Source of the DNA: Elusimicrobiota bacterium
GTDB lineage: Bacteria; Elusimicrobiota; Elusimicrobia; UBA1565; UBA9628
Reading direction: 5' to 3'
NCBI GenBank assembly: GCA_027319565.1
Contig: DAHVNA010000005.1
Coordinates: 8,759-72,758 of the forward strand
Length of the DNA stretch: 64,000 nt
Part shown: positions 1 through 64,000 of the stretch, piece by piece
Layout of the letters: each line of letters begins with the position of its first letter
Position numbering within the stretch: position 1 is the stretch's first letter
Notes under the pieces: generated by a model
Seen by the model: only the letters and a program-made list of their open reading frames with translations
What the model was told of the DNA's origin: nothing
The model's database searches: none
Made by a program: the position numbers and the translations under genes

Positions 1-492
1 TAACAGGGTATCCACATTCTTGCGCATCTCTTGAATTCCCTGCTCCGCGATATTGGCGCGATTGAGTTTTTCAAAAGCGAAGGGCCTGGTGACGACTCCC
101 ACGGTTAAAGCGCCTAAATCGCGGGCAATTTGAGAAACCAAGGGGGCGCCGCCGGTTCCCGTTCCGCCCCCCATCCCCGCAGTAATGAAAACCAAATCCG
201 ACCCCTTGAGGATTTCGCGAATCTGTTCGGCGCTCTCTTCCATTGCCGCGCGCCCGCGCGCGGAATCTCCGCCAACCCCAAGGCCTTTAGTGAGTTTTTC
301 CCCAATCTGAACGCGAATATGCGCCAAACTTCTTCTGAGGTCTTGGGCGTCGGAATTGGCCGCGATCAGTTCAACCGCCTTAATTCCAGCTTCCGCCATC
401 CGGTTAATCGCGTTTCCACCGGCTCCGCCGACTCCAATGGCCTTGATGACGGCGCGGGTTTCATGCACGTCTTCTAAAACCTGGATTTTCAT
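1..492 (-). CDS. ftsZ: Cell division protein FtsZ (N-terminal part; continues past the window start)
   Basis: Not in the ORF track. My translation from ATG at 492 gives [32 protein letters not shown]...[16 protein letters not shown]...VVTRPFAFE, with the tubulin/FtsZ signature; it follows ftsA. Confidence 0.97.
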
Positions 493-495
493 CTT

Positions 496-1737
496 TTAAA
501 AAAGCTCCTGAAAGACCGAAGTCATATTTTTAAGCCACGCCGGCTTTTTGCTGGGCATTATGCGGCGATTCGGGGAAGCGATGGAAAGCGGGAGAGAGTT
601 GGCTAAAAGCCCCAGCGCGGTCGAATACGCCGGAGACGCCCAGATTGAATCGACCGCGAACATCTCCGGATGAGCCACCGCCACGCGAGCGGGAATACCC
701 AGAATTTGGTTTGCCGCATCGCTCATGCCCCGCATTAGAGCTCCCCCTCCCGCTAAAATGACTCCGCCAGGTCCGACGACATCGGCATATGAGGAGCCTC
801 GGATATCTTCTTCAATTAAGGTCAAAATTTCTTCTACGCGCGGAAGAACGATGCCCATGACCGCGCTCACCTTGATTTTGCCCGGGGTGCGGCCATCAAC
901 CCCATTAAATTCCAATTCCTCGTCTTCTCCCAAAAAAGATGGATGGGCAAACCCATGCTCGACTTTGAGACGTTCCGCCGTCGCTAAAGAGGTGCGAAGC
1001 CCCACCGCCAAGTCTCGAGTGATGAAATCAGATCCAACGGGGAGCTCTTTGGAATAGCGAATGCTCCCCTCGGAGTATATTCCAATCGAAACCGATTGTC
1101 CGCCAATGTCGACAAAAAGAGCCCCCAACTCTTTTTCCTCGGGCGTCACCAAGACGTCTCCCGCGGCCAACAAACCGTAAACCGTTTCCTTGGCCTCAAA
1201 GCCCGCTTGGGCCACCGCTTTCGCCAAATTATTTAAGTGCGCCGAAGAAGCGGTGACGATGTGGACCTCGACTTCCAGCAAAGAGCCTTCCATTCCCACC
1301 GGATCCGGAACGCCTCTTTGGCGGTCCAAAGTGTATGACTGAGGCATCACGTGCAAAATCTCTCGATCGGAAGAAAGGGGAAGGGCCTTGGCATTGGCGA
1401 TGACGCCCTCGACATCCTCGGGAGTAATTTCCTTATCGGTCCGGGCAATATTAAAGGCGCCTCGGTTATTAAAAGATTGCAAATGGCTGCCGCGAATACC
1501 GACGACGAGTTCTTTGACCTCGCAATGGGAATCTTTTTCCGCCCGTTCAACCGCGTCCCGAATGGAGCGAGCCGTCTCTTGAATATTAATGACCACTCCG
1601 CCTTTAAGCCCGCGACAAGGGACGCTAGCCCCCCCAATGACCCGCACCAAACCCTGCCCTTCTCCGCGCTCGCCAATCAAGCAAGTAATGCGGCTACTCC
1701 CGATATCGAGCCCCGCCAACACATTTTCCGTAGACAT
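496..1737 (-). CDS. ftsA: Cell division protein FtsA
   Basis: Actin-like motifs GLDIGS, DIGG and LAGGGA; lies between ftsQ and ftsZ. Confidence 0.97.
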   Translation of the reverse strand: MSTENVLAGLDIGSSRITCLIGERGEGQGLVRVIGGASVPCRGLKGGVVINIQETARSIRDAVERAEKDSHCEVKELVVGIRGSHLQSFNNRGAFNIARTDKEITPEDVEGVIANAKALPLSSDREILHVMPQSYTLDRQRGVPDPVGMEGSLLEVEVHIVTASSAHLNNLAKAVAQAGFEAKETVYGLLAAGDVLVTPEEKELGALFVDIGGQSVSIGIYSEGSIRYSKELPVGSDFITRDLAVGLRTSLATAERLKVEHGFAHPSFLGEDEELEFNGVDGRTPGKIKVSAVMGIVLPRVEEILTLIEEDIRGSSYADVVGPGGVILAGGGALMRGMSDAANQILGIPARVAVAHPEMFAVDSIWASPAYSTALGLLANSLPLSIASPNRRIMPSKKPAWLKNMTSVFQELF

Positions 1738-1745
1738 CTGACCCC

Positions 1746-2546
1746 CTACAAAGTTTTAGCCGTATCCGGCTTGACAAAAATTTTTCCGCTGGAAAAAGAA
1801 CGCATATCAACGAAGAAATTGCCTTTAACATAGGTCTTAGCGTCCGCCATAACGGCGTTGAGCCTCTTAAGCTTATCCTCCGTCCACTTAAGATCTCCCC
1901 AATCAACTCGGGTTCCGTCATTTAAAGTCAAGAGCCATCCATTGACCAAAGACTGATAGCGCAGACTTTCAATCGGAGACGAAAGCGGCAAAGACGAAAT
2001 CTTTTTAAGAAAAGCGGCTATCTGAGCCAAGGCCTTAGGATCCATTTTCGCGTCTAAAATTTTGGGAACAGGATTTTGATACAACTCCTGCGGGGCTTTA
2101 AAAAGTTTCCCCTGTTTATCCAGAAAGCTTGAATTGCCATCCTTCATAACGACGGCGATCGCTTGGCGTAAAACAACATGATAAATTAAGCTTTGAGAAA
2201 AAAAATCTCGCCGGAGATGAACCGATTCCAAAAAGGGAAAATGCGCCAAGATATCCGAGCTTTTATTTTTCCAAGAATGGACGCTTTGGGATTTAAGAAA
2301 AGAAAGAATTTCAGGTTTTAAAGATTCAGGCGCGCCCTCAACCGCCACTGTTTTGGGGGCGGGAATTGACCCGGAAATCGAGTTTTCGATCAAGAAAGCG
2401 GATTTTTTTAAGCGCGACCAACTTAAAACCAGAGAAGTCCCCAGGACAAACATCGCAAGCACGAACAGAATCTTGCGCTTTCGCGCCTTCCGCTCTTGCG
2501 GCCTTAAAGCCACCTTGAGATTTCTATGCGAAACAGAGCCTTTCAT
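1746..2546 (-). CDS. ftsQ: Cell division protein FtsQ/DivIB (divergent)
   Basis: Basic N-terminus, one TM helix, C-terminal VDMR motif; lies between murB and ftsA. Confidence 0.8.
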   Translation of the reverse strand: MKGSVSHRNLKVALRPQERKARKRKILFVLAMFVLGTSLVLSWSRLKKSAFLIENSISGSIPAPKTVAVEGAPESLKPEILSFLKSQSVHSWKNKSSDILAHFPFLESVHLRRDFFSQSLIYHVVLRQAIAVVMKDGNSSFLDKQGKLFKAPQELYQNPVPKILDAKMDPKALAQIAAFLKKISSLPLSSPIESLRYQSLVNGWLLTLNDGTRVDWGDLKWTEDKLKRLNAVMADAKTYVKGNFFVDMRSFSSGKIFVKPDTAKTL

Positions 2547-3451
2547 AACGAGCGCCCAACGACCTTGATTTCAAGCTCAAGACTCACCCCCGCCTCCGCC
2601 TTGATTTTTTGCTGTATTTTTTCGATCAGATCCAGCACATCCGAGGCCTTGGCGTTGTTAAAATTTTCAATAAAATTGGCATGGACAGGGGAGACGCGTG
2701 CGCCGCCCGAGGATATTCCCTTAAGCCCGGCTTTTTCAATTAACTCCGCGGCAAAAAAACCATTGGGGTTTTTAAAAATAGAACCAATATTAAAGGTATG
2801 CACGGGCTGAGTTTTTAAGCGTTTTTCTTGATGAACCGCAACGCGCTTCATTATATCAACTTTCTCGCCTTCTCTCAATCGCAAAAGAGCCGATAAAACC
2901 ACGCGTCCCGAAAGCCCGCTTGAGCGGTAAGAGAAATTGACTCGGGATGAATCAATGAACTCCGATTTAAAAGAGCGCGGATCGAAAATCTCGATATCCT
3001 GAATTAAAGCGCCAATTTCAAGATCGCGCGTTCCGGCATTCATCATCACGGCTCCGCCCAAGGTGCCGGGAATGCCAACCAATGGCTCCGCTCCCCCTAA
3101 ACCGTGATTGGCCGCGACGGAAATAAACTGGGGAATTCGCACGCCGGCCCCAACGCGGACAAGGCCTTTTTCCAAGAAATCGATCTTTTCAAAGTCGCCT
3201 TTGAGAACAGCCACCACCCCCGCGATTCCACCATCCAGGATCAGCAAATTAGAGCCCCAACCCATGAAAAAAACGGGAATATCCACCTGCCGGCTAAAGC
3301 GCATTAAGGTTTCCAGCTCAAGGCGATTATTGATTTCAAGGTAAGCCTCAGAGGGCCCGCCAATCTTAAAAGTCGTGTAGCGCGCCAATGGTTCCCCGAA
3401 GCGCGCTTGAGGGAAAATCTTTTTCAGAGCTTCTTTCCAATCCGCTTGCAT
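2543..3451 (-). CDS. murB: UDP-N-acetylenolpyruvoylglucosamine reductase
   Basis: Motifs TTFKIGG, GSNLL, GIPGTLGGAVMMNAG, GSIFKNP, HANFIEN. Start is ATG 3451 or TTG 3469. Confidence 0.96.
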   Translation of the reverse strand: MQADWKEALKKIFPQARFGEPLARYTTFKIGGPSEAYLEINNRLELETLMRFSRQVDIPVFFMGWGSNLLILDGGIAGVVAVLKGDFEKIDFLEKGLVRVGAGVRIPQFISVAANHGLGGAEPLVGIPGTLGGAVMMNAGTRDLEIGALIQDIEIFDPRSFKSEFIDSSRVNFSYRSSGLSGRVVLSALLRLREGEKVDIMKRVAVHQEKRLKTQPVHTFNIGSIFKNPNGFFAAELIEKAGLKGISSGGARVSPVHANFIENFNNAKASDVLDLIEKIQQKIKAEAGVSLELEIKVVGRSL

Positions 3452-3639
3452 TAAATACAAGCTTAACAAATGGGCCTCTTGTAATTCTATAGACGGAAAT
3501 CAAAAAAAGGCAACGTCCCAATCACTACTCAGCTTATCCAGACAATTAAATAGACTGCTTAATATGTATATTAGGAGAAAGGGCGAATCCTTTTTGAGAT
3601 TTATTAATCTAAAGGATAGAAGGGCCTTGGAGGCGCAAC

Positions 3640-5169
3640 ATGAATCAGAAAAAAAATTCGGGCTTTTATTTGAGGGGGGCTCTATTCTCAGTTTCCCTTT
3701 TTGTTTTTCCGCGCATTTTGACGGCCGCGACCTGGATGGTTCCCGTCGCGCCTCAGGGGCCTTTTGACCGGGTTTACTATCCGCAAAATGCGCCGGTGGG
3801 TTCCGACTTAAGTGTCGGGCCGCTTGAATGGACGCAAATGAATCTCGGGGCCGATCACAATGCGGACGTTCCTCTATTAGGGCAAATGCCGCCGTGGTCT
3901 AAAAATGGAGTTTCTTGGAGATTTGCGGAAGCTCGGGCTTGGCCTTTGGAAAACAAAGATCCATTCGGAACCCATATCTACGGCGAAGTTGAGGCGGGCG
4001 CGGTTCAAACTCAGTTTTACGGAAACGCTCTTGGAGTTTCCGTTGTTGATGGAATCCTCTATGCCGAAAGCGATGATATGTTTGCCTACGCCTTAAACAT
4101 GAAAACGGGGCAGTTGATCTGGCGCACGAGTCCGGTGGGAAATCATTTAATGGGAAATCCCATTGTTAAAGGCCGTTTTGTTTATTTGTCGGCGGGTGGA
4201 GTGGGATTTAATTTCGCAAACGTCGTCAAATACGCAAAAACCCCTTACAAAGCCGTTCGAGGAATGGATTTTAGTTATAACGGAATCTATGCTTTGGATC
4301 GCTTGACCGGCCGTCTTATTTGGCGACATTCAAGCGTGGGCGAAGCCATGCCAACTCCCGCCGTCCATGGAGATGTTCTTTATTTCGCGACCGGAAGCGG
4401 CTCTGTCCATGCCGTTAACCGCCACACCGGCCAAACAATATGGACGACTCACTTAACGGGAAGCGACAATATGTCGAGTCCCGCCTACTATCAAGGCAAA
4501 CTTTATCTTGCTCTCGCCATTAAACCGCGCCTTTATTGTCTTGACGCCAAGACCGGAAAGGTTTTATGGAAAAACACGCTTCCCGGCGCGGCCAATACCG
4601 GAATGGGAGACGTCTCTCCGGCTGTTTCAAACGGCGTCGTCATTATGGACGCAGTCACTCATCCCAAAATCGTAAGAGGTAAAACGACGCTAGATCCAGT
4701 GATTCGGGCTTTTGATTCTGATTCCGGCGCGCCGCTTTGGACCGCGTCCATGGGACGAGGCCCCAAACCTCCGGCTTTTAAAGGCGGGGTTCCCATGATT
4801 TATGGAGGAGTGGTTTATGTCGGTTCGCCAGTCAACGGAGCTTATCAGGCGCGCGATTTAAAAACCGGAAAACTGTTGTGGAAATGGAATAAAATTTCTT
4901 CGGCCAGAAGCGCGCCTACCATGGATGACAACATCCTTTATATCGCCGGCGCGGAAAGCGTTTATGCGCTCAATCCGCGAACTGGGAAAGAAATAGGACA
5001 CATCAAGATCGGCGGAAGAATGGGAATTGTGAGCCCGACAATCGTTGGGGGGACAATTTATTTGTCCAATACCTGGGATTGGATTGTCGCGACTCCAAAA
5101 CAAGATGTTTTAACCTCCAATCAAGAGAAACAGAAACAAACGCAGCCAGCCCAACAGAAAAACAATTAG
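3640..5169 (+). CDS. tetH: Secreted PQQ-like beta-propeller, tetrathionate hydrolase (TetH/Tth) homolog
   Basis: GGAGG SD, Sec signal and beta-propeller W-repeats. Blocks VSWRFAEARAWPL, QTQFYGNALG, YAESDDMFAYA, SPVGNHLMGNP, NTGMGDVSP, PAFKGGVPMI and NTWDWI match Acidithiobacillus Tth as I recall it. Confidence 0.8.
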   Translation: MNQKKNSGFYLRGALFSVSLFVFPRILTAATWMVPVAPQGPFDRVYYPQNAPVGSDLSVGPLEWTQMNLGADHNADVPLLGQMPPWSKNGVSWRFAEARAWPLENKDPFGTHIYGEVEAGAVQTQFYGNALGVSVVDGILYAESDDMFAYALNMKTGQLIWRTSPVGNHLMGNPIVKGRFVYLSAGGVGFNFANVVKYAKTPYKAVRGMDFSYNGIYALDRLTGRLIWRHSSVGEAMPTPAVHGDVLYFATGSGSVHAVNRHTGQTIWTTHLTGSDNMSSPAYYQGKLYLALAIKPRLYCLDAKTGKVLWKNTLPGAANTGMGDVSPAVSNGVVIMDAVTHPKIVRGKTTLDPVIRAFDSDSGAPLWTASMGRGPKPPAFKGGVPMIYGGVVYVGSPVNGAYQARDLKTGKLLWKWNKISSARSAPTMDDNILYIAGAESVYALNPRTGKEIGHIKIGGRMGIVSPTIVGGTIYLSNTWDWIVATPKQDVLTSNQEKQKQTQPAQQKNN

Positions 5170-5181
5170 AAGGAAATCGCC

Positions 5182-6027
5182 CTAGTGGATTTGAAAGCGA
5201 TGGGAATAAGTAAAGGAATAGACATTATTCTTTTCCCCACTCCCCACTTCTGTTGCCCAGGCGGGGATATAGGTGAGAGTAAAATTAAGGGGACGATAGA
5301 CCACAGAAATTCCGCCGCCGGCGGCGGTGTTGTCAGCGGAACTGGGCAGTAAAGCGCTTCCCGAGCTTGTCGCTTGACTTGTTTGAGCCGTGGGCGTTCC
5401 GCTGACGATATAACCAAAAAGAATCCATCTTAAAAATCCGGTGTTAAACTGCGGGGCAATTCCGGCGTCATATGAAAATCCCTGGGCATTATAAATATTT
5501 CCAATCCCGGAATCATTTTCCATGAGATTGCGATATCCCATTCCCACCAGAATCGGCAGTCTAAAATTATTTCCCGAAAACGGATCAAAAACGATGTCGG
5601 CATTGGCGAGAGAACCGTTCGAAGTGGCCTTATCACCGCTAAAGTCCGTGCCTGATAAATGCCCGTATCCCGCCATGACGCCGATGCCCCAGTGATCGGT
5701 AAGGCTGTAAATTGCGGAAGTTCCAATTCCTTCGCCATTCATCTTCCAGGTTGAATTAGGCGTTGCTGGACAGGAACCCGAACAACTTTCAGAAAGAGCA
5801 TATTGATCATAGCCTGGGGAAACGGAAACATCCAACGCCCCGGAAGAAAGCGGCTTGGTGGGAAGAGAAGAAGCCATCAGGTATCCCATCATTTCCTTAA
5901 TATCCGAAGCGGCGACCGGCGATTGAAAACAAAAAACAATCGCGGCACACAAAATAATTTTCTCAAACAAGTTCAGATGCCAGCGACAAGAGTTCTGTTC
6001 CCCGAGATTTTTCAAGGTATACTCCAT
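5182..6027 (-). CDS. Hypothetical exported protein, probable outer-membrane beta-barrel
   Basis: Signal-like segment, Gly/aromatic alternating strands, aromatic C-terminus. Start uncertain (6027 or 6084). Confidence 0.55.
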   Translation of the reverse strand: MEYTLKNLGEQNSCRWHLNLFEKIILCAAIVFCFQSPVAASDIKEMMGYLMASSLPTKPLSSGALDVSVSPGYDQYALSESCSGSCPATPNSTWKMNGEGIGTSAIYSLTDHWGIGVMAGYGHLSGTDFSGDKATSNGSLANADIVFDPFSGNNFRLPILVGMGYRNLMENDSGIGNIYNAQGFSYDAGIAPQFNTGFLRWILFGYIVSGTPTAQTSQATSSGSALLPSSADNTAAGGGISVVYRPLNFTLTYIPAWATEVGSGEKNNVYSFTYSHRFQIH

Positions 6028-6102
6028 TGACAAATAATATAGAAGAATCCTCTCCCCCTTGCAAGAGAGCTCCAACGCATCCACAAAGCCCCCGAAAAAA
6101 AT

Positions 6103-6169
6103 AGGTCCTTTGACCCAAAGCCATCTGGGCCTTTTGGCCCTGTTGGACTTTTAAAAATTATCTTACACT
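6103..6169 (+). promoter_or_regulatory. Paired palindromic operator-like sites plus -10 box (TACACT 6164-6169)
   Basis: AGGTCCTTTGACCC (6103-6116) and GGGCCTTTTGGCCC (6127-6140); the same layout recurs at 20611-20676. Confidence 0.6.
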
Positions 6170-6176
6170 CAAACAG

Positions 6177-9100
6177 ATGAGAAAAATAATCGCTCTGCTT
6201 ATCACCGCCACTCTCTGCGCGCCTGGTCCTCTTTTCGCTGAAAGTTTAGAAACTTCTTTTCAAGCGGAAACTCCCGCCCAAGTTCTTAGCCTTACGCAAT
6301 CTCCTCTTAATATAGAATCCGCGAGTACAATTCCCGCCGATAATTTAAGCCCGGTCGGTTTTGAAAACGGAGAATCTCTCTCAGAAACGCCTCTTCAACG
6401 AATGCATTCTCCCAAAACGCTCAATCGGGTGAGAATTCTTGAACTTAAGCCCGAGACGCCCGCGCTAAAAGAAAAAGCGAGTCCGGTTCAAAAAATAAAA
6501 GGGCGCATCTCTAAAACCATCCAATACGCGAAAAAATCAATCAAGGTTAATCGCCAAAACCTCGCGGGAAATCTCTCTCAATTTTTCGATCGCTCGGCGC
6601 ATTTTTCAAACTACAAAGACTCTCCCGTCATCACCCCCTCTGGAAAAGAAACTCGGTCTTTAAAACCTTGGCAGAAGGCGGGAACTCTAGCAACGGCGAC
6701 TGCGTCTCTGACCAAAGTTCAAAGCGCCATCGCAAGTCCTCTCGCGACTCCGCAAAACGCGCCGGTTCAACACTCTCTTTTAACTTCCCTTTTTAGCGCC
6801 AGCGGACTCACTCATCTGGTTCTCACCGCCGCTGCGGTTGTCTTTACTTATTGGGTTTGGAAAAAATTTGGATCCAACTTGCGCCAAAAAATTTCTGATT
6901 GGAAAAATAACAGAAGCAAAAGCTGGAAAGAAAGCGCTCGAAAACAAAAAGAGGAAAATGCGCCCGTTTCCTCTATTACCTTCGCCGATGTCGCCGGGCA
7001 AGACAAAGCCGTCAGCGAGGTCAGAAAAATCATTTCCGCCTTTGAGTCTCCCTCTAAATATAAAAGCGTGAACGCCCGTTTTAAGCCTCGAAACGCCTTC
7101 CTGCTCGTTGGCCCGCCGGGAACGGGAAAAACCCTCTTAGCCGAGGCTGTGGCCGGAGAACTTAAACTCGACAAGAGTTCTTTTTTCAAAACCGACGGTT
7201 CTTCGTTTATGAACAAATTTGTCGGAGTCGGCCCCGATGCCGTTCGCAAATTTTTTGAGAAAGCGCGAGAACAAAGCAAAAAATCGGGGAAGCCTTCCCT
7301 GATATTTATCGATGAAATCGATGGATTCGGAAACCGCGGCGGAAACGCCGACAGCGGAGCCGACCACGAAAAACAAATGACCATCGGCGCTCTTCTAACT
7401 GAAATGAACAACCTCTCGGGACCGGACTATAACGTTCTGGTCATCGGCGCCACCAACGAATTCGGAAAACTCGACAAAGCTCTTAAGCGCTCGGGCCGGT
7501 TTGGAACGCATATCGCGCTTGAAAATCCCGATCTTCAAGGACGCGAGAGCATCTTGCGCCTCCACACGAAAGAGGCGCGCTTATCCTCGGATGTCGATCT
7601 CCATAAAATCGCGGAAAAGATAACGGGCTTTTCGGGAGCCGACATCGAAGCGGTCGCCCAAAGGGCGACTGAAATCGCCGTTGAAGACAATCAAGCCGAC
7701 TTTATTTCTCAAGCCGATTTTGAAAAAGCGGTCGAAGGCATCAAAGAAAACATCAATCAAAAGGCCAAAGCCGTCGATAGCTCCAACAACTCCTCTACGA
7801 TATCCGTTCAATTTGAGGACCCCGAAACCATGACGACCGGATTTTCCCAGATCGCCGGACAAGACGAGGCTAAAGCGGAAGTCGCGGAACTCGTCGAGCA
7901 AGTCAAAAATCGGTCGCGCTATCTTGAGATTAACCCGCAATTCCGCCCGCTGCGCGGAGCTCTATTATTTGGACCTCCGGGAACGGGAAAAACCTTGATG
8001 GCCCGGGCGATCGCGAAAGAATCCGGAGCCCTTTTCTTTAAAGTAGACGGAACCGAATTTCTCAAAAAGTTCGTAGGCGAAGGCCCCCAGGCGGTGCGGG
8101 ATATTTTCGAGGCCGCGTCCTATGAATCTAAAAGAGAGAAAAAGCCGGCCATCATATTCATCGATGAAATTGACGCCATCGGCCGCGCCCGAGGTTCGGA
8201 TCTAAACGGAAGCCAAGACGCCCTGGTCAACCAGCTTTTAACCGCCATTGACGGATTTAAAACCGAAAATAATGTCACCGTCATCGGGGCGACCAATAAG
8301 CCGGAATCTCTCGACCCCGCTTTAACTCGCGGCGGCCGGCTTGAACTTCAAATTCCCATCGGGCTTCCCGATGTCTTGGGGAGAGAAGGAATTCTCAAGG
8401 TCCACACCCAGGGTATCGCGCTGGATTCCAGCGTCAACCTCAGGGAAATCGCGCAACAAACTGCGGGTTTTTCCGGAGCGGATATGGAAAGCCTGGTCAT
8501 GAAAGCGACTTCCGCCTCCATTAAACGCGGAGCCAAGGCCCTTTCCGAAACGGATTTTATTTCTTCAATCGATCGCGTCCAGCTGGGAATGGAGAGAAAA
8601 CTCGTCATGCCGGAAGATGAAAAAGAAGTCGTCGCCTATCATGAAACCGGACACGCCCTGGTCTCCCATCTTCTGCCGGACTCCGACCCCATCCGCAAAG
8701 TCACCATCGTCCCGCATGGCCTTAACGCCTTGGGGTTGATGCAAGCGGTCTCCGATGTCGAGAGAAGAATTCAAAGCCGCTCCTATCTAGTCGCCCGAAT
8801 GGCGGTCGCCTTGGGCGGAAGAGCCGGGGAAGAACTCCTAAATGAGAGAATTTACGGGAAAAAAGAAAATTTCTCCGGGGCATCCAACGATCTTGAGAAA
8901 GCGACTGAAATCGCCAGATATATGGTGATGAAATTTGGGATGTCCGACAAAATCGGGTTGGTCAGCTACGGATTTGAAAACGAGCGGCAAAATCAGAAGC
9001 CAATGAGCGAAGAAACTTCCAAGGCCATTGAAGCCGAGGTGAAATCTCTTGTAGAACAAGCCTATCATACGGCGAGAGAGACCCTTGAAAACAACTGGGA

Positions 9101-9200
9101 AACCTTTAAAGCCGCCGCGGAAGAGCTTAAGAAAAAAGAAACTCTCCGCGGGGAAGATTTCGATCGCTTAATTCCCAAGGCCCAAAACCTCAAAAAATAA
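6177..9200 (+). CDS. FtsH-like ATP-dependent Zn metalloprotease with tandem AAA+ domains
   Basis: Signal peptide and one TM. Two sets of GPPGTGKT / FIDEID / SRH motifs, then peptidase M41 (HETGH, GGRAGEE, GASND). Confidence 0.9.
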   Translation: MRKIIALLITATLCAPGPLFAESLETSFQAETPAQVLSLTQSPLNIESASTIPADNLSPVGFENGESLSETPLQRMHSPKTLNRVRILELKPETPALKEKASPVQKIKGRISKTIQYAKKSIKVNRQNLAGNLSQFFDRSAHFSNYKDSPVITPSGKETRSLKPWQKAGTLATATASLTKVQSAIASPLATPQNAPVQHSLLTSLFSASGLTHLVLTAAAVVFTYWVWKKFGSNLRQKISDWKNNRSKSWKESARKQKEENAPVSSITFADVAGQDKAVSEVRKIISAFESPSKYKSVNARFKPRNAFLLVGPPGTGKTLLAEAVAGELKLDKSSFFKTDGSSFMNKFVGVGPDAVRKFFEKAREQSKKSGKPSLIFIDEIDGFGNRGGNADSGADHEKQMTIGALLTEMNNLSGPDYNVLVIGATNEFGKLDKALKRSGRFGTHIALENPDLQGRESILRLHTKEARLSSDVDLHKIAEKITGFSGADIEAVAQRATEIAVEDNQADFISQADFEKAVEGIKENINQKAKAVDSSNNSSTISVQFEDPETMTTGFSQIAGQDEAKAEVAELVEQVKNRSRYLEINPQFRPLRGALLFGPPGTGKTLMARAIAKESGALFFKVDGTEFLKKFVGEGPQAVRDIFEAASYESKREKKPAIIFIDEIDAIGRARGSDLNGSQDALVNQLLTAIDGFKTENNVTVIGATNKPESLDPALTRGGRLELQIPIGLPDVLGREGILKVHTQGIALDSSVNLREIAQQTAGFSGADMESLVMKATSASIKRGAKALSETDFISSIDRVQLGMERKLVMPEDEKEVVAYHETGHALVSHLLPDSDPIRKVTIVPHGLNALGLMQAVSDVERRIQSRSYLVARMAVALGGRAGEELLNERIYGKKENFSGASNDLEKATEIARYMVMKFGMSDKIGLVSYGFENERQNQKPMSEETSKAIEAEVKSLVEQAYHTARETLENNWETFKAAAEELKKKETLRGEDFDRLIPKAQNLKK

Positions 9201-9243
9201 AGTTCCAGACGGTAGGGCGCTTCCCCTTTTTGTATAATAAGGC

Positions 9244-9918
9244 GTGGATCAGTCTCTTATTTTCAATTATTTAAAGCGCACGCGCATCATCGAAGCGCCC
9301 AAGTCAACCTTGGCGACCTTTGGGGCGACCCATATTGAGTATCACCTCATCTCTCCCATTGACAACCTTAAGGATAAAACGCGCTTAAGGCAAGGGGAAG
9401 TGGTCAGTTCAAAGCCCCAGATTATTACGCCTCAAAGCCTCTCCGAGAGATTTGAAGGCTTTGGCCCCGAATCGGATGAGTTCGCCAGCTGGCTTAAATC
9501 GAGCTACGGAGAATTTTTAAGAGCGCTGGAATATCAATTTCAAAACAAGGGTTTTTCAGCCCAAGTGATTTCCGAGTCTCCCAAAGAAGTGGCTACGCGA
9601 ATTCAACTCGACATTCAATCGCGAAAACTGTCCAACCAAGCCGTCATCAGCTGTCCGGACGCCGCGTGGTCCTTGGCATTGATGAAGTTTACGCTCGATG
9701 AATCGGCCCGCTCTTTTCCCGTTCATCTGCGCGACATGGAACGCCGCGGAATGTTTAACCCGGAAAAATTCCAGGAAGACCGACACCGGAGGGAAATCGA
9801 ATCTTTGTTTGAAAAAGCCGCGTCTGGAGACAAAGATATTTTGCCGGTCCTAGGAACGAAATTAAAAGATTATGGGCTTTTCCCGGAATACGAAGACCGC
9901 TACCTCAGCTTCTTTTAA
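9244..9918 (+). CDS. Conserved hypothetical protein
   Basis: 224-aa ORF with a TATAAT box 5 nt before the GTG. The LATFGAT motif resembles an uncharacterised family I recall from PVC bacteria. Confidence 0.75.
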   Translation: MDQSLIFNYLKRTRIIEAPKSTLATFGATHIEYHLISPIDNLKDKTRLRQGEVVSSKPQIITPQSLSERFEGFGPESDEFASWLKSSYGEFLRALEYQFQNKGFSAQVISESPKEVATRIQLDIQSRKLSNQAVISCPDAAWSLALMKFTLDESARSFPVHLRDMERRGMFNPEKFQEDRHRREIESLFEKAASGDKDILPVLGTKLKDYGLFPEYEDRYLSFF

Positions 9919-11446
9919 AGCCGCGCTTTTCTCCCTTGTGGGATTATCCCTATTTCCTATCAATGCGCGCGCTCAAATAAGCCCGCAAGTCATTCAAACG
10001 ATTCAGGAAGAAAAAAGGCGCCTTGAATCAAATCCACAGCTCATCAAGGCCCTAGCCAAAAGAATCTCCGACTCATCCATTGGAAATAAAATTTCTCTCT
10101 CAAAAAATAGTCTTGAGAGAACCAAAGAAATAGAGGCTTGGCTGCTCAAAAATCCCGAAGCGGGGGCCATTATCGCCTTGGGCATGGCCGAAGACGACGC
10201 TAACGGAAACCATGCCTTTGAAAACAGGATGAGTCAACAACTCAGCCAATTTGAGCCCAATCCCGGAGCGGTCCACAATGCTTATTACCGGCTTAAACGA
10301 GCCAGCCGAACCGAACGATCGATGCTTTCCGATAAAACCATGACTAATGAAGAGAGAGTAGAAATACTCAACAATCTCTTTGAGGGCCGCGGAAGCGGCT
10401 CAAAGGCCATCATTCGCCGGATGCAAAAAAGTTCTTCCAGCCAATCTCCAGCCACGACTTTGACGGGAAACTTCTATAACCGATTGAGCGCGTCCAACCT
10501 CTCCGGTTATTCGCCTAATGTCGCGGCGCTGCAAAGTCAAATGGCCAGGGAAAACGTTCCCGGCGCTCCGCCCTTGGTGGTCACAGGATACCTTGATGGC
10601 AAAACCCTCTCTTATCCCGCCTACGCAATGAAATTCGATCTGTCCAATCTCAAATCGCGCCTCACCCAGGAAGAATCTTTGGCCTTGGCTAAAGAGCTCG
10701 GAATTTCCATTTCCGAACAACAAGCGAAAGACCCCGCCACGCTTTCATCGTTATTAGAAAAAGCTCAAAGAAAAGGGGTTTTGCTTCCAAAAGATTTCCA
10801 GATTCAAATGGAAACGCTTTCTCGCGCTCAAAAGGCTATCGAAGCCTTTGAAAAATTCGCGCAACAAGCTCAAAATCCTAAAAAAATTACGTTAGGGTTT
10901 ATCGCTCAATTAGGCAATCTCCAAAGAGAGGCTTCCCGATGGATCAACGCGGCTTTTCTGGAAGAAGAAATCAGCCGCGTGCTTAAAGAAGAGAAAAGTC
11001 TTTCTCCCCAACTTAAAGAAGCGATCGCCGCTTGCCCTGTCTCCGCTCAGGAAAAAGGAGAATATCTCCAGCGCGGGCAAAATTTTTTCGAGAAACTCAA
11101 CGCCCTCAATTCAAGCGATTTCAAAGCCTTGACCGATCTTGTCAATCACTGGCCCCAAAAATCCAAGGAAGCCGATCATCTCATGCAAAAAAGCTCTCAA
11201 ATGAGACCGCATCTTTTTACGGATGTTGAAGATTTTGTCGCCGTCCCTTATCGCCTCGCTTCCCTTTCTCAACCGGAACCGCGCTGGAAAAGCTGGGTCA
11301 ACAAAATCGCCCGCAACTTCTTTTCATGGACCAGCTACGGCGAACAACTGAAAGCTTTGGATTCGCAAAGGAAAACCCTCAAAAATATTTTCTTAAGCAT
11401 CGCTATCGGAGACCAAACCGCCGCACGCCGAATGCTCAACCCTTAG
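9872..11446 (+). CDS. Hypothetical exported alpha-helical protein
   Basis: 524-aa ORF with a signal peptide ending ARA-Q; overlaps the upstream gene. Confidence 0.7.
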   Translation: MGFSRNTKTATSASFKAALFSLVGLSLFPINARAQISPQVIQTIQEEKRRLESNPQLIKALAKRISDSSIGNKISLSKNSLERTKEIEAWLLKNPEAGAIIALGMAEDDANGNHAFENRMSQQLSQFEPNPGAVHNAYYRLKRASRTERSMLSDKTMTNEERVEILNNLFEGRGSGSKAIIRRMQKSSSSQSPATTLTGNFYNRLSASNLSGYSPNVAALQSQMARENVPGAPPLVVTGYLDGKTLSYPAYAMKFDLSNLKSRLTQEESLALAKELGISISEQQAKDPATLSSLLEKAQRKGVLLPKDFQIQMETLSRAQKAIEAFEKFAQQAQNPKKITLGFIAQLGNLQREASRWINAAFLEEEISRVLKEEKSLSPQLKEAIAACPVSAQEKGEYLQRGQNFFEKLNALNSSDFKALTDLVNHWPQKSKEADHLMQKSSQMRPHLFTDVEDFVAVPYRLASLSQPEPRWKSWVNKIARNFFSWTSYGEQLKALDSQRKTLKNIFLSIAIGDQTAARRMLNP

Positions 11447-11457
11447 GGCATTTCCTC

Positions 11458-12129
11458 TTATTTGCAAGTCCCGGTCGCGACGCAAGCTTGCGGAGTCAAA
11501 TTAGTGCTTCCAACCGTTTGCGGCGAAGACCCCATTGAGCCCGCATTGGCGTTTGAATTAGGCTGGACATAGGTAGGATTGACTTTCTGCGCGTTTGCCG
11601 GGACATTAGGAATAACCACCGAAGATGGTTTCGGAGAGCTGGAAGAACGCGCCGGCGCGGAGCGCGCCGGAGGAGTATAAGCGGGAGCCGGAGAATAATA
11701 CGTTCCCGTAGGCGAGCGGTCGCCTCCGTAGCCGCCGCTTCCCCCGTTCATGGCCGAAGGCAACCCGACTGGGATAACGGGATGATAACCAGGAACAAAG
11801 GTTTTGGGAGACGAGGCGGGAGATATTTGAGGAAAAGACGGAACGACGGGCTTTGAATTTGAAGGCGAAGCCCCTTTCTGAGCTTGATTATTATTGGAAG
11901 CCCCTGCGGCGGCGGGATTACTCAAAGTCGGCATCATCCCTTGCGCGCCTCCAGAAGCGCTCGCGCTGGGATTTCCAAAAGGAGTTCCCTGAAGTTGCGG
12001 GAACGAAGACGGCTGCCCATTATTGGAATTGTTATTGTTTGAAGCCGGAACAAAGGTCTGGGAATATCCCGACGAAGAAAAAAGCGCGATAGTCCCCAAA
12101 ATCAGCCAAATCTTCCTAGCGTTTTCCAT
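11458..12129 (-). CDS. Hypothetical secreted low-complexity (Pro/Ser/Asn/Gly) protein
   Basis: GGAGG SD, signal peptide, disordered body, terminal Cys pair (CVATGTC). Confidence 0.65.
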   Translation of the reverse strand: MENARKIWLILGTIALFSSSGYSQTFVPASNNNNSNNGQPSSFPQLQGTPFGNPSASASGGAQGMMPTLSNPAAAGASNNNQAQKGASPSNSKPVVPSFPQISPASSPKTFVPGYHPVIPVGLPSAMNGGSGGYGGDRSPTGTYYSPAPAYTPPARSAPARSSSSPKPSSVVIPNVPANAQKVNPTYVQPNSNANAGSMGSSPQTVGSTNLTPQACVATGTCK

Positions 12130-12218
12130 TTCTGAACCCTCCCTATAAGTATAAACGCCTCAGCCGCTTTTTGCAAGCCCTTTCCCATTATTGTAAGATA
12201 AAGAAAAAGGAGTCTCTC

Positions 12219-12680
12219 ATGGCTATCGAAGAAACACTCGTTTTAATTAAACCGGATGGCAACAAACGCCGTCTGACCGGGCTAGTCATCGACCGCTTAG
12301 ACGCCTCCGGTCTTGAGCTGGTGGCCGCTAAAATGGTCTCTGTCTCTGAATCCTTGGCCAAGGAACATTACGCCCTTCTCAGCGATAAGCCCTTTTTCCC
12401 CAATTTAATCCGCTATATCCGCGGAGAATTTCACGGATTTAAAGATCATCGCATTTTAGCCTTGGTCTACAGAGGAGAAAACGCGATTAAGAAAACCCGC
12501 GAAGTGACTGGCGCAACCAACCCCGAACAAGCCGCGCCCGGCACCATTCGAGGCTCTTTTGGCCGCATCACCACCGACGGTCAATTTGAAAATGTGATTC
12601 ACGCCTCCGGAGACGCCGCCGACGCCGCAAGGGAAGTGGCGCTTTGGTTTAAGCCCGAGGAGATTTTACCGAGAGGATGA
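12219..12680 (+). CDS. ndk: Nucleoside diphosphate kinase
   Basis: Motifs TLVLIKPDG, GATNP, PGTIRG, NVIHAS; AGGAG SD before ATG 12219. Confidence 0.96.
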   Translation: MAIEETLVLIKPDGNKRRLTGLVIDRLDASGLELVAAKMVSVSESLAKEHYALLSDKPFFPNLIRYIRGEFHGFKDHRILALVYRGENAIKKTREVTGATNPEQAAPGTIRGSFGRITTDGQFENVIHASGDAADAAREVALWFKPEEILPRG

Positions 12681-13561
12681 AGATGAAGGTCCTTTTGCTT
12701 TTGTTCGGCTTGTTGACAGGGCTTCTTTTTAGCCAGGTCGTCCAACCCGTTTCCGCCCAGTCTCCCATTGTTCCCGGCCTCGACGCTTCGTTTAAAACCT
12801 CGGACGGCTGGACTTTGGACGCTAAATATATGCCCGCCCAAAAAGATGAGAGAACCGTTCTGCTTATCCACGGACGGGGTCAAAGCAAAGAACATTGGAT
12901 TTTACTTGCCGGCTATTTAAAAAACGCGGGACTGGGATATTTAGCGGTGGATTTAAGAGGCCATGGCGACAGTCTTTCGGGCCCGCAAGGAAACGAGTCT
13001 TGGCGCAAGTTTAGAGACACAAGAAGGGAAAATGATTTTGAGAATATGCGCTTTGACATCGACGCCGCGACCCAATATCTAAAGACTCAAGGAGTCGCTA
13101 TTAGTTCTATCGCCATCGTCGGCGATGAAGTCGGGGGCAGTCTCGCCCTCAAATACGCGGCTATTCACCCAGAAATTCCAATGGTGGTTTTGATCTCTCC
13201 GGGCCTTAATTACGAAGAAGTTTTAACCGTCAATGCCATGAGGGCCTATAAAAACCGGCCGGCGCTTCTAATCTACGCGGAAAGCGACCGCAAATCTTCT
13301 CACGAGGCTCCGCTTTTATACCAATTCGCGCGCTTATCGGCGGGCGACCAAAATGCGAGTTTGATCTCAATTCCAAATCTCAATGGCCGCAAAATCGCCT
13401 TCTACCGCCCCCTCGCGCAACAAATAGCCGATTGGATCAAAAATCCCGTCAAGATAGCGCCGCCGCCGGCGGTTTCCACTTCTACCGTGACATCGACCAT
13501 GATCTCAACCCAGGCTTCGAGCGTGGCCTTGTCCACCGGACCGACAAACACAAACCCTTGA
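12677..13561 (+). CDS. Exported alpha/beta-hydrolase-fold protein with atypical nucleophile elbow
   Basis: LLIHG and DLRGHGDS motifs; elbow reads GDEVGG. Confidence 0.8.
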   Translation: MKMKVLLLLFGLLTGLLFSQVVQPVSAQSPIVPGLDASFKTSDGWTLDAKYMPAQKDERTVLLIHGRGQSKEHWILLAGYLKNAGLGYLAVDLRGHGDSLSGPQGNESWRKFRDTRRENDFENMRFDIDAATQYLKTQGVAISSIAIVGDEVGGSLALKYAAIHPEIPMVVLISPGLNYEEVLTVNAMRAYKNRPALLIYAESDRKSSHEAPLLYQFARLSAGDQNASLISIPNLNGRKIAFYRPLAQQIADWIKNPVKIAPPPAVSTSTVTSTMISTQASSVALSTGPTNTNP

Positions 13562-14463
13562 GCTCTTTAGGCGCTCGATTTAAAATCTATTCCCGCCTCC
13601 CGACGGAAAAAGCGCCGCCTTATTCCAATATAGACCGAATGAAGCCTTTGGAAATCGCGTCTTTAATGAATAGAGAAGATGAAAAAGTGGTCTATGCGGT
13701 GCGAAAAAAGCTTCGCCAAATTTCCAAAGCCGCGGAAATTCTTCGGCAATGCCTGGCGAAAAAAGGGAGAATCTTTTTATTCGGCGCGGGAACCAGCGGA
13801 AGGCTTGGGGTTTTAGAAGCGGCGGAATGTCCCCCCACTTTCGGAACGCCTCGGAGTTTAATCCAGGCCGTCATCGCGGGCGGGAAAAGCGCGGTCTTTG
13901 CCTCTCATGAGGGAGCCGAAGATCTTCCCATCAAACCCGCTCTCCAAAAGCTTCTAACTCCACGAGACGCCGTAATCGGAATTGCCGCCAGCGGACTGAC
14001 GCCTTTTACCCGCTCGGCTCTTAAATTCGCGGGAAAACGCGGATGTCGGACTATTTTTTTAACCTGCAATCCCCAAGAGGGCCGCGAATCCGTGGCCGAA
14101 GCCGTCATCGCGCTAGACGTGGGTCCGGAAATCATTGCGGGGTCCACCCGCCTTAAAGCCGGAACCGCGACCAAAATCGCTCTTAACATGCTGACCACCA
14201 TCGCGATGGTGGGACTTGGAAAAACATATGGCCCGTGGATGGTGGATTTAAAGCCAATCTCCCGCAAGCTTAAACTAAGAGCCGTTCGAATCGTCTCGGA
14301 AATCACGCAAGCGCCTCCCGAGACCGCCGAGGAATTTTTAAACAAGGCTCGCGGAAACGCGAAACTGGCGATTTTAATGTTCAAAAAAAATCTCAGTCTC
14401 TCCCAGGCACGGCGAAAGCTCAATGCCTCAGACGGGTTTTTGCGCCGCGCGCTTAAAAATTAA
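13558..14463 (+). CDS. murQ: N-acetylmuramic acid 6-phosphate etherase
   Basis: Motifs GAGTSGRLGVLEAAECPPTF, GPEIIAGSTRLKAGTATK, MVDL; TTGA overlap with the upstream stop. Confidence 0.94.
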   Translation: MSSLGARFKIYSRLPTEKAPPYSNIDRMKPLEIASLMNREDEKVVYAVRKKLRQISKAAEILRQCLAKKGRIFLFGAGTSGRLGVLEAAECPPTFGTPRSLIQAVIAGGKSAVFASHEGAEDLPIKPALQKLLTPRDAVIGIAASGLTPFTRSALKFAGKRGCRTIFLTCNPQEGRESVAEAVIALDVGPEIIAGSTRLKAGTATKIALNMLTTIAMVGLGKTYGPWMVDLKPISRKLKLRAVRIVSEITQAPPETAEEFLNKARGNAKLAILMFKKNLSLSQARRKLNASDGFLRRALKN

Positions 14464-14735
14464 TTAGAAGGCGGCGGGGGCGCAACGACAGGAGAAGAAA
14501 CAGAATTTCCCTTTTTCCCCGAGAAATTCACTCGTGGCGCAAGGGGCACCGCGTGCTCTAAGGGCGGGTTTGAATTGTTTTGAAGCTTTGAAGTCATTTG
14601 AGCCGCGACAATTTTGCCAATTTCCCGTCCCATCGCTTCGCCTTCCCATCTCGGAATAGTGGGCAAGATAAACTTCTCAAAATAAATCCAACCCGCAACG
14701 GCGAGAACCAATAGAGGCAGAATATATTTTTTCAA
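14460..14735 (-). CDS. Small hypothetical membrane protein
   Basis: TTG start just after the rpoD stop; N-terminal TM helix. Confidence 0.5.
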   Translation of the reverse strand: MKKYILPLLVLAVAGWIYFEKFILPTIPRWEGEAMGREIGKIVAAQMTSKLQNNSNPPLEHAVPLAPRVNFSGKKGNSVSSPVVAPPPPSN

Positions 14736-14739
14736 AGTC

Positions 14740-16455
14740 TCATTCCATGTAGTCTTTGAGGAGTTTACTCCGGGATGGATGTCGAAGCTTTCGGATCGCC
14801 TTGGCCTCGATCTGGCGGACCCGCTCCCGAGTGACGCGGAAAAGCCGTCCCACTTCTTCCAGAGTCCTAGGGTACCCGGTGTCAATTCCGAAGCGCAATT
14901 TGACGATTTTAGCTTCCCGGTCGCTCAAGGTCGCCAAGACCTGCTCGATTTCTTTTTTCCTGAGAAAAGAAGCCGCCGAGTAAGACGCGGGGTGGCTGCT
15001 TTTATCCTCTAAAAATTCTTCGAGATAAGAATCGTCCTCTTCTCCGACCGGAGTAGACAGTGAAACCGGCTCTTGCATAATCTTAAGGACATTTTTAACC
15101 TTATCCATCGACAGATGCATGGATTTTGAATACTCTTCGACGGTGGGTTCCCGTCCATATTCCTGGCGATATTTCCTGGACACCTTGGTGAGCTTGGAAA
15201 TTAACTCTTTCATATGAACCGGAATGCGGATGGTCCGCGCCTGATCGGCAATTGCGCGGTTAATGGATTGTCGAATCCACCAGGTCGCGTAAGTGGAAAA
15301 TTTAAACCCGCGCTTATATTCAAATTTCTCGACCGCCTTCATCAGTCCCAAACCGCCTTCCTGGAACAAATCCGAAAGTTCAAGATTTGAGTTGACATGC
15401 TTTTTGGCGATGGAGACAACCAGCCTCAAGTTCGCCTTGATGAGCTTGAGTTTGTCGGTTAGAATCGTCTCTTCCAAGCGCACAATTTTATCGTCTAATT
15501 CTAAAAACCTCTCCACCGGAATCGGAAGGGTATTTTGAATGCGCTGAAGCCTTTCAACCACCGCCCCCATATTTTCAAGAGCGGCTTCGACCGCCGACGG
15601 AGCATAGCCGGTTTTGGCCTTAAACGCCGCTTCCGTCATCTTGCCGTTTTTAATCTGCTGGAAGTAATGCGTCAGTTCCTCATAACTAGCGCCGTATCTT
15701 TTTTTATAGCGCTCAATTTCATCATGGCACTCGCGAATCTTAGAGGCGAGATTTTTAACCTTGTTGGTCAAGCGCTTGATTTTATCCTGGTTCAGATCGA
15801 GGCTCAGGATTTTTTCAATGACCGCCTTATTTCTTTTCTCAATCGCCTTATTAATTTCGATGCGGTCTTTTTCCTTTAAATTCGGATTGTTGAGGCGAGA
15901 GCGCAAACCCGCCATCACTTTTTCCGATTCCGCGATAAAACGGGAAACGGTTTTCATTTTCTTTTTCATTCCGGCCAATTCCGAATCGGTCTTGCGTCCT
16001 CTCGGCATCAGTTCCTTGGGGGTCATCTCTTCTTGTTCGATTAAAGTTTCCCAACTGCGAATTTCGCGCATCGCCACCGGCGACTCCAAAACCAAAAGTC
16101 GCAGTTCCCGTTCTCTTTCCCGGACGTTTCTAGCCAAGGTCACTTCTTCTTCCCGGCTGAGAAGCGGCACTCTTCCCATTTCCGAGAGATACATTCGAAT
16201 CGAGTTCGACACGTCCGAAGAAGAGTTCCACTCTTCGCTAAAACGCTCTCGCTCGGGAGTCGAATCAGGCAGGGATTTTTTCTTGTCGACGACCTCTATC
16301 CCCAAATCCTCCAAGGTCGACATCAAATCGTCGACTTCTTCCGAACTGATATTGGCGGGCCCCAAGGTCCTGTTGATTTCATCGAGCGTCAAATACCCGT
16401 GGTTTTTTCCCATCTCGATTAGATTTTTTACCGCCTGACTCGCATGAATGGCCAT
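14740..16455 (-). CDS. rpoD: RNA polymerase primary sigma factor
   Basis: Region 1.1, [33 protein letters not shown]; follows dnaG. Confidence 0.98.
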
Positions 16456-16457
16456 AA

Positions 16458-18215
16458 TTACCTGCTCCCTTTTAGTTCACAAAGTACTTTCTGATATTCT
16501 AGTCTTAGATCCGGATGCAACTCGCCCTCTTGTTGGGAATGAATGCGCCCCTCAAGCTCCTGAAGCCTCTCTTCAAGGCGCCGGCGGGTAAAAATGCGGT
16601 TAAGTTCTTGCTGCGGGTCTTCCCCTTCCATGCTTTCCGCAATCATCAATAGTTCGGAAGCTAAAGGCTTTGCCGGCCCCGCGCTTTCCAGCAACCGCGC
16701 GGGCCAGCCCGGCAAATGCGGTTCCACCGCCAAAAGAGCCTGCCAGGTAGCCTGGGCATCCGGAGAACGAAAATGGGTCTCATCGGCAATCGAAGCCAAG
16801 GACGGGTTTTTCATCATTAAACAAAGAACCTGCCGCTCAAAAGGGCTTGCCTCGACTTTGACCGGAGAGGTCTTCAACTCATCTCTTCCCCCATTGGGGT
16901 CATATGGCCGGCGAAAGCGAAATTTTTTATCCGCCTCTTTTTTAAATTCCATCCGCAAGGAATCTTCCGAAATTTGAAGCCTCTGGGACAAGGACCTCAG
17001 CCAGTCGGAGCGCAAAACCTCATCCGATGTTTTTGAAATCAAGGCGAAAACTTCATGGGCGACTTCGGATTTTTTGGATGAAGTCAGAGGCCCCTTTTGT
17101 CCGGACAAAAGGATTTCGGTTTTAAAAGCCGCCGGGTCCAGGGCTTTGTCCAAAAGGGCCTTAAAAGCCGCGGCGCCTTTTTCAATGAGGATTTCATCGG
17201 GGTCCTTGTCTTCCGGCAAGACGGCGATGCGAACGTCAATATCCTCGGGAAGTAAAATCTCGGCTGAGCGCAAGGCCGCCGTTCGCCCCGCCGAGTCGGG
17301 ATCAAAAGCGATGACCGTTTTGGCTCCGTAGCGCTTGATGGTTTTGGCGTGTTCGGAGGTGATCGCCGTTCCCAAGGGAGCGACGGCGGATTCGATTCCA
17401 TATTGATGCGCCATCAAGACGTCCAGGTAGCCTTCCATTAAAATTATTTCCCGATTTGAGCGAATAGAAGACAGGCCCTCAAAAACGCCATAGAGAATGC
17501 GACTCTTGGAAAACAGAAGAGATTCCGCGGAGTTAAGATATTTGGGCTGGATTTCGGAATTCAAAACTCGTCCGCCAAAGCCGACGACTCCCCCCTTGGA
17601 ATCCCGAATGGGAAAAAGAATCCGGCCGAAGAAAGAAGGCCTTAAGCGGCCATTGATTTTGACCGCGACCCCTGCGGAAAGAAGACGCGGCTCGGAAAAC
17701 CCTTTTTTTCTTGCCGCCTCTAAAAAAATGTTGGAGTCAGGGACAAAGCCTAATTGAAAACGCTCCAGGGACTCCTTGGAAACCTTGCGATTGGCCAGAT
17801 ACTTTCTGGCGGGCTCGGCGGCAGGCGAGCGGAGAAGCTCGCCGTGATAAAAAGAGGAAGCGAAATCAAGGATGGCCTTAAGCCCCATTTTTTCTTCGTA
17901 GTTTCGATCTTTCTTTTCCGATTGCACCAAGGGCACGCCGGTCTTAGCGGCCAATTTCTCCAGCGCCTCCGGAAAAGTTAAATTCTCGACTTTCATTAAA
18001 AAAGAAAACGCATCCCCCCCTTCTCCGCAGCCAAAGCAGTGAAATGTCTGCCTTTCGGGGCTGACGATAAAAGAGGGGGTTTTTTCGTTGTGAAAAGGGC
18101 ATAACCCCTTCAGATTCTTTCCGGAACGCTGAAGGTTTGGGACATAATCCGAGACAACGTCGGCAATATCCAACTTTAAACGAATTGCCTCAACTATATC
18201 GCCAGAAACACCCAC
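16458..18215 (-). CDS. dnaG: DNA primase
   Basis: Zn finger CPFH...CFGC, KYLNS, EGYLD, Toprim DPDSAG, KDPDE. Confidence 0.98.
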
Positions 18216-18228
18216 TTTTCCCCCTGAC

Positions 18229-18426
18229 TTAAACAGTCTTTCGCCGTCTAGAACGCATCATCTTCCGTCTCGACTCCGCCGCCTTCATTTTCCGCTTTAA
18301 AGAAGGAGGGAGGTAGAATTCTCTGCGCTTAATCTCGCGAAGAACTCCGTTTTTTTCGCACTCGCGCTTAAAGCGCCGCAACGCATCGTCAACGCCTTCG
18401 CCTTCGCGTAATTTAACAAAAACCAT
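18229..18426 (-). CDS. rpsU: 30S ribosomal protein S21
   Basis: ALRRFKR...KRREFY..PS motif; GGAGGTG SD; rpsU-dnaG-rpoD order. Confidence 0.96.
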
Positions 18427-18452
18427 GAATATTCACCTCCCTTTTCCCAAAA

Positions 18453-18791
18453 TCAACCCGGCGGCCATTGCATGGCCCTGCCGCCCATCAGATGATAATG
18501 CAAATGGTCCACGGTTTGCCCCGCCCCGACCCCGTTATTGGTCACGAGGCGAAACGAATCCAGGCCCAAGGACTCGGCGACACGCGCCGCCACTCTTTGC
18601 AAATGCCCCAGCAAAGCTCGGTCTCCATCGGTCGAAGCCGAAAGGCGCGCGATATGTTTTTTAGGAACGACTAAAACATGCGTCGGAGCCTTGGGATTAA
18701 TATCTTTAAATACCAGGGCTTCTCCATCTTCAAAAATAAACTGCGAAGGAATTTCTTTCGCGGCTATCTTACAGAATAGGCAGGAACCCAT
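18453..18791 (-). CDS. HIT family (HINT-like) nucleotide-binding protein
   Basis: CLFC, DINPKAPTHVLVVPK, GQTVDHLHYHLMGG. Confidence 0.95.
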   Translation of the reverse strand: MGSCLFCKIAAKEIPSQFIFEDGEALVFKDINPKAPTHVLVVPKKHIARLSASTDGDRALLGHLQRVAARVAESLGLDSFRLVTNNGVGAGQTVDHLHYHLMGGRAMQWPPG

Positions 18792-18868
18792 TGATTATCT
18801 TTATTATTATAGCCTTTCCAAGTCTCTTGCCGCAAGGCTATCGACAACAACCCATTGGATTGAAATTT

Positions 18869-19246
18869 TTAACTTCCGGCATTTCCCAACGATTTTCGCG
18901 CGCGCAAGCCCTTTCCATTGGCCCGGTACATAATAACATGAACTTTTTCGAGCGTCACAAGACCGTCTTGAACCATCGCGTCCAGATGCGGGAGAATTTT
19001 TTTTATCCTTTCTTCGCTGTCCACGATTTCGATGATGATGGGAAGATCCTCGGAGAGATCCAGGAACTTGGCCATATGGATATGGGCATTGCAGCCAAAG
19101 CCGAGAAACCCCTTTAAAACGGTCGCCCCGGCCATTCCCATTTTTCGCGCCTGATTGACAATGGCCTCATGAAGCGGAAGCCCTTCCCATTTGTCCTGTT
19201 CGCCGATGAAAATTCTCAGAAGCTTCTGCTCGCCTTCTAATTTCAT
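18869..19246 (-). CDS. DUF190 (PII-like) protein
   Basis: LLRIFIGE, GATVLKG, LSEDLPIIIEIVD; the usual crcB neighbour. Confidence 0.9.
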   Translation of the reverse strand: MKLEGEQKLLRIFIGEQDKWEGLPLHEAIVNQARKMGMAGATVLKGFLGFGCNAHIHMAKFLDLSEDLPIIIEIVDSEERIKKILPHLDAMVQDGLVTLEKVHVIMYRANGKGLRARKSLGNAGS

Positions 19247-19261
19247 AATTTCCCTCCGAAA

Positions 19262-19636
19262 CTAAGCCAGCGCGCCCAAATACGCGCCAACCTTAAACAA
19301 AATAAATCCAAAAACGCCGCTCGCCAAAAAATTGAGAAGCGCTCGAATCATTTCCCCATCTTGGGCTAAATTGGCTGTTTCCAAGATGAGCGTGGAAAAA
19401 GTCGTGTAAGCTCCGCAAAATCCCGTCATCAAAAACAACCTGGCATCGGGACCGATTAAGAAACGAACTTCCGAAAAGCTGTAAAATAGGCCGATCAAAA
19501 AGCAGCCGGAAACGTTGACGATAAATGTCCCGTAGGGAAAATCGGCGCCCGTGAACCGGTAAATCCAACCCGCCAGGAGATAGCGAGAAAATCCTCCCAG
19601 GACGCTGCCGACGGCTAAGCCGATCCATTTATTCAT
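19262..19636 (-). CDS. crcB: Fluoride efflux channel CrcB/FluC
   Basis: GGFSRY, PYGTFIVNVSG, TGFCGAYTTFST; start ATG 19636 downstream of the riboswitch terminator. Confidence 0.95.
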   Translation of the reverse strand: MNKWIGLAVGSVLGGFSRYLLAGWIYRFTGADFPYGTFIVNVSGCFLIGLFYSFSEVRFLIGPDARLFLMTGFCGAYTTFSTLILETANLAQDGEMIRALLNFLASGVFGFILFKVGAYLGALA

Positions 19637-19669
19637 AAAAAAACTCCCATCGATAAAATCGATAGGAGT
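19637..19669 (-). terminator. Intrinsic terminator forming the riboswitch expression platform
   Basis: Minus strand ACTCCTATCGAT-TTT-ATCGATGGGAGT followed by a T run. Confidence 0.85.
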
Positions 19670-19718
19670 CATCAGCCCCAAGCAAATCCGGAGCGGTTTA
19701 GGCGAACTCCATCGCCTG
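19662..19718 (-). ncRNA. Fluoride riboswitch (crcB motif)
   Basis: Minus strand GGCGATGGAGTTCGCC-TAAACCGC...GCTGATGACTCCTA; extended -10 TGATACAAT at 19726-19734; directly upstream of crcB. Confidence 0.93.
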
Positions 19719-19777
19719 TTTGTTCATTGTATCAAATTCAGCAAAATATAATTCCCTGAAAATTGGTCTCCTTAAAA

Positions 19778-20566
19778 TTATTGAAAGAGCCCGCACATCT
19801 TCGCGGCAAGGCCGTTAAAGGATTCCGCGCTGTCCTGAGAAACCCCAGAGGAAGCCGCAGTCTCCTGAAAAGACGCCAAGGTCTCATGAGAAGGGCGGAA
19901 ATCTCCTCCGCAAACCGCTAGCAGATACCGAGTGATGATAAAAGCGCTGTCTTTTTTCTCTTGTTTGGACAAGACCGATATTTTATCGGCATCTCCCGTT
20001 CCCATTCCCTCGGAACCCACGCCATTGGGAATATAGAATTGGCGCGGCAACTCTTTTGTTGAAGGAAGAACGCTTAAAAAAAGAGAAGAGGCAAGCCTGT
20101 CGCGAACTTGTAGAGCCTGCGTTAAATCCAGCGAACGATAAACTCCGGCTTCTCGTCCGTCTCCGCTCCCAAACATCGCGATGGTCAAAAGTTTTAAGGC
20201 CCGCAAGCGCCTCACATATTTTCCGTAATCCTGCACAAACTGGTTTTGAAGGTTGAGGCACTCAAGACCCTTTTCGCTTGACACCTCGGGACTCGGATTA
20301 AAACACTGAGCCTTCCCATCTTTAAGCTCTTTAAAAATTTCAGCATGGCGTTTATTGAGATCGCCCAAAAACGCGTCCAATCGCGGAATAAAAGAAGAGG
20401 CGTCGGCGTTTTGAAGATTCTTGGGAGAAGCGGTTTTTTGAAAATGCGCCGAGGTCTTAATTTCCCGCCAATTTTTCCACGCCTGGGAAAGTTCCTGGGA
20501 ATACGCCGCCTGAACGGAAACAAAAACCGCCAGAAACGCCGCCATCGCCGCCGTTTTATTTTTCAT
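19778..20566 (-). CDS. Hypothetical secreted protein
   Basis: AGGAG SD, signal peptide, four Cys. Confidence 0.7.
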   Translation of the reverse strand: MKNKTAAMAAFLAVFVSVQAAYSQELSQAWKNWREIKTSAHFQKTASPKNLQNADASSFIPRLDAFLGDLNKRHAEIFKELKDGKAQCFNPSPEVSSEKGLECLNLQNQFVQDYGKYVRRLRALKLLTIAMFGSGDGREAGVYRSLDLTQALQVRDRLASSLFLSVLPSTKELPRQFYIPNGVGSEGMGTGDADKISVLSKQEKKDSAFIITRYLLAVCGGDFRPSHETLASFQETAASSGVSQDSAESFNGLAAKMCGLFQ

Positions 20567-20610
20567 TTTTTCTCCTGATCCGACCTCATCTCAAATGCCG
20601 GACACTCCTT

Positions 20611-20676
20611 AGTATAGCGTCCCTGCCTTTTTTACGCCTGGGCCAAAAGGCCCAGACAGGTTCCGGCAAAAGGCCC
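20611..20676 (-). promoter_or_regulatory. Paired palindromic operator-like sites plus -10 box (TATACT 20616-20611)
   Basis: Minus strand GGGCCTTTTGCCGG (20676-20663) and GGGCCTTTTGGCCC (20653-20640), then 23 nt to TATACT. Confidence 0.6.
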
Positions 20677-20777
20677 AGGCCAAGGCCGCGATTTTGTCTT
20701 GACAGATTTGATGCGGTTTGAGAATTGAGCGGAAAGAATCTGCTATACTGCATGAAGTAAACACAAGGGGGCTTCCG

Positions 20778-21257
20778 ATGATTAAAAATTGTTCAAAGAT
20801 TTTAAATTTTTCGCTTGTCGCGGCATTAATGCTTCAGTCCGTCGGCTGTGGAACCATTATGTATCCGCAGCGGAAAGGGCAGAAAGCCGGAAAAATCGAC
20901 ATAGCGGTTGCCGCTTTAGACGCGGTCGGTCTGTTATTTTTCATTGTTCCCGGTGTCATCGCGTTTGCGGTTGACTTTAACAATGGGACGATTTACCTTC
21001 CGAAGGGTGGAACGGGCTTATTGAATTTAAACGATTCCCAGAAGGTGAGATTTGATCCACGGGGTAATGCAAAAGCCAACGTTGAAAAAATTATTCGGCA
21101 AAGAACTGGATTGGATATTGAGCTGGGCGGGCCTGATGTTGAAGCCTTTCATCTCAAGTCCGTTGATGAGTTGCCTGCGCGCTTTACGGCGGATCGCGAA
21201 CAACTCTACGGGAAACTAAAGGCAAATAAAATTGAGATCCCCCTCATACTCATATAA
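20778..21257 (+). CDS. Conserved hypothetical lipoprotein
   Basis: Lipobox SVGC then GTIMYPQRKGQ; hydrophobic segment DAVGLLFFIVPGVIAFAVDF. Confidence 0.75.
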   Translation: MIKNCSKILNFSLVAALMLQSVGCGTIMYPQRKGQKAGKIDIAVAALDAVGLLFFIVPGVIAFAVDFNNGTIYLPKGGTGLLNLNDSQKVRFDPRGNAKANVEKIIRQRTGLDIELGGPDVEAFHLKSVDELPARFTADREQLYGKLKANKIEIPLILI

Positions 21258-21402
21258 CCTAAAGGAAAGACGCCGCATTGATGAAGAGGGGCTTAAGCGA
21301 TCGCGCGATAGGGCTTATTACCTTCGATCACATTTAGCATGATTTGATGCGCATTTTTTAATTTATTATTGAGTCCCTGGTTTGGTAGAATAAGACAATC
21401 CC

Positions 21403-22920
21403 ATGAAACTGACGATCGCTGTTCTTTCTTTATTTACTCCGCTTTCCGCATTCGCACAGACAGTCAACGTCTCAACTCCCGCCGCGCCCACTCGTTTTCT
21501 GCCCATCGCGATTTCAAGCTCCGCTCAAACCCAAACTCAAATTGTTTCAACTCACACCCTAAACGCATCCCTGGCCTCTCCGGCGATTCCTAAAATTTCC
21601 TCATCTACGGCCAAGGTCCGGACTCCCGCGATATCGTCTTCAACCGCGCAAAAACAGGTTTCCCAACCCGCCCCCATTCCTTTAGATGGGATCTCCCAGG
21701 CAAAAGAAGATTACCAAGAGGGGCTTGCCGATTTCAAAAATGGACAAGACAGCGCCGGACGAGAAAAAATGGCGGACGCCTTTAGCATCGTCATCTCCCG
21801 CTTTCACGACCCCTTGCTTCCGAAAGTTCTCGCGCCCGACTTCGATCGGATGCTGAAAAAAATACGAGTTACCATTACTTCCAATACCGAGCACATCGCC
21901 ATCAATCCCAATGATCCGAAAGTTCAAGAGATGATTCAGCTTTATCTGCGCCGCCCCAAAGCGACCGAAGCGGCCCTGAACCGCTCCGGAATGTACCGGG
22001 ACATGATTATGGCGGCGCTCAAGAAAAAAGGCCTGCCCCCAGAACTGTTCTATTTGGTCATGGCGGAAAGCGAATTTAAAGACGATGCCTTAAGCCGCTC
22101 GGGCGCCGCGGGCCTATGGCAATTCATGCCGGGCACCGCCGTCAAATACGGACTTAAGGTCAGCTACTGGGAAGATGATCGTTATGTTCCCGAAAAAGAA
22201 ACCATGGCCGCCATCCATTATCTTTCGGATCTTCGCCGCTGGTTCGGCGATTGGGCTTTGGCTTTAGCCGCTTATAACCGTGGAGAAGGCGGCTTGGGTT
22301 ATGAAATGAAGATGAGCCGCTCTCTTACTTTCGGCACCCTTTCCTCCCGCGGGGCTTTGCCGACCCAAACGAATTTCTACGTTCCTAAATTCGAGGCCTG
22401 CGTTTTAATTGGAGAAAATCCTGAGAAATATGGTTTTCATCCCCAATATGCCGCTCCAGAATCCTTTGACACCGTCACGATTCCGCACGCTCTCGATTTG
22501 GGAATCGCCGCGCGCTGCGCTCAAACCAGCGAAAGCGTGTTGCGCCAATTAAACCCGGAACTTCGCGCCTGGTGCACACCGGAAGAAAAGTCCGGCTTTA
22601 CGCTTAAAATCCCCAAAGGCTCCGCGAAAAATTTTGAGACGGCCTTGGCCCAAGTCAAGGATTGGAATCCCGGGCCGACTATGCTTCGCTACCGCATCAG
22701 AAGAGGCGACATTCTAGGAAAGATTGCGCGCCGATACCACACCACCATTTCAAGCCTCATTAGAATCAACCACATCCGCAGCGTCAGAACCCTTAAACCC
22801 GGGCACATCATTTTAATTCGGCCGGGAATACGCCGCGTTCATATACGCCGATTGGCGCGCCGCCGACACCGGCAATCTCGCATATCTCGCTCAAAGAAAA
22901 GAAAAAGAGTTCGTGGTTGA
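21403..22920 (+). CDS. MltD-like lytic transglycosylase with LysM domain
   Basis: Signal peptide; SLT motifs AES, GLWQFM, AYNRG; LysM YRIRRGDILGKIA; Arg-rich tail. Confidence 0.9.
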   Translation: MKLTIAVLSLFTPLSAFAQTVNVSTPAAPTRFLPIAISSSAQTQTQIVSTHTLNASLASPAIPKISSSTAKVRTPAISSSTAQKQVSQPAPIPLDGISQAKEDYQEGLADFKNGQDSAGREKMADAFSIVISRFHDPLLPKVLAPDFDRMLKKIRVTITSNTEHIAINPNDPKVQEMIQLYLRRPKATEAALNRSGMYRDMIMAALKKKGLPPELFYLVMAESEFKDDALSRSGAAGLWQFMPGTAVKYGLKVSYWEDDRYVPEKETMAAIHYLSDLRRWFGDWALALAAYNRGEGGLGYEMKMSRSLTFGTLSSRGALPTQTNFYVPKFEACVLIGENPEKYGFHPQYAAPESFDTVTIPHALDLGIAARCAQTSESVLRQLNPELRAWCTPEEKSGFTLKIPKGSAKNFETALAQVKDWNPGPTMLRYRIRRGDILGKIARRYHTTISSLIRINHIRSVRTLKPGHIILIRPGIRRVHIRRLARRRHRQSRISRSKKRKRVRG

Positions 22921-23807
22921 GACAAGAAACGGAAAATAACGGCAAGCGCGGAAAGAAGGCAAATTTTTTTACTTCCTTTTACCTTCCGCTTCTTTCCGTT
23001 TTTCTTTTCTCCGGATGCACGCATGATTTCTTTTTTCCAACCCACCGCCTCTACCGCCGCCCGGAAACGCTAGGCATCAACTCCGAGTGGTTTAAATTTC
23101 CCTCCAAAGATGGAACCGCCATCACCGGGCTCTTGATGAAAACATCCCAACCAAAAGCCAAGGGAATTTTAATTCAGTTTCACGGCAATGGAGAGAACAT
23201 GACTTCCCATTTCATGTTCTCTTATTGGTTGCCCGCCCAAGGTTATGATGTGTTAATTTTCGATTATCGCGGATACGGAGCCTCCGATGGGAAACCCTCG
23301 GTCAAAGGCGCCATTAAAGACGGAGAAGCGGCCATTGACTATGTTTTAAAGCGCCGGGATTTACCTTCGGCGGTATTTGTCTGGGGGCAAAGTTTGGGCG
23401 GAGCCATCGGCATCGCTTCTCTGGCCCTGGGGCGTTTTCAAAACCCGCGCATCAAGGCCCTCATCATCGAAAACTCTTTTGACTCTTATCAGGATATGGC
23501 CGAGGCCGTATTGGGCCGCTCCTGGATTACCTGGCTTTTCCGCTGGCCGCTTTCAAGGCTGTTTATCTCCGACCGCTACGCGCCCATGAATTACATGCGC
23601 CAATTACCGCATATTCCGATTCTGGCGATTGCCTCGACCAAAGATACGATTGTCCCATTTCGACTTGAAAAAAAACTTTTTGAGGAACTCCCTCAGCCAA
23701 AGACCCTGTGGATCGTTTCCGGGGGAGATCATTTGTCGGCCTTTACGCGATTTGGAGATTCTTTCAAGCCTAAACTTCTTGAATTTCTCAGCGAGCACCG
23801 CCATTAA
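22917..23807 (+). CDS. Alpha/beta hydrolase lipoprotein
   Basis: Lipobox FSGC; FHGNG, DYRGYG, GQSLG, and Asp/His triad candidates. Confidence 0.88.
   Translation: MRQETENNGKRGKKANFFTSFYLPLLSVFLFSGCTHDFFFPTHRLYRRPETLGINSEWFKFPSKDGTAITGLLMKTSQPKAKGILIQFHGNGENMTSHFMFSYWLPAQGYDVLIFDYRGYGASDGKPSVKGAIKDGEAAIDYVLKRRDLPSAVFVWGQSLGGAIGIASLALGRFQNPRIKALIIENSFDSYQDMAEAVLGRSWITWLFRWPLSRLFISDRYAPMNYMRQLPHIPILAIASTKDTIVPFRLEKKLFEELPQPKTLWIVSGGDHLSAFTRFGDSFKPKLLEFLSEHRH
22924..23008. repeat. Degenerate ~10-nt-unit inverted repeat (purine arm and pyrimidine arm)
   Basis: AACGGAAAAT AACGGCAAGC ... TTACCTTCCG CTTCTTTCCGTT; shares exact words with 48509-48674. Confidence 0.5.
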
Positions 23808-23871
23808 AATCCATAAACCGTCTTGAGAAGAGAACCATATTTAGTAGAATGAGGTATTCCTCTACTCAACG

Positions 23872-26052
23872 ATGAATCTTGATCTTCTCAACCCCGAACA
23901 AGCGCGCGCGGTTCTTCACAAAGAAGGACCGCTCTTGGTTCTGGCCGCGGCGGGAACCGGAAAAACGCGGGTCATCACTTACCGGATCGCCAAACTTATC
24001 GAAGAAGGCGTTCCCCCCGAAAGAATCCTGGCCGTCACTTTCACCAATAAAGCCGCCGAGGAAATGCGCCAAAGAATTGAGTCTCTGTCTCCCGGAAAAG
24101 GCAGCGCGGTCTGGGTTTTCACTTTCCACGGCTTCTGCGCGAAGCTTTTGCGCCAGCACTATGAGTTAGCCAAACTCAGCCGTCATTTCACGATTTACGA
24201 TCAATCCGACCAAAAAAGACTGATCACCGAAGCGATGAAGGAACTCGGTCTCGATAGAGAAACCGCGAAGGCCTCGATGTATACCGGAATTATCTCGCGC
24301 GCCAAAGACGATCTTTTAGACGCCGAGTCCTACGCGATCTATGCCGAAACGACCGTTGACTCTTCCAGAAAAACCGCCGCGAGAATTTACAGCGTCTATC
24401 AAAAGAAGCTGGAAAACGCGGGAGGAGTCGATTTCGGAGATCTCTTGCTTAAAGTTTGCTCTCTTTTAAAGGAACACCCCTCTATTCGCGAATACTATCA
24501 AGATTATTTCCGGCATATTCTCGTAGACGAATACCAAGACACCAATCACGCCCAATACATCATCACCAAAACCCTGGCCTCCAAACATAAAAATCTGTGC
24601 GTGGTCGGAGACGACGATCAAAGCGTTTATTCTTGGCGCGGCGCCGATATCCGAAACATCTTGGAATTTGAGCGCGATTTTAAAGACACCGGAGTCGTCA
24701 CTCTCGAACAAAATTATCGTTCGACCAAGCCGATTCTCGACGCCGCGGGACGGGTCATCCGCAACAACGGAAAGCGCAAAGCCAAAACCTTATGGACAAA
24801 AAAAGAAGGCGGCAACGCCATCCATGTCCAAGAGTTGATGGATGAAAGAGAAGAGGCTTCCTGGGTAGTCCGTAGAATCGAAGGGGAAAAAAGAGGAGGG
24901 CGTTCTCTTTCCGATTTCGCGATTTTTTACCGCACCAACGCGCAAAGCCGTTCTTTTGAAGAGGCCTTGCGCCGCGCCGGAATCAATTATCGATTGATCG
25001 GGGCGATGCGCTTCTATCAAAGACAAGAAATCAAAGACGCCTTGGCTTACGCGCGCGTGATTTTAAATCCGAGAGATGAAATTAGCCTGATGCGAATCGT
25101 CAACACCCCGCCACGGGGTATCGGAAAAACCAGCCTTGAAAGAATCAAGGCTTTTGCGAATTCTAAAAATTTAAGCGGTTTGGACGCCTTTAAGGCGGCC
25201 TCGGAAATAGAAAATTTGACGCCTTCTTGCCGCAAATCCTTAGCGGATATGACTTCCTTTATTGACAGAATTCAAACCGATTTGCCGTCTTTGTCGGCCG
25301 GGCTTGCAATGGCGCGCATTTTAGAAGAATCCCGCTATTTTTCTTGGCTGGAACAAGAAAGCGAAACCGATCTCGACGCGGCTTCTCGTCTCGCCAACGT
25401 CCAAGAACTTTTAAACTCGGTCAAGGAATACGAAGAAAGAAGGCAGGCCTCCGGTTCTCCTTTAAGCCTTAGCCAGTATCTCGAAGAAATCTCTCTTCAA
25501 ACCGACAGCTTGGATGCGCCGGGGGGCGAGGATTCGATAACCCTGATGACCATTCACCTCGCCAAGGGCCTTGAGTTTCCAGTGGTTTTCCTGACCGGTC
25601 TTGAGGAAGGGTTATTTCCAATCGGCTCGAATAATTCTTCCCAGGAGGAATTGGAAGAAGAAAGGCGCCTCTGCTATGTCGGAATGACGCGGGCAAAGGA
25701 AATGTTGTATTTGACTCATGCCTCGACTCGGCGCGTTTTCGGACAAACCTATTCCAATATCCCTTCCCGCTTTATCATGGAGTCTCAGGTTGAAAGCGAA
25801 TGTTCGCCCTCTTCCAAAAGACTGCCCGCTCAACCCGCGATGACGGGCTCCTCTCTTCAGCCGCCAAACTCCTACGCCCAAAGAATGGGGGCAGCGCTAA
25901 GAGTCGGCTCTCGAGTTCGGCACCCGCTTTTTGGAACGGGAGAAGTGCTGGAAAAATCCGGCAGCGGAGAAGGCGCCAAAGCCCTCATCCGCTTTCAAAA
26001 TGGAAGAATCGCCAAACTTGTTTTGCGCTACGCCCCCTTGGAGGTTATTTGA
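23872..26052 (+). CDS. pcrA: ATP-dependent DNA helicase PcrA/UvrD
   Basis: AAAGTGKT, VDEYQD, QNYRS, HLAKGLEF, EEERRLCYVGMTRA; C-terminal tudor-like domain. Confidence 0.96.
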   Translation: MNLDLLNPEQARAVLHKEGPLLVLAAAGTGKTRVITYRIAKLIEEGVPPERILAVTFTNKAAEEMRQRIESLSPGKGSAVWVFTFHGFCAKLLRQHYELAKLSRHFTIYDQSDQKRLITEAMKELGLDRETAKASMYTGIISRAKDDLLDAESYAIYAETTVDSSRKTAARIYSVYQKKLENAGGVDFGDLLLKVCSLLKEHPSIREYYQDYFRHILVDEYQDTNHAQYIITKTLASKHKNLCVVGDDDQSVYSWRGADIRNILEFERDFKDTGVVTLEQNYRSTKPILDAAGRVIRNNGKRKAKTLWTKKEGGNAIHVQELMDEREEASWVVRRIEGEKRGGRSLSDFAIFYRTNAQSRSFEEALRRAGINYRLIGAMRFYQRQEIKDALAYARVILNPRDEISLMRIVNTPPRGIGKTSLERIKAFANSKNLSGLDAFKAASEIENLTPSCRKSLADMTSFIDRIQTDLPSLSAGLAMARILEESRYFSWLEQESETDLDAASRLANVQELLNSVKEYEERRQASGSPLSLSQYLEEISLQTDSLDAPGGEDSITLMTIHLAKGLEFPVVFLTGLEEGLFPIGSNNSSQEELEEERRLCYVGMTRAKEMLYLTHASTRRVFGQTYSNIPSRFIMESQVESECSPSSKRLPAQPAMTGSSLQPPNSYAQRMGAALRVGSRVRHPLFGTGEVLEKSGSGEGAKALIRFQNGRIAKLVLRYAPLEVI

Positions 26053-26351
26053 TGGAAAAATCTTCTCCGATTACGAAAGAAGACGTGCTTAAAATCGCGA
26101 CCTTGGCTAAATTGTCTTTGTCCGCCGATGAAGTTTCCCTCTACCAATCGCAATTCGTCAAAATCTTGGACTCGATCGCGGAATTGTCCCGCTTAAATGT
26201 GGAAAACGTGCCCCCGACCTCTTCAGTCCTGGGTATCAAAAACGCCTTGCGCGAGGATCAAGCGTCTCCTTTTGATAACATGAACGCCCTCATTGATAAC
26301 GCGCCGGAAAAAGACGGCCCTTATTTCAAAGTTCCTAAAATAATCGAATGA
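26052..26351 (+). CDS. gatC: Asp/Glu-tRNA amidotransferase subunit C
   Basis: IATLAKL, LRED, YFKVPKI; TGATG overlap with pcrA. Confidence 0.93.
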   Translation: MEKSSPITKEDVLKIATLAKLSLSADEVSLYQSQFVKILDSIAELSRLNVENVPPTSSVLGIKNALREDQASPFDNMNALIDNAPEKDGPYFKVPKIIE

Positions 26352-27811
26352 ACCATTTAACTTCGCTCTCAGCCGCTCAAATCGCAAAAAACGTCTCGGA
26401 TGGAAGTTTGAAGGCCGAAGAAGTCGCCGCAGCTCACTTAAGCCGCATTAAATCCGAAGACTCCAAGGTCAAGGCCTTTATCACGGTCTTAGAAGAACAC
26501 GCGCTTAAGGTTGCCCGCCAAATTGACTCAAAAAGGGCTCAAGGGAAAAAGCTCGGCAAATTAGCCGGGGTTCCAATCGCCATCAAAGACAATATTTTAG
26601 TCAAAGGCGTTGAAACCACCTGCGCCTCTAAAATTCTCAAGGGCTTTATGGCCCCTTACGACGCGAGTATCATCGCGAAACTCAAAGAAGAAGACGCCGT
26701 CATTATTGGAAAAACCAATCTCGATGAATTTGCGATGGGCTCATCGAACGAAAATTCCGCTTTCTTTAAGACTAAAAATCCCTGGAATTTAGACGCCGTC
26801 CCCGGGGGCTCTTCGGGAGGCTCGGCCGCCGCGGTCGCGGCCAAAATGGCGCCTTTATCCTTGGGCTCGGACACCGGAGGTTCTATCAGGCAACCCGCCG
26901 CTTTTTGCGGCTTAGTGGGTCTTAAGCCGACCTACGGACAGGTCTCCCGCTATGGCCTTATCGCCTTTGCCTCGTCTCTTGACCAAATCGGCCCCATGGC
27001 CCGAAGCGTCGAGGACGCCGCGCTTTTATTATCCTCTATCGCGGGACACGATTTAAAGGATTCGACATCGTCTCCACAAGCCGCCACCCATTTTTCGGGA
27101 GCGCCGCTTGAAAGCGCCTGCGGCCTTAGAATCGGAATGCCGCGAGAATATTTCGCCGAGGGCCTTGACCCCGAAATCCGGAAATCCGTTTGGAACGCCG
27201 TCAATTTCCTAAAAACCATCGGCGCTGAAGTCAAAGACGTCTCTCTGCCGCATACCGCTTACGCCGTCGCGACGTATTACATCATCGCGCCATCCGAAGC
27301 CGCCTCCAATCTGGCTCGCTTTGACGGAGTCCGCTATGGACACCGCGCGCAGGACGCGAGAAGCCTTTCGGAACTCTACGAAAAAACCCGCGGGGAAGGT
27401 TTTGGCCCCGAGGTTAAAAGGCGAATCATGCTGGGCACCTACGCCCTAAGCTCGGGCTATTACGACGCCTATTATAACCAAGCGCAAAAAGCTCGGACTC
27501 TGATCGCGCAAGATTTTGAAAACGTTTTTAAGGAAGTCGATTTTCTAGCCACCCCCACCACTCCAACGGCCGCCTTTAAATTCGGCGAAAAATCATCCGA
27601 CCCGGTGGCGATGTATCTATCGGATATCTTTACGATACCTTCTAATCTCGCCGGAAACGCCAGCCTCTCTGTTCCCTGCGGGCTAACCAAAGACCATTTG
27701 CCTATCGGGCTCCAGCTAATCGCTCCGGCCTTCCAAGACGAAAAATTATTGGCGCTCGCGGCCACCGTGGAAAAGGCCGTCAATTTCCCGCAGATCGCTG
27801 GGATTGGATGA
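26348..27811 (+). CDS. gatA: Asp/Glu-tRNA amidotransferase subunit A
   Basis: Amidase signature GGSSGGS, GSDTGGSIRQPA; SNLARFDGVRYG. Confidence 0.97.
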   Translation: MNHLTSLSAAQIAKNVSDGSLKAEEVAAAHLSRIKSEDSKVKAFITVLEEHALKVARQIDSKRAQGKKLGKLAGVPIAIKDNILVKGVETTCASKILKGFMAPYDASIIAKLKEEDAVIIGKTNLDEFAMGSSNENSAFFKTKNPWNLDAVPGGSSGGSAAAVAAKMAPLSLGSDTGGSIRQPAAFCGLVGLKPTYGQVSRYGLIAFASSLDQIGPMARSVEDAALLLSSIAGHDLKDSTSSPQAATHFSGAPLESACGLRIGMPREYFAEGLDPEIRKSVWNAVNFLKTIGAEVKDVSLPHTAYAVATYYIIAPSEAASNLARFDGVRYGHRAQDARSLSELYEKTRGEGFGPEVKRRIMLGTYALSSGYYDAYYNQAQKARTLIAQDFENVFKEVDFLATPTTPTAAFKFGEKSSDPVAMYLSDIFTIPSNLAGNASLSVPCGLTKDHLPIGLQLIAPAFQDEKLLALAATVEKAVNFPQIAGIG

Positions 27812-27917
27812 AAACGGACTGATGGAAGCGCCAAAGCAATCACAATGGAAGCAACCGCTGAAATCCAAACCTGGAGAGGCTACAATAAATATGCCGCTAA
27901 CGCGTAGGGCCTCTCAT

Positions 27918-28985
27918 ATGATGCAGCCCTGTTTGTTCGAGGACAATTCGCCTCCTTGCATGCCATCAGTGCAGTTTCTTGGCAATAAGGAAAAATTATT
28001 GCCTTGGATTTTTAGTTTTGTGCCAACCTCGACTTTACAAAAACCCTTGCGTTTTCTTGATGGTTTTTCCGGTTCAGCCGCAGTGTCATATGAAGCCAAG
28101 CGCAGAGGGTTTCAAGTCACCAGCAATGATCTATTGCAATCGTGTTGGCAGTCAGCGGCGGGCTTAATAGAAAACGGGACAAATACGCTCTCACAGGCGG
28201 AAGCGGAGCGTTTATTCGAGCATTCCACCCAGGCAAGCGACATGATGAGACGGCTATTTGCCGGGCGATTTTTTACGGAATCCGAGGCAGGATTGCTGGA
28301 TTCCTTCCGAGCCAACATAGAAATATTGCCAACAGCTAAACAATCGCTCGCGATGGCGGTGATGAATCGCGCCTTGACGCGAAAAATTTTGATGGGACAT
28401 TTTGCCCATTGCCAAGCGTTGACTTACGCCGCCAATCCCGCTCGAATTCGGCGGAATCCTAGTATTGCTAAACCTATTCAACAATTATTCTTTGATCTAT
28501 TGCCGGAATTTAACCAAGCTGTATTTGATAACGGTCTAGCGCATCACGCCTATAACTTGGAGTTGCTGGAGTTATTGCATGATGAAGTGGATTTCCATGT
28601 GGCATATTTTGATCCTCCATACTGCATGAGTCATGGCGATTACCAATCGTTTTACCATCTACTAGAGACCTATTCCCGCCGCTGGATGGACAAAGAATTT
28701 ATTGGGGGCACTAATCGATACTGGCCTCCCCTAGACACTGGTTTTGACAAAAAAGCGACAGTGATTGACTCTTTCAATAGGCTGTTCAAATTGGCGGCTC
28801 CAATCCCACTATGGCTAATCTCATATAACGACCGGAGCTATCCTAATGTGGAAATGTTTCACGACCTGTTGTCGGCAACCGGACGAACAATAGAAGTGCA
28901 TCGTTATCAATACCAAAACAGCCGTGGCGGAAAAGGTTCGGTTAAGGGATCTCACGAAATTTTGTTTTTGGCACGCAATGAATAA
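27918..28985 (+). CDS. N6-adenine DNA methyltransferase (D12/alpha class)
   Basis: FLGNK, motif I DGFSGSAAV near the N-terminus, catalytic YFDPPY, ISYN. Start uncertain (27891, 27918 or 27960). Confidence 0.9.
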   Translation: MMQPCLFEDNSPPCMPSVQFLGNKEKLLPWIFSFVPTSTLQKPLRFLDGFSGSAAVSYEAKRRGFQVTSNDLLQSCWQSAAGLIENGTNTLSQAEAERLFEHSTQASDMMRRLFAGRFFTESEAGLLDSFRANIEILPTAKQSLAMAVMNRALTRKILMGHFAHCQALTYAANPARIRRNPSIAKPIQQLFFDLLPEFNQAVFDNGLAHHAYNLELLELLHDEVDFHVAYFDPPYCMSHGDYQSFYHLLETYSRRWMDKEFIGGTNRYWPPLDTGFDKKATVIDSFNRLFKLAAPIPLWLISYNDRSYPNVEMFHDLLSATGRTIEVHRYQYQNSRGGKGSVKGSHEILFLARNE

Positions 28986-30063
28986 ATTCAAGCATTGGTT
29001 AAAATGTTACGAAACGGATGATTTATTGCCGTTTACCGATAACGCCGACGCGTTGCTTTGGTTAAAACTCAAATCCATTGCGCGAAGAGAATACCTGAAT
29101 GGATTCTTGCTTCATAGTGGGATAAAATTAAAATCGGGCACATTGAAAGAACAATGGCGAGAGCTGTTTGTTTCATTACATCAGCGGCATGATGCGCATT
29201 CGTTGCTGGATGCTTTTATTCGCGATCAAGATCGCCGTATAGCATTGGCTTTGCCGGTTCAACAACTAGTTTCCGAACTTTACAAAATGCGTTCCTTTGA
29301 CTGGGGCGGAAACTATCAGAATAATTTAGACCGTTTCCTGGTGGATCGCTATATTAAAAATATTCCGTCGTTTGATATTCTTTCGTCCAAAATAAAAACG
29401 GAAATCGCGGCGAGCGTTTCCGGTTATGTGTTGTGCTCATGGTATAATCACTGGTCATCCATTTTAATCGAGCACTTGTTCAAGCAACACCCAAAAGTCT
29501 TACCAACGATCGGCATGATAAAAAAAGTTGATTTTTTTATTGATCAAATACCATTCGATCTAAAGGTGACTTATCTGCCGCAAGGCTACATCGCAGAGCA
29601 ACGCAAGGCGATGGGACTAAAGCCTGAGCTAACGGAGCTAAAAGAATATGCACGAACTGAAAACATATCTTTCGATAAAACCGTCGACGATGCGACGCAA
29701 ACATATGAGATTACACAAAAATTGCTTGATATGGGCAGTCCTAATGCGGACCAGGTTCAGCGCATCAGGACTCGCATTCTAAAAGATGCCATAAAATCGC
29801 CAAAACTCTTGGCGCGTTGGCTCTATGAGAATCAAGGCGAGCGCCGATTTGACGCTTCAAATCGCGTTTTTCTAGTTATGGTGGACACCACGGATTGGGA
29901 TGCAAGCTGGAAATTAAAGCGGAATTTAGATGCGCTCAAGCCATCAATTGAAGGCTGGATTAATTCGTTTGACCGCAAGAAATTAGAACGTTTGAAGCTA
30001 GAGTTTATTTTCGCGGGAAAATCATACCGGTGTTTTTCTGACGTCATTTTTATTGTGCGATGA
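28978..30063 (+). CDS. Putative type II restriction endonuclease
   Basis: Overlaps the MTase stop; PD-(D/E)xK-like VDFFIDQIPFDLK; size typical of a type II REase. Confidence 0.65.
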   Translation: MNKFKHWLKCYETDDLLPFTDNADALLWLKLKSIARREYLNGFLLHSGIKLKSGTLKEQWRELFVSLHQRHDAHSLLDAFIRDQDRRIALALPVQQLVSELYKMRSFDWGGNYQNNLDRFLVDRYIKNIPSFDILSSKIKTEIAASVSGYVLCSWYNHWSSILIEHLFKQHPKVLPTIGMIKKVDFFIDQIPFDLKVTYLPQGYIAEQRKAMGLKPELTELKEYARTENISFDKTVDDATQTYEITQKLLDMGSPNADQVQRIRTRILKDAIKSPKLLARWLYENQGERRFDASNRVFLVMVDTTDWDASWKLKRNLDALKPSIEGWINSFDRKKLERLKLEFIFAGKSYRCFSDVIFIVR

Positions 30064-30080
30064 TGCTAAGATGATGCTAA

Positions 30081-30482
30081 ATGGATAAAGAAAAATCCGC
30101 GGGAGGCATTCTCAGTAAAAATGGCAAGCTTATGCTGGTCCGCGTCAAGAATCTCATGGGGCAAAAAGTTTGGACTTTTCCAAAAGGACATATCGAAAAG
30201 AACGAAACTCCTAAAAAAGCCGCTCTTAGAGAGGTTTGGGAAGAGACCGGATGGGAATGCAAAATTATACGCCCCCTTTTTCTCGCCCGCTATCGTTTTA
30301 AAAGAAACGACAAGCCGGTCTCTAAAACCGTACGCTGGTATCTCATGGAACCGTTTTTAAAATCAGGGCGCCCAATGGCGGGGGAAATTCTCTCGGCCCA
30401 ATGGCTCAGCCCCAAAATCGCCGGGAAAAGGCTCAAATATAAATCAGACCTTAGACTTTTAGACCTCTGGAAAAAACTATGA
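30081..30482 (+). CDS. NUDIX hydrolase
   Basis: Nudix box PKGHIEKNETPKKAALREVWEETG. Confidence 0.92.
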   Translation: MDKEKSAGGILSKNGKLMLVRVKNLMGQKVWTFPKGHIEKNETPKKAALREVWEETGWECKIIRPLFLARYRFKRNDKPVSKTVRWYLMEPFLKSGRPMAGEILSAQWLSPKIAGKRLKYKSDLRLLDLWKKL

Positions 30483-31903
30483 CAGAATCTTTTGAAATGG
30501 TCGTCGGACTCGAAGTCCATGTTCAGCTCGCGACAAAAACAAAACTCTTTTGCGCCTGCGCCAACGACGGTTTTGGCGCTCCCCCCAATAGCCGGGTTTG
30601 TCCGGTCTGCACCGGCCAACCCGGGGCCTTGCCGGTTCTCAACAAAAAAGCCGTGGAATTGGCCTTCAAGGCGGCTTTAGCTTTAAATGGAAAGCTCGCG
30701 CACAAATCCATTTTCGCGCGCAAAAATTATTTCTATCCCGATCTGCCGAAGGCCTATCAAATCTCCCAATATGACGAACCTTTTTGTTTGGGCGGAGAAG
30801 TCCCCTTGCGCCTCAAAGACGGAAAAACGAAAATCGTCGAACTGGCGCGCATTCATATGGAAGAGGACGCGGGAAAACTTCTCCATGCCATCGGCTCTCA
30901 GGCCTTGAATTATTCCCTGGTTGATTTCAATCGCGGCGGGGTTCCTCTCATTGAAATCGTCTCAAAGCCGGAAATTTTTTCAAGCGACGAAGCCTACGCT
31001 TATCTAAGCAGCCTCAAAGAAATTCTCCAATACGCCGGCGTTTCCAACTGCGACATGGAAAAAGGCGAAATGAGATGCGACGCCAATATTTCTTTAAGGC
31101 CAAAAGGCTCCAAGAAACTTGGCACGCGGGCCGAAATCAAAAATCTCAATTCATTTAAGAACGTTAAGGACGCCTTGGAATATGAATTTCTGCGCCAAGC
31201 CGACGTTCTTTCTTCAGGCGGGAAAATCATCCAGGAAACGCGCCTTTGGAACGGAAAAGAAACCGTCTCGATGCGCTCAAAAGAAGAAGCCCACGATTAT
31301 CGCTATTTCCCCGATCCGGATCTGGTTCCCATCGACATCACCCCGGAATGGAGCGACAAAATCAAATCCGAAATTCCAGAACTCCCGCAAGCCCGCCGCG
31401 AGCGCTTTGTCTCGGACTACCATTTATCTCCTTATGAAGCCGAGGTCTTGGTCTCCGACCGAGTCATCTCCGATTATTTTATCCAGGTTTTGAAATCTTC
31501 TGAAGCGCAAAATGACGCGGAGGTGTTGGCCAAGCTCATCATGAACATCCCTGATTTTACTCCAATCGCGCCAGAGCAGATGGCTTCTCTAGTCGCCCTT
31601 TGTCGTCAAAAAACCATTACTATTAACCAGGCCAAAGAACTTTATCCCGAGATTCTTGAATCAAAAAAAGACCCGAAGATTCTAGTGGAAGAAAAAGGCT
31701 TGGCCCAGGTTTTAGACGAAAAAATTTTACGGGATTGGGTCCAAGAGGCTCTCGCCTCAAACCCAAAGGCGATATTAGATATCAAGGGCGGAAAAAAACA
31801 AGCCGCAGGCGCGCTAGTTGGCGCGGTGATGAAATTATCCAAAGGAAAAGCCAATCCCGCCTTGGTCAACAAACTCATATTCGAAGGGATTGACAAAGCG
31901 TAA
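30479..31903 (+). CDS. gatB: Asp/Glu-tRNA amidotransferase subunit B
   Basis: GLEVHVQL, RKNYFYPDLPK, HMEEDAGK, DYRYFPDPDL. Confidence 0.97.
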   Translation: MTESFEMVVGLEVHVQLATKTKLFCACANDGFGAPPNSRVCPVCTGQPGALPVLNKKAVELAFKAALALNGKLAHKSIFARKNYFYPDLPKAYQISQYDEPFCLGGEVPLRLKDGKTKIVELARIHMEEDAGKLLHAIGSQALNYSLVDFNRGGVPLIEIVSKPEIFSSDEAYAYLSSLKEILQYAGVSNCDMEKGEMRCDANISLRPKGSKKLGTRAEIKNLNSFKNVKDALEYEFLRQADVLSSGGKIIQETRLWNGKETVSMRSKEEAHDYRYFPDPDLVPIDITPEWSDKIKSEIPELPQARRERFVSDYHLSPYEAEVLVSDRVISDYFIQVLKSSEAQNDAEVLAKLIMNIPDFTPIAPEQMASLVALCRQKTITINQAKELYPEILESKKDPKILVEEKGLAQVLDEKILRDWVQEALASNPKAILDIKGGKKQAAGALVGAVMKLSKGKANPALVNKLIFEGIDKA

Positions 31904-31918
31904 TTTTAGGGATATACT
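31890..31918 (+). promoter_or_regulatory. Near-consensus sigma70 promoter of the pilin gene
   Basis: TTGACA (31890-31895), 17 nt, TATACT (31913-31918). Confidence 0.8.
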
Positions 31919-32007
31919 CTTTGGAAAGCAGGTCATGGGTGACAGAATTCGCCGATACGGCTATTTTTCCCCGTGATTCATTATAACGGCGAAAAGGGGG
32001 TCATACC

Positions 32008-32478
32008 ATGAATGAAACAAAGGCAGTGAAAGGAGCGCGGGCTTCGGGATTCACGCTCATTGAGTTAATGATCGTGGTTGCTATTATCGGTATTTTGGCG
32101 GCTATCGCCATACCGAAGTTCGCGAATCTTATCAGACAGTCTCAGGAAGGAGCGACGAAAGGAAACCTGTCAGGGATCCGCTCGGCGCTGAGCATCTATT
32201 ACGGAGATAATACCGGGGTTTATCCGACGGACCTCCCGGGGCTCACCGTCAACGGAAAGTATCTGTCAGTCATCCCGAACTCGACCATTCCTCCGTATCA
32301 CACGGCTACGTCTCTTGATGTCAACCAGACAGCCGGCGGCGGCCCTGGAGCGGCATCGGAAGGATCTGGAGCTGGAGAATGGCTCTACGACAGCCTTTCA
32401 ACCGATGGAAACTACGGCGGAGTGTGGGTTAACTGCACGCATACCGATACCCACGGGACAACCTGGACGACCTATTAA
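32008..32478 (+). CDS. Type IV (major) pilin
   Basis: Class III signal G-FTLIELMIVVAIIGILAAIAIPKF; own strong promoter and terminator. Confidence 0.92.
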   Translation: MNETKAVKGARASGFTLIELMIVVAIIGILAAIAIPKFANLIRQSQEGATKGNLSGIRSALSIYYGDNTGVYPTDLPGLTVNGKYLSVIPNSTIPPYHTATSLDVNQTAGGGPGAASEGSGAGEWLYDSLSTDGNYGGVWVNCTHTDTHGTTWTTY

Positions 32479-32501
32479 TTCTAAGTTAACCCAGACAGGT
32501 C

Positions 32502-32534
32502 AAGGGCCCCTCCCCAAGAGGGGCCCTTCTTCTT
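32502..32534 (+). terminator. Probable intrinsic terminator
   Basis: Stem AAGGGCCCCT / AGGGGCCCTT followed by CTTCTT. Confidence 0.65.
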
Positions 32535-32538
32535 GACG

Positions 32539-33348
32539 ATGATGAAATCCCTGACGACTCCAAAAAACCGTCTTCACATCTCTCATTGGGGCGGGACGGG
32601 ACGACCGATTCTCTTGGTTCATGGACTCGCCGGGAGCGTATCTTGGTGGGACAAGGTTTGTCCCTTACTCAAAGACGATTTTGAAGTCGCGGCTCTAGAC
32701 CTCTCTGGACACGGAGACAGCGCCTGGTCTAAAGACGGCCAATATGCGATGGACTTATTTTTATCGAATATCGACGAAGCCCGGGAATTTCTTAATTGGA
32801 AGAAATTTATTCTCGTGGGCCACTCCCTGGGAGCCCGAATCAGCGTCGAATACGCCTCTCGGGAGAAATCTCCTTTAGAAGGCCTCATCGCCATTGATTT
32901 CATGCCCCGCGTAAAAGAATCTAGCCCAAGATTTTCAAGACTCGCGGGGCTTCGGCAACCCGTGTTTTCCAACGAAGAGGCGATGATCAGCCGCTTTCAT
33001 CTCCAGCCTAGAGAAACCAATCTCTCCGAAGAAGAAATGCGAGAACTCGCCAAAAATCTAATCCGGCCTTGGAAAAACGGCTTTAGCTGGAAATGCGATT
33101 GGAGAGCTTTTTTAATCCGCTACGAATCCGTCTGGCCGCTTTTGCCCCGGATTCAAACGCCCAGCTTAATAGTCCGCGGACAGTTAAGCCCCATTATGGA
33201 CCGAGAAGACATTAAAAAAGTTTGCCAGGAAACACTCAGAAGCGAATGTCTGGAAATTCCAGGCGCCTATCATCACGTGCCTCTCGACGCGCCAGAAGCG
33301 ACGGCAAAAGCGATCCTTGATTTTGCTCAGAAACTGGTCTCTCTATGA
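32539..33348 (+). CDS. Alpha/beta hydrolase
   Basis: LVHG, DLSGHGDS, GHSLG, YHHV. Confidence 0.9.
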   Translation: MMKSLTTPKNRLHISHWGGTGRPILLVHGLAGSVSWWDKVCPLLKDDFEVAALDLSGHGDSAWSKDGQYAMDLFLSNIDEAREFLNWKKFILVGHSLGARISVEYASREKSPLEGLIAIDFMPRVKESSPRFSRLAGLRQPVFSNEEAMISRFHLQPRETNLSEEEMRELAKNLIRPWKNGFSWKCDWRAFLIRYESVWPLLPRIQTPSLIVRGQLSPIMDREDIKKVCQETLRSECLEIPGAYHHVPLDAPEATAKAILDFAQKLVSL

Positions 33349-33797
33349 CGCCCTCTCACTTTGTCGCCACGGGATATGTCGTTAAAAACGGGAAGACCCT
33401 TCTTTTACTCCACAAGAAACTAGGCTTTTGGCTGCCTCCCGGCGGACACATCGAAGAAAACGAAAATCCGGTGGAAGCTCTCTTGCGGGAAGTGCGGGAA
33501 GAAACCGGGCTTAAAGTTAAAATTCTATCGCCCTTGATTTCCCCGCCCCCCAAGGAAAAAGATGTCCAGTTTCTACATGTACCCAATCACTTTCAGATGG
33601 AAATATTGCCCGGACACGGAATTCATTTCGATCTCGTCTATTTTTGCAAGGTCATCGCGGGCCGGGAAAAATTTTCCGTCCAGGAAAGCCGCGACATGAA
33701 ATGGTTCTCTCCCAAAGATCTGGCTTCCCCTCAAATACGAGATGAAGTCAGGCGCGTGGCTCTTCAAGCCATTAAGCATGTCGGAAATATCCGATAA
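33345..33797 (+). CDS. NUDIX hydrolase
   Basis: WLPPGGHIEENENPVEALLREVREETG. Confidence 0.92.
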   Translation: MTPSHFVATGYVVKNGKTLLLLHKKLGFWLPPGGHIEENENPVEALLREVREETGLKVKILSPLISPPPKEKDVQFLHVPNHFQMEILPGHGIHFDLVYFCKVIAGREKFSVQESRDMKWFSPKDLASPQIRDEVRRVALQAIKHVGNIR

Positions 33798-33844
33798 ACT
33801 CCTAAAAATAGCCATCTCGGCGGCATTTTTGCTAATCTAAAATA

Positions 33845-34945
33845 ATGACCGCGCAAGCCGTTTCACTTCTTAAAAAAACTCCCCTCAACCAAGCCCACAA
33901 AGACAATGCGGCCAAGATGGTCGACTTTTTCGGCTGGGAGTTGCCGCTTTATTTTGAGAGCATCCTTAAAGAACATGAATCCGTCCGAACCCGTTGCGGG
34001 ATTTTTGACGTTTCTCATATGGGACGACTCAAAATAGAAGGCCCCTCGGCTCTTGAGCTTCTTCAAAAAATTAATACCAACGATATCGCCGCGTTAAAAC
34101 CCGGGCAAGCCCTTTATTCCCATATGCCAAACGAAAGCGGAGGGATTATTGACGATTTAATCGTCAGTTGCCTGGATCCCGAACATTATTATGCGGTTGT
34201 CAACGCCTCCAGAATTGACGCCGACAAAGAGTGGATCGAGAAAAACAACGATCACGGAGTTGTCATTACGGATCAAAGCCCCGAGACCGCCATGATCGCG
34301 GTTCAAGGTCCGGTGGCGGAAGAAATTCTTTTCCGGCATCTCAAATTTAAAGAAGCCAAAAGCCTGCCAAGATTTGGAGTCACTCAAGCGGAGATTCTCA
34401 ATTGCCAAGCCCTTATCAGCCGCACGGGATATACCGGAGAAGACGGATTTGAAATCGTGGTTTCATCTCAAGAGGCCACTTCCCTTTGGAGCGCTCTTAT
34501 CTCGGGCGGCGCCACTGCCTGTGGACTCGCCGCGCGCGACACGCTCAGACTTGAAGCTGGACTTCTTTTATACGGTCAAGACATGAACGAAGAAACCTCA
34601 AGCCTTGAGGCCAATTGCGCCTGGCTCGTCAAATTCGGACAAGATTTTATCGGCAAAAATGCCCTCTTAAGCCAAAAAACCCGCGGGCTTACGCGCCGCC
34701 TCTGCGGCGTAAAATTGATGGACAAGGGCGTGCCGCGTCACGGAAATGAAGTCTTTTTAGGCGAAAGCCAAGCGGGAGTTTTGACCAGCGCGACATTTTC
34801 TCCGACATTAAAAACCGGAATCGGGCTCGCCTATCTTCCCGCAAGCGTCAAGGCGGGACAAGAGCTTTTTGTCTTGGTTCACGGCCGTAAAATTCCGGCC
34901 CAGGCCGCGCCGATTCAATTCTACAAAGGAAAAATACATGCCTAA
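33845..34945 (+). CDS. gcvT: Glycine cleavage system T protein
   Basis: FDVSHMG, SRTGYTGEDGFE, ARDTLRLEAG. Confidence 0.96.
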   Translation: MTAQAVSLLKKTPLNQAHKDNAAKMVDFFGWELPLYFESILKEHESVRTRCGIFDVSHMGRLKIEGPSALELLQKINTNDIAALKPGQALYSHMPNESGGIIDDLIVSCLDPEHYYAVVNASRIDADKEWIEKNNDHGVVITDQSPETAMIAVQGPVAEEILFRHLKFKEAKSLPRFGVTQAEILNCQALISRTGYTGEDGFEIVVSSQEATSLWSALISGGATACGLAARDTLRLEAGLLLYGQDMNEETSSLEANCAWLVKFGQDFIGKNALLSQKTRGLTRRLCGVKLMDKGVPRHGNEVFLGESQAGVLTSATFSPTLKTGIGLAYLPASVKAGQELFVLVHGRKIPAQAAPIQFYKGKIHA

Positions 34946-35327
34946 AAACGAAGAATGCCGTTATATGAAATCTCACGAGTGGGCCTATCTAGATGGAACA
35001 GAGGCCCTTGTTGGAATCTCCGATCACGCCCAGAAAGAAATCACCGACATTGTCTTTGTCGAAGCGCCCAAGTTGGGGCGCAAGGTTTCTTCCGGAGAAT
35101 CCGTCGCGACGGTGGAATCGGTCAAAGCCGCTTTCGATATCTACAGCCCTCTCTCGGGAGAGATTTCCGCCGTCAATCCGGAAGTCAGCAAAGACCCCGC
35201 TATCGTCAATAAAGACCCCCATGGAAAAGGTTGGCTTTTCCGGATCAAACCTTCCAGTAAGGAAGAACTTAATGCGCTGATGGATTGGAAGCAGTATCAA
35301 GAATTTCTCAAAACCCAGAAACATTGA
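34938..35327 (+). CDS. gcvH: Glycine cleavage system H protein
   Basis: HEW, lipoyl-Lys motif VESVKAA, GWLF. Confidence 0.96.
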
Positions 35328-35329
35328 AT

Positions 35330-38233
35330 ATGATCTCTAGCACCTTGGAACCAGAACCCCTCCTCAAAGAAAACAAGATTGTATCCGAAAGCCTGTTCGC
35401 CAAGCGCCATATCGGCCCCTCCGAGGGAGATATCGCCGAGATGCTGTCTTATCTCAAAGTATCCAGTCTCGAAGAGTTAATTGAACGCGCGGTGCCTAAA
35501 ACCGTCTTATCGCGTAAGGTGATGCGCCTGCCTCAAGCCCTCAGTGAACGCCAAGCCCTTCAAAAATTAAAAGAGCTCGCCGAAAAAAATAAAATTTTTA
35601 AGTCTTATATCGGGATGGGATATTACGACACCTTCACCCCCCCAGTCATCAAAAAAAATATTCTGGAAAACCCCGGCTGGTACACCGCCTACACCCCTTA
35701 CCAAGCGGAAATCGCCCAGGGGCGGCTGGAAGCTCTTCTCAATTTTCAAACGATGGTGGAAGACCTCACGGCTCTGCCGGTAGCCAACGCCTCTTTATTA
35801 GATGAATCCACCGCCGCCGCGGAAGCCATGCTCATAATGCGGAATTTGTCGGAAAACAATTCCTCTCTTTTTTTGGTCTCAAATGACTGTTTTCCTCAAA
35901 CCCTGGCGGTCGTCTCAACCCGCGCCAAGGCCTTGGGAATTGAAGTCGAAATAGCGCCTGAAGACGCTTTTGATTTCTCAAAAAGACCTTTCGGCATCCT
36001 CGTTCAATATCCGACTAAAAACGGCCTTGTCAAAGATTACGAGTCTCTATGCCAAAAAGCGCATGCGGCGGGCGCTTACGTCTCGGTCGCATCCGACCTA
36101 TTGAGTCTGACCCTGTTTAAAGCTCCGGGAGAATTCGGCGCCGATATCGCTTTAGGATCTACGCAGAGATTTGGAATCCCCATGGGAGGTGGCGGCCCCC
36201 ACGCCGCTTATTTAGCGACCAAGGATGAATTTAAGCGCCATATGCCGGGAAGAATTGTCGGAGTCTCAAAAGACTCTTCCGGGAAAACCGCTTTACGACT
36301 CAGCCTCCAAACCCGCGAACAGCACATTAGACGAGAAAAAGCGACCTCGAACATCTGCACCGCGCAAGTCCTTTTGGCTGTCGCCGCCGGGGCCTATGCG
36401 GTTTATCACGGTCCCAAGGGGCTTCGCCAAATAGCGGAGAGAATTCGCCAACTCGCGCAATCCCTGGCGGAAGGGCTTCAAAATCTTGGTTTTGAGTCAA
36501 AAAACAAATCCGACGTCTTTGACACCCTTTTTGTCTCTCTTCGTCCAGAGGAAATAGGAAAAATTCGCGCCGCCGCGGAAAAGCGAAAGATGAATTTCTG
36601 GTTTGAAAAAGAGGGTGTCGGAATTTCGCTGGGGGAAACGAGCGCTGAAAAAGACGTCCTGGAAATCCTATCCGCGTTCGCTTCGATTAAAGGAGTCGCC
36701 TCTCCCATGAATTTACCCATCAAGGGCGCTCCCATCCCTGAACCGCTCAAAAGAAAAAGCAATTATCTCGCCCATCCAGTTTTTAACTCTTATCATTCAG
36801 AAACCGAAATGATGCGCTATCTCAAGCGCCTTGAGAATCGCGATTTATCCTTGGTCCATTCGATGATCTCCTTGGGCTCCTGCACCATGAAGCTCAACGC
36901 CGCCTCCGAAATGGAAGCCATGACCTGGCCGGAATTTGCCCAGATTCATCCATATGCGCCTCAAACGCAAACCCGCGGATACCAGGCCTTGATCAAGGAT
37001 CTAGAAAGGCGGCTTTGCGCCATCACGGGCTTTGAGGCTTTTTCCTTTCAACCAAACGCCGGATCTCAAGGAGAATATGCCGGACTTTTGGCGATCAAAA
37101 GATATCACGAGAATCGCGGCGAAAGACAAAGAAACGTGTGTTTAATTCCCGCTTCCGCGCACGGCACCAATCCCGCTTCCGCGGCTCTGGCGGGGCTTTC
37201 AGTCGTCGTGGTTTCGACCACCGAAAACGGCGACATCGATGTCGCGGATTTGAAATCAAAAGCGGAAGAATTTAAAGAGCGTCTTGCCGCTTTAATGGTC
37301 ACCTATCCCTCGACCCATGGAGTTTTTGAAGCCCAGATACGGGAAAGCTGCTCCATTGTCCATAAAAACGGAGGCCTGGTTTATTTAGACGGAGCCAATA
37401 TGAACGCCTTGGTCGGTCTGGGAAAACCCGCGGAATTAGGAGCGGATGTGTGTCATCTCAATCTCCACAAAACCTTCGCCATTCCCCATGGCGGGGGAGG
37501 TCCGGGAATGGGGCCGATTGGAGTCACAAAAACCCTCAAGCCCTATCTCCCGGGAAATCCGCTCGACGGAGAAAATAGCTATGCCGTTTCTTCCGCGCCT
37601 TGGGGATCCGCCTCGATTCTCACCATTTCCTGGGCCTATATCGCCCAGATGGGCTACGAGGGACTTCTTAAGGCGACCCAAGTGGCCATACTCAACGCCA
37701 ATTATCTCGCGAGAAAATTAGAGACCGCCTATCCGATTCTTTTCAAAGGTCCCGGCGGCTGGTCCGCCCATGAGTGCATCATCGAACTGAGGCCCCTTAA
37801 AAATTCTGCGGAAGTGACCGCTGAAGACATCGCCAAACGCTTGATGGATTACGGCTTTCACGCCCCGACTGTTTCTTTTCCCGTGCCTGGAACCATGATG
37901 ATTGAACCCACCGAATCGGAATCCAAGGCCGAGATCGACCGTTTTAGCGACGCGATGATTTCTATTCGCGCAGAAATTCGCGAAATCGAGGAAGGCCGGG
38001 CCGATAAAGCCAATAATCTTCTTAAAAACGCTCCCCACACCCTGGAACAGGTTTGTTCAGACCGTTGGGACAAGCCATATGGCCGGGAAAAAGCCGCTTT
38101 TCCTCTGCCTCAGATGAAAGACCGCAAGTTTTGGCCCGCGGTGTCTCGCATCGACAACGCCTGGGGCGATCGCAACTTCTTCTGCTCCTGCCCGCCCTGG
38201 GGAGACGGAGGCGTTGCCCCATCGAAACAGTAG
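35330..38233 (+). CDS. gcvP: Glycine dehydrogenase (decarboxylating), single-chain P protein
   Basis: [29 protein letters not shown] motif [14 protein letters not shown]. Confidence 0.97.
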
Positions 38234-38904
38234 TCGAAGCTTCTTTAGACGTCTATTCCCAAATGGCCTTAGACGAGGCCTTGCTTCTTTTTTCTCCCGA
38301 AGAGGGAGTGACTTTGCGGTTTTATTCTTGGCCGGAATCCTCCGCCACCTTTGGACGGCATCAATCCTTTCAATTTGTCGAAAGAGAAATTAAACAAGAG
38401 GGAAAACCCGCTCTTTCCTGCACGCGAAGAATCACCGGCGGAGGACTGGTCTTTCATGGAGAAGACCTCACCTTTTCCATCACCTTCCCTTGGAAAGAGC
38501 CGATCACCCCGACTGAAATCTATCAAAGCCTCCATCATCTCATCGGCGAAGAGTTGCGTCAAGAGGGAATTTCCCTCCATTTAAAGTCCGAGCCCTCCGC
38601 AATAGCGGGGCTTAATAAAATTTGTTTTTCCGTGCCTGAAAAATCGGATATTACCGCTCTTGACGGAGCCAAAATTCTCGGCGGAGCGCTGTGCCGAAAA
38701 AACAAGCGCGGGCTTTATCAAGGCTCGCTCAAAACATCTCTTATCTCTCTTTCCCTTGCTCAAATCAAACAGGCGATATTTCGCGCTACGTCCATCTTTG
38801 GCAAGAAAAATCCGGAAGAGAAAATCCCTTTTTTCGAACGCTCAAAAATCAGCCTTCTCGTCGATAAATACCGCTCTCAAGACTGGCGTCTCCGCGTCCC
38901 TTGA
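38221..38904 (+). CDS. Lipoate-protein ligase / octanoyltransferase (LipM/LplA family)
   Basis: [31 protein letters not shown]. Start uncertain (ATC 38221 or ATG 38263). Confidence 0.85.
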
Positions 38905-38939
38905 ATAAAGTGGAAAATATGTGCTATGATAATAACGTT

Positions 38940-39245
38940 ATGTACGCGGTCATAGAAACAGGCGGTAAACAATATAAGGTTGAACCCGGAGAAGTCATAC
39001 GGGTTGAGAAGCTCGATCTAGCTTCTGGAAGCGAAATTAAGTGGAAAGCCCTTTGGGCTTCCAAAGGCGAAGATTCACCGCTCGCGGGAATTCCCAAGGC
39101 GACAGTGACAGCCGAGGTTCTTTCCCAAAAGAAAGCCCCCAAAATTTTGGTTTTCCGAAAGAAAACGAAAAAGGCTTACAAAAAGATGCATGGGCATCGC
39201 CAGTCCCTGACTGAAGTTAAAATTAAGGATATTTCTTTCAACTGA
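38940..39245 (+). CDS. rplU: 50S ribosomal protein L21
   Basis: [14 protein letters not shown]...GHRQ. Confidence 0.97.
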
Positions 39246-39246
39246 T

Positions 39247-39495
39247 ATGGCTCATACCAAAGCTCAAGGTTCATCCTCCAACGGTCGCGATTCAAACGGT
39301 CAACGTCTCGGCGTCAAGATCTACGGAGGCCAAAAAATCAAAGCGGGAATGATCATTGTCAGGCAGCGCGGAACAAAATTTTTGCCGGGCGAAAACGTCG
39401 GGCGCGGCAAAGACGATACTTTGTTTGCCAAGGCTTCTGGCTCCGTGCAATTTGAGTGGGCATACAAAGACAAAAAGCGCGTCAGCGTCCGCTAA
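39247..39495 (+). CDS. rpmA: 50S ribosomal protein L27
   Basis: [25 protein letters not shown]. Confidence 0.98.
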
Positions 39496-39532
39496 AGTCT
39501 TTTCGCCTTCTTCCCCCTCTTAACTTCTTACC

Positions 39533-40852
39533 ATGAATTTTATTGATCGAGTTCGTCTTTTTCTTGAAGGTGGCCGCGGCGGGGACGGATGTCTTGCCTT
39601 CCGAAGGGAAAAATACGTCGCCTACGGCGGTCCGATTGGCGGCGATGGCGGAAACGGCGGCGACATCATTCTTAAAGCGAGTTTGCGCTTAACCACCCTC
39701 TTTGATCTCTCCCGACAGACCCATATTTACGGAAATCCCGGAGCGCACGGAAAAGGAAGCAATAAAGCGGGGAAAGACGGCGAACCTATCACGATTGAAG
39801 TTCCCGTTGGAACTCTCGTCTACAAAGACAATATCCTAGCTGCCGATCTTAATTTGCCGGACAAAACCTATATCGCGGCCAAAGGCGGAAGGGGCGGAAG
39901 GGGCAATCTCTCGTTTAAAACTCAATGGATGACCGCCCCCCGAATCAGGGAAAGGGGAGCCCCCGGAGAATCGGCTCATTTCGAACTGGAGCTTAAACTC
40001 TTGGCCGATGTGGGCTTGGTGGGTTTTCCCAATGCCGGAAAATCAAGCCTTCTCGCTCATTTATCCAAAGCCAGGCCCAAGATTGCGGACTACCCCTTTA
40101 CGACTCTTTCTCCCAATCTCGGAGTGGTCGTTCATAAAGGGGTCTCCTTTGTTTTAGCCGATATCCCCGGCCTCATCGAAGGCGCCCACAAAGGCAAGGG
40201 CTTGGGATTTGACTTTCTAAGGCATATTGAAAGAACGCGGGTTCTCGTTCATCTCGTCGACCCGCAAGGCTTTGAGCCCTATTCTCCCGCGGAAGGAATC
40301 ACCTTGATCGAAAAGGAATTAAACTCTTATTCCGCCAGCCTCAAAAAAAAGCCCCGGTTTCTGGCGGTTAACAAAATGGATATCCCGCAATCCGCGGAAG
40401 TTTTTAAGAAATTAAAAAAAAGATTTTCCAAGCGCGAGATTTTCCCGATCTCGGCGGCGACGGGAGAGGGTCTTAAGCCCTTGCTCGATTCCCTGATCAA
40501 AATTCTCTCGAAAACCCCGCCTCCGATGTTTAAAACGGCGGAAGAATCGGAAGAGAAATTAGAGATACAAAAAGGCTTTGAAGTCGAACCCTTGGGAAAC
40601 GGGATTTTTAATCTTAAAGGCGCCTCCATTGAACGCGCCGCGGCCATGTTGGACTTTGAACTGCCGGAAGCCGTGATGAGATTTCAAGCAATGCTCAAAA
40701 GAATCGGGGTTGACCGCGCGCTCAGAGCCGCCCATATCCGCGAGGGAAATGAAGTGCGTTGCGGAAAGGTCTCTTTTGAATGGAGCGGCGAAACCCCCAA
40801 ACCCCTTCCCAAACTCTCGCGCGATCGCCCGACAAAACTAGGAATCTATTGA
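39533..40852 (+). CDS. obgE: GTPase ObgE/CgtA
   Basis: Gly-rich Obg fold, GFPNAGKS, DYPFTT, DIPG, NKMD; C-terminal OCT domain. Confidence 0.97.
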   Translation: MNFIDRVRLFLEGGRGGDGCLAFRREKYVAYGGPIGGDGGNGGDIILKASLRLTTLFDLSRQTHIYGNPGAHGKGSNKAGKDGEPITIEVPVGTLVYKDNILAADLNLPDKTYIAAKGGRGGRGNLSFKTQWMTAPRIRERGAPGESAHFELELKLLADVGLVGFPNAGKSSLLAHLSKARPKIADYPFTTLSPNLGVVVHKGVSFVLADIPGLIEGAHKGKGLGFDFLRHIERTRVLVHLVDPQGFEPYSPAEGITLIEKELNSYSASLKKKPRFLAVNKMDIPQSAEVFKKLKKRFSKREIFPISAATGEGLKPLLDSLIKILSKTPPPMFKTAEESEEKLEIQKGFEVEPLGNGIFNLKGASIERAAAMLDFELPEAVMRFQAMLKRIGVDRALRAAHIREGNEVRCGKVSFEWSGETPKPLPKLSRDRPTKLGIY

Positions 40853-41736
40853 TGGCAGAAACCCTCAAAGCCTATCAGGCCCGGCAAGAAAATCCGCAGG
40901 ACACCGCGGCGGCCTATTTGTTTTGCTTGGATCTGGCGAGTTCTCACTATGAAAATTTTCCCGTCGCTTCGAGTTTTATCTTTCCCAAACTTAGAAAGCA
41001 CGTCGCTTGCCTCTACAGCTTTGCCCGGATAGCGGACGATTTTTCAGACGAGCCGGAATATGAGGGCGTTCGACGCGAAAGACTTTTAGAATGGCGCGAA
41101 AATCTAAACAACCTTAATCTCAAAACTCCCACCCATCCCGTTTTCATCGCCCTAAAAGACACGCTAAAAACTCTTCACCTCCCCACCCAGCCTTTTGACG
41201 ATTTATTGGACGCTTTTTTGCAAGACACCGTCAAAAACCGCTATCAGAATTTTGACGAGGTCTTGGATTACTGCCGGCGATCAGCCAACCCCGTGGGACG
41301 CATTGTGCTCATGATTCATGGCTATGACCAAGAAGAGCTCTTTAAACTTTCCGATTCAATCTGCACCGGCCTTCAATTGGCCAATTTCTGGCAGGATATT
41401 TCAGTGGACCTCAAAAAAGACCGCATCTATATCCCACAGGAAGATTTCGCCCAATTTTCCTACTCGGAAGCGGATTTAAGAATGGGCGTCGCCAATGAAC
41501 GATTCCGCAATCTCATAAAATTTGAAGTCGCCAGAGTCTGTCAGATATTCGAGGAAGGAAAAACTCTTCCCCAAAAACTCTCCTGGCCCCTGTCTTGGGA
41601 AATTCGCCTAACGGAATTAGGGGGACGCCAAATTCTGCGCAAAATCAGAAAACAAAACTACGACACTCTCCAATCTCGCCCCGTTTTAACCAAGTGGGAA
41701 TGGATTCCACTTATTTTGCGCGCCGTTTTAAAATGA
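40852..41736 (+). CDS. hpnC: Squalene synthesis protein HpnC (hydroxysqualene synthase)
   Basis: HYENFPVAS, ARIADD, YCRRSANPVGR, QLANFWQD. Confidence 0.92.
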   Translation: MAETLKAYQARQENPQDTAAAYLFCLDLASSHYENFPVASSFIFPKLRKHVACLYSFARIADDFSDEPEYEGVRRERLLEWRENLNNLNLKTPTHPVFIALKDTLKTLHLPTQPFDDLLDAFLQDTVKNRYQNFDEVLDYCRRSANPVGRIVLMIHGYDQEELFKLSDSICTGLQLANFWQDISVDLKKDRIYIPQEDFAQFSYSEADLRMGVANERFRNLIKFEVARVCQIFEEGKTLPQKLSWPLSWEIRLTELGGRQILRKIRKQNYDTLQSRPVLTKWEWIPLILRAVLK

Positions 41737-42593
41737 CTCCGGCAAGTTCGCCCGCAGAAACGCTTCCTCAATCCGAAAAAAACTCGAATTTCTTTTTAGG
41801 TTTTCTTTTTTTATCTCCCGTTCAGCGGCAGGCCTTGTCCGCGGTCTACGCCTATTGCCGCCTCATCGATGATTTAGTCGACGACACCCAAAAAACCGAA
41901 AAAGAGGCGCGGGCAGGGCTCGATTTTTGGCGAAATGAAATAGAGAAAATTTTTGCGGGCCAGGGAAGCCACCCGGTGTCCTTAGAAATCGAAAAGGCGC
42001 TTAAACATTTTCCCCTCCCCAAGGAGGCTTTTTTTGAAATGATCCGGGGATGTGAAATGGATCTCAATAAAACCCATTATCAAACTTTTTCCGATTTAGA
42101 ACCTTATCTGAAGGGCGTCGCGGTTTCAGTGGGACAGCTTTCGGTTGAGATTTTCGGCTACCAGCACACGGCCCAGGATAAAATGAAGGAGTTCGTAGGT
42201 TCTTTCGGTTACGCCTTTCAGATGACAAACATTTTAAGAGATGTCGGAGACGATCTCAGCCTCGGACGCATCTACATTCCCGAAAGCGAAATGGAAAAAG
42301 CGGGATATAGTCGCGCTGAACTCTTAAAAAGAGAACACAATTTGGCTTTTGAACGACTCATGCAAGGACTCTGGCAAAAAACCAAGGGATTTTACAGGCA
42401 GGGAAGAGCCGCCCTCGACTTTAGAGATCGCCCTGCGCTCCTTCCGGCCGAGATTATGGCCCATGTCTATGAAGGCATTTTAGACGAGATCCAAAGAAAG
42501 GATTTCCGAGTATTCTTCTCAAAAACAACTCTCTCTCCGTTCAAAAAACTCAGATTGGCGTTCAAGGCCTGGCTCTATTGTCATGGATTTTGA
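41733..42593 (+). CDS. hpnD: Presqualene diphosphate synthase HpnD
   Basis: SNFF, YAYCRLIDDLVD, QMTNILRDVGDD, GRIYIP. Confidence 0.9.
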   Translation: MTPASSPAETLPQSEKNSNFFLGFLFLSPVQRQALSAVYAYCRLIDDLVDDTQKTEKEARAGLDFWRNEIEKIFAGQGSHPVSLEIEKALKHFPLPKEAFFEMIRGCEMDLNKTHYQTFSDLEPYLKGVAVSVGQLSVEIFGYQHTAQDKMKEFVGSFGYAFQMTNILRDVGDDLSLGRIYIPESEMEKAGYSRAELLKREHNLAFERLMQGLWQKTKGFYRQGRAALDFRDRPALLPAEIMAHVYEGILDEIQRKDFRVFFSKTTLSPFKKLRLAFKAWLYCHGF

Positions 42594-43917
42594 CGTTCTA
42601 GTCATCGGTGGCGGCTTTGCCGGCCTTTCCGCCGCGACGATCTTATCCGAGCAAGGCAAAAAAGTTTTGCTCCTTGAAAAAAAACCTCACCTCGGGGGAA
42701 GGGCTTATTCTTTTATTGATTCCAAGACCGGACACGAAATCGACAACGGACAACACTTGTTTATCGGGGCTTATGCCGAAACCAGAAAATTTATCGGCCG
42801 CATCGGTTCAAGCCCGCTTTTACGCTTTGAGGAGAAGCTCAATCTTCATTTTAAAGACTCTTCCGGCCAAAGCGCGCGCCTGTCGGCGCCTTCCCTATTT
42901 CCCGCCCCGCTTGATTTCGCCTGGGGAGTGTTTAATCTCAAAGGCCTTTCTCTTAAAGAAAAAATATCGGCGGGAAAGGTCTTTCGCGAAATAAAAAAAT
43001 TTAGAACGGAGAGTGATTACTCCGGGAAAATTGAGCGCCTCAGCGTCCGTCAATGGCTTAACTCTCTAGGACAAAGCTCGTCCATTCAAAAAAGATTATG
43101 GGAACCTCTCGCGATTGGCATTCTCAATGAAAACGCCCAGACGGCCTCGGCCCTAGGCCTCATCCAGGCCTTGGAAAAAATCTTAAGCGGAACCCCCAAA
43201 AATGCTTCCAGACTCGGATACTCCCAGGTTGGATTAAGTTCGCTTTACGTCCAACAAGCGGAAGCTTATATTCAGAAACGTCAGGGATCGGTTCTCTATT
43301 CTTCAAAGATTAGTTCGATTCTCTATCAAGAAGGACGCGCCTGCGGGGTCACTTGCGATGACGGACGCACGTTTAACGCGCGCCATGTTTTACTGACGCT
43401 TCCTCCTTGGGACCTCAAGCGCCTCAACGTTCCCGATTGGCTCAAAACCGGGCTTGAGTCGTTTTCGACCTCCCCGATTATCGGACTTTCCTTGTGGTTG
43501 GACAGGCCGATTACCCCCAATCAAACCACCGGGCTCATCGACACCCAATTTCATTGGGCGTTTAATAAAAACCGCATTTGGAATCTTCCCGGCAAAACCC
43601 AATATCTGGCCTTGGTCATTAGCGCCGCCCATGCTGAACTTAAAAAAGAGCCTCAAGAAATTCTTGAGATCGCAAAAAAAGAACTTGCGGTTTTTCCTGA
43701 ATTTAAAAAAGCTAAAATTATCCATTGGAGGCTGATCAAGGAGCCTTTCGCGACGCCTTCTCCAAAGCCCGGCCTGGAAGAAATGCGGCCGTTTCCTGGA
43801 GAGGTTTCGCCCGGGCTCATTCTCGCTGGGGACTGGACTCGAACAGGCCTTCCGGCCACCATTGAGAGCGCGGTTTTAAGCGGACATAGGGCCGCAGAAA
43901 TCGTCTTAAAAGCGTAA
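42583..43917 (+). CDS. hpnE: Hydroxysqualene dehydroxylase HpnE (FAD-dependent)
   Basis: GGGFAGLSAA, LGGRAYS, IDNGQH, AGDWTRTGLPATIESAVLSG. Confidence 0.92.
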   Translation: MDFDVLVIGGGFAGLSAATILSEQGKKVLLLEKKPHLGGRAYSFIDSKTGHEIDNGQHLFIGAYAETRKFIGRIGSSPLLRFEEKLNLHFKDSSGQSARLSAPSLFPAPLDFAWGVFNLKGLSLKEKISAGKVFREIKKFRTESDYSGKIERLSVRQWLNSLGQSSSIQKRLWEPLAIGILNENAQTASALGLIQALEKILSGTPKNASRLGYSQVGLSSLYVQQAEAYIQKRQGSVLYSSKISSILYQEGRACGVTCDDGRTFNARHVLLTLPPWDLKRLNVPDWLKTGLESFSTSPIIGLSLWLDRPITPNQTTGLIDTQFHWAFNKNRIWNLPGKTQYLALVISAAHAELKKEPQEILEIAKKELAVFPEFKKAKIIHWRLIKEPFATPSPKPGLEEMRPFPGEVSPGLILAGDWTRTGLPATIESAVLSGHRAAEIVLKA

Positions 43918-43919
43918 AG

Positions 43920-44025
43920 GTAACTGTTCAGGTTCGTCATTCCGGCGAACGCCGGAATCCAGTGGTAAGCTTTCTGAGAGTCTGGACTCCGGCTTACGGA
44001 TTGCCGGAGTGACGCGAGTAGTTAC
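43920..44025. mobile_element. Small non-autonomous palindromic (REP/MITE-like) element
   Basis: Imperfect terminal inverted repeats GTAACTGTTC / GAGTAGTTAC enclose GTCATTCCGGCGAACGCCGGAATCCAG ... CTGGACTCCGGC..GCCGGAGTGAC. Confidence 0.65.
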
Positions 44026-44054
44026 GCATATACTCATAAAGGAGAACATTGCAA

Positions 44055-44618
44055 ATGCTGAAATCCGATCGCTGGATTAGAAAGATGTGCCTTGAGACCA
44101 AAATGATTGAGCCTTTTATCGACAGACAAGAAGGAGAAGGCAAAATCTCTTTTGGCCTTTCATCCTATGGATACGATATCCGCTTGGCCGATGAATATAA
44201 GATTTTCACCAATGTCTTTGGCGCCGTCGTCGACCCAAAAAACTTCGATCCGAAATCCTTTGTCGATTACAAAGGTCCGGACTGCATCGTTCCGCCCAAT
44301 TCTTTTGCCTTGGCGCGTTCGGTTGAGCGCTTTAAAATTCCCAGAAACGTCTTGGCCATCTGCCTTGGGAAAAGCACTTTTGCCCGCTGCGGTATCATCG
44401 TCAATGTCACTCCTCTTGAGCCAACCTGGGAGGGATATTTAACCATTGAAATCTCAAACACCACTCCGCTTCCGGCCAAGGTCTATTCCGGCGAGGGAAT
44501 CGCCCAGCTTTTGTTCTTAGAATCAGACGAGGTTTGCGAAACCAGCTATGCCGACAGAAAAGGCAAATATCAATCCCAGACGGGCGTGGTGGTCCCAAGG
44601 ATTCTCTCAAAAGCCTAA
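44055..44618 (+). CDS. dcd: dCTP deaminase
   Basis: [35 protein letters not shown]. Confidence 0.95.
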
Positions 44619-45195
44619 TCGGACTTTAAACGCCCTTCTCATTAGTTTTTTTCTAATCCCACGGGGATTATTTTTTCCCCGTCGCTTAGCTTTCGCGGCG
44701 CCGCCATCCAACAATCAAGCCGCAAGCTCCAGCGCCATTGAAGAATTAAAAAAAAGACAAATTATAGCCCCCGACGCCGAGGATTACACGGAAGAAGATT
44801 TGCAGACGCTCGTGCGAATGAAAAAGGCGGAATCTCTCGGGGCGATAGATTTTTTATCCCGTAAACTCGGCGATATTAAGGCTTTTACTTTTGAGGAGCG
44901 GGGAAAAAGCGATTCTCCGCTTAAACTCAACAACGCGGGTTTTAAAAAATACCTCTTTTTTCTTTCTCAAAAAGCCATCGCTTATTTTGCCTTGCATCAT
45001 ACAGCGCCCAAACGAGTCTTTAGCCTCACCGACACCCAGGGCCGGAAAATTTTCGATAAAGACGGGCTTTTAACTCTTCCCGGAGAGAATCTTTTCGATC
45101 AAATCCTCGAAAAACGCCACGTTGAGTGGGAGCTTTCCGGCAAAATCATGGCCAATTACAAGCTCAAAAAAAGTTCTTTATCCGCCTCCCCATGA
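44548..45195 (+). CDS. Hypothetical exported protein
   Basis: ORF with a signal-like segment ending AFA; start uncertain because ATG 44548 overlaps dcd by about 70 nt. Confidence 0.55.
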
Positions 45196-45887
45196 TTCGA
45201 GAAGAAGTCGTTTTTTATTTAAAGTCCAACCTTGGGAAATTTCCATTATCGGAACTCAAGGCGCAACTATTATCGGAAGGCGTTTCAGAAGAAGAAATCA
45301 AAAGCGCCCTCAAAGCGGCCAAACGCGCCCAAAGCCGAGAGCGCTTCGGGCGTTTCCTAATGATTCTAGGAGGAGTCGCCTTATTTTCTTCCCTTGTTTT
45401 TATTTTTCTTAGGCCGACAAGGCCGCCCTTGGGAGTTCCAGTGACCAGTCCCGTTTTCATCAGCCATTTTGGCTATACCCTTCATATTCCTGATGGATAT
45501 GAAGCGATCATCGACAAAAAAACAAGAAGGCGGGAAACCGTTTTTTTCTGCCAAAAAGGGACCGACCCCAGCACCTTTTTAGACCAAAGCCTTTATGGGG
45601 AATTGGGAATCCTGCGGCTGAAGGTCTTACCCAATCCCTTTCCCAACGACCTGTCGGCTTTTAATAAGCTCAGCCGCATCATCGAATCCAAAGCTAGAAC
45701 CAACGGCTCGCCCTTTCATTTAGAACCCCTCAGCATCTCCGGTATGCCGGGTTTAGAAGTAATCTTTGACGCTCCCGCCTCTAAAACCCTGACCTATGTT
45801 CTCGGAGCCAAAAATCTTTATATTTTTCTCACCGGCCCCAGTAATCCCAACGCGCCTATCATCATCAAAAGCTTGCGGGAAATCTAA
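45192..45887 (+). CDS. Hypothetical single-pass membrane protein
   Basis: ATGA overlap; short helical cytoplasmic domain, TM helix, then an exported domain. Confidence 0.7.
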   Translation: MIREEVVFYLKSNLGKFPLSELKAQLLSEGVSEEEIKSALKAAKRAQSRERFGRFLMILGGVALFSSLVFIFLRPTRPPLGVPVTSPVFISHFGYTLHIPDGYEAIIDKKTRRRETVFFCQKGTDPSTFLDQSLYGELGILRLKVLPNPFPNDLSAFNKLSRIIESKARTNGSPFHLEPLSISGMPGLEVIFDAPASKTLTYVLGAKNLYIFLTGPSNPNAPIIIKSLREI

Positions 45888-45905
45888 AACCCCGCAAATT
45901 GGGCC

Positions 45906-45930
45906 GAACTTTCGAGACCTTAACTGCGTA
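45906..45930 (+). promoter_or_regulatory. Possible ECF sigma promoter
   Basis: GAACTT ... CGTA, with AAC-N17-CGT spacing. Confidence 0.4.
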
Positions 45931-45957
45931 ATAAAAAGAGAGCGTCTTTAATTGGCC

Positions 45958-47304
45958 ATGACAAGAATGTCCTTTATTTTCTTATCGGGAACTTGCGTTT
46001 GCCTCTCAACGCCGACAAATCTAAAAGCTACATCGTTTCCTCATCTCAGCAATCCCGCTCCGATCTTAACCCCAAACTCAAGCGCCAACGACCCAGTCGC
46101 AAAAACTGAAAAGACAAAAATCTGGCCTCACACGGCGGTTTTGCGCGCCCTCTCAAACTGCTGGAAACCCGCCTGCTGGCCCTGGAAGAGTTCGGATTCG
46201 GAAATAAAAGCGGAGAAAGAGACCGTCAAAAAATACCCCCTTCCTATCCCTAAGACAAAACCGGCGCAGCAAAAAAAAATGCAAGTTCTACTGAAAAATC
46301 TAAGCTCTAAATATCCCAAGGATATCCTCAACTCTTTGACGCAAGAAAATTCTTCTCCGACAGCAAGAATCAAGATTCTCAAGCATTTTGACAAAGAACA
46401 AGTCCGCTTGATTCATAAATACTGGCCCCACTGGGAAGATCCCGCGGCTCAAAATTCCACCACTCCAATCACTGTTGGCGGAGGCAGCGGAAGAACATCC
46501 AACGGGAAGGATAAAAACAAGAAGAACGGAATTTCAAATGGGATAGGCACGAACTCAGGTGGTGGCGGCGGGGGTTCTTCTAGCGGAGGCTCGGGGTCTT
46601 CCAGTCAGCCTAGTTCGCCCAACTTAAATCAATCTCCCACAAATTCCAATTCCAAAACGGCTTCTCTCCCAACCTCGATTAAACCTTTCCCCAAAGCGAT
46701 TTCAAAACTTAAAAAAGCGCCCGCGCCCAAAATTAAAAACCCTTCCCAAAAAATAAAACATACTCCCACTGTCGTTCAAGCGGCGAAAAAACCGGCCGTG
46801 CCGGGGCCCGTCAATACAAAACCTTCGCTTCTTAATCCAAAAACCGGCGCTCCCATAAATTCTCATCTTCAAAAGCCTATTCCAGCATCAAAAGCCGACA
46901 AAAAATCTTCTAGCACTCAAATTTCAAAGAAGACACCCGCCCTCGCTCCAGGCTTTCTCCCTTTAAAAAACAATCCCTCTTCCGGAGCGGAAAAAAATGC
47001 GGCTTCAGGCTTAGGACTGGCAGATGAAAGCGCGAAAGCTCCATCCAAGAGCCTAAAAGCTTCAAAAGCCAAAGGCCCGTTTCCCCTCGCACCAAAGGCA
47101 TCTCGAGCAGAAAAAGAGTCGGCGGTCCCGCCGCCCAATCCACCATCCCCGCAAAACCGTCCGGAAAAAGTCCAGCCTGAGAGCCGTCCCTTGCCCCTTG
47201 ATTCCATAAGTCCGCGCCCTAAAACCTCTAACCCCTCTGTTTTTTTACTCTCCGCTTCTCTAGGCGCGCTCGCCATTTTAATTTTCATCCTTTGGATGAT
47301 TTAA
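45958..47304 (+). CDS. Hypothetical Pro/Lys/Ser-rich protein with C-terminal membrane anchor
   Basis: Signal-like N-terminus, poly-Gly/Ser linker, terminal TM helix. Confidence 0.65.
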   Translation: MTRMSFIFLSGTCVCLSTPTNLKATSFPHLSNPAPILTPNSSANDPVAKTEKTKIWPHTAVLRALSNCWKPACWPWKSSDSEIKAEKETVKKYPLPIPKTKPAQQKKMQVLLKNLSSKYPKDILNSLTQENSSPTARIKILKHFDKEQVRLIHKYWPHWEDPAAQNSTTPITVGGGSGRTSNGKDKNKKNGISNGIGTNSGGGGGGSSSGGSGSSSQPSSPNLNQSPTNSNSKTASLPTSIKPFPKAISKLKKAPAPKIKNPSQKIKHTPTVVQAAKKPAVPGPVNTKPSLLNPKTGAPINSHLQKPIPASKADKKSSSTQISKKTPALAPGFLPLKNNPSSGAEKNAASGLGLADESAKAPSKSLKASKAKGPFPLAPKASRAEKESAVPPPNPPSPQNRPEKVQPESRPLPLDSISPRPKTSNPSVFLLSASLGALAILIFILWMI

Positions 47305-47333
47305 GTCTGGCTGTCCAAGAAACAATTTAGGAC

Positions 47334-47362
47334 TTGAAAATTCCCTGTTTGGGGGTTATAAA
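47334..47362 (+). promoter_or_regulatory. Sigma70 promoter, probably leaderless
   Basis: TTGAAA (47334-47339), 17 nt, TATAAA (47357-47362); ATG follows 5 nt later. Confidence 0.6.
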
Positions 47363-47367
47363 AGGGT

Positions 47368-48510
47368 ATGCGGCTCTCAAGGGGACAAATTCTGATACCG
47401 GCTCTTTTAATGTTTCCGACCTTGATGCTTTTTGTCTATTTAATTTATGAGACCGCGAAACTCTCCCGTGAAAAAATTCGCCATCAATTCGCCATTGATT
47501 CCGCCGCTTTTGTCGAAATGACCAACTATTCGGACTTTATCAACCGCACCGCCTATGTCAACGGAGCGTTTCCGATGCGCATTTTCTATGAAGGGTTTCA
47601 TTCGACCCAATTAACCAACATGGGGAAAAGTAATTGCGATGCCGCAGTCAATCAATACGCAACCGGAGGCTCGTTAGCTCTCGATGATCTTCTCTATGCG
47701 GAAGGCGCCTTTCCCCGAGATCCCAATTACGCCTATAGTGATTCCGAAGCCCCGGGATCCGCCTCATGGAAAATTGCCTATGACCCTGCCTCTGTCCGCG
47801 GCCCCAACCTCAATACTCCCACCCCGACAAACTTTGATTCCTCCAACGCACACACTGATCAGTCTGGAAAAAACTGCGGGCAAACCCCATGTCTGACCCT
47901 CATTAGCGAACAAACCGCCAATTGTTGGAATATCAATTGGCAGGACGCGACCGAGGTTATGAATCTCTATGTCCAGATCTATCAGCTCTTGGGTTCGGTT
48001 GAATCCGCCCAATTTTCGGTTTTGCAAAGACTGGCGACAGGACATCAATTTTTCACCAAATCTTATTGGCTTAACCTCGGCACGCAAGAAGCCCTCAGCG
48101 AAGCCCAGGGGGTCTCTTTTCCTCCGGTCAATTTTATGAGCGGCATCCAAATGCACTGCGTGCCCGCTCTTTTTTACTACGCCAATAAGCTGACGCCAGG
48201 AAATCCGTATCAGCCTTATGGAATATTCAACAACACTCCCGGAACCGCTATGACCAGCTCTATTAGCGGATGCGACGGGCTTTTTCAATTGGCCACCGTC
48301 AACCCCAGCATGATCCAATCAGCGGAACAAGGAAGCCCTTACCCCGGCTGGCAAGCCTCGATTACCTGGACGCCTCCCCAGAATTCTTTTAACATCCCTC
48401 TGGGAACGGCCAAGGTTCACGCCACCGCCTCTTTATGGCCCGGCGCGAACGACGAGGCCTCTGTCTGGCCCGACCCCACACCCCATTTTCAAACGAGGCT
48501 TTATCCTTAA
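47368..48510 (+). CDS. Tad/Flp system TadG-like pseudopilin
   Basis: RG-QIL cleavage site, TM helix, Q.AIDSAA motif; Cys-rich exported domain. Confidence 0.7.
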   Translation: MRLSRGQILIPALLMFPTLMLFVYLIYETAKLSREKIRHQFAIDSAAFVEMTNYSDFINRTAYVNGAFPMRIFYEGFHSTQLTNMGKSNCDAAVNQYATGGSLALDDLLYAEGAFPRDPNYAYSDSEAPGSASWKIAYDPASVRGPNLNTPTPTNFDSSNAHTDQSGKNCGQTPCLTLISEQTANCWNINWQDATEVMNLYVQIYQLLGSVESAQFSVLQRLATGHQFFTKSYWLNLGTQEALSEAQGVSFPPVNFMSGIQMHCVPALFYYANKLTPGNPYQPYGIFNNTPGTAMTSSISGCDGLFQLATVNPSMIQSAEQGSPYPGWQASITWTPPQNSFNIPLGTAKVHATASLWPGANDEASVWPDPTPHFQTRLYP

Positions 48511-48674
48511 CGGCAAGTAACGAGAAGCAAAAGAAAGAAACGGAAGGCAACGGAAAGAAATGGAAAGTAACGGAAAGAAAAAGAAAGAACCAGAAAGCAA
48601 CGGCAAGTATTCGCAGTTTTCCCTTGCTTTCCGTTGCCTTCCGTTACCTTCTGTGTCTCTCCGTTTCTTCCGTT
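48509..48674. repeat. 10-nt-period tandem repeat with inverted arm (long hairpin)
   Basis: Ten units of consensus CGGAAAGNAA (48511-48610), then about five reverse-complement units TTNCTTTCCG (48621-48674). Confidence 0.85.
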
Positions 48675-49138
48675 CTCACAAAGGTCAGGCCACGACCGAA
48701 ACGGTTTTGCTGTTTCCGATATTTATGTTCTTTCTTTTTGTATTCGCCAAAATATTCGCGATGCTGATTTTAGTCCAAAAAATGGAAATCGCATCCTACT
48801 ACGGCGCCCGGCGTTGGCAGCTTGAATCCCACAGAAATGAAAGCGCCTATCCGGACAACGGACTTGAAGGCGATATTCAAAATAAAATCAGCTCTTATCT
48901 TGGATACGGAAGTCCAACTCAGAGCTTTTTAGGCCTGGCGCCGACCGGATCTAACGGCGGGGCTTCTTTTCAGTGTACGCCGACCGAGTTTTGGCAGGTT
49001 TGCACTCTCAAAGTTCAAACCAAACCCATTGACATCGCCTGGATGTATCAATCCCCAGGATATACTTTCGAGGTGACAAAATACGTGCCGCACCGCGATC
49101 GCCCAATCCCATTTGTCCTTCCAGGAATGGGACCTTGA
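48560..49138 (+). CDS. TadE-like pseudopilin
   Basis: KG-QATTE site, TM helix, ASYYGAR motif; the leader is encoded by the repeat. Confidence 0.72.
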   Translation: MESNGKKKKEPESNGKYSQFSLAFRCLPLPSVSLRFFRSHKGQATTETVLLFPIFMFFLFVFAKIFAMLILVQKMEIASYYGARRWQLESHRNESAYPDNGLEGDIQNKISSYLGYGSPTQSFLGLAPTGSNGGASFQCTPTEFWQVCTLKVQTKPIDIAWMYQSPGYTFEVTKYVPHRDRPIPFVLPGMGP

Positions 49139-49186
49139 GGTTATTTTAATGAGAGTCAGTATATTGATATATTCTAAGGAGTCTTT

Positions 49187-50992
49187 ATGATCGCCTCTTA
49201 TATTATTGAAGTCGCCGCCAGCATCGCGTTTTTATCCGTTTTGATGCTCCTCATCGGCCCGGGAAAGCGCGGGAGCCTCAAGGCTCGGATTTGGCTTTTT
49301 TTCCAGCGCAATTGGCTGTGGTTTGCGATCGTCGCGGGAGTGATTATCTCCATTGTCATTCCGATTTGGTATATGGCCGGGATGGAAGAAAGCGTTCGCA
49401 AATACATCATTGGAATTAATATCGCTTCCCTGCCGTGGGGAATCATCCAAACCTTGGTCTTTGTCGGATTTCTCTATTTACTCCAATATGGCGGCGGATT
49501 CGCCCAATTCAGGAAATCTCGGGTCAAAGAGGGCCATGTCAATGTCAGGTTTTCAGACGTCATCGGTCTCAATGAGGCCAAGAAAGACGCCTGGGAAATG
49601 GTCCAACTCATAAAAGACCGCGCGGCCTTAAAAAAAGTCGGCGGGAAAATTCTTCATGGGATGCTCATGGTCGGACCGCCGGGATGCGGGAAAACTCTTC
49701 TCGCAAAAGCCATCGCCACCGAAGCTGGCGTTCCTTTCTTATCGGCCTCGGGCTCGGAATTTGTCGAGGTCTTTGTAGGGGTCGGAGCCGCGCGCGTCAG
49801 AAAGCTTTTCAAACAAGCCCGGCAATTTTCAAAAGCCTACGGGGCTTGCATCATCTTTATCGATGAATTGGAGGTTCTGGGGCGTTCTCGTGTTTATTTT
49901 GACGCCTTTGGCGGAAACCAGGAAGGCAATCAAACCCTCAATCAGCTTTTAGTTGAAATGGACGGTCTCAATGACGATGGAAGTCCGATTGTCGTCATCG
50001 GAGCCATGAACGCCCAAGAAGAAGTCTTGGACGCCGCTCTATTGCGCCCCGGACGGTTTGACCGCACGATAGCCATCGGACGCCCGAATCTCCAGGAACG
50101 CACCGAGATTTTTGATTACTACGCGAAAAAAATTAATCTTGATCCCAATATTGATATCGCGCGTTTGGCGAGAAAAGCGGTTTATAAAACTCCGGCGGAA
50201 ATAGAAAATATCCTTAAGGAATCGGCCCTGATTGCGACTCGCGATCGCCGGGAAGTGATCACTTACAAAGATATTTCCTCCGCTATTGAAAGAATCGAAC
50301 TCGGAGTCGCTCATCGCCTCAATATGACGCCCCACGAAAGGGAAATGACCGCGTTTCACGAAGCGGGACACCTTCTGATCCTCTATTTGACGCACCCCAC
50401 TAATGACGTCTTTAAAGCGTCCATTATCCAGCGCGGAGGAATCTTGGGAGTCGTCCATTCCATTCCCAGAGAAGAGCTCTTTAGCTCTGACATGAATACG
50501 CTCAAAGCCCATATCAAGGTCGCCTTGGGCGGGTACATGGCGGAAAAACTCAGGTTCGGCGTCACGACCGACGGCGTGGCCTCCGATTTCGCAAACGCGA
50601 CGACCATCGCCCACAACATGGTTTGGAGATATGGGATGGGCGAAAAGGGATTTGTCGGAGATTACACCCGCATCCCGAAAGAACAGCTTTCCGAGGCGCT
50701 CAAAGAACGCCTTAACGCCGCCACCCAAAGACTTCTCCAACAATCAACGGAAGAAGTCGAGATGACGTTAAAAACCGAATCGGTGATTCTGGAGCGTTTC
50801 GCGCAGGAGCTTCTCAAGCGCGACGAACTCGATTACGATGAAATCGTGGCCATTTTCCAGGAATACGGAAAGCCACCCAAGTCTCTTCCCTCTAATTCCG
50901 AGGTCTCACAGCCCAAAACAGAGCCGGTGCTTCCCGTCATCGCCACTCATGAGACCCCAAGTCCTAATGAATCTTTAAAGCCGTTAGAATAA
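49187..50992 (+). CDS. FtsH-family ATP-dependent Zn metalloprotease paralog (three N-terminal TMs)
   Basis: GPPGCGKT, EFVEVFVGVGA, FIDELE, ALLRPGRFDR, HEAGH, GVASD. Confidence 0.92.
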   Translation: MIASYIIEVAASIAFLSVLMLLIGPGKRGSLKARIWLFFQRNWLWFAIVAGVIISIVIPIWYMAGMEESVRKYIIGINIASLPWGIIQTLVFVGFLYLLQYGGGFAQFRKSRVKEGHVNVRFSDVIGLNEAKKDAWEMVQLIKDRAALKKVGGKILHGMLMVGPPGCGKTLLAKAIATEAGVPFLSASGSEFVEVFVGVGAARVRKLFKQARQFSKAYGACIIFIDELEVLGRSRVYFDAFGGNQEGNQTLNQLLVEMDGLNDDGSPIVVIGAMNAQEEVLDAALLRPGRFDRTIAIGRPNLQERTEIFDYYAKKINLDPNIDIARLARKAVYKTPAEIENILKESALIATRDRREVITYKDISSAIERIELGVAHRLNMTPHEREMTAFHEAGHLLILYLTHPTNDVFKASIIQRGGILGVVHSIPREELFSSDMNTLKAHIKVALGGYMAEKLRFGVTTDGVASDFANATTIAHNMVWRYGMGEKGFVGDYTRIPKEQLSEALKERLNAATQRLLQQSTEEVEMTLKTESVILERFAQELLKRDELDYDEIVAIFQEYGKPPKSLPSNSEVSQPKTEPVLPVIATHETPSPNESLKPLE

Positions 50993-51575
50993 ACTGAACT
51001 CCGATCGCGGCCAGCATAAGACCCATTAAGCGCGTAATGATATTGAGGATCGTCGGCCCCAGACGTTTGGCTCCGGAACCCGAAAAAGTCAAAATCAAAT
51101 AAGACAAGGCGGCAACCGCGGCTATGGTCAAATAGAGAATTCCGCGGGTGACCCAGCCGTGCGCGCGGTCAGACAAGACAATCGCGGTCGTAATCGCTCC
51201 CGGGCCGGCCAACATGGGAACGGCCAAGGGGGTAATGGCGATGTCTTCTTTCGCCATTCCCTCGCGGGTTTCTTCTTCGGTTTCTTGCAAGGGAGAGCGC
51301 TTGGCGCGAAGCATGTCCAGAGCGGAAAGAAGGACGATCAAGCCGCCCGCGACCTGAAAAGCGGGCAAGGTAACTCCAAAGAGGCTAAAAATTTGACTTC
51401 CTAAAAGAGCGAAGGCCGTTAAAATCAGCCAACAAACAATACAGGCCGTTTTAGCGGTGTGTCGGCGATCACGAGAATCTAACTTTTCCGTCATCGCCAA
51501 AAACGCCGGAATCGCGGCGAAAGGATCGACAATCGCAAATAGCGATCCGAAAGTTAAAAGAAAATATCCAAGCAT
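50964..51575 (-). CDS. MarC family membrane protein
   Basis: VDPFAAIP, IAITPLAVPMLAGPGAIT, RLMGLMLAAIGVQ. Confidence 0.93.
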   Translation of the reverse strand: MLGYFLLTFGSLFAIVDPFAAIPAFLAMTEKLDSRDRRHTAKTACIVCWLILTAFALLGSQIFSLFGVTLPAFQVAGGLIVLLSALDMLRAKRSPLQETEEETREGMAKEDIAITPLAVPMLAGPGAITTAIVLSDRAHGWVTRGILYLTIAAVAALSYLILTFSGSGAKRLGPTILNIITRLMGLMLAAIGVQFILTALKIH

Positions 51576-51587
51576 TTCACGATTGTA

Positions 51588-53108
51588 TCAAAACGCCATG
51601 ACAATTGAGGTTCCCGTCAGATAGACATTGTCCAAACGGTAGCCGGGGATACTCGCATAGGTATAAGCGCTGGTCGCGATGCCGTGCAAATTCCAATAAG
51701 AGTATTCGAGCTTAAACCAAAAATGATCGCTGATCTGCCAATCAATCGCGGCGGTATATTTATCCATGACGGAAGTCGCATAACCGTTTGCGGGATTAAT
51801 CGCGGTCACCGAGGGATATAAGGTGTCGTTGAGCGTCTGGTTATCCAAGAGGTCTTCCACCGGGCCTCTTCGATACATCTGGTTATAGACAAGAACGCCC
51901 ATGACGTCTTTCCCAAATTTAGGATGGCGAATCAGAGGAGCCGAGGCCTGGACGAAATAACCGTAATTTTCCTCGGCACTTTCTCCCAATAGAGAAGTGC
52001 AGCCATTGGCCGTCCCCGCAGACGGACACGGAGAACCGGAGGCCTGAAGATAATTCCCATTGGCCTCCAGCGGAGCCATAAACTGGGTATAGCTGTAAAT
52101 GCCTTGCCCGGAAAAATTAAGCCCGAGATAATCGAAACTCCAGTCCACTGAGTAAATTTGATAATTTAAATTTCCTTCCAGATTGTATTGCCCCTCCATC
52201 CCCGACAAATCCATCGTCACGCCCTTGAGATTGGAAGCCCCTTCCGGGAAAGGCCAGGGGAAACGCAAATCTCCCAAGGCCCAGACCAAACGCGCGCCAA
52301 CCGATTTTTGATTATTGTTATCGGCCAAATTATTATCCTGATGGCCAAAATCGATATTAGTCCCATTGCCGGGAATGGGAGGAACTCCAAGATTTCCGGT
52401 ATTTGGAAAAGTGCGCAGGCGATTATTAGATTCTCCCAAGCCGTTGACCACGTACAAAGTAATCTCATCTGGAATCAGAGGGTTTTTAATAGGAGGATAG
52501 AAACTCGTCCGCGCCCCGATATCGGTGTATCCAAGACTGACCGGAGGAGTCGGGGAATTGGCGCGCACGACAAAGCCGGGGTTTTCGGGGGAAACCATGG
52601 ACAGCGGCTGCGTGATGGTCAGATACTGTTCCGGACGATAAAGCTCGTTATAACGTCCAAAGGGAACGATGAATTTTCCCAGCTGAAAATCCCAGTTTTG
52701 AATCTTTTGATAGCTGAAATTGAGCTGATTGAGCTGAATCGAGCCTTGTCCCGTCGTCGGCATATGCCATTCGGCCACGATGGGAACGCTGTCGACAATC
52801 GGCCCATTAAAACCCGCGTACATTCCCCCCATGTAGACATCGTCTTGAACCTGCGTTTCATAACCGGGATAACGGGGACCGATATTAATCCAATTGAGGG
52901 CCATGCTTCCCGTGGGGCGCAAACGCGAAAAATGCGCAAGAAAACTATCGGCCATGTCCCAGTTGGAACCCGAGGCCGGTCCCGTTGAGAGGTCCGCTGA
53001 AAAACCGCTCGCTTGAGCCTTTAATGCGAGGCCAAAAATCAATAAAAAAGCGCAAAGAGTTGTTTCTTGACAGCGGAAGCGAAAAGAGTTACCATGAAAG
53101 CGTCGCAT
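51588..53108 (-). CDS. Hypothetical outer-membrane beta-barrel (porin-like)
   Basis: Signal ending AQA, GKFIVPFG, DNNNQKSVGAR, C-terminal Phe. Confidence 0.65.
   Translation of the reverse strand: MRRFHGNSFRFRCQETTLCAFLLIFGLALKAQASGFSADLSTGPASGSNWDMADSFLAHFSRLRPTGSMALNWINIGPRYPGYETQVQDDVYMGGMYAGFNGPIVDSVPIVAEWHMPTTGQGSIQLNQLNFSYQKIQNWDFQLGKFIVPFGRYNELYRPEQYLTITQPLSMVSPENPGFVVRANSPTPPVSLGYTDIGARTSFYPPIKNPLIPDEITLYVVNGLGESNNRLRTFPNTGNLGVPPIPGNGTNIDFGHQDNNLADNNNQKSVGARLVWALGDLRFPWPFPEGASNLKGVTMDLSGMEGQYNLEGNLNYQIYSVDWSFDYLGLNFSGQGIYSYTQFMAPLEANGNYLQASGSPCPSAGTANGCTSLLGESAEENYGYFVQASAPLIRHPKFGKDVMGVLVYNQMYRRGPVEDLLDNQTLNDTLYPSVTAINPANGYATSVMDKYTAAIDWQISDHFWFKLEYSYWNLHGIATSAYTYASIPGYRLDNVYLTGTSIVMAF
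53067..53095 (+). promoter_or_regulatory. Sigma70 promoter of the ferredoxin gene
   Basis: TTGACA (53067-53072), 17 nt, TACCAT (53090-53095). Confidence 0.65.
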
Positions 53109-53147
53109 CGGTTTAAATCTTATCAAACAAACAGGGAGAAGAGTTCA

Positions 53148-53462
53148 ATGGCTCATGTCATCAACGAAGCCTGCTTAGGGGAAGTTTACGCTTCATGCGT
53201 CGATGTCTGTCCGGTTGAGTGCATTCATCCGGGAGATTACAAGGGTCAGCCGTTCATGATCATTGATCCAGAGGTCTGCATTGACTGCGGAGTCTGCCTC
53301 CCGGAATGCCCCATCGGCGCGATTGTCGGTTCAGTGGATGAGTCTCCCGAATGGGCCAAGGTTAACGCGGAACTGGCTCCCACGTTTAAAAATAATCCGA
53401 AAACGACGCCGCGGCCGGCCAACGATCCGCCCAGGAAAGCCACTAATAAGCTGGTCAAATAG
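53148..53462 (+). CDS. Dicluster (7Fe-type) ferredoxin
   Basis: C-x7-CVDVCP and CIDCGVCLPECP motifs; GGAG SD. Confidence 0.9.
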   Translation: MAHVINEACLGEVYASCVDVCPVECIHPGDYKGQPFMIIDPEVCIDCGVCLPECPIGAIVGSVDESPEWAKVNAELAPTFKNNPKTTPRPANDPPRKATNKLVK

Positions 53463-53465
53463 TTT

Positions 53466-55454
53466 TTGATTGATCTCTATAAAAAGGCTAGCCGGCTGTT
53501 GGGGCTCGGCGTTTTTTTGTTTTTTTCCGCGCCGCGAGCCCAGGCTATGAGTTACACCTATCTGTGCCGGGCCCCGCTAGACTGGAAAGGAGCCGTTCTC
53601 TCGGGCCTTCAAGCCATTCCCTTTGAAGACGGGCTTTTTAAAACCAGCGCGAGTTCTTCTGTTTTTTTGTCCCGGGTTATCTCATCTCCGATTCCCTTTG
53701 ATCAGTTGGTAGGATCTTGGAACGCGGAAGTGCCCATTCACAATTCTCTGCGGATGGAGGCGCGCGTTCAAATAGACAATCACTGGACGCCTTGGTTTAT
53801 TCTTGGAACCCAAAAAGGATCCCTTTTCTTCTCGCATAAAAGCGAAAAGAAATCTTCTATCGCCTTTGTCGATATCGACACGCTGAAACTCAAAAAAAGC
53901 GCTCGCATTTTTCAATACCGCGTTTTATTTTCGTCTCCTAAAAAACCGACAATTCTAAAACTTCTCGCGATTAACGTCTCAAACCCGGAAGGATACCGCA
54001 AAAAACCGCTTCCATTTAAGCCCGGCCCCTGGGTTCGGGAGCTTAAGGTTCAAGCCCGCTCTCAAATGCAGGAAGAAAAAAAATATCGGCGCAATGTTTG
54101 CAGCCCCACTTCCCTGGGAATGGCGCTTGACTATTGGAAAATTCGCATTAAAACGGCGAAAATCGCCGAAGCAGTGCGGGATCAAACAACGCTTAATTTT
54201 GGAGACTGGACGTTTAACACCGCTTTTGCCGGCTCCTGGGGGCTTCTGTCTTATGTTTCACGCTTTAACGACTTAAGAGAAGTCGAGGAAGAAATCGCAA
54301 AAGGACGGCCCGTCATCGCCAGCGTTTCTTTTAAGACCGGAGAAATGCCCCGCGCCCCCATTCAAAAAACGGCAGGACACCTGCTTGTCATCATAGGATT
54401 TACAAAAACGGGAGACGTCATCGTCAATGATCCCGCCGCGCCTAACGTCTCTTCAGTCAGACGGGTCTATCCCAGGGCTTCTTTTGATAAGGCCTGGAGA
54501 ATCAACAAAAGAGGCCTGGTTTATCTCCTGAGTCCCCTTCAAGGCCTCTCGGCCATCATCGGCGTTCCCGTTTCAAACCTGATGTCAAAACCCGTTCCCA
54601 AAATAAAAGTAAAGCTCGACGATCCTTTGCACTTATCTCAGCTTCTTTACGGCGAGAAAATAACCATTTTAGAAGCCAAAGGCCAATGGGTTAAAATCGC
54701 GGCTGATGAACAAATGGATTTTCGGCAAGGACATTGGCAAGGCTATCATGGGTGGATTCAAGCAAAAGACATTTCCTTTGCCTTTAATCCGGCGCCGAAT
54801 TCCGTCGTTAGAATCAGACAAGCCATTTTGCACCGCGGCCAAGAATTTCTCAACCTATCAGTTGGCACCAGGCTTAAGAAACTTGGGAACAACGGCAGCC
54901 TTTCCATTGTTCAACTTCCGGACGGCACAACCGCCGAGATTGATTCCAGCGCTCTTTATCCTTCTCAAAACGCAATCGACGCCCAAAGCCGAGCGGAAAT
55001 TATTCGAACGGCCGAGCTTTTTCTTGGAACCAGCTATTACTGGGGCGGCAGGTCCGGAGTTCAACCCGATCTCTCCATCGGGGTCGATTGCTCGGGACTG
55101 GTTAACCTCGCCTACCGGGTCATTGGAATCGATATCCCCAGGGATTCTTTCGCGCAAAAGCTCAAAAGTCTTCCCATGAAAAACACGGATCTCAAAATAG
55201 GCGATCTTATTTTCTTAACCGATCCTAAAAACAAGAAACGCATCAGCCATGTCATGATTTACACGGGCGGAGATGGATTTATCGAAAGCCGAAAATCATC
55301 CGGACAGGTTATGCGTTCCTCGTTTAAAGAGAGATTCGGTCTTCCCTTAAGCGAAATCGCCTCAGGTTCCGAAGTCAAGGATTACTCCTACCCCAAGCCC
55401 AAGAAAAGATTTATTTATTTTGGCTCTTATTTTGAACAACCTCATCTAAATTAA
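53466..55454 (+). CDS. Exported fusion: peptidase C39-like, SH3b and NlpC/P60 domains
   Basis: C39-like CSPTS / GHL / NDP; QLLYGE SH3-like segment; NlpC/P60 YYWGG, VDCSGL, PRDS, SHV. Confidence 0.85.
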   Translation: MIDLYKKASRLLGLGVFLFFSAPRAQAMSYTYLCRAPLDWKGAVLSGLQAIPFEDGLFKTSASSSVFLSRVISSPIPFDQLVGSWNAEVPIHNSLRMEARVQIDNHWTPWFILGTQKGSLFFSHKSEKKSSIAFVDIDTLKLKKSARIFQYRVLFSSPKKPTILKLLAINVSNPEGYRKKPLPFKPGPWVRELKVQARSQMQEEKKYRRNVCSPTSLGMALDYWKIRIKTAKIAEAVRDQTTLNFGDWTFNTAFAGSWGLLSYVSRFNDLREVEEEIAKGRPVIASVSFKTGEMPRAPIQKTAGHLLVIIGFTKTGDVIVNDPAAPNVSSVRRVYPRASFDKAWRINKRGLVYLLSPLQGLSAIIGVPVSNLMSKPVPKIKVKLDDPLHLSQLLYGEKITILEAKGQWVKIAADEQMDFRQGHWQGYHGWIQAKDISFAFNPAPNSVVRIRQAILHRGQEFLNLSVGTRLKKLGNNGSLSIVQLPDGTTAEIDSSALYPSQNAIDAQSRAEIIRTAELFLGTSYYWGGRSGVQPDLSIGVDCSGLVNLAYRVIGIDIPRDSFAQKLKSLPMKNTDLKIGDLIFLTDPKNKKRISHVMIYTGGDGFIESRKSSGQVMRSSFKERFGLPLSEIASGSEVKDYSYPKPKKRFIYFGSYFEQPHLN

Positions 55455-56331
55455 TTCCAAGCAGCGGCCACCTGGAATTTTCATACCGGGCAAAATATTC
55501 CAAGGCTGGAACGTCTTTAACGACGCTGTTAAAAGCCGCGTGGCGAATATAGGTCTGCCCCCCCTTCTGGATGATAAACACTTGATGGGAAATTAAAACC
55601 GGCTTATCCGAGCGGTCGGCGCGGACAAGATTGGCGATAGTTCCGGACGGAATTTCCGCCAAGCGATCCTCAAAATCGCGGATTGGCAGATAGGGAATTT
55701 GAGCTTCCTCATCCGGCATCGATTCTCCGATCTCGCGCAAATTGTGAAGTAAATTCTCTTTCTCCTGAGGCGACATCTTTGGAAAGCCTTCAATATCCGA
55801 CATTTGTTTCTCCTGATACCACTTCGACTTGGATATCCACTTTGAGGCCACCTCGATATCCGGCCCGGCAATGCGGGCGGTGATGTCTTTGATAAACCCG
55901 GCGGCAATATTATTGGGAATCCAATCAACGGAAGGAAAATGATTTCGTGTCTGATAAGAGACGACCCCGCCTTTATAGCGAATGCGCTTTAGAATTTTCT
56001 TGGCTTCTTCGAGATTCTTCGCTAGAGACAAAGCCATCGTTTCTTCGACAAAGGTCGTGCAGTCGACCGCCGAAAAAGAAATAAGAGGCTTGCGGTCAAA
56101 TTCGCCGTTCGAGCCTTCGCCCAGAGGCCCCAAGCGATAAGGGGTCCCCAAAAAATGTGCGCTGATTTTAACGATTCTTTGAGAAACCTGGGGATATTTT
56201 TTATGAATTCTTGAAATCGTCTGGTCAATTTCGCGATTAGTCATCTGGTTAAAAGATTTATCTAAAGCGCTCTGGGCCGTGCAGTTCCAACAGAGAAAAA
56301 TTAACGGAATAAACAAGACCTTAGATCTCAT
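55411..56331 (-). CDS. DUF1460 family N-acetylmuramoyl-L-alanine amidase-like protein
   Basis: FLGTPY, VDCTTFVE, RNHF..DW, SH, RHA; signal/lipobox. Confidence 0.85.
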   Translation of the reverse strand: MRSKVLFIPLIFLCWNCTAQSALDKSFNQMTNREIDQTISRIHKKYPQVSQRIVKISAHFLGTPYRLGPLGEGSNGEFDRKPLISFSAVDCTTFVEETMALSLAKNLEEAKKILKRIRYKGGVVSYQTRNHFPSVDWIPNNIAAGFIKDITARIAGPDIEVASKWISKSKWYQEKQMSDIEGFPKMSPQEKENLLHNLREIGESMPDEEAQIPYLPIRDFEDRLAEIPSGTIANLVRADRSDKPVLISHQVFIIQKGGQTYIRHAAFNSVVKDVPALEYFARYENSRWPLLGINLDEVVQNKSQNK

Positions 56332-56360
56332 ATTCCCAACCTCCTTGACTATTTGCGGGT

Positions 56361-57320
56361 TTAAAATGGAGTCGCATGATATCCCATTTTTTTAAGGATC
56401 CACCCGTAGAAAAACGTCATATAAAGCATCGCTCGCTTTCCGACAAAAGAGGAATCAAACCCATATGGGGCCTGATAAGCCAACCCTATTTGATACCAAT
56501 CCGCCTGGTAATTAATTTCATAACTGGTATATCCGGCGGTCAAGCCTTGATGTCCATTTGAGCTTTCATTGACCAAGGTTCGGCTTTCGATGGCCGGCAC
56601 CAAATGATCTAAGAAATTGGGAACATTCCAGCCCACCACGTCATGTAAATAGAGAAAACTATACTCAAGAGCCCCGTCAAAACGCGCGGAATCTCCGAAA
56701 TCCAAAAGACCGACATATGGCGACAAAGGTTCCGGCCCGCTTCCAAAAGGAGTGATTCCGGCGATATCGGTCTGAATGGCGAAGGGGCGAATCCAGGAAA
56801 CCGGAATATCTCCCATTCCCTTGTTAAAAAGCAGGTATCCGTAAAGCGTCAGCGGATTTCCCTGTCCGGCTTGAGAGGCCCCCATCGGGGTGGTCGCCCT
56901 CACAATAGCCGTCGCCATGATTTCATGCGGCGCATTTTCATAAAACATATACTTTCCCTGAACCCCGAAATACTGAAATCCGGCGTGAGCGCCGCCGGGG
57001 GTCTCGACATCCTCGTAATGAGATTCAAAGCGGATGCTCATGGAATGCGTCAAGCGTTTTTCAAGGGTGATCGGAGTTTGAAACACATTAGCCCCGCCGT
57101 AGGCCGGACCTAGAGAGGGAGACAAGGTCAGCTGATTATCTACATCCGCATCCTTGACGATCAAAGGTTCGATAAAAATGCGGTTTCCCGCGCGCGCCAA
57201 ATCGCTATTGTAAACTCCTGTCGCTGTCCCGGAACTGTTTTTTAAACCCGTTGAGTCAACCGCCCCGGCGCTTCCAACAAAAAAAGCCTGGGTGACGAAA
57301 AAAACAAAGAACCAGCTCAT
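56361..57320 (-). CDS. Hypothetical exported protein, probable beta-barrel
   Basis: Signal peptide, aromatic alternating strands, terminal Phe. Confidence 0.6.
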   Translation of the reverse strand: MSWFFVFFVTQAFFVGSAGAVDSTGLKNSSGTATGVYNSDLARAGNRIFIEPLIVKDADVDNQLTLSPSLGPAYGGANVFQTPITLEKRLTHSMSIRFESHYEDVETPGGAHAGFQYFGVQGKYMFYENAPHEIMATAIVRATTPMGASQAGQGNPLTLYGYLLFNKGMGDIPVSWIRPFAIQTDIAGITPFGSGPEPLSPYVGLLDFGDSARFDGALEYSFLYLHDVVGWNVPNFLDHLVPAIESRTLVNESSNGHQGLTAGYTSYEINYQADWYQIGLAYQAPYGFDSSFVGKRAMLYMTFFYGWILKKMGYHATPF

Positions 57321-58321
57321 AAAAACCTCGCAATCTCATCACGAGAAAAGCGCGGGAACTCTTTTTGCCTTTTCCCGTTTCTTAATAGGACTCCTTTCCC
57401 TCGAAAAGCTCTTCCGATAACAGCGGCCGGAACTTTAAGACGCGAAAGCTGGGCAATGATTTTACCGGATGATTGGGGGCTTGAAGCAATCAAAAGAGCT
57501 CCTGAAGACAAAGCTCCCAAAGGATTGAGCCCGTAAAAATCCAGCAAGCGCCGAACGGATTCTAAAATAGGGATTCTCTCTTCCTGAATTTCAATCCGCA
57601 CTTTAGACGCCTCGGACATTTCATAAAGCCCGGAAGACAAACCGCCTTCCGTGGGGTCATGCATGGCGTGAACATTTCCCACTTGATAAGCGGTCAAGGC
57701 CTCTTTGACTACTCCGATATTTTTGATGAGATTTTCGCATTGACGGGCAAAAACCACCCCAAATTTGGCCTGGACCAGCGATTTTTTTTCGCGGGCAATC
57801 ACGGAGGCCGCCTCTAACGCGACACTTTTCGTTAAAATAATCTCGTCTCCCGGACAAACTCCGGAAGTCGAAAGGGCTTTTTTCCCCAGAACCTCTCCCA
57901 ACATGATTCCGGTCAAAACCGGACGAGTCACGGCTGATGTAATTTCGGTATGCCCGCCGATTGAAGAAACCCCAAAAAGGCGGCAAGAACGCTCGACCTC
58001 GGAAAAAATTTTTTTAATCATTGCTGGAGAAGATTGCTTTTCGGGAAAAAGAGCCGAACAGAGAAACCACCGCGGCCTGGCCCCGCGGGTTGAGATATCA
58101 TTGGCATTGACGGCCACCGCATAGAAGCCGGCTTCTTTAGACAAAAAAGTGACTGGGTCGACTGTCACCGCAATCATCTTCCCCCCAATTTTCAAAACAG
58201 CCGCGTCTTCCCCCAGAGCCGGCCCAATCAAAACTTGGGGATCGGAGAGGCGAAATTGCTTAAGCATCCGGGATAAAAATACCGGAGGAAGTTTTCCGGC
58301 AGGAAAATTAATTTGCCCCAT
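57317..58321 (-). CDS. AIR synthase (PurM/HypE/ThiL) superfamily protein
   Basis: GKLP, GEDAA, VDP, NANDI, GGHTE, AMHDPTEGG. Confidence 0.9.
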   Translation of the reverse strand: MGQINFPAGKLPPVFLSRMLKQFRLSDPQVLIGPALGEDAAVLKIGGKMIAVTVDPVTFLSKEAGFYAVAVNANDISTRGARPRWFLCSALFPEKQSSPAMIKKIFSEVERSCRLFGVSSIGGHTEITSAVTRPVLTGIMLGEVLGKKALSTSGVCPGDEIILTKSVALEAASVIAREKKSLVQAKFGVVFARQCENLIKNIGVVKEALTAYQVGNVHAMHDPTEGGLSSGLYEMSEASKVRIEIQEERIPILESVRRLLDFYGLNPLGALSSGALLIASSPQSSGKIIAQLSRLKVPAAVIGRAFRGKGVLLRNGKRQKEFPRFSRDEIARFL

Positions 58322-59696
58322 AAGACATTCGTTTTTTAAAAATGGAATAAAGGTAAAACGAACAGGCAACCATCAGCCCTGGATAAATAGGCGCTAATCC
58401 TAGAGGCTGTTTAAGCAACGTCCAAAGAGCGGAAACCCCGCTTCCGCCAATCATAATCTTGATCACGTCTTCTGAAAGGGGTTTTAAAGAGGGGAAATAT
58501 CCCAAGCACAATGGAAACAAAAGTCCCGCGACCGCAATGGAGCTGAGCGTATACCAGATATCGACGACCGAAGGCAAAACGACGGCGATTGCCGTCCCTA
58601 AAACTAAGCCCACAATAAGCCCCAATTGAACATGCCGGGTCTCAGACAAACCGGGGAGCTTAAAAAATTTCCAGACAATATCTTTTCCCAGAGTCGAGGC
58701 AAACAAAAAGGCAAGAGAGCTAAAAGCCGCGAAAATCGCGCCCAGCATCCCCACATAGAAAAATCCTTTCCACAGCGGCGGAAGAATCCTGTCGGCCAAT
58801 GCCGGGTAAGACAAAACCGGGTCCTTTAAGTTCGGCAAAATAGCCCGGGCATAGAGCCCGGCGACCGTGGTAATAAAATCAAATAGTATCCAGAATAAAA
58901 CGCTCACGACAATTCCGCGGCGCGCCACTTCCGGGCTTTTGGCCGCCAGGCATTTTTGATAAAACGTCGGTTCAACGAGTGTCCACAAACCCAAAAACCA
59001 CCAAGAGCCGATGTAACCTAGGCTTTTGCCTCCGCTCCACTCTAAATGCGTTTTGGGGAGATGAGCGCGAAGAAAGGAAAGCCCGCCCCAAGCGTGATAG
59101 GCGGCTAAAGGCAAAACAATCAACCCGCTATACATTAAAATAAAATGCAAGACATCCGCCCGAACGTCCGAGCGAAATCCGCCGACGAAAAGAAAAGCGG
59201 TCGCCGAAACCATCGCAACCGCAAAAGAAGCCCACAGGGAAATTCCGGCTAGAGATTTAACGAGGACCCAAATCATGAGAATATAGGGAGCCGGGGAAAC
59301 AAGCAGAAGCAAAAGAGCCGCCCCAATTCCGGAGGCCCGAGAACCGTAAAATTTTTCTAAAAGCTCCGGCAGGGTCAAGGCGCCGGAACTGGCGATTTTT
59401 GGAGCCAGAAAATAAGCGTAAATAAGAGCGAAAATGTAATAGGGAAAGCCCAAGACCACCCAGTTGAGAAGGCCGTAACGGTAAGAAAACTCTCCCACTC
59501 CCAAAACCCCGCCATACCAGCTGGAAACCAAGGCCGCGACAAAAACGGGCAGACTGAGGCCGCGGCCCGCCAAAAGGTAATCCGCCATCTCCGAAGTATT
59601 TTGATTTTTCCTATAAAACCAGAAGCCGACCGATAAATTGGCCGCGAAATAAAGGGCAATGACCCCATAATCAATGACGCCAAGAGAAAATCTCAT
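58308..59696 (-). CDS. Sodium:solute symporter (SSS) family transporter
   Basis: About 13 TMs; DYLLAGR, TLPELL, GGFRSDVRAD, YQKCLAAK. Confidence 0.92.
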   Translation of the reverse strand: MRFSLGVIDYGVIALYFAANLSVGFWFYRKNQNTSEMADYLLAGRGLSLPVFVAALVSSWYGGVLGVGEFSYRYGLLNWVVLGFPYYIFALIYAYFLAPKIASSGALTLPELLEKFYGSRASGIGAALLLLLVSPAPYILMIWVLVKSLAGISLWASFAVAMVSATAFLFVGGFRSDVRADVLHFILMYSGLIVLPLAAYHAWGGLSFLRAHLPKTHLEWSGGKSLGYIGSWWFLGLWTLVEPTFYQKCLAAKSPEVARRGIVVSVLFWILFDFITTVAGLYARAILPNLKDPVLSYPALADRILPPLWKGFFYVGMLGAIFAAFSSLAFLFASTLGKDIVWKFFKLPGLSETRHVQLGLIVGLVLGTAIAVVLPSVVDIWYTLSSIAVAGLLFPLCLGYFPSLKPLSEDVIKIMIGGSGVSALWTLLKQPLGLAPIYPGLMVACSFYLYSIFKKRMSYGAN

Positions 59697-59719
59697 ACCG
59701 ATTTTCTTATAATACTATT

Positions 59720-60190
59720 ATGAAAGAAACATTCCTAACGCGAGCCGGCTATGAGAAACTCGTCTCCGAGATTGAGCCGCTCAAAAAAATGAAGAATCAA
59801 CTATCTCAAGACATCGCCGAGGCTCGGGAAAAAGGCGACCTGAAAGAAAATGCGGAATATCACAGCGCCAAGGAAAAACTGGCCGAGGTGATGGGCCGAA
59901 TCGCAAAGATACAAGATAAGCTCGAAGGAGCCAAAATCATCGACGATCTTGACGTTCCAAAAGGCGTCGTTTCCATTGGCTGCCGGGTGACGATACAAAA
60001 CGAGTCCGGAGATGAATCGGTCTATATGTTGGTCGGCGAAGATGAGTCCGATCCCACTGAAGGAAAAATTTCCGTCTACGCCCCAATCGCGCAAGGGCTT
60101 CTGGGAAAAAAAGTCGGAGAGACCGTCACCGTCACTCTCCCGGCAGGCCCCCGAAGATTTAAAATCATCAAAGCAGAGCCCGCTCTATAA
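59720..60190 (+). CDS. greA: Transcription elongation factor GreA
   Basis: AREKGDLKENAEYHSAK, ISVYAPIAQGLLG. Confidence 0.97.
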   Translation: MKETFLTRAGYEKLVSEIEPLKKMKNQLSQDIAEAREKGDLKENAEYHSAKEKLAEVMGRIAKIQDKLEGAKIIDDLDVPKGVVSIGCRVTIQNESGDESVYMLVGEDESDPTEGKISVYAPIAQGLLGKKVGETVTVTLPAGPRRFKIIKAEPAL

Positions 60191-61119
60191 ACGCCGCTCA
60201 AATTGCCCAAGCCTTAAAGGAACGCGCGCTTGAACTCGGGGCCGACAGAGTCGGAATTTCTCCCGCGGCGGCATTTCCAGAGGCGAAATTTTATCAGGAA
60301 TGGATTTCTAAGTCCTACCATGCCGCGATGGATTATATGGCCAAAGATCCGCAAACAAGATCCGACATTCGCCGCTGGTGGCCCCAGGCCCGTTCGGTTT
60401 TTATCTGCGCTTTTGACTACTCCGACAATCGACAAAAACCTCTTCCCAAGGGCCACGGACGTGTCGCGCGCTATGCGGGAGAAAGAGATTATCATCTTGT
60501 TTTAAAAGAAAAAATGAAAGCCCTTGCCTCTTTCTTAAAGACTTTAACTCCCGAAGCCGATTCAAAAATTTTTGTCGACACCAGCCCCATTCTTGAGAGG
60601 CTCTACGGCCGCTATGCGGGTCTGGGCTGGATCGGGAAAAACACGATGCTTTTATCGAAAGAAGGGTCTTATTTTTTCTTGTCGGGAATGGCCATTAATC
60701 TGGAACTCCCGACCGACTCTCCTCAAGCCGATCACTGCGGCAGCTGTCGGCGTTGCTTGGACGCATGCCCCACCCAGGCCTTTGTCCAAGAACGAGTTCT
60801 GGACGCGAGCAAATGTATTTCCTATTGGACCATCGAACACAGAGGAGAAATTCCGCCGCAAGAACAATCGGCCATTGGGGAATGGGTTTTTGGATGCGAT
60901 ATCTGCCAAGAGGTCTGCCCCTTTAACCGTTTTGCCTCTTTCGGGAAAACCTTTCAAAGTCCCGGATATGAAAGTCTTCCCCTTAAAGAAATCGAAGAAA
61001 AATCGGAAGCCGAATTTAATTCTGATTTTTCAAAAACAGCCCTTGCCCGCTCAAAGCGCTCAGGACTTGCTAGAAATGCCCGCATCGTCTTAAAAAATAC
61101 AGAGAAGCGCTTCCAATGA
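60187..61119 (+). CDS. queG: Epoxyqueuosine reductase
   Basis: VARYA..RDYH, VDTSP, GWIGKN, CGSCRRCLDACPT, GCDICQEVCP. The frame stays open and QueG-like upstream of ATG 60328, back to ATA 60187. Confidence 0.92.
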   Translation: MNAAQIAQALKERALELGADRVGISPAAAFPEAKFYQEWISKSYHAAMDYMAKDPQTRSDIRRWWPQARSVFICAFDYSDNRQKPLPKGHGRVARYAGERDYHLVLKEKMKALASFLKTLTPEADSKIFVDTSPILERLYGRYAGLGWIGKNTMLLSKEGSYFFLSGMAINLELPTDSPQADHCGSCRRCLDACPTQAFVQERVLDASKCISYWTIEHRGEIPPQEQSAIGEWVFGCDICQEVCPFNRFASFGKTFQSPGYESLPLKEIEEKSEAEFNSDFSKTALARSKRSGLARNARIVLKNTEKRFQ

Positions 61120-62414
61120 GACTGCAAACTCTTCTGTGCCTTTTTCTGATCTCTGCCGGCGTCCTTAAAGCTCAAGCCCAAACAAATGATCAAGATCAGA
61201 TCGTGGTCAACAATTTAAAAGCTCCCACCACCGCTCAAAACGATGTCACTCAAACTCCCAGCTTGGTGAGGTGGATGTTTCACAAGACCGGCCGGAATAT
61301 TCAGGTCATCGTCCCTATTCTCGCCACCGACCCAAATAGCGGAACCTCGGTTGGGATCATGCCTATCATAGTGAAACAGAGAAAAAATTCAGACGACATT
61401 GAAAGCATCACCGCGCCTTCCATAATCGAAAACCAATACTTCGGCCCCGAAGGAACCTATCGGTATTATTATTTTCCGAATCAATACGAAAGTTTTACCG
61501 CCATCGGCACAATCGGAAAATACGAAAACGAGGCCCTCATCGAATATAAAAATCTCCACTTAGAAAACACCGATACCGATATCGATTTACGCCTGCACAA
61601 AAACACCAACGCCGGCGGGCTTTTTTACGGCATCGGTTCAAATTCCGCATATGGAAAGCAGTCTAGCTATATTTCCCATGCCTGGAGTTACAATCTGACG
61701 GCCGGACACTCGCTTTTTCCCGACTCTCATTGGCGGATAGAGGCCAACAGCCATCTTTTATCTGAACGGGTGACCAACGGCGTCATTCCGGGAATGCCGG
61801 GAATCAAGACGGAATTTAATGGATTTGTCCCCAATAGTTTCGAACAAGTTCAAGAAGGAAGATTAAGCCTTGAATACGACTCTAGAGATAGCCAAGTTAC
61901 GACGACCAAGGGAGCATTCCTCCAAGCCTATTCGGGATATTCAGTTCAGGGTATCGCTAGCAGCTATAACTACGATCGCTATGGAATTGACGGCCGCTAT
62001 TTCTATCCCTGGCCCAATCACCCGGACAATGTCTTGGCCTTCCAAGTTCAAGGACAGCAACTTTACGGCAGCGCGCCTTTTTGGCTTTTGCCGGAACTCG
62101 GCGGGAAATACAGTCTCAGGGCCTACGCCTACGGCCGATACGTCGACAACGGAATGTATGCCGTCAATATCGAACAGAGATTTAAAGTTTATGAGGCCAA
62201 GATGGCGGGAGTCCCAACTGATATCGAACTGGCCCCCTTTGCCGGCATCGGCAGCGTTTTTTCCGACCCCACCGATGCGACGGCCCGATACTCTCGCCCA
62301 GTTTTTGGGACCGCCATTCGCGCGATAGCCCGACCTCAAGTCGTCGGCTCGCTGGATTTTGGGGTGGGACAAGAAGGCTTGGTCGCCTTCATGGATATCA
62401 ATTACGCATTCTAA
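61116..62414 (+). CDS. Omp85/BamA-TamA family outer-membrane barrel without POTRA domains
   Basis: Signal peptide; YDSRD, TTKG, LGG..SLRAY..GRY; terminal Phe. Confidence 0.8.
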   Translation: MRLQTLLCLFLISAGVLKAQAQTNDQDQIVVNNLKAPTTAQNDVTQTPSLVRWMFHKTGRNIQVIVPILATDPNSGTSVGIMPIIVKQRKNSDDIESITAPSIIENQYFGPEGTYRYYYFPNQYESFTAIGTIGKYENEALIEYKNLHLENTDTDIDLRLHKNTNAGGLFYGIGSNSAYGKQSSYISHAWSYNLTAGHSLFPDSHWRIEANSHLLSERVTNGVIPGMPGIKTEFNGFVPNSFEQVQEGRLSLEYDSRDSQVTTTKGAFLQAYSGYSVQGIASSYNYDRYGIDGRYFYPWPNHPDNVLAFQVQGQQLYGSAPFWLLPELGGKYSLRAYAYGRYVDNGMYAVNIEQRFKVYEAKMAGVPTDIELAPFAGIGSVFSDPTDATARYSRPVFGTAIRAIARPQVVGSLDFGVGQEGLVAFMDINYAF

Positions 62415-62432
62415 AAGAAACTGAGAGAAATC

Positions 62433-62756
62433 CTAATCGCTTTCCCAGTTTTCCTCAAAAGAATCTTCCGACAAGAAAGAGCGGCACCACGGACAACGGC
62501 GCACCGGGCCGTAGGTGCGGTGACAATCATTTTCCGAAGACCACCATTCCTCAAAAAACATCGGGACGGTCTTTCGGCATTTGATGCAAAAGCGGATTAA
62601 GGTTGCGCCGCAAGACCAACAAAACTTGGGAAATTCCTCGCCTTCCGGATGATGGATGAGCGAACGACAGACCCCGCATTGAATGTCGATGTGGAGCTGA
62701 AATCTTGGCCGGAGAACCTCTTTTTTATCCTTGCGCTCTTTTTTGCCTTTAGCCAT
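62433..62756 (-). CDS. Double zinc-ribbon protein
   Basis: Four CxxC pairs; AAGGA SD. Confidence 0.7.
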   Translation of the reverse strand: MAKGKKERKDKKEVLRPRFQLHIDIQCGVCRSLIHHPEGEEFPKFCWSCGATLIRFCIKCRKTVPMFFEEWWSSENDCHRTYGPVRRCPWCRSFLSEDSFEENWESD

Positions 62757-62785
62757 ATATTTTCCTTGGTATCTTCATTTTAGGA

Positions 62786-64000
62786 TTACGACAAGGCCGT
62801 CATCCAAACGGTTTTAAATTCCAAATATTTCCGCATCCAAGAGCGTCCCTGGGCAAAACGAGATTCCCAATCCTTGGGCTCATGAGTCCAGGTCCGCTTC
62901 ATATTGCTGATCGACAACTCCTCGATTTTCTTGGCCAATTCCGGAGTTCCGGAAAAATCAATTCCCGCAACGGCGCGATGCTCCGCCAAAACAGGCGCAA
63001 GCTCTTCCGCTTTTCCGGTCACGATATTGACCACCCCAGAGGGCATATCAGAGGCGTCTAAAACTTCGATCAGAATTGAAGCCGCCAGTGGAAATTTCTC
63101 CGAAGGAACGGCAATCACCGCGTTTCCAGAGGCAATGGCCGGAAAGATCTTCGACACAAGCGCTAGAAGAGAAGGAGTCTCGGGAGAAACCAGGCCAACA
63201 ACACCCATTGGTTCGGGGTAGGTGATGTTAAAATCGGTCTGGGTCACGGGGTTGACATTGCCGGTGTATTTATCGGTCCAGCCGGCGTAGTAGAGAATGC
63301 GGTTAAGACTTAACTCGACTTCCCTTTGAGCTGCGGAATCGGAACAGCCTGTCTGCGCCGAGATAATCTGGGTTAATTCCGCAAAGCGGCTCTGAAGAAT
63401 CTCGGCGGTGCGGTAAAGAATCTGACCGCGCAAATAAGCGGTTGATTTAGACCATCCGGGCTGGGCCTTTAAAGCCGCTTCCACCGCATCGCGAATGTCT
63501 TTTCTTGAGCCCAGAGGAACATCCGCTATCAATTTCTCGTCATGAGAAAAAATTTTGTAGTAGCGCCCGGACTCGGAGCGAACCTGCTTGCCCCCGATGA
63601 GCATTTTAGGAGTCTTCCATATCTGGCCGTTTAAATCAAAAGAATGGGAAATCGCCTTTTTATTTTCTAAATGCGTCGCTTCGCCAGTCTCCAACTCTTC
63701 GATTTGAACATACTCCCAAAGGCCCACGGGCCCGCCTTCTCGTCCAAAGCCGCTTTCCTTAAATCCGCCAAATTCCGCCGCGGCGTCGAATTTATTGGCG
63801 CCATTTCCCCAAATAGTACCGGCCTTAATCGCCCGGGCAACTTCGATCATCTTGGCGACATCCTTGGTCCAAACGCTGGCGGCAAGGCCGTAAAAGGTGT
63901 TGTTAGCCAGTTCAATGGCTTCTTCCTTGGTTCGGAAGGTCATGGTGGCTAAAACCGGGCCGAAAATCTCTTCCCGGGCGATCGTGTGGGAAGTCTCAAC
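62786..64000 (-). CDS. Aldehyde dehydrogenase, ALDH16-like two-module form (5' part outside the window)
   Basis: The frame is open to the window end (EEIFGPVL..MTF, FGGFKESGFGREGG), followed by a second NAD-binding-like module. Confidence 0.88.
   Translation of the reverse strand, partial: VETSHTIAREEIFGPVLATMTFRTKEEAIELANNTFYGLAASVWTKDVAKMIEVARAIKAGTIWGNGANKFDAAAEFGGFKESGFGREGGPVGLWEYVQIEELETGEATHLENKKAISHSFDLNGQIWKTPKMLIGGKQVRSESGRYYKIFSHDEKLIADVPLGSRKDIRDAVEAALKAQPGWSKSTAYLRGQILYRTAEILQSRFAELTQIISAQTGCSDSAAQREVELSLNRILYYAGWTDKYTGNVNPVTQTDFNITYPEPMGVVGLVSPETPSLLALVSKIFPAIASGNAVIAVPSEKFPLAASILIEVLDASDMPSGVVNIVTGKAEELAPVLAEHRAVAGIDFSGTPELAKKIEELSISNMKRTWTHEPKDWESRFAQGRSWMRKYLEFKTVWMTALS

Follow-up and report, generated by a model that had tools for sequence, protein, structure and literature searches.

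Our analyses identify the open reading frame at positions 3640 to 5169 of the window (the whole 64,000-nucleotide stretch of Elusimicrobiota DNA analysed here) as a gene of the tetrathionate hydrolase (Tth) family, tth. The gene is real and intact; its enzyme family is a known one, its presence in this phylum is unexpected, and the same genome encodes a plausible partner for the pathway, the thiosulfate dehydrogenase TsdA. Judged from their sequences, the occurrence of Tth and TsdA in mine-drainage Elusimicrobiota suggests a sulfur-oxidising ability of which we found no earlier report for the phylum.

Elusimicrobiota are known mainly as gut fermenters and groundwater heterotrophs. Both sdo and rhodanese have been reported in Elusimicrobia (PMC10811913), and a mine-drainage Elusimicrobiota MAG was reported to carry Cyc2 and terminal oxidases, and, with dsr and sox as the sole criteria, was classed as not cycling sulfur (PMC8357290). 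In listings and main-text passages of the open literature, neither Tth nor TsdA was found to be reported from Elusimicrobiota; the network figures and tables of PMC11818568 may nevertheless include entries from the phylum.

Family membership and active site

The features of the locus discussed below are as follows.

2543..3469, reverse strand: murB, divergent from tth and first of a murB-ftsQ-ftsA run; context, not part of the system
3582..3633, forward strand: upstream element (imperfect inverted repeat at 3582-3618) and ribosome-binding site (conservation)
3640..5169, forward strand: tth, Tth family beta-propeller, 509 aa (structure search, predicted model)
3640..3726, forward strand: probable Sec signal peptide, residues 1-29 (read from the sequence)
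4150..4473, forward strand: pocket methionines Met171 (4150-4152), Met237 (4348-4350) and Met278 (4471-4473) (alignment)
4609..4611, forward strand: Asp324, equivalent of the catalytic Asp325 of Acidithiobacillus ferrooxidans Tth (alignment)
4906..5019, forward strand: Arg423 (4906-4908) and Arg460 (5017-5019), counterparts of Arg460 and Arg497 in a Metallosphaera Tth (alignment)
5182..6084, reverse strand: outer-membrane beta-barrel gene, tail-to-tail with tth; context, not part of the system

In a search of solved structures, the two best matches were the A. ferrooxidans enzyme (Af-Tth, E 3e-168) and its D325N mutant (1e-167), both over residues 30-489, whereas the next of the 30 matches stood at about 1e-12 (9e-13) and BamB at 3e-12. 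A template-free AlphaFold model (mean pLDDT 90, low over residues 1-30) displayed the beta-propeller fold together with the insertion loops of Tth, and superposed on Af-Tth (7CQY_D, TM 0.88/0.96) with an rmsd of 1.3 A at 55% identity. The 12 best rows of the structure comparison were all Tth chains, the top four (7CQY/6L8A) at an rmsd of 1.2-1.3 A, against 3.9 A or worse for BamB among the matches listed. The 509-aa protein is thus confirmed as a member of the Tth family, an assignment made by the first-pass annotation from a set of motif blocks; all seven were found, and the Asp of GDVSP is indeed residue 324 (codon 4609-4611).

The same annotation had anticipated that automatic pipelines would mislabel the gene, and Pfam and NCBIfam do yield only PQQ_2 or BamB-type labels. 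The Pfam PQQ_2 match (E 9e-40) favours a generic BamB or PQQ-repeat propeller, but the NCBIfam scores fall below their cut-offs (BamB 110 vs 285, PQQ alcohol dehydrogenase 81 vs 480), the Tth match is better by more than 150 orders of magnitude, and the sole cysteine is residue 300, with no lipoprotein cysteine of the BamB kind. We regard such an identity as ruled out, the probability left to it being very small.

At the catalytic position, Asp324 falls opposite the Asp of wild-type Af-Tth (6L8A) and opposite the Asn that replaces it in the D325N mutant (7CQY). Residues named in PMC11818568 (Met172, Met238, Met279, Arg460, Arg497, Ala407, Thr139 and Gln140) could be placed on two chains: the methionine numbers 172, 238 and 279 fit Af-Tth and map to M171, M237 and M278, and D353, A407, R460, R497, T139 and Q140 of a 536-aa Metallosphaera yellowstonensis protein, used as a stand-in for that of M. 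cuprina, align with D324, A379, R423, R460, T124 and Q125. Across 176 aligned non-redundant family proteins (from 189 chosen), the D324 site is Asp in 172, M171, M237 and M278 are kept in 176, 175 and 176, R423 in 171 and R460 in 163. Since these pocket residues are near-universal in the family, they show membership, not activity.

Compared with Af-Tth (AFE_0029; PDB 6L8A, 7CQY), the protein has a similar length, a propeller with insertion loops and a probable N-terminal leader, and its catalytic Asp, pocket Met and single Cys occupy the same aligned positions. The two proteins differ in that they belong to different subclades, and the Elusimicrobiota host has no RuBisCO found and no two-component or sigma-54 regulator adjacent to tth. 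The archaeal enzymes (Acidianus ambivalens TTH1, Metallosphaera cuprina TTHMc) share the same aligned residues, through the M. yellowstonensis stand-in, but are only 38% identical and fall outside the core bacterial group. In Af-Tth, Asp325 is the acid catalyst of a cofactor-free, cysteine-independent reaction that proceeds only in acid, with a tetrathionate turnover of about 2.5 U/mg (PMC10859504). The putative leader has a basic start and a hydrophobic core, and the match to mature Af-Tth sets in at residue 30-31, from which export of the protein to the cell envelope is predicted. We consider it likely that tth encodes a functional hydrolase of tetrathionate that is active in acid and works outside the cytoplasm.

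Locus, distribution and origin of tth

The gene starts with ATG, preceded by GGAGG at 3629-3633, and lies head-to-head with murB. Its description as standing alone between murB and an unrelated gene was accurate, the second neighbour being the barrel gene, which is missing between tth and ftsH in a relative locus (L002). No two-component or sigma-54 regulator gene adjoins tth at the locus, and the neighbours of other Tth loci gave no recognised sulfur-gene match in this genome. The inverted repeat upstream of tth is kept in 4/4 aligned loci, one of them at a different chromosomal site, and the element at 3582-3633 is probably the gene's own promoter or operator. A sigma-70 promoter search gave no match on the tth strand, and an upstream motif search allowing two mismatches matched many sites, none of them upstream of tsdA. 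Further along the window, positions 6177-9200 encode an FtsH-like protease with two AAA domains.

That the host belongs to the Elusimicrobiota, as first proposed, is borne out by a named Elusimicrobia MAG (L001) with the same gene order (ftsA-ftsQ-murB, tth, barrel gene, ftsH) and a Tth protein 94% identical. Among 401 genomes of the phylum, Tth was found in four, all of one genus, in which four of six genomes carry it. In the other two, the site falls in an assembly gap (G152, whose contig begins inside ftsQ and in which murB was not found) or the genome is 71% complete, with murB among other neighbours and neither tth nor tsdA found (G429). Loci from the named collection may represent the same genomes as some of the genus genomes and were not counted as extra cases. 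In G190, tth occupies a different site away from murB, and its Tth identity (87%) resembles those of murB (83%) and ftsA (89%), as would be expected of a gene acquired once, inherited vertically and relocated.

A profile search of 101 genomes of the order returned five matches, those four and G447, whose protein, at 34% identity, has no Asp at the catalytic site and was left out of the Tth count. This distant Tth-like propeller (L131:1426-2760) adjoins DsbD-, TlpA- and DsrE-like genes, and the Asp-less subfamily also occurs in L026 and P0221. Five loci (L026, L036, L038, L039 and L040) hold two adjacent Tth paralogues, a core-group copy (51-54%) and a distant copy (34%).

The gene is under purifying selection, with dN/dS of 0.064, 0.065 and 0.104 against L001-L003 (3/3 comparisons) and 0.083 for murB. 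Its codon use lies at the 40th percentile of 1272 genes and is thus host-like; its GC3 of 0.50 compares with 0.55-0.74 for five Leptospirillum-type copies. The DNA is present in four sequencing runs of one study labelled mine drainage, three of them flagged as a possible source (runs X7 and X9 gave identical tables and were counted once), and a run of another study (X5) contains related pieces. No RNA data set appeared among the runs listed.

The nearest proteins outside the genus are Leptospirillum-type (66-71% identity), and the characterised Acidithiobacillus enzymes stand at 52-57%. A 69-row LG+G4 tree, which left out L018 and eleven near-duplicate rows and in which no single branch sets off the outgroup, recovered the genus copies as a 100/100 clade with 19 Nitrospirota-type rows (97/82) as its sister, the pair being joined at 100/100. 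A 32-row mixture-model tree recovered the joint clade at 100/100, with monophyly of the Leptospirillum side at only 80/83. In both trees the joint clade, whose branch is long (0.43-0.70), falls within the core bacterial Tth group, as do proteins of Acidithiobacillus strain SH and Acidiphilium acidophilum; a Metallosphaera cluster lies further out. Af-Tth itself is not a tree row, and the Ap. acidophilum row is not shown to be the purified enzyme. Both organisms have a purified Tth (PMC10859504). Kinship with Acidithiobacillus Tth, the comparison suggested at first, holds at the level of the core bacterial group, although the closest relatives are of Leptospirillum type.

These nearest relatives, and the fact that every carrier is a MAG, are what a binning or assembly artefact, with a Leptospirillum gene placed in an Elusimicrobiota bin, would have in its favour. 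Such an artefact is contradicted by synteny across separate assemblies: the murB-tth-ftsH order is shared by three genus genomes, and separate contigs join murB to tth (runs X4 and X7) and tth to the barrel gene (X4). The genus copies moreover form their own 100/100 clade and the codon use is host-like, so that we give this explanation a negligible probability.

That the gene is seen in a single Elusimicrobiota genus, and across most of a second lineage, argues for its transfer into the phylum. Its sister position does not fix the donor, which could be an early Leptospirillum-type lineage or a common third source. The ancestor of the mine-drainage genus would thus have gained tth laterally from, or together with, the Leptospirillum lineage. 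As the gene is genus-wide and host-like in codon use, the acquisition is old, not recent.

Leptospirillum Tth (e.g. L. ferriphilum AIA29860.1), the sister group, carries the same residues, and some of its GenBank records are named tetrathionate hydrolase. Leptospirillum homologues were also placed in the Tth cluster of a similarity network (PMC11818568), and the characterised enzymes treated in a review (PMC10859504) include none from the Leptospirillum/Elusimicrobiota subclade. Locus L008 comes from a Nitrospirae MAG, and its Tth groups with that of L. ferriphilum; of the 28 genomes in the family of this MAG, 22 had Tth matches, 19 at 66-71% and three at 32-34%. TsdA was found in 25/28, often in several copies and including all 19 genomes with a close Tth, and one of these proteins was confirmed against solved structures. 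As in the Elusimicrobiota, Leptospirillum tth stands alone, with no adjacent sulfur genes in the locus examined. The distance from tsdA to tth is 15-17 kb in three Leptospirillum-type genomes; a tsdA-tth operon was rejected there, as the intervening genes look unrelated.

TsdA and the metabolic context

A scan for heme-binding motifs in this genome (G000) recovered a diheme protein at C47:12046-12858, identified as TsdA by Pfam (SoxA-TsdA) and by thiosulfate dehydrogenase structures (E 1e-50); TsdA of the PDB 4WQ7 series is the Allochromatium vinosum enzyme. Both CxxCH motifs are present, as is the RINGC cysteine, a residue with a role in TsdA. The gene forms a lysR - tsdA - solute-binding protein cluster (C47:10543-13877; L078:7544-10878, reverse strand), an arrangement kept in the relatives examined. 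The proposed search of the genome for doxDA or tsdA thus succeeded in part, DoxD being found in 0/5 genus genomes (controls detected) and TsdA on another contig. Although alone at its locus, tth is therefore no metabolic orphan.

TsdA was found in six of the 401 phylum genomes, four of the five of the genus and two from a second genus in the same family. The locus of G307 ends within the binding-protein gene, and its tsdA probably lies in an assembly gap. The solute-binding protein, matched in 5/5 genus genomes, had sulfate-binding SubI as its only structural match (E 4e-5). Reading of the translations revealed no ABC permease gene adjoining it, and the neighbours of tsdA in this genome include no cytochrome gene of the TsdB type; Leptospirillum tsdA differs in adjoining a diheme tsdB-like gene in the loci examined.

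TsdA is 100% identical in G340, against 91% for the binding protein and 94% for Tth, which may reflect a recent exchange within the genus. Leptospirillum-type TsdA is 37-45% identical, and other matches reach 50-61%. The low identity of the Leptospirillum-type proteins suggests that tth and tsdA were probably acquired from different sources. The A. ferrooxidans thiosulfate cluster also includes a sulfate/molybdate-binding protein gene, and TsdA is bifunctional in other bacteria according to titles cited in the same paper (PMC6335251). In Acidithiobacillus, which lacks TsdA according to that paper, the Tth partner is DoxDA or Tsd, whereas the partner here is TsdA.

Two genes for heme-copper oxidase subunit I occur in each of the 5/5 genus genomes, and this genome encodes several CxxCH proteins besides. 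SoxZ was found in 0/5 genus genomes, and RuBisCO and the sulfite oxidase family in 0/6 each, with controls detected in all cases; the genus genomes are 71-97% complete, so that these genes are to be read as not found, not as absent. ATP-citrate lyase (0/6) is uninformative, its control having matched nowhere. A protein of the SQR/FCSD family occurs in two of five genus genomes (G152 and G190) and was not found in G000, G307 or G340. A motif scan and a broad metallo-beta-lactamase search, which are not a proper test, revealed nothing recognisable as sulfur dioxygenase, and motif scans gave nothing clear for SQR, hydrogenase or Hdr. Rhodaneses occur in 6/6 genus genomes, and in 13/14 controls as well, and are therefore little informative.

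Other loci are recorded as observations in their own right. The SQR/FCSD-family genes (L114:5972-8131 in G152 and L115:9012-10697 in G190) have rhodanese-, TlpA- and DsrE-like neighbours, that of G190 being fused to a rhodanese-like domain. At C37:8173-13831 (L079) of this genome, the gene of a Cyc2-like monoheme protein without Pfam match, recognised by its motif, precedes genes for a diheme cytochrome and for cytochrome c assembly. Only in G340 was a 94% identical copy found, and a second Cyc2-like protein lies at C32:14561-16000. Iron oxidation is a possible role for these proteins; as a genus-specific trait they were rejected, since 26/401 genomes match, with weaker N-terminal matches. A gene run at C11:23405-30204 resembles alternative complex III, as read from translations.

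A possible thiosulfate-tetrathionate loop

By analogy with the Af-Tth mechanism, Asp324 would protonate a tetrathionate sulfur and water would attack, yielding sulfate, thiosulfate and elemental sulfur, in an exported, cofactor-free and acid-active enzyme. TsdA would convert two thiosulfate to tetrathionate and pass two electrons via c-type cytochromes to a heme-copper oxidase, and Tth would regenerate thiosulfate, closing a loop in the cell envelope whose net reaction would be thiosulfate + water -> S0 + sulfate + 2 H+ + 2 e-. As no Sox, DoxD, sulfite oxidase or RuBisCO was found, such a loop would provide an aerobic heterotroph with additional energy and have sulfur and sulfate as its end products. 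It resembles the S4-intermediate pathway (PMC10859504) in combining a tetrathionate-forming enzyme (the diheme TsdA) and Tth in one genome, and differs in that the genes are unlinked and that, with no Sox, DoxD or sulfite oxidase found, it would stop at S0 and sulfate. With slightly better than even confidence, we propose a periplasmic Tth-TsdA thiosulfate-tetrathionate loop feeding oxygen respiration in a heterotroph, after an old transfer; the coupling of Tth to TsdA and respiration, considered by itself, has about an even chance. Against the proposal stand the long branch of the subclade, the fact that none of its members figures among the characterised enzymes of that review, the lack of a TsdB-type gene next to tsdA, and the bifunctionality of TsdA in other bacteria.

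An active hydrolase might instead serve housekeeping, clearing polythionates from pyrite leaching or feeding sulfur assimilation via the LysR-controlled binding protein. This would explain its retention in Leptospirillum, which is reported to use ferrous iron as its only donor (PMC3305923), and is in keeping with the SubI match of the binding protein and with the downstream genes not found (SoxZ, sulfite oxidase and, in this genome, the SQR type). Retention of the genes in an iron-only Leptospirillum implies that a genome can keep them with no benefit to growth, a point against the energy reading here; alternatively, Leptospirillum runs an overlooked sulfur loop. However, TsdA is an electron-transfer enzyme making tetrathionate, needless for pure clearing, and the binding protein has no ABC permease gene beside it; we consider housekeeping unlikely, if still a serious contender. 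A shift of the subclade to another substrate or role (other polythionates, thiosulfonates, sulfur-globule handling or a surface structural protein), such that it is not mainly a tetrathionate hydrolase, appears improbable, as every active-site residue named above is conserved, the fold agrees with that of Af-Tth at 55% identity, and the more distant archaeal lineage (38% identity) has the same activity (PMC11818568).

Returning to the energy-yielding loop, we put forward more tentatively, at rather less than even odds, that the mine-drainage Elusimicrobiota genus is a thiosulfate- and tetrathionate-oxidising lithoheterotroph, with a TsdA-Tth loop assembled from separately acquired genes, and that the same loop lies hidden in the Leptospirillum lineage. 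If true, Elusimicrobiota would have to be added to the sulfur-oxidising bacteria of mine waters, on account of genes labelled BamB or PQQ-repeat by pipelines and missed by screens based on dsr and sox. The joint occurrence of this Tth subclade and TsdA in 19/28 Leptospirillum-type genomes would likewise bear on the iron-only status of a major bioleaching genus.
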